From: an uncultured Acidobacteriota bacterium
GTDB lineage: Bacteria > Acidobacteriota > Thermoanaerobaculia > Gp7-AA8
Reading direction: 5' to 3'
NCBI GenBank assembly: GCA_963822445.1
Contig: CAWGHO010000002.1
Coordinates: forward strand, 1,184,001-1,248,000
Length of the DNA stretch: 64,000 nt
The translations under genes and the position numbers were made by a program. The notes under the pieces are model-generated. The model searched no databases and was not told the origin of the DNA. It saw nothing but the letters and a program-made list of their open reading frames with translations. Positions 1 to 64,000 of the stretch are shown piece after piece (the stretch's first letter is position 1; the number at the start of each line of letters is the position of its first letter).

Positions 1-1473
1 GCGAGACCGATACGGAAGTCGTGGCCCATCTCATCGAAGAGCATCGCAAGAGCGGCGCGTCGTTCGTCGACGCGGTGAAGAAGTCGCTCAAGGAGCTCGA
101 TGGTCACTACGCGCTGGTCATGATCGCCGCCGACGACCCGGGAACGATCATCGCCGCCAAGCAGGGCCCGCCGCTCGTGGTCGGCCTCGGCGAAGGCGAG
201 AACATCGTCGCCTCCGACGTCGCTCCGCTGCTGGCCTACACCCGCAACATCATCTATCTCGAAGACGGCGAGTACGCGATCGCGAGTGACAAGAAAGTCG
301 ACGTCTTCGCGAAGGACGACGCCAAGGTCGAGCGCGAGCCGAAGAAGATCACCTGGGACGCGGTGATGGCCGAGAAGGAAGGCTATCGCCACTACATGCT
401 CAAGGAGATCCACGAGCAACCACGCGCCGTGCGGGACACCTTCAATGGCCGGATGTTCGAGGAATCAGGCGAGATCTTCTTCAACGACCTGCAGTTCACG
501 CCGGACGAGTGGTCGAAGATCAAGAAGATCCACATCGTCGCCTGCGGCACGTCGTGGCATTCGGGCCTGGTCGGCAAGTTCATGCTCGAGAACGCGGCGA
601 GGATCCCGGTCGAGGTCGACTACGGCTCCGAGTACCGCTATCGCGATCCGATCCTCGACGAGTCGACGCTGGTCATCGGCGTCACGCAGTCGGGCGAGAC
701 CGCGGACACGATCGCCGGCATGCAGGAAGCGAAGGCGAAGGGCGCGAAGCTGATCTCGATCTGCAACGTGATCGGCGCGGCCGCGACGCGCATGTCGGAC
801 GGCGTGATCTACACGAATGCGGGGCCGGAGATTGGCGTCGCTTCGACGAAGGCCTTCACCACGCAGCTCACCGCCTTCTATCTGCTGTCGCTCTACATCC
901 GCCAGCTGCGCGGCGACGACAAGGACGACATCCGCTACGCGATGCACGAGCTGTCGACGATTCCGCACAAGATCGAGCACGCTGCTCAAGAAGCAGGAGA
1001 AGCACATCGAGCAGCTCGCCCACAAATATCACCGCGCCCAGGACTTCCTCTTCCTCGGCCGCGGCGTGCACTACCCGATCGCGCTCGAAGGCGCGCTGAA
1101 GCTGAAGGAGATCTCGTACATCCACGCCGAGGGGTATCCGGCCGGGGAGATGAAGCACGGGCCGATCGCACTGATCGACGAGAACATGCCCGTGGTTGCG
1201 ATCGCGACGCACACGCCGGTGTACGACAAGGTCGCCTCGAACCTGCAGGAAGCGAAGGCGCGCGACGGCAAGATGATCGTGATCTGCGACGAAGGCGACG
1301 AGGAGATGAAGAAGTTCGCCGACGACTACATCGAGGTGCCGTGGGCGATCGAGCCGCTACAGCCGATTCTCACGGTCGTGCCGACGCAGCTTCTCGCGTA
1401 CTACATCGCGCTGAGGCGCGGGTGCGACGTAGATCAGCCGAGGAACCTGGCGAAGAGCGTGACGGTGGAGTAG
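1..1473 (+). CDS. glmS: Glutamine--fructose-6-phosphate aminotransferase, 5'-truncated by the window edge, apparent +1 frameshift at ~978
   Basis: ETDTEV at the window start, [28 protein letters not shown]; continues in ORF 817..1473 ([35 protein letters not shown]). Removing the C at 978 joins the frames. Confidence 0.95.
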
Positions 1474-1474
1474 C

Positions 1475-1800
1475 TCAGTTGATGGTTTCGCGCGGTTCCT
1501 CTTCACCCCACGTCGCGAGAAACTGCTCTGCCCAGCGGCGCCAGCGCTTGTCATAGCGCCGGCTTTCTTTCAGCGACCGGTCGAGCTTCTGCTGAATCCC
1601 CGTCACGCGAAGGAACCACCGGCCGACGGCACTTGCGGGGGCAGCAGACGGCGGCTCGATCGCCAGGGCGCGGCGGATCGCCTCGCAGGCCAATTGATTC
1701 TCGCCGTTGCGGGCGTGATGGTCCGCCAGCCGTTGGAGGGCGTCAAGGTTCTCCGGGTCGAGAGATCGCGGCGTCCAACCGCCGCGCCCATCCTGATCGC
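1475..1800 (-). CDS. Possible small TPR-like protein (start uncertain)
   Basis: LDPENLDALQRLADHHARNGENQLACEAIRRALAIEP resembles one TPR unit; fills the gap between glmS and the next gene; no clear start codon. Confidence 0.35.
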
Positions 1801-1854
1801 GCTGATCATGACCTTGGTGAATCTTCGCAATGAGTGATGCTACCTTTCCGCCCA

Positions 1855-2682
1855 ATGAGACAGAACTGGTTGGTCCGCCTCGCAATCACCGTCGTCGCTC
1901 TGCTGCTCGCCGTTCCGGTGTTCTCGCAGGAGACCGCGGGCTATCGCGTCGTCATTCCTGTGGCCGGCAACGCGGCCGGAGCGAACGGAACGTTCTTCAA
2001 GAGCACGGTCACGCTCCTGAACACCGGCTTTCGGGACGGCGTCACGCCACCGCGGTCGCAGCGTGTCCGCGTCGACTTCTACCCGCGCAATGCCAGTGCG
2101 GATCTGGGCGCTCCGATCTTCGTCACCCTCTCCGGCTTTCTGGGCCATTGGGAGAACTTCCTGGCCGACGCCTACAGCCCCGCGCGCGGCGGGCTGGGCG
2201 CGCTGGTGTTCACGGCCGTGGATGACAACGGTGCGCCGCAGACCGATGCACTGCTCTTCGCCGTCTCGCGGATCTTCACCGCGCAAGCCTCGACCACGAA
2301 TTGCGTAAATCCGAACGGCGAGGTGTCCCAGTCTCTCGAGTCGGTTCCGGTTGAGGACATCGCGTCGTTCACACAAAAAGGCTGGATCAACGGCCTCCGT
2401 CACGACTCCCGTTTCCGCACGAACCTCGGCATCGTGAACCACTCCGAATCGGACGAGGAGTTCACGATCACGCTCTATCCATTCAACGGCGGCGAACCGA
2501 TCAGTTACGACGTGAGCGTGCCGGCGAAGGCGCTGATTCACGAGCCGGTGCTCGCAGGGGATTACGGCTCGTCGCTGATCGTCTCAGTCCAGGCGAAACG
2601 GGCCGGCTTCTTCTTCAGCGCGTACGGCAGCACGGTCGACAACAACACCGGCGACGGCTGGACGTTCCGGGCCACGCGGTAG
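1855..2682 (+). CDS. Secreted hypothetical protein, beta-rich domain
   Basis: Signal peptide (LAITVVALLLAVPVFS-Q); motifs IPVAGNAAGANGTFFKS, RTNLGIVN, AYGSTVDNNTGD; -10-like TACCTT upstream of ATG 1855. Confidence 0.8.
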   Translation: MRQNWLVRLAITVVALLLAVPVFSQETAGYRVVIPVAGNAAGANGTFFKSTVTLLNTGFRDGVTPPRSQRVRVDFYPRNASADLGAPIFVTLSGFLGHWENFLADAYSPARGGLGALVFTAVDDNGAPQTDALLFAVSRIFTAQASTTNCVNPNGEVSQSLESVPVEDIASFTQKGWINGLRHDSRFRTNLGIVNHSESDEEFTITLYPFNGGEPISYDVSVPAKALIHEPVLAGDYGSSLIVSVQAKRAGFFFSAYGSTVDNNTGDGWTFRATR

Positions 2683-2698
2683 CTGGCACAATGACCGA

Positions 2699-4057
2699 GT
2701 GATCCTCATCCCCATCGGCCGCGATGACGCAGAGATCCGCCGGCACGCGTGGGTCTCGTACGCGATCATCGCCCTGAACGTGCTGATGTTCATCGCCGTG
2801 GAGACGGCGTCCCGTCCGTCGAAGGTGATGGGCATCCAGCGCGGGTTCTCCGATGCGGTCAGCTACCTCGCCGAGCATCCGTACCTCGAGATTCCGGCGG
2901 CGATGAAGCCGATGGTCAACGACCGGGGGAAGGCGTGGCTCGCCCAGCGGGCGCGCACGATGGAGCAGCGCCCGACTCCGACGATCATCGCCATCGAGCA
3001 GCGAAGGCTCGACGGGATGGTCAACGACGCCATGCGCGCCGTGCGGACGCTGCCTCACATCCGCTTCGGATACGTGCCGTCCGAGGGTGGCGTGTTGCGG
3101 TTGATCACGTCGATGTTCGTCCACGCCGGCCTGATGCACCTCCTCGGCAACCTGCTTTTCTTCTTCGTATCCGGACCGTTCATCGAGGACGTATTCGGGC
3201 GGCCGTTGTTCGCGGCGCTGTACATCAGCGGCGGCATCGCGGCCTCGCTGACCTACGCCGCGCAGCATCCTCGTGGAACCGTTCCGCTGGTCGGCGCGTC
3301 GGGTGCGATCGCGGCGATCATGGGCGCGTATCTGGTCCGCTTTCTCCGGTCGAAGGTCGAGTTCCTGTTCGTCCCGATTCTGCTGCGGCCGCAATGGCAC
3401 TTCCGCTTCTTTCTCCCGGCGTTCGTGGTGCTGCCGCTGTGGTTCGTGCAGCAATGGCTGGAGATGATGAGCGAGGCCGCGGGCGGCGGCGTGGCCTTCT
3501 CCGCGCACGTGGGCGGCTTCGTTTACGGAGTGGCCATCGCGCTGATCGTGAAGCTTTCGGGATTCGAGGAGAAGTACGTCAATCCCGTGGTCGTGAAAGA
3601 GACGACCTGGTCGATGGACGAGCGGACCTTGCACGCCATGGCCAGGTTGCGCGACGCACAGGCGATCGAGGATCCGGCGATGATCGACGCCGCGGCCACG
3701 CAGTTGCTTGCGCGCTACAGCGACGAGAAACAGCCAGACCTGGCCGTCGAGCTGATTCAGGAGATGACCGAGGATCGCAACGCGCGTCTGCCGAAGTTCC
3801 TGCCGCGCGCGGCGGTGTTCGTGGAGCGCAGCGGCAATCGCGATTGGGCTCTGGCCTTGTATCAGCGCGTGTTCGAGAACGATCCGAACGGCGCGAACGC
3901 CGTGCAGTCGCTGGTCAAGATCGGGACGTTGTTGCGCGGCGCCGGCGATGTGCACGGCGCGCGCGAGTCATTCGCGAAAGCGCGCGCCCACCCCGCGTGC
4001 ACGGCGGAGTGGGCGCCGACGATCGACGCGAAGATTCAGCAGCTGAGCGCTAGGTAG
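2699..4057 (+). CDS. Rhomboid family intramembrane serine protease with C-terminal TPR-like region
   Basis: HAGLMHLLGN, catalytic GASG and AHVGG motifs, several TM helices, helical-repeat C-terminus. Confidence 0.9.
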   Translation: MILIPIGRDDAEIRRHAWVSYAIIALNVLMFIAVETASRPSKVMGIQRGFSDAVSYLAEHPYLEIPAAMKPMVNDRGKAWLAQRARTMEQRPTPTIIAIEQRRLDGMVNDAMRAVRTLPHIRFGYVPSEGGVLRLITSMFVHAGLMHLLGNLLFFFVSGPFIEDVFGRPLFAALYISGGIAASLTYAAQHPRGTVPLVGASGAIAAIMGAYLVRFLRSKVEFLFVPILLRPQWHFRFFLPAFVVLPLWFVQQWLEMMSEAAGGGVAFSAHVGGFVYGVAIALIVKLSGFEEKYVNPVVVKETTWSMDERTLHAMARLRDAQAIEDPAMIDAAATQLLARYSDEKQPDLAVELIQEMTEDRNARLPKFLPRAAVFVERSGNRDWALALYQRVFENDPNGANAVQSLVKIGTLLRGAGDVHGARESFAKARAHPACTAEWAPTIDAKIQQLSAR

Positions 4058-4430
4058 TGCGAACGACGGCCGTCTTCGTCGTCAGTCCGCCGAACAGGTA
4101 AATCGCGCCGAAGACGACGTGAATGATGTGGTCCATCGTCCCGAGCTCGAGCTGGCCGGGGATGACGTTCAACATCCGCCCCTCGCCGCTGCCGGCGACG
4201 AATCCGGCCACGCCGAGGAGAAGGTAGACGGCGCCGAAGACGACACAGAACGTCTTTGCGGCCTGAGGTGTGCCCTTCAGCCCCAGCCAAAGCGAGATCG
4301 CGCCGCTGACGAGATGGATGACGTTGTGCGCGAGGGAGAGATGCGCACCGAGAAGACCCGGCATTACGAAACCGGCGACGCCGACCAGGAGGAACACGAT
4401 ACCGAGAATCGTGGCGATTCTGTTGGCCAT
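4050..4430 (-). CDS. Small 4-TM membrane protein (DUF4383-like)
   Basis: Four hydrophobic segments, HNVIHLVSG and DHIIH motifs, RBS AAGGAG. Confidence 0.75.
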   Translation of the reverse strand: MANRIATILGIVFLLVGVAGFVMPGLLGAHLSLAHNVIHLVSGAISLWLGLKGTPQAAKTFCVVFGAVYLLLGVAGFVAGSGEGRMLNVIPGQLELGTMDHIIHVVFGAIYLFGGLTTKTAVVRTT

Positions 4431-4462
4431 GAATAACGCTCCTTATGTTGGTATCGGAGAGT

Positions 4463-5554
4463 CTACTCCCGCGCGATCCAGCCGCCACCGAGACAGAGGT
4501 CGTCCTGATAAAAAACGACTGCCTGTCCCGGAGCCACGCCGCGCAGTTTCTGCGCGAACGCGACGCGGGCGCGGTCCCCATCGAGCGGGGTCACTGTGGC
4601 CTCTACGTCCGCCATGCGCGATCGGACGCGTGCCTGAACCTGAACCGGTCCTGATGGCGGCTCACCGGCAATCCAATGCACGCGCTGCGCAACGAGCTCG
4701 GAGCGCTCGAGCGCGCTCGACGGACCGACTGTGACGCGCTTCGTGAACGGATTCACATCGACGACGTACGTGCGATCCGCGGATCCACCGAGGTCAAGGC
4801 CGCGGCGCTGGCCGATGGTGAAGTGGTAGTAGCCGTCGTGCGTACCAACGACGTTGCCATCGACATCCACGATCTCGCCAGCGTTCTCGCCGGGCTGAAT
4901 GCCGGCCTCGCGCTCGACGATCCTCGCGTAGCCGTCTTTCTCCGGGACGAAGCAGATCTCGTACGACTCTTTCTTGCGCGCCACGGAAAGTCCCGCCTCC
5001 TCGGCGATGTCCCGCACCTGGGGCTTCGTCAACTCCCCCAGCGGAAAAAGCGCCTCGGCCAACTGCGACTGAGAAAGCTCGAACAGGAAGTAGCTCTGGT
5101 CTTTCGCGAGATCGAGGGCCTTGCGAAGCTCGAACGTGCCGCCGTTGTCGATGATCCGCGCGTAGTGGCCGGTGGCGATTTTCTGCGCACCGATGGCCAG
5201 CGCCTTCTGATGAAAGAGGTCGAACTTCACGTGCGTGTTGCACAGCACGCACGGGCTCGGCGTGGTGCCCGCGAGATAGCCCTGCACGAACGGGGTGATC
5301 ACTTTCTCGTGGAAGTTCGCCTCGAGATTCAGCGTGAAGTGGGGAATCTCCAGCCGCCAGGCAACGCGGCGGGCGTCGGCGAGGTCGTCGATCGTGCAGC
5401 AGCCGCCATACGTCGTGTCCGCCGTCGCCGACGAATTGCTGAGGTTGTCGTACATCTGCATTGACAGACCAATGACGTCATGTCCCTGGGACTTGAGGAT
5501 GTACGCGGCCGTCGAGGAGTCGACGCCGCCTGACATGGCGACTGCGATTTTCAT
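4463..5554 (-). CDS. mnmA: tRNA 2-thiouridine(34) synthase
   Basis: SGGVDSS PP-loop, TPSPCVLCN, ATGHYA, KDQSYFL, TIGQRRGL, PGQAVVFY. Confidence 0.97.
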   Translation of the reverse strand: MKIAVAMSGGVDSSTAAYILKSQGHDVIGLSMQMYDNLSNSSATADTTYGGCCTIDDLADARRVAWRLEIPHFTLNLEANFHEKVITPFVQGYLAGTTPSPCVLCNTHVKFDLFHQKALAIGAQKIATGHYARIIDNGGTFELRKALDLAKDQSYFLFELSQSQLAEALFPLGELTKPQVRDIAEEAGLSVARKKESYEICFVPEKDGYARIVEREAGIQPGENAGEIVDVDGNVVGTHDGYYHFTIGQRRGLDLGGSADRTYVVDVNPFTKRVTVGPSSALERSELVAQRVHWIAGEPPSGPVQVQARVRSRMADVEATVTPLDGDRARVAFAQKLRGVAPGQAVVFYQDDLCLGGGWIARE

Positions 5555-5621
5555 GAGTGACGCATAACTGACGTTGCGCTAACTGCCCCAACGACCCACT
5601 TCATGCATAATTCCCGCGGCA

Positions 5622-6017
5622 GTGGCAGTCGCAGACCGCAACTTCAAAGTCCTCGTCGTCGACGACGATCCGAACATCCGGCGCATGATCGTGGCCGCGC
5701 TGAAACGCGATGGCTACGAGTTCCTGGAGGCGCCGAATGGCCGCGAGGCGCTCGACACGATGCGCGCGGAGCACCCGAACGTGGTCGTGCTCGACCTGAT
5801 GATGCCCATCCTCTCAGGGTGGGACGTTCTCCGCGAGCGCGCCGACGACGCAGCCCTGCGCAGCATCCCGGTGATCGTGATCAGCGCCAACCGCGACCCC
5901 GAAGTGGCCACCGCCGTGGCCCAGGGCATCTGCGCATTCCTGCCCAAGCCCTTCGACATCGGCGCCCTCAGCGCGCTGGTGAGAAGCTGCATTCCGCCGG
6001 ATGCGCAGGCGTCGTAA
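5622..6017 (+). CDS. Single-domain response regulator (CheY-like receiver)
   Basis: VLVVDDD, LDLMMP, ISA and KPF motifs. Confidence 0.9.
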   Translation: MAVADRNFKVLVVDDDPNIRRMIVAALKRDGYEFLEAPNGREALDTMRAEHPNVVVLDLMMPILSGWDVLRERADDAALRSIPVIVISANRDPEVATAVAQGICAFLPKPFDIGALSALVRSCIPPDAQAS

Positions 6018-6025
6018 TTCCGAGT

Positions 6026-6112
6026 TTCGGGGTTACGAGGTTTCGGGGTTACGAGGTGAAGAAGCCTCGGCGCGCCTTGCCTCCCTCGTAACCCCGTAAC
6101 CTCGTAACCTAG
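6026..6112. repeat. Inverted array of short tandem repeats (GGTTACGAG / CTCGTAACC) between convergent genes; probable hairpin or terminator
   Basis: gggttacgaggtttcggggttacgagg ... cctcgtaaccccgtaacctcgtaacc seen directly. Confidence 0.7.
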
Positions 6113-6115
6113 CAA

Positions 6116-8386
<2,271 letters not shown>

Positions 8387-8410
8387 TCGCGGGAGTCTAT
8401 CGCGATGGCA

Positions 8411-8566
8411 AAAGGGAGACGACCGGGAGGCCTCCGGCGGGCGGCCACGGGCCGCTGCGTTTGTGTCGCGTGATCACGATTCGCGCAACTAGCGCGGGTG
8501 TCGCGTCAGGCACAACAAGCGCTGCGGCCCGGGGCCGCCCGCCGGAGGCCTCTCGTCGTTCCCTTT
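8411..8566. mobile_element. ~150-bp MITE/REPIN-like element with long terminal inverted repeats (copy 1)
   Basis: Arms gaggcctccggcgggcggccacgggccgc / gcggcccggggccgcccgccggaggcctc; the interior matches copy 2 at 40658-40815 in reverse orientation. Confidence 0.7.
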
Positions 8567-9767
8567 AGCTTGCGCGACGCGCTTTCGCGTCCCGCGGCGC
8601 TTCCACGCGCGAGCCAACAGCGGCGGCGGCCGGAGCCGGACGTCCTCTCCAGCGATCCCACGCCACGGCCACGGCCGGAACGATGAGCAGCGTGGAGTAC
8701 GTACCGCTGATGACGCCGATGGTCAGGATCCAGGAGAAGCCGCGGATCACTTCACCGCCGAAGATCAGCAGCGCGAGCAGCACCAGGAAGACCGTACCGC
8801 TGGTCAGGATCGTGCGCGAGAGGGTCTGGTTCATGGCCAGGTTCAGGTGCTCGGCCAGGCCCATCGGCTTCTTGATCTTGCGGCGGTTCTCGCGGACGCG
8901 GTCATACGTGACGACCGTGTCGTTGATCGAGTAACCGACGATGGTCAGAATCGCGGCGACGACGTTCAGCGAGAACTCCAGGTTCAGGAACAGCAGGAAG
9001 GCCATCGCGATCAGGACGTCGTGGATGATGCAGATCATCGCCGACACGCCGAAGACGAAGTCGAAGCGCATCCAGATGTACGCGCCCATGGCCAGCGACG
9101 ACAGCAGAATGGCCATGATGGCCTTCTTCTGCAGCTCGCTGCCGACCTGCGGACCGACGGTCTCCTGATTGAAGACGTTGAACGCGCCGAGCGTTGCTTT
9201 CTCGTTGAGGACCTTCGCCGAGCCGGTGGAAACGCCCGAGACGCCGGTGGCCTGGCTCATCTGGGTGAAGATGCCCAGCTCCGAGCGCCGTTCGATGATG
9301 CGCTTCGCGAGGTCGCGGTAGTGCGTTGCCGCGGCAGGCTGCGAGCCGCGATTGTCCGGATCGGCCTGCTGGAGAGCGGCCGCGATCTGATCGGCGCCGA
9401 CGTAGTTCAGATCGATCTTGCCCGCGGCGTTCGGATTCAGGGTCTTGTGCAGATCGGTGACGACCGCGCCGGCGTAATCACCTTCGCGGGCCTGCTGCGG
9501 AAGACGGATCAGAACCGCCTTCTGATCGGCGGCACCGTACTGCGCGATGGAGGCCTTGGCGAGCTGCGGATGCTGGCGGAGCTGGTCGAGCGGAACGCCG
9601 TCCCGGAACTTGAGGATGATGTTCGCGCCACCGGCGAAGTCGATGCCGAGGTTGATGCCGCGGGTGAGGAACACGCCGAGACCGGCGAGGATGATCAGCG
9701 TGGAGATGATCACCGCGTGCCAGCGGTACTTGATGAAGTCGTAGTTGGGGTTTTCGAAGATTCGCAT
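8565..9767 (-). CDS. secF: Protein translocase subunit SecF
   Basis: LGIDFAGG, ETVGPQVG, GYSINDTVVTYDRVREN, QTLSRT; tgt-yajC-secD-secF synteny. Confidence 0.96.
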   Translation of the reverse strand: MRIFENPNYDFIKYRWHAVIISTLIILAGLGVFLTRGINLGIDFAGGANIILKFRDGVPLDQLRQHPQLAKASIAQYGAADQKAVLIRLPQQAREGDYAGAVVTDLHKTLNPNAAGKIDLNYVGADQIAAALQQADPDNRGSQPAAATHYRDLAKRIIERRSELGIFTQMSQATGVSGVSTGSAKVLNEKATLGAFNVFNQETVGPQVGSELQKKAIMAILLSSLAMGAYIWMRFDFVFGVSAMICIIHDVLIAMAFLLFLNLEFSLNVVAAILTIVGYSINDTVVTYDRVRENRRKIKKPMGLAEHLNLAMNQTLSRTILTSGTVFLVLLALLIFGGEVIRGFSWILTIGVISGTYSTLLIVPAVAVAWDRWRGRPAPAAAAVGSRVEAPRDAKARRAS

Positions 9768-9794
9768 GGTGGTAGTCCTCAGCCGAAGACGGCG

Positions 9795-11360
9795 TTAGAT
9801 GCTGAGCTCCTTCGGCCGGTCGACCGGCTTGTAGACGATGTCGAAGATCATCCGCGACACGAAGAAGGCCGTGAACACGGACGCGCCGAGACCAATGAGC
9901 AGCGTTACGGCGAAGCCGCGGATCGGGCCCGTGCCGAACTGGTAGAGGAAGAGCGCCGAGATGATCGTGGTCAGGTGGGTGTCGATGATCGTGGCGAAGG
10001 CGCGGGAGAAGCCCTGCTCGATCGACGCGCGGACGGTCTTGCCTTCGCGGAGCTCTTCACGGATGCGCTCGAAGACGAGCACGTTCGAGTCGACGGCCAT
10101 GCCCAGCGTAAGGATGATGCCGGCGATGCCCGGGAGGGTCAGGGCGGCGCCGAAGTAGGCCATCATCCCGAGCAGGATCACCAGGTTGAGCAGGAGCGCA
10201 AGGATCGCGTTCACGCCCGCGCCCTTGTAGTACGCGATGATGGCGATGACCAGCAGCGCGAGGCCGACCGCTGAGGCGAGGAAGCCCTGACGGATCGAGT
10301 CCTTGCCAAGCGACGGGCCGACGGTGCGCTCTTCGAGGGTGGTCAGCGACGCGGGGAGCGAGCCGCTGCGCAGGACCAGCGCAAGATCGGCCGCCTGCTG
10401 CTGCGTGAACTGCCCTTCGATGATGCCTTCGTCGTTGATCTGGCTGTTGATGACCGGCGCGGAGACGACCTTGTTGTCGAGCACGATGGCCATGCGCCGG
10501 TTGATGTTCGCGCCGGTGAGCGAGCCGAACTTCGGCGCGCCTTCCGGAGTCAGCGAGAAGTTAATGACCGGCTCGCCGACCTGCCCCTTCTGCACTCGGG
10601 CGTTCTTCAGATCGCGGCCGCTGACGAGGACGTTCTTGCTGAGCGCGTAATACTCGACGCCCGTCACCCGTCCCATGTTGTCTTCGGCGTTGCCCGGAAG
10701 GATGTCCGTGCCCGCGCGCTGCGCGGGCGTCAGAGACTCGTAGACCCCCTGTGCGGTCGGAGCGGGATTGCCCTCGACGATGCGGAACTGGAGCTGGGCC
10801 GTGGTCTTGATGATGTCCTTCACGCGGGCCGGGTCATCGACGCCGGGCAGCGAGATGGCGATGCGATCCTTCCCCTGCGGGACGATGATCGGCTCGGCGA
10901 CGCCGAGGGCGTTGACGCGGCGGTCGATCGCTTCGACGGCCTGCGCGACCGTGTCGCGGCTGAGCTGCTGCATCGCGTTCGCCTTGAACGTGAAGCGGAG
11001 ATCGGCGCCGGCGCGGCTGACTTCGAAGTTCGGCAGGAAGTCGTTGGCGATGCGCTCGTACTCGGCCGTCCCGACGCCCGTCGGAGGGGTGGCCAGGAAG
11101 GTGCTGTCGTCGACGCGGCGGGTGACCGGCACCGGCACGTTCTGCGCGGTGGCCTGGGTCTTGAGCGAGTTCATGGCCTGATCGACTTCCAGGCGCGAGG
11201 CCTCGTTCGTGTTCACCTGCATCACGAGGTGAATCCCGCCTTTGAGGTCGAGCCCGCGCTTGATCGGCTCAGGGTTGTTCTCCGTCGGAATGATGGCGAC
11301 GGCGAACACCGCCAGCACGCCGAGGATCAACACGATTTTCCAGATGATGTTTCGATTCAT
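9795..11360 (-). CDS. secD: Protein translocase subunit SecD
   Basis: GLDLKGG, RRVNALGVAEP, ERTVGPSLG, LTLPGIAG, AVDSNVLVFERIREE; start set at MNRNII. Confidence 0.96.
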   Translation of the reverse strand: MNRNIIWKIVLILGVLAVFAVAIIPTENNPEPIKRGLDLKGGIHLVMQVNTNEASRLEVDQAMNSLKTQATAQNVPVPVTRRVDDSTFLATPPTGVGTAEYERIANDFLPNFEVSRAGADLRFTFKANAMQQLSRDTVAQAVEAIDRRVNALGVAEPIIVPQGKDRIAISLPGVDDPARVKDIIKTTAQLQFRIVEGNPAPTAQGVYESLTPAQRAGTDILPGNAEDNMGRVTGVEYYALSKNVLVSGRDLKNARVQKGQVGEPVINFSLTPEGAPKFGSLTGANINRRMAIVLDNKVVSAPVINSQINDEGIIEGQFTQQQAADLALVLRSGSLPASLTTLEERTVGPSLGKDSIRQGFLASAVGLALLVIAIIAYYKGAGVNAILALLLNLVILLGMMAYFGAALTLPGIAGIILTLGMAVDSNVLVFERIREELREGKTVRASIEQGFSRAFATIIDTHLTTIISALFLYQFGTGPIRGFAVTLLIGLGASVFTAFFVSRMIFDIVYKPVDRPKELSI

Positions 11361-11376
11361 GGGTTCCCCGTACGAT

Positions 11377-13474
<2,098 letters not shown>

Positions 13475-13508
13475 GCGTTGCCAAACGGTTCGGGCGGGAG
13501 GGTTATTT

Positions 13509-14471
13509 CTAGCGGCGGAGGAGGAAAAGGCAGGCGAACGCGAGGGTCAGGGTGAGGAGGAGGGAGCCAGACCGACCAATGGTGGGGATGTCCATCTCGC
13601 CGTCATGCGACAACCCTGCAACCAGACCGGTGGGGTTGTTGGTATTCCAGACCTCCCGGCGAGACAGCTCTCGGCCGTCGGCCAGGAAAACGCGGAGGAG
13701 ATAACCGCGCGGCCCGTCGCATACCGGCAGCGCAGCGATCCACAGATCACGGCCGTCAGGCGAGACCGCGATCTCATGTGCGAAGACCTCGCCCTCGAGG
13801 TCATACCAATCCAACGATGCGACAAGCCGGATCACCGCGCCCAAGGAGTCGTGAAGAACGACAAGGTTGCCGTGTTCGTACGCGGCGAGAACGTTTCCGT
13901 CGGGAAGAGGCTCGAGATCCGCTGGCTGATCCGCAAGGGGAAAGTCCGGCAGAACCGCTCCCGTACACGCATTGATGCGCCCCACGCCGACCGCTTTCGA
14001 GTAGAACAGGGTACATCCGTCGGGGGAGACTGAGAGAAACCCGAAAAAGAAGTCGAATCCGGGCAGCGGGTAGGTTGCTTGTTTCGTGGCATCGGGCGAG
14101 ATCACCACGATTTGTTGATTGTTCGTGGCAACGAACACCCGCCCGTCGGGGGCAACAGCGATCAGCTCTCCAAAGCCATCCGACGAACTGCTGAAGAATG
14201 CGGTGCGCCATCCACCCGGCCCAATCCGGGCGATGCGCATCGGGTCTCCGGACACCAATGCCAATACGCTCTCGCCATCCGCAGATGCCAGTGACAGCAC
14301 GTCGGTGCCGGACTCAATCCGATCCGGCCTTACCCATTGCACGTGGGGTGGCAGTGGAAACGGCGTGATGTAACAGCCGGCTACGCCGTGGGTCGACAGA
14401 ACGGCTTCGAACGGTTCCTGCCCGGCTGCTATGGAAGCAGTCAGTAGCCACGCGACCAGGGCAGTCCGCAT
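13509..14471 (-). CDS. Secreted beta-propeller-like protein with IPTL-CTERM-type sorting tail
   Basis: Signal peptide, repeated SPDG/APDG blade turns, C-terminal DIPTIG + TM helix + RR. Confidence 0.75.
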   Translation of the reverse strand: MRTALVAWLLTASIAAGQEPFEAVLSTHGVAGCYITPFPLPPHVQWVRPDRIESGTDVLSLASADGESVLALVSGDPMRIARIGPGGWRTAFFSSSSDGFGELIAVAPDGRVFVATNNQQIVVISPDATKQATYPLPGFDFFFGFLSVSPDGCTLFYSKAVGVGRINACTGAVLPDFPLADQPADLEPLPDGNVLAAYEHGNLVVLHDSLGAVIRLVASLDWYDLEGEVFAHEIAVSPDGRDLWIAALPVCDGPRGYLLRVFLADGRELSRREVWNTNNPTGLVAGLSHDGEMDIPTIGRSGSLLLTLTLAFACLFLLRR

Positions 14472-14504
14472 CCTGTGTATACTGCTTCAATCGCGAGGTT
14501 ATTT

Positions 14505-15332
14505 ATGAAAAGAAACGTGCTTGTGATGGGTGTGGTCCTTGCGCTGGTTGCTGTCCCCGCTTTCGCAGCGATCGAATACGAGTTCTCGCAGAAAACGACG
14601 ACCGAAGATCCGCTGCTGCCGGTAACGGACCTCTCCGCGAAAGCCGTCATCGACGGCTCGCGCATGAGGGTCGACTTCCGCAGCGGCTCTCTTTATCCGC
14701 CCGGCACCTACGCCGTCTCCACCGACCCCCGCCAGGTCTTCTTCGTCGATCCCTCGAACAAGACCTACACCGAGGTGAACATGGCCGGCGCGACGACGGC
14801 GCTGGCGGCGAGCAGCATCCGCATCGAAAACTTCCAGTCCAGGCTCGAGACCATGACCGATCGCCCGGTCATCGCCGGCGTCGAGACCGAGCATTACCGC
14901 ATCAACATCACCTACGACATCACCGTGCGCATGGGCAATCTCCCGCTCAAGCGCCACGTCAAGACCACCATCGACAGCTGGAACACCAACCGCTTCGGCG
15001 ACATGGCCCAGGACTTCATCTCCGGCGGCCGGACCTACAGCACCGGCAACGAGCAGCTCGACAAGCTGATGGCCTCCACCCGCCTGCCTGGCTTCCCACT
15101 GCGCCAGACCATCACCACCAGGACCCAGCACGACCTGCCCCAGAACAAGAACTCCAAGATCGAGATCGCCCCGGTGAGGACCGCCGTGCGGGAAATGTGG
15201 GTGAACTCCATCCGCGAAATCCCCGCGACCGGAGTGCTCTTCACCATCCCGCTGACCTACGCCCGGGCCGACGAGCCCGACGCGCCCAGAGCGGCCACGA
15301 AGGTCCTCACGTTCGAGCCCGAGGGAAAGTAG
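14505..15332 (+). CDS. Secreted hypothetical protein (DUF4412-like)
   Basis: Signal peptide VPAFA, IAGVETEHY and FTIP..Y patterns, RBS GAGG. Confidence 0.7.
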   Translation: MKRNVLVMGVVLALVAVPAFAAIEYEFSQKTTTEDPLLPVTDLSAKAVIDGSRMRVDFRSGSLYPPGTYAVSTDPRQVFFVDPSNKTYTEVNMAGATTALAASSIRIENFQSRLETMTDRPVIAGVETEHYRINITYDITVRMGNLPLKRHVKTTIDSWNTNRFGDMAQDFISGGRTYSTGNEQLDKLMASTRLPGFPLRQTITTRTQHDLPQNKNSKIEIAPVRTAVREMWVNSIREIPATGVLFTIPLTYARADEPDAPRAATKVLTFEPEGK

Positions 15333-15407
15333 CGGCCCGAAAGGCATCTGCTACCATCCCCGCCAAGCGCCAGTCGTCCCTGACAGTCTTCGCTCAATTC
15401 ACCGTTC

Positions 15408-16766
15408 ATGAAGTCATATCGCGCCGAAACCGGACGTTCGGGAAAAGCTCCGAGAGGGACGCTCAGGCGGCCCCGGGCATTCGTCGCACTGGCCGTTCCT
15501 CTGGGCGTCCTGCTTTTCCTCGCCGCCGTCCGCAACCAGCCTGAATTCGGCGCGGTCAACGCGTCGGCGGCCGTACCGGCCGTCCAGCTGCGCTACGACG
15601 AGCTTCGCAAGCCGTTCCGCGCCGAGCTTCCCGAGCACTCGCTGATCCTCACCGTCGAGCCGAACGACACCCTCGACGGCGTTCTGACGGCGGGCGGTCT
15701 GACGCGCGGCGAAAGCGCGCTCCTGACCCGCGAGTTCGGCAAGTCCTTCGACGTCCGCCGCCTCCGCCCCGGTCACATGGTCCGCTTTCACTACGACCAG
15801 GTCGGCGTCGTCGACGGCGTGCAGATGAAAATCACCGGCTGGGGCGAGCTCGCCGCGGTCCGCAACGGTGCCGGCTTCGAAGTGGAAGCGCGTCCCGCGC
15901 AAACGCGGCAGATCGAAACGACGATCTCCGCGACCGTCGATCGCTCACTCTACGAAGCCATCCGCGATGCCGGCGAAGGCCCGCAGCTCGTGCAGCAGCT
16001 CGTCGACGTCTTCCAGTGGGACATCGATTTCTTCGAGCTCCGCCGCGGCGACACGTTCAGCTTCGTGGTCAGCAAACACTTCGCGGGAAGCGACGTCGTC
16101 GGCTACGGACCGATCACCGCCGCGCGCTTCACCCATCGCGGCACGACCTACGAGGCCTTCCGCCATGAAAGCGCGGATGGATTCGCCGGCTATTACGGCC
16201 GCGGCGGCGCGCCGCTTCGCAAGCAGTTCCTCAAAGCGCCGCTGAAGTTCTCGCGCGTCACGTCCGGCTTCAGCAAGCGCCGCTTTCATCCGGTGCTCAA
16301 GTACTTCCGCCCGCATCACGGCATCGACTACGGCGCGCCCGTGGGAACGCCGGTGATGACCACCGCCGACGGCGTGGTCGTGGAAGCCCGCTACAAACAG
16401 GGCGAAGGGAACTTCGTCCGCATCCGCCACAGCTCGACGTACGACACGTATTACCTGCACCTTTCGCGCTTCGCCAAAGGACTGAAGAAGGGCACGAAAG
16501 TCACGCAGGGAGATGTGATCGGCTACGTGGGCATGACCGGTCTCGCGACGGGCCCGCATCTCGACTACCGTGTGACCGAGCGCGGCAAGTGGCTGAATCC
16601 CCTCAATCTCAAATCGATCACGCCCGATCCGTTGCGCGGCGCGCAACTGGCGCGGTACCGCGCGAACGTCGCGCGATTGGTGACGCGGCTCGATCTTCCG
16701 GCGAGCGCTGCCGTCGCCGAAAAGAACCTCAGCGCCGCCGGTCGCACGAGCCGGGCACTCTTCTAG
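15408..16766 (+). CDS. M23 family peptidoglycan endopeptidase (MepM/OapA-like)
   Basis: HHGIDYGA (HxxxD), YLHLS, TGPHLDY (HxH-like); N-terminal TM anchor. Confidence 0.92.
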   Translation: MKSYRAETGRSGKAPRGTLRRPRAFVALAVPLGVLLFLAAVRNQPEFGAVNASAAVPAVQLRYDELRKPFRAELPEHSLILTVEPNDTLDGVLTAGGLTRGESALLTREFGKSFDVRRLRPGHMVRFHYDQVGVVDGVQMKITGWGELAAVRNGAGFEVEARPAQTRQIETTISATVDRSLYEAIRDAGEGPQLVQQLVDVFQWDIDFFELRRGDTFSFVVSKHFAGSDVVGYGPITAARFTHRGTTYEAFRHESADGFAGYYGRGGAPLRKQFLKAPLKFSRVTSGFSKRRFHPVLKYFRPHHGIDYGAPVGTPVMTTADGVVVEARYKQGEGNFVRIRHSSTYDTYYLHLSRFAKGLKKGTKVTQGDVIGYVGMTGLATGPHLDYRVTERGKWLNPLNLKSITPDPLRGAQLARYRANVARLVTRLDLPASAAVAEKNLSAAGRTSRALF

Positions 16767-16785
16767 CAAAATCGGCGTCCCACAT

Positions 16786-18660
16786 ATGAACAAGGTCATC
16801 GTCCGCGCGCCGGTTCGCGCCGATCTCGCTGGCGGTACTCTCGATCTCTGGCCGCTGTATCTGTTTCATCCAGGCTCGCGAACCGTCAACGTCGCCATCT
16901 CGTTTTACGCGGAGTCGGAAGTCTGTGAGACGGGCGACGGCGCGATCGAAGTCCATCTCACCGATCAGCAATATCGCCAGCGCTACGAATCCCTCGGCGA
17001 AATGGCGAACGACCCCAAGGTCTCGCTGCTGCACCGGCTCATCGATCACTTCAAGCTCTCGGGCGTAAAGATCATCACCCGCACCGATGCGCCTCGCGGC
17101 TCGGGCCTCGGCGGCTCGTCGGCACTGGCGATCACACTAGTGCGCGCGTTCTCGGAGATGGCCGGGCAACCGGTCGAAGGCGACGATCTGATCTTCCTCG
17201 TCCGCGACCTGGAAACGCGCCTCCTCGGCGTCCCGGCCGGCATTCAGGATTACTACCCGCCGGTCTACGGCGGACTGGGATCGCTGCACCTCAATCCCGG
17301 CAAGCCGATGCGCCATCCGCTGCAGACGTCCGTGTCGGATCTCGGTGCGCACATGCTCATGCACTACACCGGCATCGCGCACTTCTCCGGCACGAACAAC
17401 TGGGAGATGTACAAGCGCCACGTCGACGGCAAGAAGAAAGTACAGAAAGGCTTTCGCGCGATCGCGGAGATCTCCATCGAAATGGAGCGCGCGCTCGACT
17501 CGGGGAACTTCGAGGCCGCGGGCGCCGCACTGGGGAAAGAGTGGCAGGCCCGGAAGGCGTTGATCGACGGCATCTCCACGCCGGAGATCGATGCAGCCAT
17601 TGACGCGGCTACGAAAGCCGGCGCGTGGGCGGGCAAGGTTTGTGGTGCGGGTGGCGGCGGATGCATCGTGTTCCTGTTTCCGCCGGAGCGCCGCGAAGAG
17701 ATCGTGCGCGCGCTGGCGACGGTTCCCGGTCGCGTGCTCGATGCGGTCCCGGTCGCGCACGGCATGACCGTCGACAGCGATCGCGACGCGAAGCCATCCG
17801 CGGCAGCACCGCGCGCACGACTGCATTCGCGTCGCGCGGGGACGCTCGATCAGCTCTACGTCTACGGCGGCGAGGGCGACTATCGGCCGTACATCCTCGC
17901 CGAAGGAATCGTCACGCACGTGGAAGGACGCAGCGGCCTGCACCTTTCGGCGATGCGTTCCTACGTCGCGCCGATCGCGCCGGCGGACGGAAAGGTGATG
18001 TGGAATCAGGCGTCGCAGATCGACGCGGAGAAGCTCGATATCCGCGCGGTTCCTGAATCGATCCGGCAGATCGACATCGCCATCACTCCCGAAGCGCTGC
18101 AGCAGAGCGCCGCGCAGTCGCAGGATGGCTTCAAGCAGTTTCTCGAGCAGAACGAGCGGCTGCAGATCTTCCATAACCCGGCCTTCGGGCTTTTCTCGGA
18201 AGCGGGCGAGACGCGTCAGGCTTTCCTCGATCGCTGTCAGGAAGAAGCGAATCGTCGCGTGGGCGACGCGCAGGAGCGGCTGGAGAGCACGTTCCGCCGC
18301 CGCATCGATCAGCTGCGCGAGCGCTCCGAGCGCGAGCAGCGCGAGCTCGACGACAGGACACAGGAAGAGGGCGGACGCCACGACGACAAGAACGAGGTGA
18401 ACGTCGCGTGGGGGCAGGCGCTCTACAACATCACCAGCGGCCGCCGCGCCGCGGTGGTGGATGAGAAGGTGTCCGCGCGCGAGACGGATTACCTCGAGCA
18501 CATCGCCCAGATCCAGCGGGCCTGGGACCGCGAGCTAGAGGCCCTGCGCGACGAGCTCTCTGCGAAGGCCCGTTCGATCGAGGACATCGCCATCGTTCCA
18601 ACGGGGAAGAACATCGAGGTCACGAAGTACCTGATTCTCTGGGCAGCCAGCCTGCCGTAG
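16786..18660 (+). CDS. GHMP kinase (HddA-like sugar-phosphate kinase) fused to a ~290-aa C-terminal domain
   Basis: APVRADLAGG, PRGSGLGGSS, GIQD, GAGGGGC; reading frame continues unbroken into a charged coiled-coil domain. Confidence 0.85.
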   Translation: MNKVIVRAPVRADLAGGTLDLWPLYLFHPGSRTVNVAISFYAESEVCETGDGAIEVHLTDQQYRQRYESLGEMANDPKVSLLHRLIDHFKLSGVKIITRTDAPRGSGLGGSSALAITLVRAFSEMAGQPVEGDDLIFLVRDLETRLLGVPAGIQDYYPPVYGGLGSLHLNPGKPMRHPLQTSVSDLGAHMLMHYTGIAHFSGTNNWEMYKRHVDGKKKVQKGFRAIAEISIEMERALDSGNFEAAGAALGKEWQARKALIDGISTPEIDAAIDAATKAGAWAGKVCGAGGGGCIVFLFPPERREEIVRALATVPGRVLDAVPVAHGMTVDSDRDAKPSAAAPRARLHSRRAGTLDQLYVYGGEGDYRPYILAEGIVTHVEGRSGLHLSAMRSYVAPIAPADGKVMWNQASQIDAEKLDIRAVPESIRQIDIAITPEALQQSAAQSQDGFKQFLEQNERLQIFHNPAFGLFSEAGETRQAFLDRCQEEANRRVGDAQERLESTFRRRIDQLRERSEREQRELDDRTQEEGGRHDDKNEVNVAWGQALYNITSGRRAAVVDEKVSARETDYLEHIAQIQRAWDRELEALRDELSAKARSIEDIAIVPTGKNIEVTKYLILWAASLP

Positions 18661-18775
18661 GGCCGGCACGGCCGGCGGCGTTGGTTGCCAAAGGCTTAGG
18701 CTCGAGCGTCGCCGGAATCTTTCCCACAGCGATCGGTTAGTACCAACCTGCGGCGTGTTAGCATCCCCGCCGTGT

Positions 18776-18852
18776 CGGGCAGTAGCGCAGCCTGGTAGCG
18801 TACCTGAATGGGGTTCAGGTGGTCGGGGGTTCAAATCCCCCCTGCCCGACCA
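18776..18852 (+). tRNA. tRNA-Pro(GGG)
   Basis: Cloverleaf: acceptor CGGGCAG/CTGCCCG, anticodon arm CCTGA-ATGGGGT-TCAGG, GTTCAAATC, encoded CCA. Confidence 0.96.
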
Positions 18853-20626
18853 AATCCACCTCCCCATCCTCCTCCTCCGACCACACCCTTCGTCCTGGGT
18901 ACGGCCAGCTCGTCGGGAACGGATTGCGCGTTCTCAGTTTGCCGCCGGTGCAGGGGCCGAGGTCGCCGTTGGGGCAGCGGGTGGTGTTGCTGGTGCAGAC
19001 GGCAGGGTCGATGGTCGTTGCGTCGTAGGCCACCGTCTTTTCATCGTCATCCGGGAGCTTGACCTTCAGTTCTCCCGACTCGAAGGCGATGCCGGCGTCC
19101 GCCAGGTTTGCGCCGCCGAGCTTGGCGTTCGAGAAGTCGGCGCCGTGCAGATAGGCGCGCGCGAGGTTCACGTCGACCGAGAGATCGGCGCCCTGGAAGT
19201 TGCAGCCGATCAGACAGGCGTACGAGAACTTCGTTCCATGCATCAGCTTCTGCTCGACGGCCGAAAAGTTCACCGCTTTCATGTACGCGTTGTTGAAAAC
19301 CGCGCCGCGCACGGTCGCCCCGGTGAACACCCCTTCCTCCAGCAGTGCGCCGACGAAGCTCACGCCCGAGGCGTTTGCGTTCGCGAATGACGCGCCGCTC
19401 AGGTCGGTGCCGGTGAAGTCGGCGGCAGCGATGGCACTCCCGTCGGGAAGCGACACGCCTTCGAGGCGCGCCTCGTCGAACGTCGCGCCGAAGAGCTTCG
19501 CGTTCGTGAATCCCACCGCGTGGAGCGTTGCCTTGTTGAACTTCGCGGACGACGCGTTCAATCCTCCGAGATCCATTCCGGTCAGGACGGCCTTCTGCGC
19601 ATCCAGGCCGGAGACGGTGGCAGGGAGCGCCTCCATCACGACATAGTCGAGGTGGCGGTTCGTCCACTTCGGGCCGACCAGCGCGTACTTGAGCTTCGCG
19701 TACGAAAAGCGCGCCGGCGCGCCGTCGGGAGAGTCGAGGTTGAGCGCGGTCGTCGACACCACTTTGCGCAGATCGCAATGGGAAAAGTCGCAGCTCTTGC
19801 CAGTTACGCCGGTGAGGATGGTCCCGTCCATCGACTTCGCGCGCGAGAAGTCCACCGCATCGAGATTCGCTCCGGTGAAATCGGCGCCGTCGAGGTTCGC
19901 CGATCCGAAACGCGCGCGGTCGAACTTGCCGCCATTGAACTTCGTTCCCTTCAGTGTCGCGCCATTGAAATCCGCGTAGCCGAACTCGACGCCGTTCAGA
20001 TCCTCGCCCGACAGATCGACGCGCGCGTTGCCGAATGACCGGAAGTCATAGCGCTCGACCTTCTTCGTGCCCGCGGTCATGTCTCTCACGCCGTCGGCGT
20101 GTTGCTCGATCGTGAAGATCGTTGGGGGATTCGTCGGATGAGAGGTGATGTTCGTGATGCCATATTGCGGAGGGGAGTAATCGAGATCCTGCGGCGACGG
20201 ATATCGCGACAGGAGATTGGTGACACCGGTCTGCATCGCTTCCGGGCGCTTGAACGCGAGTCGCGTTTTCCACGATCCGTCGGCACGCGCCGCGCGGATC
20301 AGCGAGAGATCGAAGTAGGCCGTGTAGACCGCCACCGGATAGCGCGGATTGCCGGTCGGTTTGGTGCTCGGCACGATGTCGTCGAGCCGCTCTCCGCCGA
20401 ACGCCACGATCTCGCCGTTGAAAGCCTGCAGGACCACCCAGCCGTCCATCCGTTCGTACGCCAGAAACTGCGACGCGTAGTCGGGAAGGTCGACCACTTT
20501 CCTCGGCTCCTGGCCAGGGAGTTTGAACTTCTTGTTCGCCTTGTGCACGAGTCCGACGCGCGAGTCGAAGAAGATCAGCTTGTAGTCGTTGTAGTAGAAC
20601 GAGAACTTCCCGGCGAAGCGATTCAC
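18815..20626 (-). CDS. Pentapeptide-repeat protein with an unknown N-terminal domain
   Basis: GTG start overlaps the upstream TGA (GTGA), RBS AAGGA; many A(D/N)(F/L)xx repeats; C-terminal TRCPNG..GPC motif. Confidence 0.88.
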   Translation of the reverse strand: MNRFAGKFSFYYNDYKLIFFDSRVGLVHKANKKFKLPGQEPRKVVDLPDYASQFLAYERMDGWVVLQAFNGEIVAFGGERLDDIVPSTKPTGNPRYPVAVYTAYFDLSLIRAARADGSWKTRLAFKRPEAMQTGVTNLLSRYPSPQDLDYSPPQYGITNITSHPTNPPTIFTIEQHADGVRDMTAGTKKVERYDFRSFGNARVDLSGEDLNGVEFGYADFNGATLKGTKFNGGKFDRARFGSANLDGADFTGANLDAVDFSRAKSMDGTILTGVTGKSCDFSHCDLRKVVSTTALNLDSPDGAPARFSYAKLKYALVGPKWTNRHLDYVVMEALPATVSGLDAQKAVLTGMDLGGLNASSAKFNKATLHAVGFTNAKLFGATFDEARLEGVSLPDGSAIAAADFTGTDLSGASFANANASGVSFVGALLEEGVFTGATVRGAVFNNAYMKAVNFSAVEQKLMHGTKFSYACLIGCNFQGADLSVDVNLARAYLHGADFSNAKLGGANLADAGIAFESGELKVKLPDDDEKTVAYDATTIDPAVCTSNTTRCPNGDLGPCTGGKLRTRNPFPTSWPYPGRRVWSEEEDGEVDLVGQGGFEPPTT

Positions 20627-23600
20627 GCGTTTCCTTTCTTCGGCGGCGCGGGTGGGCGCCAGTGGCTGATCGACGGCTCGAGACGGCGGTCGCGGCCGCG
20701 CAACGTCTCGTAGTTGAGGGCGAAGAGATTGCGCAGCAGATCGACGGTGATGCGAGCCGCGGTGAAGTTGCGCGTGGACGTGAGGAACGCGCCCGACGGA
20801 TCGTAGAGATCGATGCGGTAGTCCTCCGGCTTGCGGCCGTCGCCGGAGTAGCCGAGGACGAAGACGTGTCCCTTCGCCTCGCAGGCCATGTCCAGCAGGT
20901 TCAGGCGCGGCTCGCGGCGCACGGACAGAATCGGTGTCGCCGCGCTCGTGCTCGCACCGAAGTACGCGACCGGATTGCCGTTGACGTCGAAGCACTGCAC
21001 GCGCTCGTTCTTTTCCTCGAGCACGAGCACGCGACCGTCCAGCGCCAGTGTGATCGCGATCGGCGCCTGGATCAGTCCATGACGAGATCCTTCGCCGGAG
21101 AGCGCCACGGCCAGCGGCGCCTCGGCATCGGAATACGGCTTGTCGGGAAGCTGCAGGCGGAAGATCGCGTGCACGCCGCGCCGGATGCCGTACACGTAGC
21201 CATCCGGATGAACGACCATCGCATCGACGGCTTCGCGGAATCGTCCCCAGCTCTCGTTCGTGCGGATCTTGAACTCGGGACGCGGTCCCTCGAACTGGAG
21301 ACGTACGCGGCGCAGGTGAAATCCGGACGCGGGATCGCCGCCCTCTTCGTACTTGCCGCGTGACGGATCGATGAAGAAATTGCGGCCGGTGCCGTTGTCG
21401 GGTGAGGTGATGTCGTACGCGATACCGCCCGGATTCGTGAAGCCCGTCGCCGGCGCGGCGTATGCGTTCTCCGGCTTGTCTAGCACGGAGAGGTTCTGCA
21501 CCGTGAAGGTACTGTTCGGCGCGTTCGCGTTCGCGGCCGCGAGGCTCTGATCGGATGATTGCCATGCGTAGCCGACCATCTGCGGATACTGGGCGATGGT
21601 GACGGAGTGCAGCTTCTCGATGGTTCCACCCACCTTCGACGGCGTGAATTTCGTCGCCGTCGGCGGTTCTTTGACCGCCGGTACCCAGACGTGTTTGTCG
21701 CCCTCGTAACCGATCTTCTCCATGTGCTCGTAGACCGACCATGTGCCGAGGGGAACTTCGTTGATGGCGATCTCGATCTTGGGGACTTCCAGCAGTGGGC
21801 TGCCGCCGGTGTTCCCTTCCGCCTTCATCCAGGGGCTGGCGCCCTGGCCCGATTGCCAGCTGTTTTCCGCGTAGAAGAAGACCATCACCCGCAGGTTGCC
21901 GGCGGCGGGGACTTCGCGGAACTGGACGATGATGTCGTCTTTGATGGTCGTCGGCGGAAGCATTTGCGTCAGCGCCGGGAGCGTCGCGCCGGAGTCATAG
22001 ACCACGACCACGCTCAGATGATGGTGATGGGCCGGATACGTGTGGTAGACGCTGCTGGAGGTGATCGTCACCTTGAGATCGATCGAGCGCGTGATCTCGG
22101 TGACGTGCACGCGCGGAGAGTTGGCGATGGCCGTCGATGTCTGCCCGACCGCCGCGGCCGTCGCAGCGATGTCGGCGACGAGGAACGCGATGTTGACGAA
22201 TGGGATCGCTCTCTTTGCCGCGCCGATAGCGATCATCTCCGCGATCGCCGCGGAGAGCTTGGTGATGCCGGCCTTCGCCAGCGCCGGAAGCAGCTTCTGG
22301 CCGATCTTCAGCGCCGTCTTGCCTGGATTTTCGGACGTGATGGTGTAGATGCCAGCGAGGCTCGCCAGAATCGCGCAGACCACCGGCTTCTCTTTGATGA
22401 GCTTGAGCAGGCCGCCTTCTTCCTTCGAGGGCTTGCCGCCGGCGGCGAGGACCACGACCGGCAACGCCAGCTCGAGTGTGACCGTGAGAATCTCGCCGGC
22501 CAGACAGGAAACCGGATCGCGCGTTCCCGAGCCGAGACCGCCGAACGAAACGCGCACCATCGATGCTTCCGCCGGCACCTGGAACACCAGATGGGTCGTG
22601 TCGGCCGAGAGGGGAATGCCCATGATGGCCTCGACCGGATTGACGATCTCGAGGAAGCGTTTGGTCGAGTCGGTGTCGAAGAGCCGTGCGCCTTCCGGAA
22701 CCGGAAAGCGCGTCGCCCAGTCGGCCGGTGCCTTCGGCTTGCCTGCAGGATCGAGGAACTCGACGTACGCCGAGAGGTGGCGCATCCAATGGTTCTTCGC
22801 CTTCACCATCATCGTGCCGCTCGATCCGGCATTGCGCACGACGACGTCGTGGAGCGCGCGAGTGCGCCCGCCCTGCTCCTTGAGCGCGAAGCAGGCTTTG
22901 GTGAACGGGCCGGCGCTGGTCGTGACGAGGTACTGCAGCTCGGTGCCGTCCGCGTTCAGACGACACGTGCCGCTCGCCTTCCGGGCGTCATCACGTTTCT
23001 CGAGGTTGACGTAGTACTTGGTTGGCTCGTCCCGATCCGGAAACAGCAGCCCCTCGAGATCGTCGAAGATCAGCCAGAGCTTGCCGTCCGTCAGCGCCTT
23101 CTTCAGCTCCGGCGTGAACGGCCCCACCGACTTGTCGTCCTGGCTCGACCAATAGCCCTCGGCTCGCCAGTTCGCGCTGCCACCCGGTGTGTACGGAACG
23201 ACATCTTCCAGGGCGAGCCCCGAGCTCGGCGTGAGGTTCTTGATCTTCCAGCGCACGTCGGCCGCGGCGCGTGGCGCGTCGTGCAGTGGTGGCGGCGACG
23301 ACTTCGGCCTTACGCTGCCTGAGTACGCGGCCTTGGTCATGCCGTACTGCAGGCTCCAGAGCTGCCCTTTGAGCCCTTCGCTCTGCTTGGCGTAGACGAG
23401 CGCGCGGCCGAGAGGAAGCTTGATTCGCTCCTTCACGTCCGGATGCAGATCCATGGTGAAGAGCGGCTTCCCCTGATCGTCGAACGCCGGCTTGCCGTCG
23501 TCCATGACGCGCACGACCGTCGACCAGTCCTCAGGATGAGCCGCAATCGCCTTCGTGAGGAGTCCGAATTCCTTGAGCGCCTTGCGGATGCATTCTTCAA

Positions 23601-24156
23601 TGACGGACTGCGGTCCGCCTTCCTTCGCTTCGAGGTAAAGATTCACGAGCTCGGGATGCTGGAAGAGGATCGCCACCGCGGTCTCGTACGGATCGTCAAG
23701 ATTGGCTATGTCATCGAGCGCCTGCTCGAGCTCGACATGCTGCGCCTGCAGCAGCTCGCTGCCGAGGTCTCGGTAGGTGAGCTTCGGGTGAGGCTCGTTG
23801 CCGTGCAGCAGACGCCCGCGCCGGACGTCGCGCAGGCGCGCCGCGCGCGGCATCTTGATCGCCATCGACAGGACCTGCGTGGTGCGGATGCCGTCGACGT
23901 CGAGATCGCGCGTCGAGAATCCGAGCGTGACCGCGTCGCCTGGCGCGTGCACATCGGCGCGGTGCGTGATGGCACTCGGCGGCAACAGACGGAGGAAGCG
24001 ATTGCTCTCGCGCGCCGCGTTCCTCGTTTCCTCGGTGTGAGGGAGAATCGGATACTCACGCATGCCAAGGTGGTAGGTGAGTGCGGTCTCCGCCGGAACG
24101 CCGGAAAAATCAAAATGCAGCGAATGGACCTCGGACGGACGCTCGGACGCGGACAT
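20623..24156 (-). CDS. Large hypothetical protein (1177 aa): central hydrophobic helical segment, C-terminal NHL/beta-propeller-like region
   Basis: Long ORF with RBS AAGGAG; NHL-like APIAITLALDGRVLVLEEKNERVQCFD; no signal peptide. Confidence 0.85.
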   Translation of the reverse strand: MSASERPSEVHSLHFDFSGVPAETALTYHLGMREYPILPHTEETRNAARESNRFLRLLPPSAITHRADVHAPGDAVTLGFSTRDLDVDGIRTTQVLSMAIKMPRAARLRDVRRGRLLHGNEPHPKLTYRDLGSELLQAQHVELEQALDDIANLDDPYETAVAILFQHPELVNLYLEAKEGGPQSVIEECIRKALKEFGLLTKAIAAHPEDWSTVVRVMDDGKPAFDDQGKPLFTMDLHPDVKERIKLPLGRALVYAKQSEGLKGQLWSLQYGMTKAAYSGSVRPKSSPPPLHDAPRAAADVRWKIKNLTPSSGLALEDVVPYTPGGSANWRAEGYWSSQDDKSVGPFTPELKKALTDGKLWLIFDDLEGLLFPDRDEPTKYYVNLEKRDDARKASGTCRLNADGTELQYLVTTSAGPFTKACFALKEQGGRTRALHDVVVRNAGSSGTMMVKAKNHWMRHLSAYVEFLDPAGKPKAPADWATRFPVPEGARLFDTDSTKRFLEIVNPVEAIMGIPLSADTTHLVFQVPAEASMVRVSFGGLGSGTRDPVSCLAGEILTVTLELALPVVVLAAGGKPSKEEGGLLKLIKEKPVVCAILASLAGIYTITSENPGKTALKIGQKLLPALAKAGITKLSAAIAEMIAIGAAKRAIPFVNIAFLVADIAATAAAVGQTSTAIANSPRVHVTEITRSIDLKVTITSSSVYHTYPAHHHHLSVVVVYDSGATLPALTQMLPPTTIKDDIIVQFREVPAAGNLRVMVFFYAENSWQSGQGASPWMKAEGNTGGSPLLEVPKIEIAINEVPLGTWSVYEHMEKIGYEGDKHVWVPAVKEPPTATKFTPSKVGGTIEKLHSVTIAQYPQMVGYAWQSSDQSLAAANANAPNSTFTVQNLSVLDKPENAYAAPATGFTNPGGIAYDITSPDNGTGRNFFIDPSRGKYEEGGDPASGFHLRRVRLQFEGPRPEFKIRTNESWGRFREAVDAMVVHPDGYVYGIRRGVHAIFRLQLPDKPYSDAEAPLAVALSGEGSRHGLIQAPIAITLALDGRVLVLEEKNERVQCFDVNGNPVAYFGASTSAATPILSVRREPRLNLLDMACEAKGHVFVLGYSGDGRKPEDYRIDLYDPSGAFLTSTRNFTAARITVDLLRNLFALNYETLRGRDRRLEPSISHWRPPAPPKKGNA

Positions 24157-24321
24157 GCGCGAACTCCTTGCCGACTGGCGCTGACCTGAATTGTTGTGGT
24201 GCGGACCGCGGGCGAGTATAGCGAAAACCGGCTCAGCCTGGTGTGAAGATCAGGGACGGGCGGCAGGCGCGTGACACGCGCGCCTGCCCCATACTCTGTC
24301 TTCGGTTTCATCTTGCCCGAC

Positions 24322-26239
24322 ATGCTGACGGATGACGTGCCGCGGGAGCCTTCGGAGGGCAGCGAGCGCCTTCGAGGCGCCGCGGTCTGGGCGGCGTACG
24401 GCGCTGTCGAGGCGTTGCTCGCGATCATGCTTCGCCGCGGGATGTTCGCGTCGACGTTCGTTCCGCGCCGACGATCGCTACACGCTGTTCCTGCTGGTTC
24501 TGTATCCGCTCGTGGGCGCAGTGCTCGGTCGCTTTGCCGTTTACGGACTGGCGATCGCCTTCGTTGCGAATGCCTTTCTCGTCATGAGCTGGACCGCGCT
24601 CGCGGCGCCGGTCCTGAGCGCGGCCATTGCCGTGGTGATGTTCCGCAAGAATCCGTGGGTCGTCAGTCTGCTTCTCCTCGCACCGATGTGGGCTGGTCGC
24701 GAGATCGGACACTTCTACACCTTCAGGACGAAAGCACTTCTCGCCGGTGCCGCGATCATCGCAGTCATGCTCCTCGGTCTCCTCGGCAGGAAAGTGCGTT
24801 GGTCGCTGAAGCCTTTGGGGACGGTCGCGATCTTCGCGCTGACCATGATCGCGGCGATGTTCGTCAATGTGCGGCCGCCGCGCGACCTCGAGCCGGAGCA
24901 ACCGCCGCCGAGCGTGACCTCACCGAACATCGTCCTCATCGTGATGGACACCGTGCGCGCCGATCACCTTTCGGTGTACGGATACGGCCGAAACACGACG
25001 CCGCATCTCGCGAACTTCGCGAAGACGGCGACGGTCTACGCCCGGGCTTACTCGCCTTCGAACATGACCCTGCCTTCGCATGCGTCGATCTTCACCGGCC
25101 TCTATGGAAGCGAGCACACCGCGCACTACGACGAAGGATGGAACATCGGACGCCCGCTCCCGCCGCAAGCGATTACGGCCGCTGAGTTTCTGTCCGCACG
25201 CGGCTACGCCACCGCCTCCATCGTTGCGAACGGGTACCTCGGCGAAGGCTTCGGCCTCGATCAGGGATTCCAGCACCTGGACGCGCGGCCACCGTGGATG
25301 CCCTACGGTCTGGCGTCGGACTTCTATCTCCGGTCTGGCATCGCTGCCGTCGCTTCGCGGGTCGTCGAGCTGCCTCGGCACACGAGGAAGCTTTCGCGCG
25401 GCGGCGAGGAGATCAGCGACCTCGCGCTCGAGTATCTCGATCGCGTGACGGGTAAGCGGCGGCCGTTTTTCCTGGTCCTCAATTACCTCGATGCCCACCA
25501 TCCCTACACCCCGTCCCCGCCGTACGACACGATGTTCCCCGGTCACGACGCGACGCAGCCGGCCGATCTGGAGACTCGCCTGGTCGGGGACTTCACCCGC
25601 GGCGCAGGCAGGATCACGCCGCGCGAGCGCGCTCATCTGATCTCCCAGTACGACGGCTCGATTGCGTATGCGGACGTGCAGATCGCCCGCGTTTTCGCGG
25701 CATTGCGACAGCGCGGCGTTTACGACCGGACTCTGATCATCGTGCTTTCGGATCACGGCGAGGCCTTCGGCGAGCATGGCGTCTTCACCCACGGCCTCAC
25801 GAACTACGAGCCCGAGACCCACGTGCCGCTGATCGTGAAGAAGCCCGGGCAAACCGACGGCGAAGTCGTCGCGGCGCCGGCCAGCCTGCTCCACGTGTGG
25901 CCGCTGCTGACCTCGATGCCTCCGCCGACGGCGATCATCACCGAGTCGTTTCCGATGCGCGGTCGCCACGCCACGCTTCCGACGCGCCGCGCTGGGACGG
26001 CGATGATCGAAGGCACGCTGAAGACGATTGTGAACGTGAACGGCAGCGTCGAAAGCTACGACGTCGCCGCCGACCCCGGCGAATCGCGCAATCTCGCGCC
26101 GAGCGCCGACTCCCAGCGGATGGCCGCGGAGATTGCCGCGTGGCGCCGGTCGCTCCGTGGGATCGAGGGCGCGACGCCCGCGCGTGCGATCGATCCGGAA
26201 CTGCTCCGTCGTCTGCGCGCGCTGGGATACATTCGGTAA
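24322..26239 (+). CDS. Membrane-anchored sulfatase-like hydrolase/transferase, apparent frameshift at ~24466
   Basis: Multiple N-terminal TM helices, PNIVLIVMDTVRADH, TLPSHASIFTG, DAHHPY, SDHGE; N-terminus lies in ORF 24271, the rest in ORF 24332. Confidence 0.85.
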
Positions 26240-26247
26240 CGTGCCGC

Positions 26248-27756
26248 TCAGCCCCTCGTGAACCGCACCAGGTCCTCGAGCGTATCGATGTCGCCGGTCA
26301 TCGCGAACGGAATCGTGACCACATCGCGATCGAGGTGACGGATCAACTGGCGCGCGCCGACGTCGCCGCCGAGGGTTTTCAGGGCGGGGAAGAGCTCCGC
26401 GTGGAAGAGCGCCGGCACGCCCGGACCCTCGGGATAGCGCGCCGCGACGACGGGGGCGCGGGTCGCGCGATAGGCGTCGAGAAGTCTGCGCACGACATCC
26501 GCGGAGACGCCCGGCTGATCGCAGAGCATCAGCATGATCGTTTCAACGGGACGATCGCGCCGTTCGATGGCGTCGATCGCCGCGCGGATCGAGGAGGCGA
26601 TCCCTTCCTTCCAGGCGTCGTTGACCACCAGCTCGACCGGAAGACCGTCGAGCGCCTTGCGAATGCGAATGACCTCGGCACCAACGACCACGTAAACCGG
26701 CCCACTGTTCGCCGCGAGGGCGGCTTCGGCTGCGCGGCGGACGAGCGACTGCCCTTCGATCTCCACGAGCTGTTTCGGGCGTCCCAAACGGCGCGAGCCG
26801 CCCGCGGCGAGAATCACCACCGCGCTCTCGTCCGACGCGTCGTGAATCCGGCCGTGTCGATTGCGCAGTGCCGTCGCAGTCGTTTGCCGCAGCACCGATT
26901 GGATCTCGGCGATGATCGAAAGAGCAATCTCAGAAGGCGCGTCAGCGCCCAGGTCGAGACCGGCCGGCGCGCGCAACGAATCGGCCGGGACATCCGCTTC
27001 GGCAATCAGCCGCTGTGCGCGCTCGCGCGAACCGACGACGCCCAGATAGGCGGGCCGCAACGGCGCGAGTTGTTTGATCAGTTCCACATCGCGAAGGTAG
27101 TGGTGCGTCATCACCACCACGGCGGACGGCGACGGGTACGAGAAGCGCGAAGGAAGGTCTTCCGTCGGCGCGATCTCGATCGAATCCGCGGACGCAAATC
27201 GAACATCCGACGCGACAAACGGACGGTGATCGGCAATGCGCACGCACCACCCGAGTTGTTTGGCGAAGCGGAGCAGATCCTCAGCCGCCGGTGACGCACC
27301 GAAGATGAACAGCGAAGTGCGCGACACGATCGGCTGCACGAACGCGCCCGCAGGAGCGTCAGCCACGTTTCCCACAAAAGTCTGGCCGTCAGGCCAGGGC
27401 GTGATGACAGCGCCGCCGTTCAACAGCTGGTCATGCAGCGTTTCCGGAAGCGGCTCGATGAACACGGCCACTTCTCCCTGGCAGCCACTGCCCATGCCGA
27501 AGATCAGATCGTCGTCGGCCGACTTGAAACGCATGAGTGTCGTTTCGCGCGTAGCGATCACATTCAGCGCTCGCTCGATGATGTCGGCTTCCAGACAGCC
27601 GCCGCTGATGGCGCCCCAGGTCTTCCGATCGTGCCGCACGAGCAGCCGTGCACCTGCGCGGCGGTAGGTCGACCCCTTCGTCTCCACCACCGTCGCCAGC
27701 GCGCAATCGCCGCCGCCGGCGGCGCGCCACTCATCGAGGATGCGCAACAGTTCCAC
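26248..27756 (-). CDS. XdhC/CoxI Mo-cofactor chaperone fused to MocA-like Mo-cofactor cytidylyltransferase
   Basis: ATVVETKGSTYRRAGA, SGGCLE, GCQG, PAGLDLGA..P.EIALSI, then LAAGGSRRLGRPKQL, LCDQP, GDVGAR, DIDT. Confidence 0.92.
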   Translation of the reverse strand: MELLRILDEWRAAGGGDCALATVVETKGSTYRRAGARLLVRHDRKTWGAISGGCLEADIIERALNVIATRETTLMRFKSADDDLIFGMGSGCQGEVAVFIEPLPETLHDQLLNGGAVITPWPDGQTFVGNVADAPAGAFVQPIVSRTSLFIFGASPAAEDLLRFAKQLGWCVRIADHRPFVASDVRFASADSIEIAPTEDLPSRFSYPSPSAVVVMTHHYLRDVELIKQLAPLRPAYLGVVGSRERAQRLIAEADVPADSLRAPAGLDLGADAPSEIALSIIAEIQSVLRQTTATALRNRHGRIHDASDESAVVILAAGGSRRLGRPKQLVEIEGQSLVRRAAEAALAANSGPVYVVVGAEVIRIRKALDGLPVELVVNDAWKEGIASSIRAAIDAIERRDRPVETIMLMLCDQPGVSADVVRRLLDAYRATRAPVVAARYPEGPGVPALFHAELFPALKTLGGDVGARQLIRHLDRDVVTIPFAMTGDIDTLEDLVRFTRG

Positions 27757-27758
27757 GG

Positions 27759-28823
27759 TTAGACCTTCGCTCCCACCACCGTTCGCGGATCGTTGCGGTC
27801 CTCGCGCCACGCCGGATGGTTCACGTGATAGACGTGATCTCCGTTGAACGAAACCACGGCCGCGTCGAAGGTCATGGTGCCGATCTTCTTCCAGTTCGTG
27901 ATGTCGCGGCGTTCCTTGATCGGCAGGCCATGGGTCGTGCCCGTATCGGAGGTCTCGATGTCGAACACGAGCTTGCGCTTCGGCGCGGGATCGCCCGGAT
28001 CGTAGATGTGGGCCATGATCTCGTCGCGGAAGTCGATGTCGTCGCCGGGGATGACCGGCTGACCCGCGGCGACGGTGAGCTGCATGAATTCCGGAGCGCG
28101 CGTCGGGTCGGCGGGCGGTTTCCCCAGCTCGGCGATCTGGTAGACCTGCCGGATGGTCGGCTGTTTCTCGGCGATGTTCAGAACCATTCCGGTCAGAAGA
28201 AGGATGGGCATGCCGCTGCCGCGGCGGGAGACGGTCGTGTTCGGCGCGTTGCGCAGCTTCGCGCCGTTGATGGCCGGCGTGTCCTCGCCGCCGATGTCTT
28301 CCTGGGTGATGAAGCTCGCCGTCGGCAAAGGCTCGGGATGGTTCGGATCGGTGGTCGGATAGATGCGGCCGATCATCGACAGCGATCGCGTGTTGCCGCG
28401 CCGCGTTTCCGTGCAACACGTGGAGTAGCGGACGATCATCAGTCCGCGGCTCCCCTTGCGGAAGTAGCCCGTGTACGGCGTGTCTTCGGTGATCTCCCAC
28501 ATGCCGGTCATGCAGATGCCGTTTGCGTGCAGAAGACGGCGAAAGCCTTTCCCATCAGGTCCCCAGCGAAGATCGGAATCGGACGCGAGCACGCGTTTCG
28601 CCGCTGCGAGAAACTTCCACTTCCTGCCGCCGGGCAGCATGCCCTTGAGGAGCGGCATGAACGTGACCGGGAAGCGTTCCAGCGGCGCATTGCCCTTCGA
28701 GCCCCATACCTTTTGATAGGGGTTGGCGAAGATGGCATCGCGCACGACGCTGAAGCGCGAGCCGGCGAAGACCCGCTTGTCGGCGGCGGTGAACTCCTGG
28801 ATTCCGAGATCGTCTTCGGCCAT
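27759..28823 (-). CDS. Catalase-fold (heme-dependent catalase-like) hypothetical protein
   Basis: RRLLHANGIC..G.W.I, YTGYF, IVRYS match the N-terminal catalase-like pattern; ATG overlaps the upstream stop. Confidence 0.6.
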   Translation of the reverse strand: MAEDDLGIQEFTAADKRVFAGSRFSVVRDAIFANPYQKVWGSKGNAPLERFPVTFMPLLKGMLPGGRKWKFLAAAKRVLASDSDLRWGPDGKGFRRLLHANGICMTGMWEITEDTPYTGYFRKGSRGLMIVRYSTCCTETRRGNTRSLSMIGRIYPTTDPNHPEPLPTASFITQEDIGGEDTPAINGAKLRNAPNTTVSRRGSGMPILLLTGMVLNIAEKQPTIRQVYQIAELGKPPADPTRAPEFMQLTVAAGQPVIPGDDIDFRDEIMAHIYDPGDPAPKRKLVFDIETSDTGTTHGLPIKERRDITNWKKIGTMTFDAAVVSFNGDHVYHVNHPAWREDRNDPRTVVGAKV

Positions 28824-31393
28824 CAGAGCACGACGATCCTGTTCCTGAACGGCATCTCGCGGATGCGAGGTCCGCCCGCGGCGACGATCGCGTTGGCCAG
28901 GGCCGGGGCCACCGCCGGAGTCGGAGGCTCGCCGACGCCGCTCGGCGGATGGTCGCTCTCCATGATGTGCACGGACATCTTCGGCGTCTGGTGGATGCGC
29001 AGCACTGGGTAGTCATCGAAGTTGTGCTGTTCGACGGCTCCGTCCTTTACCGTGATCTCGCCGAGCAGCGCGTAGCTCAGACCGTAAACGATGCCGCCCT
29101 CCATCTGGGCCCGAACGCGATCGGGATTGACGGCGAGACCGCAATCGATCACGCCGCAGATCTCGTTGATGGTGAGCTCGTTCTTGTCATTGAGCGAGAC
29201 GTCGGCCACGATGGCCACGTAGCTGAGGAAGCTCCGGTGGGCGGCGATGCCGATGCCGCGGCCCTTCATTCCCTTGTACCGTCTGGCCTTCTCGTCCCAG
29301 CCGAACTCCTTCGCCGCCCGCTCCACCACTGCCCGTAGCCGCTGCGTGTGGGGCGGAAAAGCCTGCACGATCTCCATCAACTGCCCCTGCTCGTCCGGCA
29401 AATTGACGGTCTCGAGTGGCAGCTCGTTATTGCGGTATTGCTTGACCCCCTCGGATGCCAGCACGCGGCTGAGGTCGCGCCCCTTCCCGATCAGCTCGAG
29501 CAGATAGTCCTTGGAATCGCGTCCGGCAGCGCGCGCGAGCTCGTCGGCGAACGAGCAGATGCCGAAGGCGTGGTAGATGTTGGCGACGGAGCGCATCCAC
29601 CCGACCCGGATATGGTTCTCTGCCTTGCAGTTCTCGAGGCGCAGGTTCGGGATGTCGAAGGGCATGTCCTCGAGACCCTGCGCGCGCTCGATCCCGGAGG
29701 CGAATCCGTCTTCGCCGCCATCCGCGGTCGCCGCACGCAGTTTCGCCTGCTCGGGAGGAAAGAGCGTCCCGAAGAACGAGGTGAGCGCGCTGCGCTGCAG
29801 CAGGGCCGTCGGACGGCCGTCGCCGTCGAGCGCCGCCTTCAGGTATTGCGTACTTACGGCGTTGTAGTAACTGAACTGGATGTCGTCCTCGCGAGTCCAC
29901 TGCACCCGGATGGGGACGCCGGGATTCTGCGCGGCCAGAAGCGCTGCCTCGCCGATGTAGTCGGGTTTGGACTTGCGTCCGAAACCGCCGCCCAGCAACG
30001 GCACGTGCAGCGTGACCCTCTTGCGGAGATCCGCGATCGTTTCCTCTTTCTCCCAATCCGACTCAGGGATCCCGAATGCCAAACAACCCGGGATCAGCTG
30101 CCCGTGATAGGGGTTCTGCGTGGGCGCCCAGAGCTCGAGCCGGTCCTTCTCGAGGAGGGCAATGGCCATCGGCGGCTCCATGGGCGCCTGGGCCAGGAGT
30201 GGGGCGTAGTAGCCGCCTTCGACGACCTTGGCGGCGGAGGCGAAAGCGCCATCGACATCGCCCTTCTCCCGCACAGTCTTCCCCGGGGCCGCGGTCGAGG
30301 CTTCGAGCTCTTTGCGGTAGGCCGACGACTCGTACGATTGATGAGGGCCGCGGTTCCATTTGATGTGCGGTCGAAGCGCCCTGCGCCCCTGGAGCGCCGC
30401 CCAGGTGTTGTCCGCCAGAACCGCGACGCCCGCGTGCGGCACGAACGCGCGCCCCACGCCGCCGGGCGCAACGGTCGAAGGGAGGACGGCGGTCACACTT
30501 CGGACACCCGGCACAGCGAGTGCCGCGGTCGGATCGAAGCTGTCGAGTTGCCCGTTAGCCACGGGGCAGCGCTCGATCATCGCCGTGAGCATCCCGCGCA
30601 GCTTGATGTCGGAACCGTAGACCGCCTTCCCAGTGACCATGCTTGGGGCATCGTCGAATGGAATGTTCTTGCCGATGAAGCGCCACTCCGCCGGCTTCTT
30701 GAGCGCCTTCACGACCTCGCCGAAAGACGGGATCGGCTCCTTGGCGGCGTGAAGCAGCAGGCGCTTGCTACTGAAGTCCACGGAGCGGCCGCTGGGCTCG
30801 TGGTAGATCTTGTGCTGCCGCGCCCGGCACTCGCTGGCGTCGACTCCCATCACCTTCGCCGCCGCGCGCTCGAAGACGAGCCGCGTGCCGGCGCCCGTGA
30901 GCCGCATGATCTGGAAGTAGGCGGCCATGCTTCGCGAGCTGTCAGCGAACTGCGATGCCAAGGGCGGGATGAGGTACCGCGTAGTCTTTTGAGCGGGCAG
31001 TTCCTCGTAGGGAAACGGCAGTTTGAGATCCTCCGCCATCTTGAGAGGGGACTCGACCGCGAACGCGACCGAGTCGGCATCCGGCTGGTGCAGCTTGACC
31101 CGGCTCCAGTCGGCCTCGAGCTCGTCGGCCAGGACGGCTGCAAGACTGGAGCGGATGCCCTGGCCCATCTCCGGGCGGTGGGTGACGATGACAATGGTGC
31201 CGTCCAGCGGCTGAAGAGCGACGAACGGGCTGAGGGTGACGCGGTTGTGAAGGAGCTCTTTGATTTTGCTGAGCGTGCCGGTCTCTGCGGCCTGGAGCTC
31301 GTGGGGCGAGAAATAGCAGCCGAACACGACGGCCCCGGTGCCGACACCGAGATCGCGAAGAAAGTCTCTGCGGGTGACCCGGTAGATACTCAC
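28823..31393 (-). CDS. Xanthine dehydrogenase-family molybdopterin subunit (IorB-like) with Tat signal
   Basis: TRRDFL twin-arginine motif; EMGQG, APMEP, GGGFGRK, WMRSV, DCG.AVNPD, QMEGG, GVGEP. Confidence 0.93.
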   Translation of the reverse strand: MSIYRVTRRDFLRDLGVGTGAVVFGCYFSPHELQAAETGTLSKIKELLHNRVTLSPFVALQPLDGTIVIVTHRPEMGQGIRSSLAAVLADELEADWSRVKLHQPDADSVAFAVESPLKMAEDLKLPFPYEELPAQKTTRYLIPPLASQFADSSRSMAAYFQIMRLTGAGTRLVFERAAAKVMGVDASECRARQHKIYHEPSGRSVDFSSKRLLLHAAKEPIPSFGEVVKALKKPAEWRFIGKNIPFDDAPSMVTGKAVYGSDIKLRGMLTAMIERCPVANGQLDSFDPTAALAVPGVRSVTAVLPSTVAPGGVGRAFVPHAGVAVLADNTWAALQGRRALRPHIKWNRGPHQSYESSAYRKELEASTAAPGKTVREKGDVDGAFASAAKVVEGGYYAPLLAQAPMEPPMAIALLEKDRLELWAPTQNPYHGQLIPGCLAFGIPESDWEKEETIADLRKRVTLHVPLLGGGFGRKSKPDYIGEAALLAAQNPGVPIRVQWTREDDIQFSYYNAVSTQYLKAALDGDGRPTALLQRSALTSFFGTLFPPEQAKLRAATADGGEDGFASGIERAQGLEDMPFDIPNLRLENCKAENHIRVGWMRSVANIYHAFGICSFADELARAAGRDSKDYLLELIGKGRDLSRVLASEGVKQYRNNELPLETVNLPDEQGQLMEIVQAFPPHTQRLRAVVERAAKEFGWDEKARRYKGMKGRGIGIAAHRSFLSYVAIVADVSLNDKNELTINEICGVIDCGLAVNPDRVRAQMEGGIVYGLSYALLGEITVKDGAVEQHNFDDYPVLRIHQTPKMSVHIMESDHPPSGVGEPPTPAVAPALANAIVAAGGPRIREMPFRNRIVVL

Positions 31394-31857
31394 GACGTCA
31401 CCCCCGAAGCCTTCTTGATCGCTTCGCGGATGCGCGGGTAGGTGCCGCAGCGGCAGATGTTGCCGCGCATGACGTCGTCGATCTGTTCGTCGCTCGGCAT
31501 CACGCCAGTCCTGCGACACATCTCGACGAGGGGCACCGAGGCCATGATCTGGCCGGGCTGACAGAAGCCGCACTGCGGCACGCCGTCCTCGATCCACATC
31601 AACTGGCATGGATGGTTGCCGCCGAGGCCCTCGATCGTGGTGATCTTCGAGAGCGCCGCGACGCCGACGTCGACGGCGCAGGAGCGGGTCGGCCGTCCGT
31701 TGAGGTGCACCGTGCAGGCGCCGCATTGCGCGACCCCGCAGCCGAACTTCGTGCCTGTGAGACCGAGCTCGTCGCGCAGGGCCCACAGCAACGGCATGTT
31801 GCCGTCGACGTTGACCGTTCGCACGGTGCCGTTGACGTGGAGCTGAAATACAGGCAT
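31390..31857 (-). CDS. (2Fe-2S)-binding small subunit (IorA/CoxS-like)
   Basis: GTKFGCGVAQCGACTV, ITTIEGL, QCGFCQPG, NICRCGTY. Confidence 0.96.
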   Translation of the reverse strand: MPVFQLHVNGTVRTVNVDGNMPLLWALRDELGLTGTKFGCGVAQCGACTVHLNGRPTRSCAVDVGVAALSKITTIEGLGGNHPCQLMWIEDGVPQCGFCQPGQIMASVPLVEMCRRTGVMPSDEQIDDVMRGNICRCGTYPRIREAIKKASGVTS

Positions 31858-31870
31858 CGAAAGCCTCCTC

Positions 31871-33364
31871 TCAGAATTTGCGGCGAAGCTCTACACGGAC
31901 GCCGTAGATGTTGTCCTGCTTCTCGAGCCAGCCATGCATGGCGTCGGCGCGGAAAATCCAGGCGTTATTGAGCGGCTGCTGGAAACGGACGCCGAGGGCG
32001 TACTGGTCTCCCAGTGGGCTGTCGCTCATGCGCTGAACCACGGCGCCTTCGACGACGAGCTGCCGCGTGATGACCCACAGCTTCTCCAGGCCCACTGCCA
32101 CGCCGAAGGAATCGTGCGCGCGTCCGTCGAGCGTCGGATAGCCGGTCAGGCCGTCGGACTCGAAGTTGATGCCGGTGTTGTTCAGGACACCGCCCGTCCC
32201 CGCGGCGCGCGCCAGCGACTGCGGGCTGTTGAAGCCGGCGAAGAAATTGGCGTACGGCACCAGGAATCCCGGGTCGCTCCTGTGGAACGAATTCTCGACC
32301 AGGAGCAGGACTCCGTCGGCCGTCTTGACCGCCCCCGACTGGCCGAAGTTGCCGATCAGACGGACGCTGTTCGACAGGCCGATCGTGTCGGTTGGCCGGT
32401 ACCGGCGCGTGAAGGCAGCGGTGACGTTGTGATAGCTCTGGTCGCTGTCGTCGGCGGCGACGTAGCCGTAGCCGTATTCGGCGTAGCCCTTCAGGAGGTC
32501 GGCGAATCCGGCCATGCCGAACATCTTCGCGTTGTCGCCCGGCGCGGCGTCGGTCGTCACCTTGTCGAAGGCGGCGAAGAACGTGAAGTCCATGTTGCTG
32601 ATGTCGAGTTTCGGATTGCTTCTCGCCGTGATGCCCATGGCGATGCCGTCGAAGGCATCGTTGAGCCAGATACCGTTCTGCGTGAAGAGCGGCACGCGGC
32701 CGAAGGCGATGGGCAGGTCGAACGTAGTCCTCTTGTTCGTGATGCCCTCGCGGATGGCGTTGACGTCGCCTTCGAAGAACAGCGTTTCGAGCTTGAAATC
32801 GAACTGGTCGATGAACTCGCTGTCACCGCCGCTGAACTGATAGCGCGTGAACGATGCGCCGTTGTCCAGCGGGCGCACGAAGGCGTGGATGCGCTCCGTG
32901 GCGGTAATGGCGAAATCCATGTCCAGGTTCAGGCGTACGGCAAGCGCGCCTTGCTGGGTGTCTCCGCCGGGAGGAGCCGTACCGTTGTCGTAAAAGGCGC
33001 CGCCGATGCGGAGGTCGCCGTAAGCCATGAAGTGGGAGTTGATGGGGTTTCTCTGGCCGAGGAACGTCGGCCGCGGTGTATACGCACCGCGGTCATAGAG
33101 ACGAATGCCCAGTTCGACCGGCATCTTGGCCGTCTTGTTCATGTGCTTGCCGCCGTAAATAGCCAGCTGGGCCTCGGCGTCGTAGGGCTCGTTCTCGAGG
33201 TTGGGATTGGGTCCGAACCACTCCTTCGGAGGTTCCCCCGGGAGCAGTTTTGCCTCGGGTGACATCTCCGGGGGGTGCTTGTCGTCAGCCACAGCATGCG
33301 GTGCCGCAGCGAACAAGAGCAGTCCGGCGAGCAGAAGATTCACGGTGCAGGCTTTCGCGTTCAT
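31871..33364 (-). CDS. Putative outer-membrane beta-barrel protein
   Basis: Signal peptide, many alternating amphipathic beta-strands, C-terminal YGVRVELRRKF ending in Phe (beta-signal-like). Confidence 0.7.
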   Translation of the reverse strand: MNAKACTVNLLLAGLLLFAAAPHAVADDKHPPEMSPEAKLLPGEPPKEWFGPNPNLENEPYDAEAQLAIYGGKHMNKTAKMPVELGIRLYDRGAYTPRPTFLGQRNPINSHFMAYGDLRIGGAFYDNGTAPPGGDTQQGALAVRLNLDMDFAITATERIHAFVRPLDNGASFTRYQFSGGDSEFIDQFDFKLETLFFEGDVNAIREGITNKRTTFDLPIAFGRVPLFTQNGIWLNDAFDGIAMGITARSNPKLDISNMDFTFFAAFDKVTTDAAPGDNAKMFGMAGFADLLKGYAEYGYGYVAADDSDQSYHNVTAAFTRRYRPTDTIGLSNSVRLIGNFGQSGAVKTADGVLLLVENSFHRSDPGFLVPYANFFAGFNSPQSLARAAGTGGVLNNTGINFESDGLTGYPTLDGRAHDSFGVAVGLEKLWVITRQLVVEGAVVQRMSDSPLGDQYALGVRFQQPLNNAWIFRADAMHGWLEKQDNIYGVRVELRRKF

Positions 33365-33378
33365 GCTCGTCCTCTCTC

Positions 33379-35181
33379 TCACCGAACCTCGAACTCGACG
33401 GCGTAGACATGCGTGTCATCGGCCCATTCGTTCTCGGACCGGATCATGTCGCGCGTGGCTTCGACGAACTGCATGAAGTAAATGGGCTCGGTCCTCGCGC
33501 GCACGCGGATGGCCAGCTTGTACGTGCCGGGTTTCGTCATCAGCTTTGCCGGCACTTTGTAGGGAGCGACGCGGGTACCGAGAGGCGGGATACTTCGTTT
33601 CTCCATCCGCGCGAGGGGAGGGTGATTGAGCAGCGAGGTCGGTGTGCCGCCGGGACGGATGAACGGCCGCTGATCGACATCCAGGTTGATCGGCAGATAC
33701 ATCTCCCGATCCGTTCCCTTCACGTTCGTGGTGATGAACTTCGCCTGCATGTTCACGAGCTGGTCGTCGTGAGGGATCTTGCCGGCGCGGACGTCGAGCG
33801 ACTGCAGGTCAGCCATGTCGCCGTGACTGTCGACGTAGCCCGATTCCCAGATCCGCTTGCCGTCAGGATCGATGAGGGCCACGTTGATCCACAGTTCGGG
33901 CTGTGCGCCGAGGGAGCCCGAGGGGAGGTTGTGACCCTTATTGAGATTGGTGAGCTTGTACTTGAAGGACAAGGCCTTGCCGACCGACGGGCTTCCATCG
34001 AAGAACGGCCCATCGAGCCTGGAGGCTCCCTCCAGGAGTTTCAGGCGCTGCTCCTTCCGCTCGTACCATCTCTTGATGTTCTCCGACACGATCTTCCAGG
34101 CCATCTTCCGTTTGGCGGGGTCCTGCCATTCGGGTGGGAAGGTTGCCGCGGCCGCACCGCTGCTCTCGAAGGCGTCGTCCCCCCACTTGTCGCGGTAGTT
34201 GAACGTCAGCCACTGCTGCGGCGTGAACGGTGAGTCCTCCATCCGGAAGGGGAAGAGACCGGGATGGCTGATGGGGTAGCCCGGACCGACGAACGTGTGG
34301 TCGGTCAGCGGCCGCTGGTCGTTGACGTAGTGTCCCTCGGCGCAGGTGAACTTTCCGTCGGAGCCGAGCTTCACGCCGTTGACGCACGCTGCCCACCCCT
34401 TGTCGTACCCGGCGTTCTTGCCCGGGTCGACGCTCATGTGGCACTGCTGGCAGGTGATGTTTTCCTTGCGCGCGGGAGAGGCCCGGTACTCTTCCCAGAC
34501 CGTCTCGAGCTTGATGCCGGGATGGACTGCGACCTGGTGGCAGGTCACGCAGAACTCCGACGCCCGGAGCAGGTCGGACTGGACGGCCGCCTGGTGCATC
34601 CGGATCCATTTCTTGCCGTCGGCCTCCGCCGGCCGGTCGGGCTGGTCGGGGCTGACCAGAATCCCCAGCCGCATCGCTTCGCTGATGGCCTTGATGCCGC
34701 CGGTGGTGTCGAAGGGGCCGAAGACGGCTTCGTGGATGCTGCCCGGCGTGATCCTGCGCGCCCCGTTGACCTTGCCGTAACCCTCACCGGCACGGTGGCA
34801 GGTCACGCAGGTGATGCCTTCGCGCGAGGCCGGGCTGCGGTCCCACCAGGCGATGTCGCGTCTCTCGCCCAGGGACGTTCCGACGCTGGCGTGGCAGCGC
34901 ACGCAGAACGAGCCGATGGTGCCCGACGCCAGGTCGTTGATCTTCTGCTCGAACTTGTTGAACATCGGCGAGACGCTGGCGTACGCGTGCGATGAGTTGC
35001 TCCACTGCTTGTACTGATTGGGATGACACTCGCCGCACATCCGCGCCGACGGATATTGCTCGTTCGCTGTCGCCCAGGCGTGCGGGTTGTTCTCCGGCAG
35101 CGGGTTGGGAAGCTGCTGGCCCGTGGCAGGGCTCAGCATCGTCAGCAGAAGGACGGCGACCACCAATCCGGCTCTACGCAT
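33379..35181 (-). CDS. Periplasmic pentaheme c-type cytochrome
   Basis: Signal peptide; five CxxCH motifs (CGECH, CVRCH, CVTCH, CVTCH, CQQCH); RBS GGGAG. Confidence 0.92.
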   Translation of the reverse strand: MRRAGLVVAVLLLTMLSPATGQQLPNPLPENNPHAWATANEQYPSARMCGECHPNQYKQWSNSSHAYASVSPMFNKFEQKINDLASGTIGSFCVRCHASVGTSLGERRDIAWWDRSPASREGITCVTCHRAGEGYGKVNGARRITPGSIHEAVFGPFDTTGGIKAISEAMRLGILVSPDQPDRPAEADGKKWIRMHQAAVQSDLLRASEFCVTCHQVAVHPGIKLETVWEEYRASPARKENITCQQCHMSVDPGKNAGYDKGWAACVNGVKLGSDGKFTCAEGHYVNDQRPLTDHTFVGPGYPISHPGLFPFRMEDSPFTPQQWLTFNYRDKWGDDAFESSGAAAATFPPEWQDPAKRKMAWKIVSENIKRWYERKEQRLKLLEGASRLDGPFFDGSPSVGKALSFKYKLTNLNKGHNLPSGSLGAQPELWINVALIDPDGKRIWESGYVDSHGDMADLQSLDVRAGKIPHDDQLVNMQAKFITTNVKGTDREMYLPINLDVDQRPFIRPGGTPTSLLNHPPLARMEKRSIPPLGTRVAPYKVPAKLMTKPGTYKLAIRVRARTEPIYFMQFVEATRDMIRSENEWADDTHVYAVEFEVR

Positions 35182-35351
35182 AAGGCTCCCTCTCGTCATG
35201 CAGCCCAATGGTCAGTCACAGCTAACGGCCATACAGCTTTTCGGCCGCACCGCATTAAGAATTCTTGTGATTGTTTAAGGAACTTTATCACTACTGGCCG
35301 TGACTCTTCCCATCAGTTAGTGCGCACGTCGTCTCGTTCGTTACAGATTTA

Positions 35352-37169
35352 TCAGGCGACCATCGCCGCCGGCGTCTTCTTCGCGTCGGCGAGGATCACG
35401 TCGGCCGCTTTCTCGGCAATCATGTAGATCGGTGTGACGATGAAAAATCCGGGGATGCGCGGAAATACCGACGCGTCGACGACGCGCAGGTTCTCCACGC
35501 CGATGACGCGAAAGTTGCTGTCCACCACGGCGTTCGGATCGCTGGCCCTGCCCATCGGATTCGAGCAGGAGGCGTGATGCCCCCAGGCGTTGTCGCGGAC
35601 GAACTCGCGGACCTGATCATCGCTTGCCTTCTCGGATCCTGGGATGACCTCTTTTTTGATGGCCGTGTTGTGCTTTGAGATCCTTCGGACGAACCGGACG
35701 CCTTCCACGACGGCGTCAAGATCGCGTTTGGCAGTGACCGGCTCGTCGAAATACCTGAAGTTGATCTCCGGCCGCTGCCGCGGATCGGATGACGCGAGCC
35801 GCACGTAGCCGGTGTTTTCCGTGTGGGCCTTCAACACCAGCCAGGTGAGGAAGTTCTTCGTGCGCTCGGTCTCTTTGGAGTAGCCGCGGAAATAGCCGTG
35901 GAACTTGCCGGCCACCGCAAACATGAACAGATCGGGATCGGAACGGTCCGGCGATGATTTCTTGATTACCGCCAGCAACGCTCCGTTGGTCGTGTAGACG
36001 CCCCTTCCGTTCTGCCAGTCGACGTAACAGGGATCGCCGGCCTGATTGGGCAGCGGCGGCGCGAAGGTGGCGTTCTTCAGGATCTTCCAGTCCTGCTTCA
36101 TCTCGCTGACGACGCCGATTTCGTAGCGGTCCTGGAGGTTCGTGCCCACGCCGGGACGATCGGCAATCACCGGAATTCCGAATTGCTGGAGATGCGCGGC
36201 CGCTCCAATTCCCGACAGCATCAGCAGCTGCGGTGAGTTGAACGCGCCACCGGCGAGGATGACCTCGCGCGAGCAGTAGTACTTCCTGATCTCGTACGTG
36301 TTCGTGCTCGATGCTTTCGGGTCGGCGTCGTAGAGGTGCTGGCCTTCCCAGCACTCGACGCCGATCGCGCGCTTCCTTTCGTCGAACAGAATCTTCGCGG
36401 CCAGATTGCTTTGCCGGATGACGAGCTTCTGCGGCCACTTCGCACGAACGCTGTTGATCAACTCCCGCGTGCCGGCGCGGCGCCCTTTGAGCGTGGCCAG
36501 CGGCGCGAAGGCCACCCCTTCGAATTTCGGGTGACGCCAATCGTTCGGATCCTGCGGAAGCCTGGGAAGAACGCCACCGACGCCCTCCTTCCACGCGGCC
36601 AGGATCGCGTCGAAAACGGTTTGCACGACGGCGGGATCGCCGAGGCCGAGGGTGAGATCGAAGCCGGTGGTGGTGAGCCAGCCCTTGCTGCCGTGGCGGG
36701 AAGCGGCCTGTTGGACCGGATCGGTGACGTACTCGCAGCGCTCGATGTCCTCGAAGTACTTCCGCATCTTGTCCGGCGCCCAGGACGCGTCGCCGGTGAG
36801 ATCGGCGATGAACTGCCAATCGCTGTTGTGCGGAACCACGGTGATCATGGCGTGGTGCTGGGTGCAGCCGCCCAGCGTGCCCGCACGCGGATAGAACACA
36901 CCGCCCTTGTCCGGGTCGTACTTGGGGTCGCGTTTGGAGCGCTGCTCGTCTCCGTAGTGTCTGGGGAAGAACTCCCAGGAGATGTCGGGATGCTCACTCG
37001 CGAACGCATGGAAGACCGGCACGTTGTACCAGTCCTGTTCCGGCGCCTGTCCGGCCTCTATCAGCCCGACCTTGTATCCCGCTTCGGCGAGGCGGGCCGC
37101 AACAGGCCCGCCTCCCGCACCGGACCCGATCACGATGTAATCGAAATCGGGGTTCTGCGGAGATCCCAT
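35352..37169 (-). CDS. GMC family FAD oxidoreductase
   Basis: IGSGAGG, YPRAGTLGGC, GGAFNSPQLLMLSGIG, WGHH, LRVVDASVFP. Confidence 0.95.
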   Translation of the reverse strand: MGSPQNPDFDYIVIGSGAGGGPVAARLAEAGYKVGLIEAGQAPEQDWYNVPVFHAFASEHPDISWEFFPRHYGDEQRSKRDPKYDPDKGGVFYPRAGTLGGCTQHHAMITVVPHNSDWQFIADLTGDASWAPDKMRKYFEDIERCEYVTDPVQQAASRHGSKGWLTTTGFDLTLGLGDPAVVQTVFDAILAAWKEGVGGVLPRLPQDPNDWRHPKFEGVAFAPLATLKGRRAGTRELINSVRAKWPQKLVIRQSNLAAKILFDERKRAIGVECWEGQHLYDADPKASSTNTYEIRKYYCSREVILAGGAFNSPQLLMLSGIGAAAHLQQFGIPVIADRPGVGTNLQDRYEIGVVSEMKQDWKILKNATFAPPLPNQAGDPCYVDWQNGRGVYTTNGALLAVIKKSSPDRSDPDLFMFAVAGKFHGYFRGYSKETERTKNFLTWLVLKAHTENTGYVRLASSDPRQRPEINFRYFDEPVTAKRDLDAVVEGVRFVRRISKHNTAIKKEVIPGSEKASDDQVREFVRDNAWGHHASCSNPMGRASDPNAVVDSNFRVIGVENLRVVDASVFPRIPGFFIVTPIYMIAEKAADVILADAKKTPAAMVA

Positions 37170-37182
37170 GCATCTCCTCGAT

Positions 37183-39421
37183 TCAGAACGTCTTGATGTA
37201 CTCGATCAGCGCGCGCTTGTCGGCGTCGGGCAGATCGGTGCCGAAGTAATGGCCTTTGTCCTCGATGAAGTCGGGGCAGGAGTTCAGGCCGTAGAGCTCC
37301 TTCACGACGGGCGACTCCAGCCAGCGTTTCGTAGCCGCGTCTCCGGTCAGCCCTTCGCTCTTGATGGCCTTCATCACCTTGACCGTGTCGAGGAGCAGGT
37401 GGGCCAGATCGCCTGCCTTGCGCACGCCGCCGAGCTCGAGGTTCGTGTTCGCCAGCAGGTTCACCGGCGTTCCTTTCGGGATCGGTCCGAACGCGAAGTA
37501 CTTCGCACCGGTGACCGGATCGGTTTCCATGTTTTTCCGCAGCAGACGCCGCAACGGTGGCGATGGAGGTACGAGTCCGGCACCTTCAGCCAGCTCTCCT
37601 CGGTGGTCAGCCACAGAGACGTCGATTGCCCTTCCGCGCCATCCCTGTTGCCCGCCGCGCCGGAGCGCTTCTCCGGCCAGAGCATCTTGGTGATGCCGTC
37701 GTTGAAAGCTTCCATCCGTTCATCGACGGAGACGCCGTGCACGTGCTTGCCGACGACGTTGTGATGCAGGTAGGGCGCGGTAGCCCAGATGCTGACGAGC
37801 GTGGGCGGACGGTAGTAACCGCGGCCGCCGCCGGGGACTGTCCATTTGCTGTTGGTCTTGGTGATCGGATCCCACACGTCGATCGCGCCGACGGGCGGAA
37901 GGGTCTTGTAGGTCTCGGACGAGAAGTTGTCCCAGATCTGTCCTCTCATTCCGTTGGTCGCCACCGCGCGCTGGGCATTGGTTTTGACTTCAGTCACGGG
38001 GATGCGCTCTTCGCTGCCGAGGTGGTTGCCGGTCGAGGAAGTCGGAATCCATGACCGATTTCTCGAAGAAGGCGACTCCCGCGGCGGAGTTCGGATCGAC
38101 GCCTTGGGGCGGGCGCTTGCTCGAGTGGCAGCGGGCGCAGTTGCGCGCGAACGTGAGCTTGCCGCGATCGAGCAGCGCCTGATCGGTGCTGATGTACTTG
38201 CGGCCACCGGTCGCATCCGCAAGCTTGTGCGGCTGGGCGAACTTGACGAGGTAGCCCGCGAGGTCGGGCGCGGCGCGCTCGCTCCAGTTCCAGGCCGGCG
38301 AGTTCTTCTGCGCGATCTTCACCTGAATGGGGGTCTGCTTCTTGATGCCGATGAGCGGCTTGAAGTTCGTCGTCCAGTGCTCCCAGTACTCGCCGATGTT
38401 GAGGTACACGCGCGAGAGCGCACCGTGGAAGCCGACCGAGTCCGCGCCCTCTTTGAGAACGCGCGGCGCGAGCACGGTGTCCGGTTGCCCGGCCACCAGC
38501 TCGAGATTCTTCAGGTCGAGTGCGCCGCCGGTGAGCTTCTCCGGAACGGCCACAGCCGATGCGCCCGGGAGGGGCGAGGTTGTAGACCGCATTCATCGTT
38601 CCGGGGTTGTTCAGGTAGTCCGTGGCGATGAACGCCGTGTCCAGCGAGCCGGCCGGATTCGACAGCAGCAGCTGCTTGACGAAGTTCTTCGAGTCCAGCT
38701 CGTGGCCGAACACATTCCAGATCTTCAGGTAGTGCTGGCCCACGTAGTCGGAGAAGTTGGCGAAGTCGGCGGGCTCGTTCGGATCGGCCGGCGGATTCAC
38801 CGGATCGGGCCCGACGTGGCAGAACGAGCAGGCCATTCCGACCATGTAGGGGCGCTCGAGTTCCTTGTTCGTGTAGTAGTTCGGATCGTTCCAGTAGCGG
38901 TTCGCATCCCACTTCGCGGGATCGAATTTCGGGTTCTTGAACAGGCGCAGGCCCATGACGCCGCTGGAGATGCCGTACGTCGGGATGTCGAGGCGCTTGT
39001 CGATGTCGAACTTCGAGCCGGGCTCGCGCGGCACGTCGATGTGCAGGCCGTACTCGTTCGGCTGCGACGGCTGCATGTAGCCGGGCTGGTTGAAGATGCC
39101 GTAGGTCTGGAAGCGCCGGTTCCTCGGCGAAGCGATCATCTTCAGCAGATCGCCGGTGCCGAAGCCGTACTTGGCGAGCCAGTTCCAGAACCCGGCGTTG
39201 TCGCCCGACCAGAGGTTCCAGATCACCCGGCCGTTGATGTCCGACTGGGTGAGGGGGACGGGCCGTCCCTGAACGTTCATCCCCGGGAACGGGTCGAAGT
39301 CGACGTACTTGTAGTCGACCACCCAGGTCTGCTTCACCTGCTGGCTCGCGCAGCCGGCCAGAGAGGCGATCAGAATCGGGACGAGAAATCCGACGAGTGT
39401 GCGATGACGGAATCTCCGCAT
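37183..39421 (-). CDS. Di-heme cytochrome c lipoprotein, RoxA/cytochrome c peroxidase-related; three apparent frameshifts (~38560, ~38031, ~37565)
   Basis: Lipobox LAGC; CSFCH and CARCH; YYRPPTLVSIWATAPYLHHN; ends GHYFGTDL..ADKRALIEYIKTF; assembled from four overlapping ORFs. Confidence 0.8.
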
Positions 39422-39587
39422 AGGGCCTCCGATGAAGCTGAATTGTTTTACCGAGTTACTAGAGGAGAGCCACAAGGGAGGAAATCCCTACCCTCGCTCT
39501 TTCCTGATAGGTAGTGACGATCCCGGCCTCAGCGTTTCATGGCCAATGGAATACTGCTTACCCCGACCCTGTATGAAACTCGGCCGT

Positions 39588-40343
39588 ATGCCCAACGATC
39601 TCAGTGACATCCGCGCACTTCTACCCCAGGCCGCGAAACTGGCGAAGCCGCCGATCTCGAACTTCCATGTCGGCGCGGTCTGCCGCGGAACGACGACCGG
39701 CAATGTCTACCTCGGCGCGAACGTCGAGTTCGCCGGCGAGGCGCTGAGCTTCACCGTGCACGCCGAGCAGGCCGCCATCACGAACGCCTGGATCAACGGC
39801 GAGGCCGGCATCGACCTCCTCGCGGTGACCGCCGCGCCATGCGGCTACTGCCGTCAGTTCCTCAACGAGCTGTCCACCGCCGCGACGATGCAGATCTCGA
39901 TCGGCGACGAGGACACCCATCCTCTGTCGTACTTTCTCCCGCAATCGTTCGGCCCGAGCGATCTCGGCGTGACCGGCGGGTTGATGACGCCCGCGAACAA
40001 CGAGCTGACCATCGCCGAGACCGATGACCTCGCGCAAGCCGCCCTGCGCGCGGCGAACATGAGCTACGCGCCGTACTCGAAGTCCTTCGCCGGCATCGCC
40101 CTGCGCACCTCCGGCGGCCGCATGTTCCTCGGCCCGTACGGCGAGAACGCGGCATTCAATCCCAGCATCTCGCCGCTCGAAGTCGCGCTGTCCGCACTCA
40201 ACGTGAACGGCGGCGACTGGAGCCAGATCGAAGAGGTGGTCCTCGTGCACACCGAGCCGTCGCTGCACGCGAGCGCCACCCGCACCGTCCTTGCCGCAAT
40301 CTCGAGCGCGCCGTTGCGCACCATCATCGCGCGCCCCGCCTGA
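39588..40343 (+). CDS. cdd: Cytidine deaminase (two-domain, homodimeric type)
   Basis: PISNFHVGA, GANVE, HAEQ, PCGYCRQFLNEL, SYAPYS, ENAAFNPS. Confidence 0.93.
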   Translation: MPNDLSDIRALLPQAAKLAKPPISNFHVGAVCRGTTTGNVYLGANVEFAGEALSFTVHAEQAAITNAWINGEAGIDLLAVTAAPCGYCRQFLNELSTAATMQISIGDEDTHPLSYFLPQSFGPSDLGVTGGLMTPANNELTIAETDDLAQAALRAANMSYAPYSKSFAGIALRTSGGRMFLGPYGENAAFNPSISPLEVALSALNVNGGDWSQIEEVVLVHTEPSLHASATRTVLAAISSAPLRTIIARPA

Positions 40344-40354
40344 AGGAGTCTTGA

Positions 40355-40651
40355 ATGGAAAACCAGCCGCAGCAGACCATCCGCATCCTCATCGACGATC
40401 AAGTCGCGCAGGGCGAGTACGTGAACTTCGCCAACATCATCCACTCCCAGAGCGAGTTCATCATCGACCTCGGCCGCGTCGTCCCCGGCCGCACGGACGT
40501 GAAGATCTACAGCCGGGTGATCCTCACGCCGCTCCACACCAAGCAGCTCCTCGAAGCGCTTTCGCACAACCTCGCGCTTTACGAGCAGAAGTTCGGCGAG
40601 ATCCGCCCCGATCCCGCGTCGCAGTTTTCGTCGAACGAGCCGTCGAACTGA
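40355..40651 (+). CDS. Small conserved protein (DUF3467-like)
   Basis: GEYVNFA..HSQSEFIIDL, SRVILTPLHTK, YEQKFGEI. Confidence 0.85.
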   Translation: MENQPQQTIRILIDDQVAQGEYVNFANIIHSQSEFIIDLGRVVPGRTDVKIYSRVILTPLHTKQLLEALSHNLALYEQKFGEIRPDPASQFSSNEPSN

Positions 40652-40657
40652 TGTCAC

Positions 40658-40815
40658 GGGAAGACCGACGGGGGGCCTCCGGCGGGCCGGCCACGGGCCG
40701 GCAGGCGCTGGTTGTGCCTTCTGCCGCGCTCGCGGTAGCTAGCTCGAATCGTGTTCACGCGAACATCAGCGCTGCCGGCCGTGCCGGCCCGCCGGAGGCC
40801 CCCCGGTCGGTCCCC
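40658..40815. mobile_element. ~150-bp MITE/REPIN-like element (copy 2, inverted relative to copy 1)
   Basis: Arms gggggcctccggcgggccggc / gccggcccgccggaggccccc; interior reverse complement tcgcgtgaacacgattcg...aggcacaaccagcgc matches copy 1. Confidence 0.7.
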
Positions 40816-40817
40816 GC

Positions 40818-42120
<1,303 letters not shown>

Positions 42121-42137
<17 letters not shown>

Positions 42138-43446
42138 ACTTCTCGTAAAGCAGCGTGTGACGTGAGTCCGTCGGGATCTCTTCACCATTGATGAACACGC
42201 GGCGCACGTTCGTGCGGATCTCCAGCGGGTCGCCGTCGGTCACGATCACGTTCGCGCCTTTTCCAACTTCCAGCGAGCCGAGCTTGTCGGCCACGCCCCA
42301 GATCTCGGCGGGGTAAATCGTGATCGCCTTCAGCGCGGCATCCTTCGGCAGGCCGAATGCGGCCGCGGCGGCGGCGTTGTACGGAAGGTTGCGTGCGTTG
42401 TGCGCGTCCTGCGTCTGAATCGCGAAGCGGATGCCGTTGTCGTGCAGGACCTTCGCGTTGGTGAAGAGAACGTCGTACGGATCGTCCTCGCGCTGCGGCA
42501 GCGATAGCGTCGGGCCGAGGATCACCGGGATGTTGCGCGATTTGAGGTCGGTGACGACGCGGGCCACGTCGTTCGCGCCGGAGAGAATCATCTTCAGCTT
42601 CATCTCGTCGGCGAACTCGATCGCCGCTTTGATGTCGCGCGCCTGACTGGCGTGCATGACCACGGGAACGCGTCCTTCCACCACCGGCACGAGCGCTTCG
42701 AGCATGAGATCGCGATCGAAACGCTTCACGTTCCTGTCGGTTGCACGAGCCTTCGCGGCCTTGCCGTACGCGGCTGCGTCGCGCAGCACGTCGCGCAGCT
42801 TGTCGAGCTCTTTCGTGTAGTTCTTGCGAAGGTCCTTCTCCGCTTCCTCGTCCTGCGGCACTTCGACGAGCGGCGCACCGCGCAGGCGGGGAAAGCGGAT
42901 GTGCATCGCCAGCGGCGCCTTCACGGTCATCTCCCGCGGCGTCCATCCGGCGAGCTGCACCAGCGCGCTCTGCCCGCTGATCACGCCACCATCCGGAACG
43001 ACGACGACGTGCGTAATGCCGTTCACGCGCGTGACTGGAATGACCTCTGTGTGCGGGTTGATGGCCACCGCGGTCATGGCGTTCGGATTGAAGTCGCCGA
43101 TTTCTGTGGTGTCGACCGTGCCGGGAACCGCGTCGATCTCCGTGAGGCCGACGTTCGTGCCAGAGTCGATGAGACCGGGGTAAACCGACAGTCCCGTTCC
43201 GTCGATGACCGTCGCGTTCGCGGGAACGCTCACGTTCGCGCCGACGGCGGTGATCAGGCCGTTCGAGAAAACGATCGTGCCGTTGGCGATCGGCGCCGAC
43301 GTGACTGGGTAGATCGTCGCGTTGCGGATCGCGTAGGTTCCGCGGTTTCCGGTGCTGTTGACGATCGTCGACTGCGCGAATGCGCTTGCGGCGAAGAGCA
43401 GAGCGCCTGCGGCAAACAGAACATGGACCAGCGCTGCCTTACGCAT
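42121..43446 (-). CDS. Exported amidohydrolase-family protein lacking the N-terminal HxH
   Basis: Signal peptide; [16 protein letters not shown]; GSLEVGK; start at MRKAAL. Confidence 0.88.
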
Positions 43447-44782
43447 TCGGCTTCTCCTTCTTGTCGCCGGCCGTCTTCTTCTTCGCGTCGGCATCGTCCT
43501 TCTTCAGGCGATCCTCCTTCTCCTTGCGCAAGGCCTCGCGCTGGGCGAGATCGCGCTCGCGATCGAAGTAGATCTCCCCTTCGATGAACGTCGTGTCGAC
43601 GCGCGAGTAAGTGGACAGCGGATGACCGTTCCAGATCGCGAGATCGGCGTCCTTGCCGACCTCGATCGAGCCGATGCGGTGATCGAGGCGCAGCTGTTTC
43701 GCAGGATTGATGGTGCAGAGCTGCAGCGCTTCTTCTTCGGTGAGGCCGCCGTACTTCATGGCCTTGGCGGCGTCGAGGTTGAGATGCCGCGCGAGCTCGT
43801 CGGAATCGGAGTTGACGCTGGTGAGCACGCCGTTCCGCACCATCAGGGCGACGTTGTACGGCGTCGCGTCATACGCCTCGGCCTTGTAGCCCCACCAGTC
43901 GATGAACGTGCCCGCGCCGGCGCCGTGCTCGCGGATCTCCTTCGCGACTTTGTAGCCCTCGAGCACGTGCTGCAGCTCGCGGACCTTGAAGCCCATCTCG
44001 TCGGCGAGGTCGAGGAGCATCACGATCTCGTCGGAGCGGTAGCTGTGCGCATGGATGTCAATTTTGCCGCGCAGGATGTCGGCCATCGTGTCCATGAGGA
44101 TGTCTTTGCGCGGCGGGATCGGCGACTCGCCTTTCTTGCGGCGGGCCTCGTAGTCGTCCCACTCGGCCATGTAATCGCGCGCGTCGGTGAAGGACTTGCG
44201 GATCACTTCCTCGACGCCCATGCGCGTGGCCGGGTACTGCCGCGGCACACCCTCGGGCGGCCGGAAGTTCGAGGATTTTGGATTCTCGCCGAGGGCGAAT
44301 TTGATGGTGCGGGGGGCGTCGGCGACGATCCAGTCCGACGCGGGACGGCCCCACTTCCATTTCACGATCTGGCTCTGACCGCCGATCGCATTCGCCGAGC
44401 CGTGAAGGATCAGCGCGGCGGTCGTGCCGCCGGCGAGCTGGCGATAAGCGGAGACGTCATTCGGATCGAGGACGTCGCTGATGCGCACCATGCCGCTGTT
44501 CGGCACCGTGCCTTCGTTGACCTGTCCTTCCACGCCGGCGTGCGAGTGCGTGTCGATGATGCCCGGCAGCACGAACTTGCCCGTGCCGTCGATGACCGTC
44601 GCGTTTGCGGGCGCGCTGACGTTGCGGCCGACCGCGGCGATCTTCGAGCCGCGGATGAGGACCGAGCCGTTCTCGATGGTTCCTTTGGTGACGGTGAGAA
44701 TGGTGGCGTTGCGGATGAGGGTGACGCGCTCCTGGGCGAGGAGGGGAAAGGTGATGGCGATTGCCAGCAGCGTGCGTTTCAT
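43439..44782 (-). CDS. Exported amidohydrolase-family protein with intact metal ligands
   Basis: Signal peptide; [36 protein letters not shown]. Confidence 0.9.
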
Positions 44783-46389
44783 TCTGATTTGCTCCCGCTG
44801 AAGCTGAACGTGCCGATGGTCGTGTTGACGTTGCCTTCCATCGTGTTGCCGGTCACGGTGCCGGTGAATGCCCAGTCGCTCGCTTCGGACTCGTTCTGCG
44901 CGTTCGTGGTGATGGTGAAGTCGAACGTCGGATCGGTGAACGAGCCGCTGCGGATGTCGCCGGAGCCGCGGTCGCCGGAGAACGTGCCGGTCAGACCGCC
45001 ATCCTCCACCTTCAGCGTCACCTGGATCGAGACGTTGCCCTCCGGCGCGCGCACGATGAGGCTCCACGTGCCGTCGATCGGCGTCGCCGCCGCCGTAGCG
45101 GCACCTTCACGTCCGGCCTTGTCGTCGGCGGGCAGGCGGATCTCGCGGCCGTCGACGAACACGCGGGTTACTTTCGATTTCTCTTCGAACAGCGGCTTGT
45201 CGCTGACGACGATGTTCGCGATCTTGCCGCGCTCGAGCGATCCGAGCTGCCGGTCGATGCCGAGGATCCGCGCCGGGGCGAGAGTCGTCGCGCGCAGGGC
45301 ATCCGCGGCGGAGAGGCCGTTCTCGATGGCCTTGCGAACGCCGGGATGGAAATCGCCGGTCTTTCCGGGACCGCTCACCAGCGCGAACTGCACGCCGGCC
45401 TTGGCCAGCACCGACGGGGTAGTCGGCGCGAGCTGCCGATCGCGAATCACGCGCAGCGGCTGGTCTTCGCGATCCTGTTTGTCCGTCGGCGCGGCCGGCC
45501 ACTTCACCGACACCAGGACCGGCACGTTCTTCAGATCGTTCGCAACCGCGTACGCCTGGCGTCCGCCGGAGATCATGTAGCGGAGATTGAATTCTTTGGC
45601 GATGGCCTGCACGCGGCGAATGGCCAGCTCGCTGTCGGCCATGAACACGACCGGGAGCTCGCGGCGGATCACCGGACGCATGGCCTCGAGGCTCGGGTTG
45701 TCCGCGGGACGCTGCAGGCCCGTCGGATTCTTCTCGTAGATCGCCCGCGCGCTCTGATGCTGATCGGCATCCATGAACGTCTGCCGGATGTGGGCGATGA
45801 CGCCCATCAGGCTGTTCGGGAACGCGGTGAAGAAACCGGGTCGCGGCGTGAAGGAGATCTGCATCGTCGCCGGACTCTTGATGACGCGCGACTCGATCGG
45901 GCCTTCGCCGAGGTTCACCACGACTGATTGGCCGTTGAACACGCCGGCCGTCGGCGCTGTGAGAACGGTCGTCACGCCGATCGCGCGGCGCGCACTCGCG
46001 TCGTCGTCGCTGATCTTCGCGTTGCGGATGGCGATCGAGTCCGGCGTCGGCTCGGGAGCCTGTTCCGTTCGCGCCGCCGCGCCGCCTCCGCCTCCGCCGC
46101 CGGTTCTGCGCGGCGGCGCGGCGAATCCGAGGGACGTCTGGGCGTCGATGAGACCGGGGTAGACGTGTGCGCCGGCGACGTCGATGGTCGTGGCGTCGGC
46201 AGGAATGGCCACGTTGGCGCCGACTGCCTCGATCAGGCCCTCGCGGATGACGACCACGCCATTCGGAATGGCAGGACCCGAGACGGGATGCACCGTGCCG
46301 CCCGTGATCGCGTAGACGCCGGGGGCGTCGGCGAAGGCAGCGGATGCCGTGAGAAGTACGAGAAGGGCGACGAATCGCCGAAGACCCAT
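44779..46389 (-). CDS. Exported amidohydrolase-family protein lacking HxH, with C-terminal beta domain
   Basis: Signal peptide ASAAFA; [10 protein letters not shown]; [10 protein letters not shown]; C-terminal DGTW beta-strand domain. Confidence 0.88.
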
Positions 46390-46464
46390 GCCCACCTCCG
46401 AAGAACGGGCGGCATGATACAGAGAGCGTTCAAATTTGTTACCCTCCCTTTTCTCGGAGTCCGA

Positions 46465-47619
46465 ATGGTCCTCTTCAACTACGCCACGAAAGAGATCACC
46501 GCGAAGATCGTCTATTACGGGCCCGGTCTCTGCGGCAAGACCACGAACCTGCAGTTCGTTTACGACTCTCTGCCGTCGAACAACAAGAGCAAGATGCTCT
46601 CGCTGGCGACGAAGACGGACCGCACTCTCTTCTTCGACTTCCTCCCGCTCGACCTCGGCAAGATCCGCGGCATGCGCACCAAGCTGCAGCTCTACACCGT
46701 GCCCGGGCAGGTCTACTACAACTCCACGCGCCAGCTCGTACTGAAAGGCGCGGACGGAATCGTGTTCGTGGCGGACAGCCAGGACTTCGCGCTCGACGCG
46801 AATCAGGAGTCGCTGCAGAACCTCGAGGACAACCTCAAGCGCCAGGGCGTACGTCTGCGCGAGATGCCGCTGGTGCTGCAGTACAACAAGCGCGATCTGC
46901 CGAACGCGCTGCCGGTTGCGGAGCTCAACGCGGAGCTGAACAAGCAGAACGTGCCGAACTTCGAGTCCGTGGCCACGACCGGACTCGGCGTCGAAGAGAC
47001 GCTGAAGGGCATCACCCAGCTGGTGCTCGCCCACCTGGTCAAGAAATACGGGCTGGAAGGGGCGGAGCCGCTGGAGAAGGAAATTCAGATTCTCAACGCG
47101 CCGTCGCAACGTCCCGCCACGACCGATTCATTGTGGGACGAGGACGATGAGGATCCGTTCGGAAGCGCGCCCGCGCCGGCACCCGCGCGAGCGGCCGCCG
47201 CGGCGGTTTCGGCAGCACCTGCGGGCGAAGCGGAGTTCGATCTCGACGATGCAGGCGACGAGAACATCCCCCTGGTCGCGACGGAGCTGCTGCCGTCGTC
47301 GGTCGGACAGTCGGTGACGATGAACAATCCATTCGAAGACGTGACGGACTACTTCAGCACTCCCGGTCCCGGTGCCGCGCCGGCGTCGCTCGACATCCCG
47401 ACGATGTCCGTGGAGATCCCGCTTCCCGCGGGGATTCTCGATTCGCTTCCGGTGCTCGGCGAAGACGCACCGCGACTCTCGTCGTCACAGCCCGAGCGCC
47501 GCGCGAACGACGGCCTGGTGAAAGAGGTCAGCATCCCCCTGAACCTCTCCCTGGATGAACTTCGCCAGCATCGGCGTTTGAGGCTGAAGATCACGCTCGA
47601 TGTGAATTTGCTGCCGTGA
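46465..47619 (+). CDS. MglA-family small GTPase with long acidic C-terminal extension
   Basis: KIVYYGPGLCGKTTNL, DRTLFFDFLP, YTVPGQVYY, VFVADS, QYNKRDL. Confidence 0.92.
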   Translation: MVLFNYATKEITAKIVYYGPGLCGKTTNLQFVYDSLPSNNKSKMLSLATKTDRTLFFDFLPLDLGKIRGMRTKLQLYTVPGQVYYNSTRQLVLKGADGIVFVADSQDFALDANQESLQNLEDNLKRQGVRLREMPLVLQYNKRDLPNALPVAELNAELNKQNVPNFESVATTGLGVEETLKGITQLVLAHLVKKYGLEGAEPLEKEIQILNAPSQRPATTDSLWDEDDEDPFGSAPAPAPARAAAAAVSAAPAGEAEFDLDDAGDENIPLVATELLPSSVGQSVTMNNPFEDVTDYFSTPGPGAAPASLDIPTMSVEIPLPAGILDSLPVLGEDAPRLSSSQPERRANDGLVKEVSIPLNLSLDELRQHRRLRLKITLDVNLLP

Positions 47620-47623
47620 TTCC

Positions 47624-47713
47624 GGAGGGGTGGCCGAGTGGTTTAAGGCAGCGGTCTTGAAAACCGCCGTACGGGTAACCGTACCGTGGGTTCGAATCCC
47701 ACCTCCTCCGCCA
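47624..47713 (+). tRNA. tRNA-Ser(UGA)
   Basis: GGAGGGG...; anticodon arm GCGGT-CTTGAAA-ACCGC, long variable arm, GTTCGAATC, CCA. Confidence 0.96.
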
Positions 47714-47740
47714 ACCTTCACCTCGTGCACCGCCCAAAAG

Positions 47741-47764
47741 GTAGGCCGGAGGCCCACACTACAC
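47741..47764. repeat. GTAG-type REP-like sequence, single copy
   Basis: gtaggccggaggcccacactacac, identical to 59775-59798. Confidence 0.75.
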
Positions 47765-47912
47765 GCCAGTTTTTTCCTAGCCGGACTCAGGCACGAATCT
47801 TCCTATAAGTGCGCTTGCGCTCGCCATCAGTGAGTGAGCGCCCACTGACAAAGATCGATTCGTTCGCGGGAGTACGATGGCTGGCGCTTCTGACCTGAAA
47901 GGCAGTCCCCCA

Positions 47913-49391
47913 ATGTCCGCATCCCCCGATGTCGCGGCCACCGGCATCAAAGGCCTCGACCACATTCTCCTTGGCGGCTTTCCCCGCAACCGCGTTTACC
48001 TCGTGCAAGGCGATCCCGGCGTCGGCAAGACCACGATGGGATTGCAGTTCCTCATCGAAGGGGTTCGCCGCGGCGAGCGCTGTCTCTACATCACCCTCTC
48101 CGAATCGCGCGACGAGCTTCACGCGGTCGCTCAATCGCACGGCTGGAATCTCGACGGCATCGAGATCTACCAGCAGCTCGTCGGCGAAGAAGCGCTGACC
48201 GAGGAAGACACTACAGTCTTCTATCCGGCGGAGGTCGAGCTCGGAGAAACGATCCGCTCCATGCTGGTCGAAGTCGACCGCGTGAAACCGCAGCGGGTCG
48301 TGCTCGACTCGCTCAGCGAGATCCGCCTGCTCGCGCAGAGCAGCCTTCGCTACCGGAAGCAGATCCTCGCTCTCAAGCAGTTCTTCGCCCCTCGCAACGT
48401 CACCGTTCTCTGCCTCGACGACCGCACGTCGGACGTCAGCGATCTCCAGTTGCAGAGCGTTCCGCACGGCGTCGTGGAACTGGAGCGCTTCACGCCGCTG
48501 TACGGCGCCGCGCGCAGGCGTCTGCAGCTGGTGAAGGTTCGCGGTCTCAATTTCAAAGACGGCTATCACGACTTCAACATCCTCACCGGCGGCATCGTGG
48601 TCTATCCGCGCCTCGTCGCCGCAGAGCATCGAACGACGTCGCCGCGCGAACAGGTGCCCAGTGGTGTCGGCGCGCTCGACGACATGCTCGGCGCGGGCAT
48701 CGATCGCGGCACCAGCACGGTGATCATGGGGCCCGCCGGCGCCGGCAAATCGGCGTTGACGACGCAATACGTCGTCGCCGCGGCCCGGCGCGGCGAGAAG
48801 TCCGCCATGTTCCTGTTCGAGGAGAGCATGGCCAGCCTGCTCAATCGAGCGGCCTCGCTGGGCCTGCCGATGGAGGAATTCGTCGACAAAGGCCTGATCA
48901 ACGTCCGCCAGGTCGATCCCGCGCAACTTCAGCCTGGGGAGTTTGCGCATCTCGTCAGCGAGGCCGTCGAAGAAGACGGCATCCGCCTGCTCGTGATCGA
49001 CAGCCTCAATGGCTATCTGAACGCGGTGCCCGAGGAGCGGTTCCTGCTGCTTCACCTGCACGAGCTGCTCAGCTACCTCGGCCAGCACGGCGTGGCCACC
49101 ATCCTCGTCTTCGCACAGCACGGACTGATCGGATCGATGCAGAGCAGCGTCGACGTCAGCTATCTCGCCGACTGCGTGGTGCTCCTCCGCTACTACGAAG
49201 CGGAAGGGCGCATTCACAAAGCCATCTCCGTCGTGAAGAAGCGTAGCGGCCCGCATGAGACGGCGATCCGCGCGTTCACGATGGGCGCGAACGGCATCGA
49301 AGTCGGCCCTCCTCTCTCCACCTATCACGGCGTGCTTTCCGGCATTCCGAACTACGACCGAACGCTTCACGCGAGGATCGGCGCAGAGTGA
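47913..49391 (+). CDS. KaiC-like double-domain P-loop ATPase
   Basis: Two RecA-type domains with GDPGVGKT and GPAGAGKS, VVLDS/VIDS Walker B, VSYLAD at the KaiC phosphosite region. An alternative start at 47877 is possible. Confidence 0.9.
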   Translation: MSASPDVAATGIKGLDHILLGGFPRNRVYLVQGDPGVGKTTMGLQFLIEGVRRGERCLYITLSESRDELHAVAQSHGWNLDGIEIYQQLVGEEALTEEDTTVFYPAEVELGETIRSMLVEVDRVKPQRVVLDSLSEIRLLAQSSLRYRKQILALKQFFAPRNVTVLCLDDRTSDVSDLQLQSVPHGVVELERFTPLYGAARRRLQLVKVRGLNFKDGYHDFNILTGGIVVYPRLVAAEHRTTSPREQVPSGVGALDDMLGAGIDRGTSTVIMGPAGAGKSALTTQYVVAAARRGEKSAMFLFEESMASLLNRAASLGLPMEEFVDKGLINVRQVDPAQLQPGEFAHLVSEAVEEDGIRLLVIDSLNGYLNAVPEERFLLLHLHELLSYLGQHGVATILVFAQHGLIGSMQSSVDVSYLADCVVLLRYYEAEGRIHKAISVVKKRSGPHETAIRAFTMGANGIEVGPPLSTYHGVLSGIPNYDRTLHARIGAE

Positions 49392-50953
49392 ACAGCGAGC
49401 GTCCCGACATGGTGCTCATCGCGGCGCCGATCGGGCGCGACGCGGAGCTCATGTGCGCGCAGCTGCGAGCGGCCGGTCTGCGCTGCGAGACCTGTTCGGA
49501 CGTCGCCGATCTCTGCCGGCACATCGCCAGCGGCGTCGCCGCGATCATCGCCACGGAAGAAGCGCTTCCGCCAGACCGGATTCACGAGCTCGCGAAAGTC
49601 GTCGCCGACGAACCGCCCTGGTCGGAGATCCCGCTGATCATCCTGACCTCGGCGCCGTCACTCGAACAGAAGACCCGCTCCTTCGACCTGCTGGCGCGAC
49701 GCACGAACGTCACGCTGATCGATCGCCCGGTTCGCATCAAGAGTCTGATCAGCGCCGCGCGATCGGCGATTCGCGCGCGGCAACGACAGTACGACGTGCG
49801 CGATCTGATGCAGCAGCTCCAGGACCGCATTCACGAGCGAGACCGCTTCCTGGCCGTCCTCGGACACGAGCTGCGCAATCCCCTCGGCGCGATTCTGCTC
49901 GCGGCGCAGATGACGGACGCGGACGGCCGGCTCGACGGCGAGCATGCGCATCTCATCGAGCGGCAGTCGCGGCATCTCACCCGGCTGGTCAACGATCTTC
50001 TCGACCTGTCGCGCGTCGCCGCCGGCAAGATCACGCTGAAACGCAACATCACCGATCTGCGCGAGATCGCCTCGCAGTCGATCGAAGTGGTGCGGCCCGC
50101 GGCGGAACGGCAGGGCGTCTCGCTCGAAGTTCTCCATTGCGAGAAACCGCTGCTCGTGGATGCCGATGGAATCCGCGTCGATCAGATCCTGACCAACATC
50201 CTCACCAACGCGATCAAGTACACGCCCGAGGGTGGACATGTAACGCTCGCGCTGAAGCCTGAGGATGGTGCGGGCGTGCTGGAAGTCGTGGACAACGGCG
50301 TGGGAATCGCGCCGGACCGCATCGGCAACATCTTCGAGCTCTTCGCGCAGGCCGAGAACGCGATCGGCCGGGCGCAGGGCGGGATGGGCATCGGCCTGGC
50401 CCTGGTTCGCAATCTCGTCGAGCTGCACGGCGGTACCGTGCACGCGGCCAGCGACGGCATCGGCAAAGGGAGCCGGTTCACGGTGCGCCTGCCGCTGGCC
50501 ACGGCGGCGCAGAAAGCCGACGCGCCGGAGGCTCTTCCCGGCGTGGTGGTCGCGGTCGAGGATGTCACGCGACGCATCGTGATCGTCGAAGACAACAAGG
50601 ACGTTCGCGATCTGCTTCGCCTGCGGCTGAAAAAGCTCGGCCATGACGTGCTCGACGCGCCCGACGGCGTGGAAGGCCTCCGCGTGGTCCTGCAGGAGAA
50701 ACCCGATCTGGCACTGGTCGACCTCGGATTGCCGGGAATCGACGGGTTCGAGGTCGCGAAAGGCATTCGCGCTGAGCTCGGCCAAGACGTCGTGCTCGTT
50801 GCCGTAAGCGGTTTCGGACAGCCCGAGGACAAACGTCGGGCGATCGAGGCCGGCTTCGACGAGCACATCACCAAGCCTGCCGACGTGAAGGACATCGAAA
50901 GCATCCTCAAACGCTTCCCGCCGCGGAATTCGACCGTGGCGGGCGGCGTCTAG
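49388..50953 (+). CDS. Hybrid sensor histidine kinase/response regulator
   Basis: HELRNPL H-box, NAIKYT, DNGVGI, GMGIGL, C-terminal receiver (VEDN, DLGLP, KP); degenerate N-terminal receiver-like region. Confidence 0.94.
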   Translation: MNSERPDMVLIAAPIGRDAELMCAQLRAAGLRCETCSDVADLCRHIASGVAAIIATEEALPPDRIHELAKVVADEPPWSEIPLIILTSAPSLEQKTRSFDLLARRTNVTLIDRPVRIKSLISAARSAIRARQRQYDVRDLMQQLQDRIHERDRFLAVLGHELRNPLGAILLAAQMTDADGRLDGEHAHLIERQSRHLTRLVNDLLDLSRVAAGKITLKRNITDLREIASQSIEVVRPAAERQGVSLEVLHCEKPLLVDADGIRVDQILTNILTNAIKYTPEGGHVTLALKPEDGAGVLEVVDNGVGIAPDRIGNIFELFAQAENAIGRAQGGMGIGLALVRNLVELHGGTVHAASDGIGKGSRFTVRLPLATAAQKADAPEALPGVVVAVEDVTRRIVIVEDNKDVRDLLRLRLKKLGHDVLDAPDGVEGLRVVLQEKPDLALVDLGLPGIDGFEVAKGIRAELGQDVVLVAVSGFGQPEDKRRAIEAGFDEHITKPADVKDIESILKRFPPRNSTVAGGV

Positions 50954-50983
50954 TTAGTCATCGTCCAACCCGGCCCCAGGTTC

Positions 50984-51325
50984 ATGGTTCAAAAAGTTCT
51001 CGTAGTCGAAAACTACGCCGATCTGAATGCGGCGATCACTTCCGCCCTGCCGGACGATTGCAACTGCACGTCGGTGCGAACTTCGGAAGAGGCCATCGTG
51101 CGGCTGCGCGAGGAGCACTACGAGGTGATCCTGCTCGCGCCGCGGCTTCCAATCCAGGACGACCCGGTCATGCACTTCCTGCACGAGAACCAGCCGGACG
51201 AGATCGCGAAGGTGATCCTGATGACCGATCCCGGCGACGCGGACGGCTCCGGCGAGGACTGCCGGGTGCTGGTCAAGCCGTTCAACCGGGAGGAGCTGGT
51301 GGCGAAGGTGACGGGCGGGGAGTAG
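50984..51325 (+). CDS. Atypical receiver-domain protein
   Basis: VLVVEN...VILLAP (Ala at the phospho-Asp position)...KPF. Confidence 0.75.
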   Translation: MVQKVLVVENYADLNAAITSALPDDCNCTSVRTSEEAIVRLREEHYEVILLAPRLPIQDDPVMHFLHENQPDEIAKVILMTDPGDADGSGEDCRVLVKPFNREELVAKVTGGE

Positions 51326-51328
51326 CGC

Positions 51329-51421
51329 TGGCGGAGAGAGAGGGATTCGAACCCTCGGTAGAGGTTTACCCCCTACGGCGGTTTAGCAAACCGCTGGTTT
51401 CAGCCACTCACCCATCTCTCC
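51329..51421 (-). tRNA. tRNA-Ser(GCU)
   Basis: Reverse complement GGAGAGATGGGTGAGTGG...GCGGT-TTGCTAA-ACCGC...GTTCGAATCC...GCCA. Confidence 0.96.
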
Positions 51422-51472
51422 GTGCTGAAGCGCACGACGCACAATAGCCGATTGTCGCTCACAATTCCCAAC

Positions 51473-52978
51473 TCAGGAACCGACGTCCACCTTCTCCAGC
51501 GGATGCCGCGCCGGCCCGTTCAGCACCTCGCCCTCCGTCGTGAATCGTGAGCCGTGACAGGGGCAGTCCCACGTCCGCTCTGCGGGGTTCCAGGCCACGT
51601 CGCATTTCATGTGCGTGCAGACCGGCGAGACGCAGTGCAGCGAGCCTTTGTCATCGCGGTAGGCGGCGATCTTCTTTCCGTCGACCTTGATGATCTTTCC
51701 TTCGCCGATCCCCACTTCCTCCGTCGTTTTCGCCTCGACGCCCATCGAGGTCAGGCGATCGGCGGCGAGATGCGCGGGGAAGTGCAGGTTCTCGGTCAGG
51801 AACTCGCGCGCGGTCATGTGCGGGCGCTTGCGGTCGATGTCGAAGACCCCCGCCCACTTGTTGTCGACGCCGGTGATGAGGTCCGTGACGATCATCGCCC
51901 CGACGGTTCCGAAGGTCATGCCCTGGCCGGAGTAGCCGGTGGAGATGTAGACGTTTTTCTTCCCGCCGATCAGCGGCAGACCGCCGTGCGGCTCGATGAT
52001 CTGGCCGGACCAGCGATAGCGCACGGGATGCGATCCGAAATGCTCGCGCGTGTAATCGACGAGCCGCTGGAAACAGGCCTCGGTGTCTTCTTCCTCGCCG
52101 ACGCGATGATCCTCGCCGCCGACGATCATGAACGTTCCTTCGTCCGTGTCCTGCCAGCGGGTGTAGTGATACGGATCGGCGGTATCCCAAAACAGTCCCT
52201 CCGGATGCTCGCCTTCGACGCGGAAGGCGATGGCGTACGTGCGATACGCCGCGGCCAGCGTGTGAATCGGGGTGAAGCCGGCGATGGGAACGTTCGTGGC
52301 CATGAAGACCGCTTTCGCGGTCACGCGTCCGCGCTCGGTCTGTACTTCGCAGGGATCGCCGTTCTTCACATCGGTGACCTGCGTTCTGGTGAAGATGCGG
52401 CAGCCGTCGCCGGAGATCTTTCCCGCGAGGGCATGGAGATATTCACCGGGATGGAACTGCGCCTGGTTCTCGAACAGCGCCGCGCCGCGCGTCGGAAACG
52501 GGAGAGGAACGGAGTCGATGAACTTCACGTCCAGGCCCGCTTCGCGCGCCGCGACGGCCTCGTTCTTCACCTCGGCGACGTACTTCCGTTTCTCGGTATA
52601 GAGGTAGCCGGGGATGCGGCGGAAGCGGCAGGAGATGGAGTAGCGGTCGATGAGATCGGTGATCTTCAGAATCGACTCGCGGCTCGCTTCGGCGACGAGC
52701 TTCGCATCCTGTTCGCTGTATTTGCGGCGGATGTAATGGTAGCGGGCGTCGACGGCCTCTGTGAGATGGGCGGTGGTGTTTCCGCTCTCGCCCGCGGCGA
52801 TCGTTTCCTTCTCCAGAACGATCACGCTGCGGCCCCGCTCCTTCAAAAGGGCGGCGGCGGTGAGTCCCGTTATTCCCGCGCCGATAATGACCACATCGGC
52901 CGTCTGATCGCCTTCGAGGGGGGTGTATTCCGGAGCGTGACTGGTGCCCTCCCAGAGTGATGTGGAGTGCTGTTTCAT
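51473..52978 (-). CDS. FAD-dependent oxidoreductase with C-terminal Rieske domain (YhfW-like)
   Basis: IIGAGITG, AQFHP, WSGQ, Rieske CTHMKC...WDCPCHGSRF. Confidence 0.92.
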   Translation of the reverse strand: MKQHSTSLWEGTSHAPEYTPLEGDQTADVVIIGAGITGLTAAALLKERGRSVIVLEKETIAAGESGNTTAHLTEAVDARYHYIRRKYSEQDAKLVAEASRESILKITDLIDRYSISCRFRRIPGYLYTEKRKYVAEVKNEAVAAREAGLDVKFIDSVPLPFPTRGAALFENQAQFHPGEYLHALAGKISGDGCRIFTRTQVTDVKNGDPCEVQTERGRVTAKAVFMATNVPIAGFTPIHTLAAAYRTYAIAFRVEGEHPEGLFWDTADPYHYTRWQDTDEGTFMIVGGEDHRVGEEEDTEACFQRLVDYTREHFGSHPVRYRWSGQIIEPHGGLPLIGGKKNVYISTGYSGQGMTFGTVGAMIVTDLITGVDNKWAGVFDIDRKRPHMTAREFLTENLHFPAHLAADRLTSMGVEAKTTEEVGIGEGKIIKVDGKKIAAYRDDKGSLHCVSPVCTHMKCDVAWNPAERTWDCPCHGSRFTTEGEVLNGPARHPLEKVDVGS

Positions 52979-53023
52979 GGCTTTACGGCACGCGCAAACG
53001 CAAGAAACGAACCGTACCCAACG

Positions 53024-53037
53024 GGCACGCTTCGTGC
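53024..53037 (+). promoter_or_regulatory. Putative sigma54 -24/-12 promoter of the KGG stress gene
   Basis: GGCACGCTTCGTGC = GG-N10-GC with GGCACG. Confidence 0.55.
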
Positions 53038-53111
53038 TCGACAATAAGTTGCCTTACGCGGTGCGCGGTAGCTCAACACCGTGGACATTCCAAACCCGAA
53101 GGAGACCGAAA

Positions 53112-53594
53112 ATGGCAACGAGTAAGCGCGGTTTTGCGTCGATGGATGCGGCTAAGCAGCGCGAGATTGCAAGTAAAGGTGGGCGCGCGGCACATGCGAA
53201 GGGCACCGCCCATGAGTTCACTTCTGACGAGGCCCGAGTCGCCGGCCGCAAGGGCGGCGAGGCTGTCAGCCGCGATCGTGCGCACATGGCCGCGATCGGA
53301 CGCGAAGGTGGTCACAGCCGCGGAGCGCGTGCGCGCGCTGCCGGTACGACGGGAAACGTCGCGGCACCGAACGTGACCAGCCCCCGTTCCGACAACGAGG
53401 TCCGCACGGACTTTTCGCAGGGCACCGGCTCGCAGCCGTTCGTCCGTCAGGTCAACGACGAGCGCAGTGGCTTCGAGAACCCGTCCGGACGTGGCTCGGC
53501 CAGCGGCGGCTACGGCTCCCAGGAGCGCTCCCGCCAGGATCGCGATCGCGAGAACGCAACCGACTCGCCGATCTCGAATCGCGACCGGTTCTAG
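53112..53594 (+). CDS. KGG-repeat general stress protein (YciG/GsiB-like)
   Basis: RGFASMD..KQREIASKGG, HEFTSDEARVAGRKGG, HMAAIGREGG; RBS AGGAG. Confidence 0.9.
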   Translation: MATSKRGFASMDAAKQREIASKGGRAAHAKGTAHEFTSDEARVAGRKGGEAVSRDRAHMAAIGREGGHSRGARARAAGTTGNVAAPNVTSPRSDNEVRTDFSQGTGSQPFVRQVNDERSGFENPSGRGSASGGYGSQERSRQDRDRENATDSPISNRDRF

Positions 53595-53600
53595 AACCCC

Positions 53601-53630
53601 GTGTGGTGCGGGCTCCGGCCCGCACTACAC
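53601..53630. repeat. REP-like hairpin between convergent genes
   Basis: gtgtggtgcgggctccggcccgcactacac, related to the GTAG REP; supplies the TAG stop of the 53625-54050 gene. Confidence 0.65.
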
Positions 53631-54050
53631 CTCTTCCATTCGATCCGCCAGCTCGCTGCCGAGCAGGCCGGTGATCACCGACAGCAACACGCCCGTTCCC
53701 GAGATCGCGATCGCAATGGCACTCGGATGCGCCGGCGCATCACGTCGCAGGAACCAGCTCACCGCGAACAGCATGGCCACGATGAGGTTCCCGCCGCCGT
53801 GCCATGCGCCGAGGATCCAGGCGCGTGTTCCGCGGGGAATGGCCAGCCAGTCGATCAACCCGAACACCGATGCGGCCACGCCGCCGATGACGCCGGCGAA
53901 GATCAGCCACGACGCGACGATTGCCAGCTCACCGCGGCCTCGCGCCAGATAAGCGAGGTCGAAGAAGAACGACGTCGCCAGAAGGCCCAGCGGAAAAACG
54001 ATCAGCATGTGGTGCACGGGGTGACCCGCGATCCGCAGCTTCGCCTTCAC
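53625..54050 (-). CDS. DUF2231-like membrane protein
   Basis: GHPVHHMLIVFPLGL, GLIDW, HGGGN, GLLGSEL. Confidence 0.85.
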   Translation of the reverse strand: MKAKLRIAGHPVHHMLIVFPLGLLATSFFFDLAYLARGRGELAIVASWLIFAGVIGGVAASVFGLIDWLAIPRGTRAWILGAWHGGGNLIVAMLFAVSWFLRRDAPAHPSAIAIAISGTGVLLSVITGLLGSELADRMEEV

Positions 54051-56983
54051 TGATTGCTGCCCTCCGGGCCGTCAGTCATCCTCAACACATCCGCGAGATG
54101 GCAGGTCGTCCGGCCGGTGGCCTGCTCGATCTGCTCGCGGCAGCTGAAACCGTTGGCGACGATCAGCGTGTCCGGATGGGCATCGCGCACCAGCGGCAGA
54201 ATCACCCGCTCCCCGATCTTCATCGACAGATCGTAATTGTGCGCGTCGAAACCGAACGCGCCGGCCATGCCGCAGCAACCGGAATCGGGATGTTGGAGAT
54301 CGAGGCCGATCTTGCGGAGGATGGCCTCTTCCGCGTCGAATTTCATCACCGCCTTGTGATGACAGTGCGCCTGGACGATGGCCTTCTTCCGGATTGTCGG
54401 CAACGCAACGTTTTCGCGCAGCAGAAACTCGCTCAGGGTCATCGTCGACGCGGCGAGCTTCTTCGCCCGCTCGTCATCGGGGTAGAGGCCGAGGAGCTCG
54501 TCGCGGAAGACCGAGACACAGCTTGGCTCGAGGCCGATGACAGGCAGGCCCTCGTCGAGCTCTGACGCCAGTCCGCTGAGCGTTTCGCGCAGGACCTTTT
54601 TCGCCAGCCCGAGAAATCCCCAGTCATACAGCGGACGCCCGCAACACAGCCGCTTGCGTGGAATCACGACCTCGTAGCCGGCCTGCTCCAGCACTTCCGC
54701 GGCGTTGAGCGCCGTTTCGGGAGTGAAGTGATTGTTGAACGTGTCCGGCCAGAGGACGACGCGGCGTCCGCCGTTCTTTCGTGGCTTGTACAGCTCGCGG
54801 AAGGTCTTCCGCGCGAACCGCGGCATGCGCCGTTGCGAAGCGACGCGGCTGAAGGGCTTCATCAGCGGCATGATCGCGTTCGTGAGCCGCGGCAGTTTCG
54901 AGCCGATGCCCGCCCACCAGTAGATCAGTCCCATCGTGTACGCCGGCATCGGCCGCAATCGCCGCGCGTAGTAGTGCGACATGAACTCGGCCTTCCACGT
55001 GGCCATGTCCACCTGCGTCGGGCAATCGCCCTTACAGCCTTTGCAGGCCAGGCAGAGATCGAGCGCCTCGCGAACCGCCTCGTTCTTCCAAGACGACGGC
55101 GTAATCTCCCCTTCGAACATCTCGAAGAGCAGCCGCGCGCGTCCGCGTGTCGAGTGCTCTTCCTCCCGCGTAACCTGGTAGCTCGGGCACATCGTCCCGC
55201 CGTCGAGCCGCCGGCACCGGCCTACGCCGACGCAGCGCAGCACGGCGTGATTCATCCGCCCGTGATCTTCGGTGAATTGGAAATGGGTCTTGGGATTCCA
55301 CGGCGCGTAATCGGCGCCGAGGCGGAGGTTTTCGTCGAGCTTGTAGGGGGAGATCACCTTCCCCGGGTTCATCCGCCACTCCGGATCCCAGAGCGATTTG
55401 AACTCGCGGAAGGCCTGCATCAGCTCCGGCCCGAACATCTTCTCCAGCAGCTCGCCGCGCGCCTGCCCGTCGCCATGCTCGCCGGAGAACGAGCCACCGT
55501 ACGACGACACGAGATCCGCGGCCTCGTAGATGAAGGAGCGAAACTTGGCGATCCCCGCGGTCGACGTGAGCTCGAAGTTCGTGCGCGTGTGCACGCATCC
55601 GTCGCCGAAGTGTCCGTACAGATCGCCGCCGTATTCGTAGCGGTCGAGGAGAGTCCGGAGATCGCGCAGATAGGCGCCCAGTTTTTCCGGCGCGACCGCG
55701 GCGTCCTCCCACCCTTCCCACATCAGCGGCTTGCCCGGCACATGTCCGGTCGCGCCGAGCCCGGATTCGCGCACGGCCCAGACGAATCGAGCTTCGGCAG
55801 AGCTGTTGTTGAAGATTCGCGTTCGCGTTCCGTCGAGCGAGGTCGCGCACTTTTCGGCCTTCGCCAGCGCTTCGTCGATCGTAGCCGCGCCGAATTCGAC
55901 GAGCAGCCACCCGCCGCCCGGCGGCAACAGCGCGATGCCGTGCGGATTCATCTTCTTGTGTTTCTGATCGCGCACCAGCAGATCGTCGAAGCCTTCCAGG
56001 CCGATCGGGCCGAAGCCGAGCACGCGCGGCACGTCGTCCGCCGCGTCGTAGACCGTCGGGTAGGCGACGACGAGCAGGGCGCGCGCCGGCGGGCTGTAGA
56101 CCAGCTTTGTTTTCGCCTCGAGCACGAGCACGCACGTCGATTCCGATCCGACCAGCGCGCGCGCGACGTTGAAACCGTTCTCGGGAAGCAGATCGTCGAG
56201 GTTGTAGCCGGAGACGCGCCGCGGAATCTTCGGGAAGCGCGAACGAATCAGGTCCGCGTACTTCGTGCGGATTGCGTTCAGCCCCGCGTAAATCTCGCCG
56301 CGCCGTCCGCCGCCGTCGATGATGCGCGTGAGCTCTTCGTCCGAAGTCGCGCCGACGCGCATCCGCACGCCGTCGTAGGTCAGGATCTCCAGCTCCTCGA
56401 TGTTGTCGACGGTCTTGCCGGACATGATCGAGTGCACGCCGCAGGAGTTGTTGCCGATCATGCCGCCGAGGGTGCATTGGGCGTGGGTGGCGGGATCGGG
56501 GCCGAAGGTGAGCGTGTGCAGCTCGGCCTGCGCGCGCAGGTCATCGAGCACGATGCCCGGCTCGACGCGCGCGAACTTCTCGACCGGGTTCATCTCCACG
56601 ACGTGGTGCATGTACTTCGAGAAATCGAGGACGACCGCGACGTTGCAGCATTGCCCGGCCAGGCTCGTTCCCGCGCCGCGGCCGAGGATCGGTGCGCCAT
56701 GGCGGCGGGCCAGCTCGACGGCGGTGACGACGTCGTGCGCGTCGCGGGGCATGACCACGCCGATCGGGACCTGGCGGTAGTTCGACGCGTCGGTCGCGTA
56801 CAGCGCGCGCGAGCCATCGTCGAACCGCACCTCGCCGCGAATGGCCCGCTTGAGCGCCTCGGCCAGCGCGGCGGCGTCGACGTTCAGCGATTGAATGCGA
56901 TCGCTGTGCTCGACACGTTCCGCCACGCTCCGGTCTTCATGACGAAACGGGACCGGCGCGTAACGGTTGATCTCGAGGCTCAC
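54047..56983 (-). CDS. FAD-binding and (Fe-S)-binding oxidoreductase (YdiJ/GlcD-GlcF fusion type)
   Basis: YATDASNY, RGAGTSLAGQ, GEHGDG, CVGVGRC, CLACKGCKGDCP, CCG motifs. Confidence 0.93.
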   Translation of the reverse strand: MSLEINRYAPVPFRHEDRSVAERVEHSDRIQSLNVDAAALAEALKRAIRGEVRFDDGSRALYATDASNYRQVPIGVVMPRDAHDVVTAVELARRHGAPILGRGAGTSLAGQCCNVAVVLDFSKYMHHVVEMNPVEKFARVEPGIVLDDLRAQAELHTLTFGPDPATHAQCTLGGMIGNNSCGVHSIMSGKTVDNIEELEILTYDGVRMRVGATSDEELTRIIDGGGRRGEIYAGLNAIRTKYADLIRSRFPKIPRRVSGYNLDDLLPENGFNVARALVGSESTCVLVLEAKTKLVYSPPARALLVVAYPTVYDAADDVPRVLGFGPIGLEGFDDLLVRDQKHKKMNPHGIALLPPGGGWLLVEFGAATIDEALAKAEKCATSLDGTRTRIFNNSSAEARFVWAVRESGLGATGHVPGKPLMWEGWEDAAVAPEKLGAYLRDLRTLLDRYEYGGDLYGHFGDGCVHTRTNFELTSTAGIAKFRSFIYEAADLVSSYGGSFSGEHGDGQARGELLEKMFGPELMQAFREFKSLWDPEWRMNPGKVISPYKLDENLRLGADYAPWNPKTHFQFTEDHGRMNHAVLRCVGVGRCRRLDGGTMCPSYQVTREEEHSTRGRARLLFEMFEGEITPSSWKNEAVREALDLCLACKGCKGDCPTQVDMATWKAEFMSHYYARRLRPMPAYTMGLIYWWAGIGSKLPRLTNAIMPLMKPFSRVASQRRMPRFARKTFRELYKPRKNGGRRVVLWPDTFNNHFTPETALNAAEVLEQAGYEVVIPRKRLCCGRPLYDWGFLGLAKKVLRETLSGLASELDEGLPVIGLEPSCVSVFRDELLGLYPDDERAKKLAASTMTLSEFLLRENVALPTIRKKAIVQAHCHHKAVMKFDAEEAILRKIGLDLQHPDSGCCGMAGAFGFDAHNYDLSMKIGERVILPLVRDAHPDTLIVANGFSCREQIEQATGRTTCHLADVLRMTDGPEGSNQ

Positions 56984-56995
56984 GGGTTAGGGAGC

Positions 56996-57415
56996 TTACT
57001 TCTTCTTCGCGGCGGATTTCCTTGCGCTCGACTTCTTCGAAGAAGAGGATTTTTTCGCGCTGGACGCCTTCTTCGAGCTCGCCTTCTTCGCCGGCGCCTT
57101 CGTCGCGCTCGACTTCTTCGCGCTCGACTTCTTCGCGCTCGACTTCACGCTGCTCCGGTCGACCAGCTTGTTGAACCGGTTCCCGCGCTCGTTGGAGAGC
57201 AGCACCGCGAGCTTGTTCTTGTCGAACCACTCGAAGAACTCGTCCCACTCGATCGTCTCGAGCGTGTCCTCGCCGGAAAATCCGGGGAAGTCGATGCGGA
57301 GGATTCCCGGGTCCGCGCCGCGGCCCGTAGCCTTCACGCGCGCCGGCCGGCCCTTGCGCGCTTCAACCCACTTGCGAATGGTGTCGTGATCGGTAGTCGG
57401 TTTTGCTGTTGCCAT
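56996..57415 (-). CDS. Small protein with TTDH..IR.W domain and Lys/Ala/Ser-rich histone H1-like tail
   Basis: TTDHDTIRKWVEARKGRPA..LRIDFP..WDEFF, then KKSSA repeats encoded by 15-bp tandem repeats. Confidence 0.85.
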   Translation of the reverse strand: MATAKPTTDHDTIRKWVEARKGRPARVKATGRGADPGILRIDFPGFSGEDTLETIEWDEFFEWFDKNKLAVLLSNERGNRFNKLVDRSSVKSSAKKSSAKKSSATKAPAKKASSKKASSAKKSSSSKKSSARKSAAKKK

Positions 57416-57429
57416 GGGTTTGCACTCGT

Positions 57430-57443
57430 GCAGAAAGCGTTCC
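57430..57443 (-). promoter_or_regulatory. Putative sigma54 promoter of the histone-like-tail gene
   Basis: GGAACGCTTTCTGC (GG-N10-GC) 14 nt upstream of the ATG. Confidence 0.45.
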
Positions 57444-57456
57444 GTACAATCACGTC

Positions 57457-58839
57457 ATGCGAAATGGGTGGCTCGCTCGCGCTGGGATGCGCATCGCCGA
57501 CGTCTGCGAGAGGTGGTTTCCCGATGCCTTCGTGTTCGCGCTCGCGGCGATCGTGATCGTTTTCTGCGGCGGCCTGTCCATCGGCGTTCCCGCCTCGAAA
57601 CTGGCCGCGGAGTTCGGCGGCGGATTCTGGTCGCTGGTGAACTTCACCATGCAGATGGCGATCATCATCGTCGGCGGGTTCGTGGTCGCCAGCTCGCCTG
57701 CCGTCGCCCGCGTCACGACGCGGCTCGCGGCGATCCCGAAAACGGCGCGCGGTGCGGTCGCCTTCGTGGCGACGTTCGCCATCCTCTCCGCGCTCATCTC
57801 GTGGGGCCTGTCGCTGATCTTCACCGGCCTGCTGGTCCGCGAAGTCGCGCGCAGAATCGATAAGGTCGACTACCGAGCTCTCGGTGCCGCCGCGTATCTC
57901 GGCCTGGGCACGGTCTGGGCGCTCGGCCTGTCCTCGTCCGCGGCGTTGCTGCAGGCCACACCATCCGCGATCCCGCCGTCGCTCCTGCCGATCACCGGCG
58001 TGATTCCGCTAACGCAGACGATCTTCCTCTGGCAGAGCATGGCCATGGCCGCGATCCTCGGCGGCGTGGCGATCGCCATCGCCTACTTCTCCGCGCCGCG
58101 CGAGCAGGACGCGCGAACGTTCGCGCAGGCCGGCGTGACGTTCGAGCCGTTCATGCCCGAAGTGCCCGCGGTTCGCACGCCGGCGGATCGTCTGGAGAAC
58201 AGCCCGATCCTCAGCGTGTTGTGCGCGGGCCTGATGCTGTGGTTTCTCGCGCAGCAGCTCCGGGCACGCGGCGGCCTGGCGGCGGTCGATCTCAACAACT
58301 TCAACTTCGCCTTCCTAGCCCTCGGCCTGCTGCTCCACTGGCGCCCGCGATCGTTTCTGCGAGCCGTCGCGCAGTCCGTTCCGGCGATCGCCGGCGTGGT
58401 CATTCAGTTCCCGTTTTACGGCGGCATCTTCGGGATGATCTCCAAAACGCCGCTATCGGAACGGCTCGCGGATCTCTTCATTCAATTCAGCACGAAAGAG
58501 ACGTTTCCAGTGGTCGTCGCCGTCTACTCCGCCGTTCTCGACCTCTTCCTGCCGTCGGGCGGCGGCAAATGGGTGGTAGAAGCTCCGTACGTGATGAAGG
58601 CCGCGAACGAGCTCGGAGTGCACCTCGGCTGGACGATCCAGGTCTACAACGTCTCCGAGACCGTGCCCAACCTGATCAACCCCTTCTGGATGCTGCCGCT
58701 GATGGGCATCCTCAACGTCAAGGCCCGGGATCTCGCCGGCTACTCGATCCTGCAGCTGCTTTTCCTGATGCCGATCACGCTACTGCTGTGCTGGCTATTT
58801 GCTCAGACTTTGCCCTATCTGCCGCCGGTGGCGCCGTGA
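57457..58839 (+). CDS. atoE: Short-chain fatty acid transporter (AtoE family)
   Basis: ERWFPDAFVFA, FTMQM, VDYRAL, QFPFYGGI, PSGGGKW..EAP, NLINPFWMLP. Confidence 0.88.
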   Translation: MRNGWLARAGMRIADVCERWFPDAFVFALAAIVIVFCGGLSIGVPASKLAAEFGGGFWSLVNFTMQMAIIIVGGFVVASSPAVARVTTRLAAIPKTARGAVAFVATFAILSALISWGLSLIFTGLLVREVARRIDKVDYRALGAAAYLGLGTVWALGLSSSAALLQATPSAIPPSLLPITGVIPLTQTIFLWQSMAMAAILGGVAIAIAYFSAPREQDARTFAQAGVTFEPFMPEVPAVRTPADRLENSPILSVLCAGLMLWFLAQQLRARGGLAAVDLNNFNFAFLALGLLLHWRPRSFLRAVAQSVPAIAGVVIQFPFYGGIFGMISKTPLSERLADLFIQFSTKETFPVVVAVYSAVLDLFLPSGGGKWVVEAPYVMKAANELGVHLGWTIQVYNVSETVPNLINPFWMLPLMGILNVKARDLAGYSILQLLFLMPITLLLCWLFAQTLPYLPPVAP

Positions 58840-58845
58840 CGGCCG

Positions 58846-58871
58846 CGAAACCTAACCGAAGCACGTTCGTA
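58846..58871 (+). promoter_or_regulatory. Putative ECF-sigma promoter
   Basis: CGAAAC-N16-CGTA, matching the SigW-type consensus spacing. Confidence 0.45.
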
Positions 58872-58886
58872 ACCGTATTAGTACTC

Positions 58887-59729
58887 ATGCGGCGCTTTGC
58901 CCTAGTTGTGCTCACGCTCCTCATCGGTTTTCCGATGGCGGCGAAGACCGAGCGCCAGATCATCGGCGTGGAGCAGGACCATTCCATCGCCCAGGTCGGC
59001 GACTGCGACGACTTCTTCAAGACCGTCTTCACGACCTTCCCCGCTTCGGCCGACGAGCGCGAGCAGCGCGACCTGCCCATGACCGGCGTGGCCAAGCTCC
59101 GCGTCACGGCGACACAGGAAGGCGGCGTCTCGGTGCGAGGCTGGACGCGGCCTTTCGCGCGGATGATCACCTGCCGCGCCGCGGTTGCGCAGACGCAGAC
59201 ACACGCGCGCCGCGTGCTCGACGCGATCAAGGTCGACTATCGCGAAGGAGAGATCTCCGCGTACGGCCCGGCCACGAATGCCACGCAGGCCTGGTGGGTG
59301 AACTTCATCCTTTACGTTCCGCGCCGCGCCGCGGTCGATGTCCGCGCGGCGAGCGGCGGCGTCGCCATCCGCAACATGGACGGCAACGTGACCGCGCATG
59401 CGACCAGCGGCGGCATCTCCGTCGCCCAGGGCGCGGGCAGTTTCAAGATCTCGACGGACAGCGGCGGCATCACGCTTGATCGCCTTTCCGGCAGCGTCGA
59501 TGCGGCGTCGCGCGAAGGTGCGATCGCGCTCAAGATCGCCCACGACGATTCGCCGACGCTCGAGGCGCGCACCGAAGAAGCGGGGCAGATCCGCTGTCAT
59601 CTGCTGCGATGCGAGACCGGTCTCGGCAGTTGGACGGCGGACCGCAAGCAACTCCGCATCGGTCCTTCGCCCCCCTCGATCCGGCTTTCGACGACCGGCG
59701 CGGCGATCATCATCGACGCCGTTCGCTAG
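58887..59729 (+). CDS. Secreted DUF4097-like beta-strand repeat protein
   Basis: Signal peptide; repeated xSGGI/V units. Confidence 0.75.
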   Translation: MRRFALVVLTLLIGFPMAAKTERQIIGVEQDHSIAQVGDCDDFFKTVFTTFPASADEREQRDLPMTGVAKLRVTATQEGGVSVRGWTRPFARMITCRAAVAQTQTHARRVLDAIKVDYREGEISAYGPATNATQAWWVNFILYVPRRAAVDVRAASGGVAIRNMDGNVTAHATSGGISVAQGAGSFKISTDSGGITLDRLSGSVDAASREGAIALKIAHDDSPTLEARTEEAGQIRCHLLRCETGLGSWTADRKQLRIGPSPPSIRLSTTGAAIIIDAVR

Positions 59730-59731
59730 CG

Positions 59732-59798
59732 GTGTAGTGTGGGCCTCCGGCCTACTTTCGTCCCCCCGCCCGTGGTAGGCCGGAGGCCCACACTACAC
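59732..59798. repeat. Inverted pair of GTAG-type REP-like sequences
   Basis: gtgtagtgtgggcctccggcctac - 19-nt spacer - gtaggccggaggcccacactacac, perfect 24-bp inverted repeat. Confidence 0.85.
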
Positions 59799-59819
59799 GG
59801 GCGTCCTAGCGGCTGGAAG

Positions 59820-59833
59820 GGCACAGAACCTGC
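59820..59833 (+). promoter_or_regulatory. Putative sigma54 promoter of the nucleotidyltransferase operon
   Basis: GGCACAGAACCTGC (GG-N10-GC) 13 nt upstream of ATG 59847. Confidence 0.55.
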
Positions 59834-59846
59834 TCTTTAGCGGGCC

Positions 59847-60650
59847 ATGGCAGCCACTCAACCGCTCCTCGGCGAGAAGAGCATCGGCTTCTACCGGCAT
59901 GCGCTCTCCATCCTCACCGACGCAGGCATCCCCCATCTCGTCGGCGGCGCGTACGCGTATGCCCGCTACACCGGGATCGAGCGTCACACCAAGGACTTCG
60001 ACGTTTTCATCCGTCGCGAGGACTTCCGCCGCGCGGCCTGGGCATTCAAGAAAGCCGGCTATCGCACCGAGCTGACCTTTCCGCACTGGATCGGCAAGGC
60101 CTACTCGGGCGAGGACTTCGTCGATCTGATCTTCAGCGCCGGCAACGGCGTGGCCAGTGTCGACGAACGTTGGTTCGACAAGGCCGTGAAGGAACAGGTT
60201 TTCGGCGTGGACGTGCTGCTCATTCCGCCCGAAGAGATGATCTGGTCGAAGGGCCTGATCATGGAGCGGGAGCGTTTCGACGGCGCGGACGTCGCGCATG
60301 TGATCCGCGCGACGGGCGACAAGCTCGACTGGCGGCATCTCATCGATCGCTACGGTCCATTCTGGCGCGCCCTGTTCGCGCATCTCGTCCTGTACGGCTT
60401 CATCTACCCCTCCGATCGCTCGAAGGTTCCCGCGTGGGTCATGGACGAGTTGACCCAGAAGGTGCAGGACGAAACCCGAGCCGGTGATTCCGACGACAAG
60501 GTCTGCTACGGCACGGTCATCTCCCGCCAGCAGTACCTCAAGGACATCACCGAATGGGGCTACGAGGACGCGCGGCTGACCCATGAGCTGATGGACCAGA
60601 AAGAGATCGACGACTGGACCGCTGGCATCGAGATCGACGGAGCGAAATGA
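59847..60650 (+). CDS. Nucleotidyltransferase-family protein (Pol-beta superfamily)
   Basis: LVGGAYA...RHTKDFDVF (GG..A / DxD motif), VDLIF. Confidence 0.85.
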   Translation: MAATQPLLGEKSIGFYRHALSILTDAGIPHLVGGAYAYARYTGIERHTKDFDVFIRREDFRRAAWAFKKAGYRTELTFPHWIGKAYSGEDFVDLIFSAGNGVASVDERWFDKAVKEQVFGVDVLLIPPEEMIWSKGLIMERERFDGADVAHVIRATGDKLDWRHLIDRYGPFWRALFAHLVLYGFIYPSDRSKVPAWVMDELTQKVQDETRAGDSDDKVCYGTVISRQQYLKDITEWGYEDARLTHELMDQKEIDDWTAGIEIDGAK

Positions 60651-60651
60651 C

Positions 60652-61407
60652 GTGGGCGAACGGGACACGCTGAGAATCGCCGCGGTTGCCGACATCCATG
60701 TGAAGAAGACTTCGCAGGGAGCGTTTCAACCGCTCTTCTCGAAAATCACCGAGAGCGCGGACGTGCTGCTGCTCTGCGGCGATCTGACCGACTACGGAAC
60801 GCCGGAAGAGGGGAAGATTCTCGCGAAAGAGATCACCTCCGCGCTCCGCATTCCGGCGATCGCGGTTCTCGGCAATCACGACTACGAGTCGGGCCACGAG
60901 AAAGAGTTGACGGCGATCCTCGCCGATGCCGGCGTGACCGTGCTCGATGGCGATTCGTACGAGCTGCACGGCGTCGGATTCGCGGGCGTCAAAGGCTTCG
61001 CCGGCGGCTTCGGCCGCCGCTCCCTCGGCGCCTGGGGCGAGCAGATCATCAAGAGCTTCGTCCACGAGACGATCAACGAAGCGCTGAAGCTCGAGGCCGC
61101 GCTGGCGAGGTTGCGCACGCCGCAGAAGATCGCCCTGCTGCATTACTCGCCGATCCAGGCGACGGTCAACGGCGAGCCGCCGGAGATCATCGCCTTCCTC
61201 GGCTCGAGCCGGCTCGAGGAGCCGCTCGATCGCTATCGCGTGAACGCCGTCTTCCACGGTCACGCGCATCGGGGCAGCCCCGAGGGGCGGACGAAGGGAA
61301 ATGCGCCGGTCTACAACGTGGCCATGCACGTGCTGGCGAACTCGTATCCCAATGAGCCACCGTTTCGCGTGATCGAAGTCCCGGTCGGCGAGGAAGCGAT
61401 CGCCTGA
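60652..61407 (+). CDS. Calcineurin-like metallophosphoesterase
   Basis: ADIH, GDLTD, GNHD, H, HGHAH. Confidence 0.92.
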   Translation: MGERDTLRIAAVADIHVKKTSQGAFQPLFSKITESADVLLLCGDLTDYGTPEEGKILAKEITSALRIPAIAVLGNHDYESGHEKELTAILADAGVTVLDGDSYELHGVGFAGVKGFAGGFGRRSLGAWGEQIIKSFVHETINEALKLEAALARLRTPQKIALLHYSPIQATVNGEPPEIIAFLGSSRLEEPLDRYRVNAVFHGHAHRGSPEGRTKGNAPVYNVAMHVLANSYPNEPPFRVIEVPVGEEAIA

Positions 61408-61408
61408 T

Positions 61409-63403
61409 TCAGTCCGGGCTCACGAAAACGCCGGAAGGCGCGCGCACGGGTCGTCCCTTCACCGAAATGTCGAGAGCTCGCCATTCCTCGCCCGCGGTGC
61501 CGGTGCGATAAATCACCAGCGACTGCCGGCGCAGGTCCGCGCCGATCTCGTTCCAGTGCGCGCCCAGGGCTTCGAGCGACTTCATCTCGAAGGCCTTTCC
61601 GCCGGTCCGCTTGCTGAGTGCCATCAGCGGCTTCGTTGCTTCTTCCGGCGCAAAAGCGAGCACGTAAATCGGCACGCCCGCCCGCCGCGCAACCTCGGCC
61701 ACGTCTGCCGACGAGAAGTCGCTGTCGCCATCCAGTCCGTCGCTGAAGACGATCATCGCTTTGCGCGAGCCGGTCGACTGCAACTGCAGCAGCGCGTTGA
61801 TCATCGCGTCGTACAACGCCGTGCCTCCGCGCGGCTGAATGGCGAGGATCGATCGCACGGCCGCGGCGCGATCGCTGGACGGCCGAAGCAGGACGCGAAC
61901 GTTGCTGGAGAACGCGACGATCATCGTGCGATCGCGCGGCTCGATGTTCTCCTCGATGAATCGCACCGCTGCTTCCTGCACGTCGAGCATGTGCGGGGTC
62001 ATGCTCGATGAGGAATCGATGAGGAGGCCGATGAGAAGCGGCGCGTCGGCGGGCTGGACGATGCGCTCGACGGGGCGCTGAATCCCGGCCTCGCGCACGA
62101 TCACGTCCGCTGTCGGTGCACCCACCTCGAAATACGCGGGCACTTCGACGAGATGCGCTCCCGCTTCGAAGAGCACCGGTGTGTTGGCCATGACAACGTC
62201 TTCGACCTCGGAACCGTCATCGAGCCGCAGCACGGCACGGAGCAGACCCTGTTCGGCGTTACCGACGTCGACGCGCGTCCGGTACGGCGGCGCGGTGAAG
62301 CGCGCGACCTGCTTCCCGTTCCATTCGATGGTGACCTGCTCGGCCGCGCGTCCGCGCGGAACGCGCGCGGATACGAGAACGTCGACGACACCGGTGAGGT
62401 AACTCTGGCGCGGCTCGATGAAGTCGACGTCGAAGGCCTCGCTGCGCTCGTTCACGACCACGATCGCGCGGTCCGTGACCTTGCCGCCGCGGTCGAGCGC
62501 AATCAGCTCGAGCACCTGCCGCTCCGGGATGCGCCCGAAGTGAATCGCGGCCGCGAATGGCGCACGGCGCGCGGTCGCCACGCGTTTTCCATCGAGCTTG
62601 AACTCGACCATCGCTGTGTTTTTCGCGACCGTTCGCGGCTGAATCGAGCGGCGGCCGGCGACAACCGTTCCCGGCGCGCCGAGGCCGATGACTGGCGAGA
62701 GGAGATCGGCGGCTTGTTGACGCGCGGCGAGTGCGTTCTGTCGCGCGAACTTTCCCTCGGCCAGGCTGACCGCGCGATCGTAAGCTTCGATCGCATCCTC
62801 GTAGCGTCCCTGCACGACGCGGATGTCGCCGAGGGCCATCCAGGCTTCGAACTTCACCCGGGCCGTCGAGCCTTCCCGCGCGTGTTGCGCAAACACCTCG
62901 TCGCGCATCGCGTTCAGCCGCTCCAGCCAGATCGCGGCGAGCTCGCGATTCTCCACCGAGTCCGAGGTGCGCATGGTTTCAAGGCGTGCGCGGCCTCCGG
63001 CCTTGTCGCCGAACGCGAGAGCCATGAGTGCGCGCTCGCGCTCCCCGCGATTCGCTCCGATCAGGTACGGCGCTGCATGCTCGATGAGCACGAGAATCTC
63101 GGAGAGCGTCAGCCAGTCGGGCATGTGATTCCAGCGCATGACTTCGAGGCCCGCCGGATCCCTGACCGCGATCGAAGCTCGTTCTCCCGCGGCCGCGATC
63201 TCCGTTTCGAACTTCACCGCGGCAAGACGCCGCTGCATGGCCGGATGGCGGACCGCTTGCTCGAAGGCTTCGCACGGGCTCGCGCAATCGGCGGGTCGGG
63301 AGAAGACGACCACTGGTTTTTGAGCGAAGGCTGGGACCGCGATGAAAAGTAGAATCGCCGCGATGCGGCACCAGGCATTCGACGGCGAGGTCACGCGGGA
63401 CAT
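61409..63403 (-). CDS. Secreted VWA-domain protein with TPR and Ig-like domains
   Basis: Signal-like VPAFAQ; TPR (GRYEDAIEAYDRA); APF/PPY Ig-like repeats; MIDAS DSSSS, GTALYDA, FSDG. Start codon uncertain. Confidence 0.85.
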   Translation of the reverse strand: MSRVTSPSNAWCRIAAILLFIAVPAFAQKPVVVFSRPADCASPCEAFEQAVRHPAMQRRLAAVKFETEIAAAGERASIAVRDPAGLEVMRWNHMPDWLTLSEILVLIEHAAPYLIGANRGERERALMALAFGDKAGGRARLETMRTSDSVENRELAAIWLERLNAMRDEVFAQHAREGSTARVKFEAWMALGDIRVVQGRYEDAIEAYDRAVSLAEGKFARQNALAARQQAADLLSPVIGLGAPGTVVAGRRSIQPRTVAKNTAMVEFKLDGKRVATARRAPFAAAIHFGRIPERQVLELIALDRGGKVTDRAIVVVNERSEAFDVDFIEPRQSYLTGVVDVLVSARVPRGRAAEQVTIEWNGKQVARFTAPPYRTRVDVGNAEQGLLRAVLRLDDGSEVEDVVMANTPVLFEAGAHLVEVPAYFEVGAPTADVIVREAGIQRPVERIVQPADAPLLIGLLIDSSSSMTPHMLDVQEAAVRFIEENIEPRDRTMIVAFSSNVRVLLRPSSDRAAAVRSILAIQPRGGTALYDAMINALLQLQSTGSRKAMIVFSDGLDGDSDFSSADVAEVARRAGVPIYVLAFAPEEATKPLMALSKRTGGKAFEMKSLEALGAHWNEIGADLRRQSLVIYRTGTAGEEWRALDISVKGRPVRAPSGVFVSPD

Positions 63404-64000
63404 TCTCGTGGATTGGTATCGCCGCGCGCGAGCTCGGACGCGCGAACTTTTCTCGCTCATCACCGAGGACGCGTACTACGACCGGCCGATCCGGTTGCGC
63501 AACCCGATCGTTTTCTACGAGGGACACCTGCCCGCGTTCGCCGTGAACACGCTGATCAAGCTCACGCTGAAGCGGCGGGGAATCGATGACGAGCTCGAGA
63601 CGCTCTTCGCGCGCGGCATCGATCCCGAGGATGAGGCCGCGGCGAAACCGCCGACCGATGTGTGGCCGTCACGCGCGGAAGTGCAGGCGTACGGCGCCGC
63701 GGCGGAGAGGTTGGTCGAGGAGAACCTCGAGAACAGCGAGGCGGCGTTCACGGTCATCGAGCACGAGCTGATGCATCAGGAGACGCTGATGTATCTGATT
63801 CACGCGTTGCCGTATGAGAGGAAGAGGGGCAGCGGCTTTGCCGCTGCAGGTAAGAGCGGCAGCTTTGCTGCCGCAGTCCAGAAGATCCCGGCCGGGAAGA
63901 TTGTCCTTGGCCAGTCCGAAGGCTTTTTCGGCTGGGACAACGAGCTCCCGGCGACCGCGGTCGACGTCGCCGACTTCGAGATCGACGCGTTCAACGTCAC
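63363..64000 (+). CDS. EgtB/OvoA-related non-heme iron enzyme (DinB_2 + FGE-sulfatase domains), 3'-truncated by the window edge
   Basis: Translated by hand (absent from the ORF track): RNPIVFYEGH, HELMHQE (HX3HXE), FGWDNE; TAGAAT 7 nt before the ATG. Confidence 0.85.
   Translation, partial: MRHQAFDGEVTRDILVDWYRRARARTRELFSLITEDAYYDRPIRLRNPIVFYEGHLPAFAVNTLIKLTLKRRGIDDELETLFARGIDPEDEAAAKPPTDVWPSRAEVQAYGAAAERLVEENLENSEAAFTVIEHELMHQETLMYLIHALPYERKRGSGFAAAGKSGSFAAAVQKIPAGKIVLGQSEGFFGWDNELPATAVDVADFEIDAFNV

Follow-up and report, generated by a model that had tools for sequence, protein, structure and literature searches.

A conserved pair of a pentahaem c552-type cytochrome and an outer-membrane-type beta-barrel, here in one operon with a flavin-less molybdenum hydroxylase

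A pentahaem cytochrome and an outer-membrane-type beta-barrel, modelled with 18 strands, are encoded side by side as a widespread, unnamed and stable module with more than 2600 relatives. The two proteins probably act together in a single complex. In this soil acidobacterium their genes share one operon with those of a molybdenum (Mo) enzyme. The pair may be an outer-membrane redox port, fed here by periplasmic dehydrogenases; we hold this reading tentatively, at somewhat short of an even chance, and infer both the direction of electron flow and the geometry.

The cluster (Table 1) lies in the window, the whole 64,000-nucleotide stretch of DNA that was analysed. Every gene from 39475 down to 26248 is on the minus strand, and gaps or overlaps between neighbours do not exceed 14 bp, except for 143 bp ahead of the cytochrome gene. 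The original prediction gave no strand; all the features it described are on the minus strand. Its account of the gene order was correct: a secreted cytochrome with five CxxCH motifs is followed, within about 15 bp, by a protein of about 500 residues with a terminal Phe, and then by the genes for [2Fe-2S] and Mo subunits, both borne out by their Pfam domains.

Table 1. Genes of the cluster and their positions in the window
Feature	Position	Strand	Remarks
cyt5, pentahaem c-type cytochrome	33379..35181	minus	600 aa from M10; ORF opens at 35208
Outer-membrane beta-barrel, 18 strands in the model	31871..33364	minus	497 aa
[2Fe-2S] small subunit, two-subunit Mo hydroxylase	31390..31857	minus	155 aa
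Molybdopterin-binding large subunit	28823..31396	minus	857 aa, twin-arginine signal
Protein of no named family	27759..28823	minus	354 aa
XdhC-type chaperone fused to MocA-type molybdenum cofactor cytidylyltransferase	26248..27740, start approximate	minus	
GMC-family FAD oxidoreductase	35352..37169	minus	605 aa; PF05199, PF00732
Dihaem lipoprotein gene, four frame pieces in window	37183..39475	minus	

Homologues of the cytochrome, which numbered 2790 among 8000 scored candidates, start at M10 of its ORF, and one of them (P0121) is 100% identical to the window protein. A Sec-type signal peptide and exactly five CxxCH motifs can be read from the sequence. The five-haem domain (residues ~45-330) precedes a C-terminal beta-sandwich (~396-608) containing a highly conserved loop at residues 489-543, and conservation is very strong over the full length of the protein. 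PF13435 (Cytochrome_C554) matches at 3.6e-11. The pentahaem c552 of Thermochromatium tepidum (PDB 5ze8) matches with an E-value of 2.5e-12 for the single sequence and 7.6e-16 for a profile, in an alignment that spans all five haem motifs. The model of the whole cytochrome is poor (mean pLDDT 60.6), with pLDDT mostly 70-96 over its strands at 396-456 and 545-608. Foldseek with this model gave 5ze8 as the sole significant match (E 1.5e-07, TMt 0.58), and the alignment took in the whole 5ze8 chain, C-terminal beta-sandwich included. By its haem domain and beta-sandwich the cytochrome is a member of the pentahaem c552/PHC family.

The spacing of the CxxCH motifs is identical in eight of eight diverse family members (33-100% identity), and six His outside the motifs are invariant across them (H43, H74, H205, H304, H315, H426), a number sufficient to give each of the five haems bis-His ligation. 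Among these eight, no Cys outside the motifs is invariant: the L021 and L026 cytochromes have no extra Cys at all, and the two in the window cytochrome sit in an insertion missing from L003, L004 and L006. Two other identities for the cytochrome were rejected. As an MccSep/ExtKL protein (NF040886) it reached 37.2 bits against a cut-off of 250, and 23.2 bits in the genome scan; its profile found the MccSep chains 9wt8 and 9wt9 only at E 0.11, and neither a conserved Sec/Cys catalytic residue nor a conserved haem-ligating Cys is present. As a decahaem MtrA/DmsE protein it has five CxxCH motifs and scores 30.6 bits with TIGR03508, far below the cut-off of 192.2, in agreement with the original statement that it is not a decahaem MtrA.

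The barrel gene begins with an ATG at 33364, 14 bp after the cytochrome stop codon (33379-33381). Its product opens with a signal peptide (...PHAVA/DD), followed by a conserved N-terminal periplasmic arm (~36-105) and a barrel (108-496), and ends ...RRKF; a C-terminal Phe was found in 108 of 150 barrel representatives and five CxxCH motifs in none of the 150. The AlphaFold2 model has a mean pLDDT of 85.3 and a pTM of 0.76, with pLDDT above 90 over most of residues 108-496, and DSSP counts 18 strands in it. The barrel that had been suspected is thus, by its model, a true outer-membrane-type beta-barrel with a confident 18 strands. VIA-align matched it to OprD/Occ channels, MOMP and AlgE with Z 24-27.6 and rmsd 2.8-3.7 Å over 311-346 residues, and to chitoporin with Z 23.0-23.4; all 50 matches listed were porins and channels of 16-18 strands, and the top ones include OpdK with vanillate and a BenF-like porin. 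Pfam (E≤0.01) and NCBIfam searches placed the barrel in no family, including OprD/Occ (PF03573) and AlgE (PF13372); a language-model lead puts it near a cluster with PF13372 on 31% of its members. A haem chain within the lumen, as originally envisaged, does not fit 18 strands and best matches to substrate-specific channels. The original prediction had itself named a substrate channel, too small for a haem chain, as the finding that would speak against a chain in the lumen, and the fold is that of an 18-strand substrate channel. Identity as an MtrB-like sheath was also rejected, the strands numbering 18 rather than 26 and no MtrB/PioB family matching in Pfam (E≤0.01).

The co-occurrence of the two genes proved to be general. 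The cytochrome gene is directly upstream of the barrel gene, on the same strand, in all 20 loci with room upstream (22 were fetched), and the order is the same in six of six further loci, including those of a remote subfamily at ~28-35% identity. As the pair recurs in 26 of 26 related loci, spanning Acidobacteriota, Planctomycetota and one Rhodospirillales MAG, it is not a chance juxtaposition. There are also natural fusions. Three fusion-sized proteins (~1050 aa) were present among the 120 cytochrome homologues listed, and in the two inspected (P0220 and P0204, 1054 aa) the last residues of the cytochrome are joined to the mature N-terminus of the barrel, with the barrel signal peptide precisely missing. 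Elsewhere (L021, L025, L026, L029) the pair has as neighbours 8-11-haem c554-like cytochromes, a 10-haem membrane-anchored cytochrome, a b561-like membrane protein and a cNMP/4Fe-4S protein, a setting that marks out the pair as the last link of an electron-transfer chain. The 8-11-haem neighbours have ordinary signal peptides and no lipoboxes.

Prediction of the complex, made with cytochrome residues 330-609 only and without haems, gave ipSAE values of 0.66, 0.66 and 0.63 against 0.00 for the best control; 116 of 157 solved complexes came up to this mark, as did 2 of 215 mismatched pairs. At least 65% of contacts were common to the runs, with a partner pLDDT of at least 74. Barrel residues 38-51 are predicted to pair with cytochrome strands 442-446, 566-568 and 602-606, while cytochrome residues 490-502 and 525-546 are predicted to contact alternate lumen-facing residues on many barrel strands (287/289/291, 319/321/323 and 423/425/427 among others). 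Of the barrel positions so contacted, many do not vary in alignment A1 (E198, G199, N230, G231, R321, E357, Y371, N396, G398, G425 and E439). The predicted complex therefore places the conserved cytochrome loop inside the barrel, and no haem is predicted there. It is the synteny in 26 of 26 loci, the fusions and the prediction (0.66 against 0.00) that together argue for a complex. Of the porin-cytochrome conduit originally proposed, the conserved pair and the predicted complex stand, but the barrel has 18 strands and the cluster encodes no outer-surface multihaem cytochrome.

The Mo enzyme is a two-subunit, flavin-less, TAT-exported hydroxylase of the IorAB type. Its [2Fe-2S] subunit (PF01799 2.2e-24, PF00111 2.8e-08) has no signal peptide of its own, and every NCBIfam match to it was below cut-off. 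The Mo subunit (PF02738, MoCoBD_1, 2.4e-23; PF20256, MoCoBD_2, 2.7e-23) carries a TAT signal (TIGR01409, 20.6 bits, cut-off 16.7) and reached no equivalog family in NCBIfam. As had been predicted, the cluster holds no FAD subunit of the CoxM/PaoB type: PF00941 (FAD_binding_5) has three matches in the genome and none of them is in the window. The XdhC/MocA fusion matches PF02625 (6.8e-24), PF13478 (1.5e-28) and PF12804 (2.2e-38).

In nine of nine close acidobacterial loci (L001-L008, L030) the barrel gene is followed by those for the FeS and Mo subunits, but this holds for none of the 17 loci outside this clade with at least 500 bp downstream, which suggests that the pair is the stable module and that the link to the Mo enzyme is clade-specific. 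Among 301 Acidobacteriota genomes sampled, full-length Mo orthologues (65% identity) were found only in G040 and G070, which also carry a close barrel. IorAB-type Mo hydroxylases are known to use c-type cytochromes, and in one of four paralogous IorAB-type loci (L035) a dihaem cytochrome c gene is directly upstream of the FeS gene. This paralogue and the operon structure suggest that the Mo enzyme may hand its electrons to the pentahaem cytochrome.

The GMC oxidoreductase gene (PF05199 9.6e-33, PF00732 9.4e-18), which ends 143 bp upstream of the cytochrome gene, is present in nine of nine close acidobacterial loci, at varying positions; its product has no evident signal peptide in its sequence. 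The most conserved gene of the cluster encodes the 354-aa protein, with 86-91% identity in relatives by tblastn. This protein had no Pfam, NCBIfam or PDB match; the Atlas assigns it (score 0.94) to a cluster called 'catalase family protein', 37% of whose members carry PF00199, a relationship that we take as a lead only. The dihaem lipoprotein gene is one ORF of 749-769 codons (stop to stop) in L001-L004, with two CxxCH motifs and a lipobox. In the window it is frameshifted, with matches in frames -1, -2, -3 and -2; it scores 26.7 bits with PF21419, exactly at the cut-off, and is distantly like RoxA and di-haem peroxidases. This RoxA-like gene is the sole lipoprotein gene between 26248 and 39475, where no outer-surface multihaem lipoprotein of the MtrC/OmcA kind was found. 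The whole genome has only nine stop-to-stop ORFs with three or more CxxCH motifs.

In the redox port that we tentatively favour, the conserved N-terminal arm of the barrel would wrap the C-terminal beta-sandwich of the cytochrome, and the haem-free loop 489-543 would occupy the half of the 18-strand barrel that faces the periplasm. Insertion of the loop would keep the chain of five haems at a narrow channel's inner mouth, and no wire of haems would run across the membrane. An extracellular redox partner, either small or bound to a surface, for which chelated iron, quinone-like organic matter and sulfur species are candidates, could gain access to the haems at the barrel or through it and there exchange electrons. 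The TAT-exported flavin-less Mo hydroxylase would be the likely electron donor in this organism, with the GMC flavoenzyme a possible second, and in other lineages the pair would work beside membrane and multihaem modules in place of the Mo enzyme. It is rather unlikely, in our judgement, that the c552-type pentahaem plugging the 18-strand barrel is an unrecognised general outer-membrane electron outlet, through which periplasmic dehydrogenases, here the flavin-less Mo hydroxylase and perhaps the GMC flavoenzyme, discharge directly onto acceptors outside the cell such as Fe(III) or humic matter and bypass the quinone pool. The bearers of such an outlet would be aerobes of soil and water (Thermoanaerobaculia and Pirellulaceae among others).

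The pentahaem could instead act in the periplasm as the terminal reductase or oxidase of some small inorganic compound, with the barrel as its docked uptake channel and electrons coming from a nearby module, here the Mo enzyme. This division of labour, like that of ExtI and ExtKL, seems to us unlikely, although several lines of evidence point to it. The c552 family, with which the haem domain is homologous (E 7.6e-16), is said to include Geobacter ExtKL/MccSep, and a C-terminal immunoglobulin-like beta-sandwich is described for it (PMC11976967). ExtKL/MccSep is reported to be a periplasmic polysulfide reductase (PMC13510729), and ExtI an outer-membrane porin-like protein, regarded as an uptake porin, that is needed for selenite and tellurite reduction (PMC5877670). 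The barrel fold is that of 18-strand substrate channels, and strong conservation over the full length, as in the cytochrome, is usual for enzymes. Yet the catalytic hallmarks of MccSep are missing, with no Cys or Sec conserved beyond the haem motifs and scores far from the family (37 bits against 250 for NF040886; E 0.11 for 9wt8/9wt9), and the six invariant His could fill all the distal haem positions. The loop predicted in the barrel would also block a simple uptake channel, and precise fusions of enzyme to channel would be unusual for an uptake porin.

In another reading, the barrel imports the organic substrate of the Mo hydroxylase, the GMC enzyme or both, with the cytochrome just a periplasmic acceptor passing electrons to the respiratory chain and only substrate crossing the outer membrane. 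This would fit the aromatic and carboxylic acid channels among the top fold matches and an operon with two dehydrogenases and cofactor-maturation genes; the genome also carries haem-copper oxidase and bc-type complexes, so the organism respires aerobically. We nevertheless think it improbable, as the invariant lumen-facing residues of the barrel coincide with the predicted cytochrome contacts, the fusions join barrel to cytochrome, and in 17 of 17 loci without the Mo enzyme it is the cytochrome, not the dehydrogenases, that the barrel retains. A true Mtr/Pcc-type conduit, with a haem chain spanning the outer membrane inside the barrel to minerals or an outer-surface cytochrome, is very improbable. 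The genes are adjacent, as in MtrAB, multihaem cytochromes adjoin the pair in L025, L026, L028 and L029, and PF22113 (27.1 bits against 30) and the DmsE decahaem family (30.6 against 192) both match weakly, below threshold. However, the barrel falls short of 26 strands, having 18, with nothing larger than 18 strands among the 50 VIA-align entries listed; the haem domain belongs to a protein of ~560 residues, too large for sheathing; and the neighbouring 8-11-haem proteins elsewhere lack lipoboxes, with none encoded in this window.

To our knowledge, porin-cytochrome complexes are the only route by which electrons cross a Gram-negative cell's outer membrane. Those described so far (Mtr, Pcc, Cyc2) derive for the most part from specialists that respire metals or oxidise iron, whereas this pair is found in common soil Acidobacteriota and aquatic Planctomycetota and is built differently, from a c552-type pentahaem and a barrel of 18 strands with a plug of protein predicted in it. 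Should it be a redox port, ordinary heterotrophs would exchange electrons with the outside more widely than thought, and the Mo-enzyme operon would offer the first example in which a periplasmic dehydrogenase feeds such a port directly. Should it be a channel with an enzyme, the c552/ExtKL family, whose function is mostly unknown, would gain a testable partner, with a bearing on how substrates reach MccSep-type enzymes.

The pair resembles several known systems in part. Among IorAB-type enzymes, which include isoquinoline 1-oxidoreductase and membrane-bound aldehyde dehydrogenases, the Mo enzyme shares the 2Fe-2S and TAT-exported Mo subunits, the missing FAD subunit and the nearby XdhC/MocA maturation gene, but the pentahaem-barrel pair takes the position of the usual small cytochrome c subunit. 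All five haem motifs of T. tepidum c552 align with those of the cytochrome and the fold matches the whole chain, although identity is 14% and c552 has 435 aa. We take c552 to be a soluble protein with no assigned function, and know of no barrel partner for it. In the extHIJKLMNOPQS cluster of Geobacter sulfurreducens, as described in PMC5877670, a c552/PHC-kind pentahaem is likewise encoded beside an outer-membrane porin-like protein, with 10-12-haem cytochromes and membrane b-type and Fe-S proteins nearby, as in the relatives of this locus. Here the two genes stand in the opposite order, ExtJ and ExtH are missing, and the pair is joined to a Mo hydroxylase; the cytochrome is ~600 aa against 423 positions in NF040886 (37 bits against the cut-off of 250) and lacks the Sec/Cys catalytic pair, and the barrel is likened to ExtI by description only.

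In MtrAB, MtoAB and PioAB, too, a periplasmic multihaem cytochrome and an outer-membrane barrel are encoded by adjacent genes, and partial insertion of the cytochrome into the barrel, predicted here, is a further likeness. The solved MtrAB barrel has 26 strands, against 18 here, and ten haems compare with five; the inserted part here would be a haem-free loop, there is no MtrC-like surface partner, and no MtrAB-type model reached threshold in Pfam and NCBIfam searches of the pair. Cyc2 of iron oxidisers has a cytochrome N-terminal to a small barrel of 16-18 strands, and the rare fused relatives have the same order. Cyc2 is a single polypeptide with one haem in a cytochrome part of fewer than 100 residues, whereas here five haems and a beta-sandwich make up ~560 residues and the two parts are normally separate genes. 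Likened by architecture only, the two may share a common logic, in which a small solute meets haem at a narrow barrel. The OprD/Occ channels, AlgE, MOMP and chitoporin have the same 18-strand fold at 6-13% identity, and the barrel described here differs from them in its conserved 70-residue N-terminal arm and its obligate cytochrome partner.

The cytochrome and barrel genes belong to a single minus-strand row in which gaps and overlaps are at most 14 bp, except for 143 bp ahead of the cytochrome gene. The original prediction, that a cytochrome and a barrel protein are accompanied by 2Fe-2S and Mo genes with no FAD subunit, was correct on every point, the strand being minus. The CoxM/PaoB-type FAD domain, PF00941, has three matches in the 6.0-Mb genome and none within the window.

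Genes of the row 26248-39475, listed in order of transcription, from 39475 down to 26248
Gene	Coordinates	Strand	Remarks
Dihaem lipoprotein gene	37183-39475	-	Four frame pieces in window; single and undivided in relatives (749-769 codons, stop to stop)
GMC flavoenzyme	35352-37169	-	Signal peptide not visible
Pentahaem cytochrome	33379-35181	-	Five CxxCH; Sec signal
Barrel protein	31871-33364	-	Signal peptide; C-terminal Phe
2Fe-2S subunit	31390-31857	-	PF01799, PF00111
Mo subunit	28823-31396	-	TAT signal
354-aa protein	27759-28823	-	No family
XdhC-MocA fusion	26248 to about 27740	-	Cofactor maturation

The dihaem lipoprotein gene shows weak similarity to RoxA and di-haem peroxidases, and its reading frame is unbroken in four loci of the closest clade (L001-L004). 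In the window its matches run through frames -1, -2, -3 and -2, so that the frame seems to shift three times (near 38552-38571, near 38030-38032 and near 37530-37569), and the neighbouring genes are all intact; this is either a pseudogene or a local patch of assembly errors. No gene of the cluster is better conserved than that for the 354-aa protein, with 86-91% identity where the cytochrome has 74-77%. It matched no Pfam or NCBIfam family, and PDB sequence searching gave chance-level matches only. The lead from a language-model search was a cluster labelled 'catalase family protein' (score 0.94; 37% of its members carry PF00199). A small haem protein related to catalases and linked with the Mo enzyme is one possibility.

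The cytochrome and the barrel protein are a unit. The barrel protein was used to fetch 22 loci, of which 20 extend far enough upstream, and in every one of these the cytochrome gene comes immediately before the barrel gene on the same strand. Six further loci from sampled Acidobacteriota genomes have the same order, so that the pairing proposed as a check held in 26/26. These six include a remote subfamily (barrel about 28-32% identical, cytochrome about 35%). Planctomycetota carry long Pro/Ala/Ser-rich N-terminal extensions on both proteins, which explain the apparent gaps between the pair's matches. Three of the 120 cytochrome homologues listed are of about 1050 aa, and in the two inspected the cytochrome end is joined to a mature barrel, the barrel's signal peptide being exactly removed. 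Fusion to a cytochrome was also considered for barrel relatives with long N-terminal extensions, and rejected: the extensions are Pro/Ala/Ser-rich linkers, and 0/150 representatives have five CxxCH motifs.

Complex prediction used barrel residues 33-497 and the cytochrome C-terminal domain (330-609), with the haem domain left out. The ipSAE scores were 0.66, 0.66 and 0.63 against 0.00 for the best control, passing a mark attained by 116/157 solved complexes and 2/215 mismatched pairs; the runs had at least 65% of contacts in common and a partner pLDDT of at least 74. No solved complex of this kind is known to us, which makes a pass owed to memorised structures unlikely. In the predicted interface the barrel's N-terminal arm would add strands to the cytochrome beta-sandwich, while cytochrome loop 490-546 would contact the barrel around its whole circumference, at alternate residues of the strands. 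This loop is highly conserved, yet of low confidence when modelled alone, and many of the barrel residues it is predicted to contact are invariant in the barrel-family alignment. The geometry of the complex is a model, not a measurement.

The barrel protein has no Pfam or NCBIfam family, and its PDB sequence matches were at chance level. Its own family is large: 2630 of 8000 scored candidates belong to it, and clustering at the 50% level leaves 640 representatives, with a C-terminal Phe in 108 of the 150 representatives listed and a conserved stretch of ~70 residues N-terminal to the barrel in the family alignment. The AlphaFold2 model, built on a 40-row alignment (mean pLDDT 85.3), shows 18 strands over residues 108-496, counted from its DSSP string. 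With Foldseek and VIA-align, which group the protein with 18-strand substrate channels, it bears out the barrel topology originally proposed. OprD/Occ, Campylobacter MOMP and AlgE align with Z 24-27.6 and rmsd about 3 A over 311-346 residues, and chitoporin with Z 23.0-23.4. MtrB is missing from the 50 VIA-align entries listed and the Foldseek rows shown (about 35 entries, to rank 50), an absence that says nothing beyond those lists.

The cytochrome has five CxxCH motifs, their spacing constant in 8/8 diverse members. Its only solved relative is the Thermochromatium tepidum pentahaem c552 (profile E-value 7.6e-16 across all five motifs), which is also the sole significant Foldseek match of the cytochrome model, covering the whole chain; the other matches are to generic beta-sandwiches (E>=3e-3), and the model is poor (pLDDT 60.6). 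The C-terminal beta-sandwich is well modelled and the haem part poorly, as expected because haems were absent from the modelling. Outside the motifs, six His are invariant in the family, so all five haems could have bis-His ligation, the pattern of an electron carrier, although this is suggestive only. Some orthologues, including the window's, have an insertion of ~14 residues with two Cys (…AACVNG…FTCAEGH…; residues about 273-295 of the 609-aa ORF), missing from other Mo-linked orthologues (L003, L004, L006), which may form a disulfide-stapled surface loop. A selenoprotein reading was dropped. The orthologue in a Holophagales MAG (L008, 6117-7874) has an in-frame stop 16 codons ahead of the normal end where others have Glu; as the position is not a Sec site, the stop is an error or truncation.

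In all nine loci of the closest clade (L001-L008 and L030; cytochrome >=68% identical) the barrel gene is succeeded by the FeS and Mo genes; among the remaining loci that reach 500 bp or more downstream, this is so in 0/17. On the identity tiers of the loci, the Mo link thus appears confined to this clade. The barrel is present in 10 of 301 sampled Acidobacteriota genomes (E<=1e-20), and full-length Mo orthologues in only two, both of which also have a close barrel. The pair is absent from the four paralogous IorAB-type loci inspected. At one of these a dihaem cytochrome c gene overlaps the FeS gene start, so the phylum already offers one example of an acceptor cytochrome encoded immediately upstream.

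In other lineages, electron-transfer modules surround the pair in place of a Mo enzyme. The recurring cluster (L021 120-10791; L025 5223-14722; L026 862-10729; L029 445-8985) contains a cNMP-binding/4Fe-4S protein, a b561-like or DUF4405-like membrane protein, a membrane-anchored 10-haem (or FHA-domain multihaem) cytochrome and 8-11-haem c554-like cytochromes. Taken whole, the cluster resembles an as yet unnamed electron path running all the way from inner to outer membrane. Together with the Mo link, these varied modules make the pair look like a terminal module taking different electron sources. A module resembling that in L021 occurs in the window's own genome, not linked to the pair (L031, G000:C3:552000-566000), with a cNMP-binding protein, an 857-aa protein with two FHA domains and 10 CxxCH, an HbpS-like protein, an LVIVD-repeat protein and a c554-like tetrahaem cytochrome.

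No description of the pair was found in the literature searched. Acidobacterial porin-multihaem clusters have been reported as 8-13-haem systems in Terriglobales, UBA7540 and Bryobacterales (2026 preprint, 10.64898/2026.05.27.727921); Thermoanaerobaculia and pentahaem proteins are both absent from the preprint's main text, and its supplements might hold related clusters.

We tentatively favour the pair being an outer-membrane redox port. Its haems would sit where a narrow, partly plugged barrel opens on the inner side, and in the closest clade the port would be supplied with electrons by the flavin-less Mo hydroxylase transcribed along with it. The original prediction was of a porin-cytochrome conduit, but by its own measure of lumen size a barrel of 18 strands, against the 26 of MtrB, is too small to sheathe a haem chain as MtrB does. 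This strand number and the lack of a surface cytochrome contradict a transmembrane haem wire of the Mtr type, which we regard as highly improbable. The genome has only nine ORFs with three or more CxxCH, so the organism is not a Geobacter-like metal respirer. That the barrel is simply an uptake channel for the dehydrogenases' substrate seems unlikely and is a poor fit, since loci lacking the dehydrogenases still keep barrel and cytochrome together.

The main rival to the redox port is modelled on the Geobacter porin-like protein ExtI and pentahaem cytochrome ExtKL: an enzyme of the periplasm served by a substrate channel of its own, which we consider possible but rather doubtful here. A pentahaem family with an immunoglobulin-like domain unites c552 and ExtKL, according to a cable-bacteria paper (PMC11976967), and ExtKL, also called MccSep, is described as a polysulfide reductase of the periplasm that relies on Sec and on a Cys ligating a haem (PMC13510729). 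The cytochrome here is not of the MccSep/ExtKL kind: it has no conserved Cys outside the haem motifs, scores 37 bits against the 250-bit cut-off of the MccSep family model (NF040886) and matches the MccSep chains at E 0.11 only. A search for ExtKL in the window's genome and control genomes gave nothing above cut-off. The pair is well supported as an entity among porin-cytochrome complexes, its function being putative only, and the redox port would differ from the ExtI/ExtKL-style enzyme mainly in using outer-sphere transfer rather than catalytic-haem chemistry.
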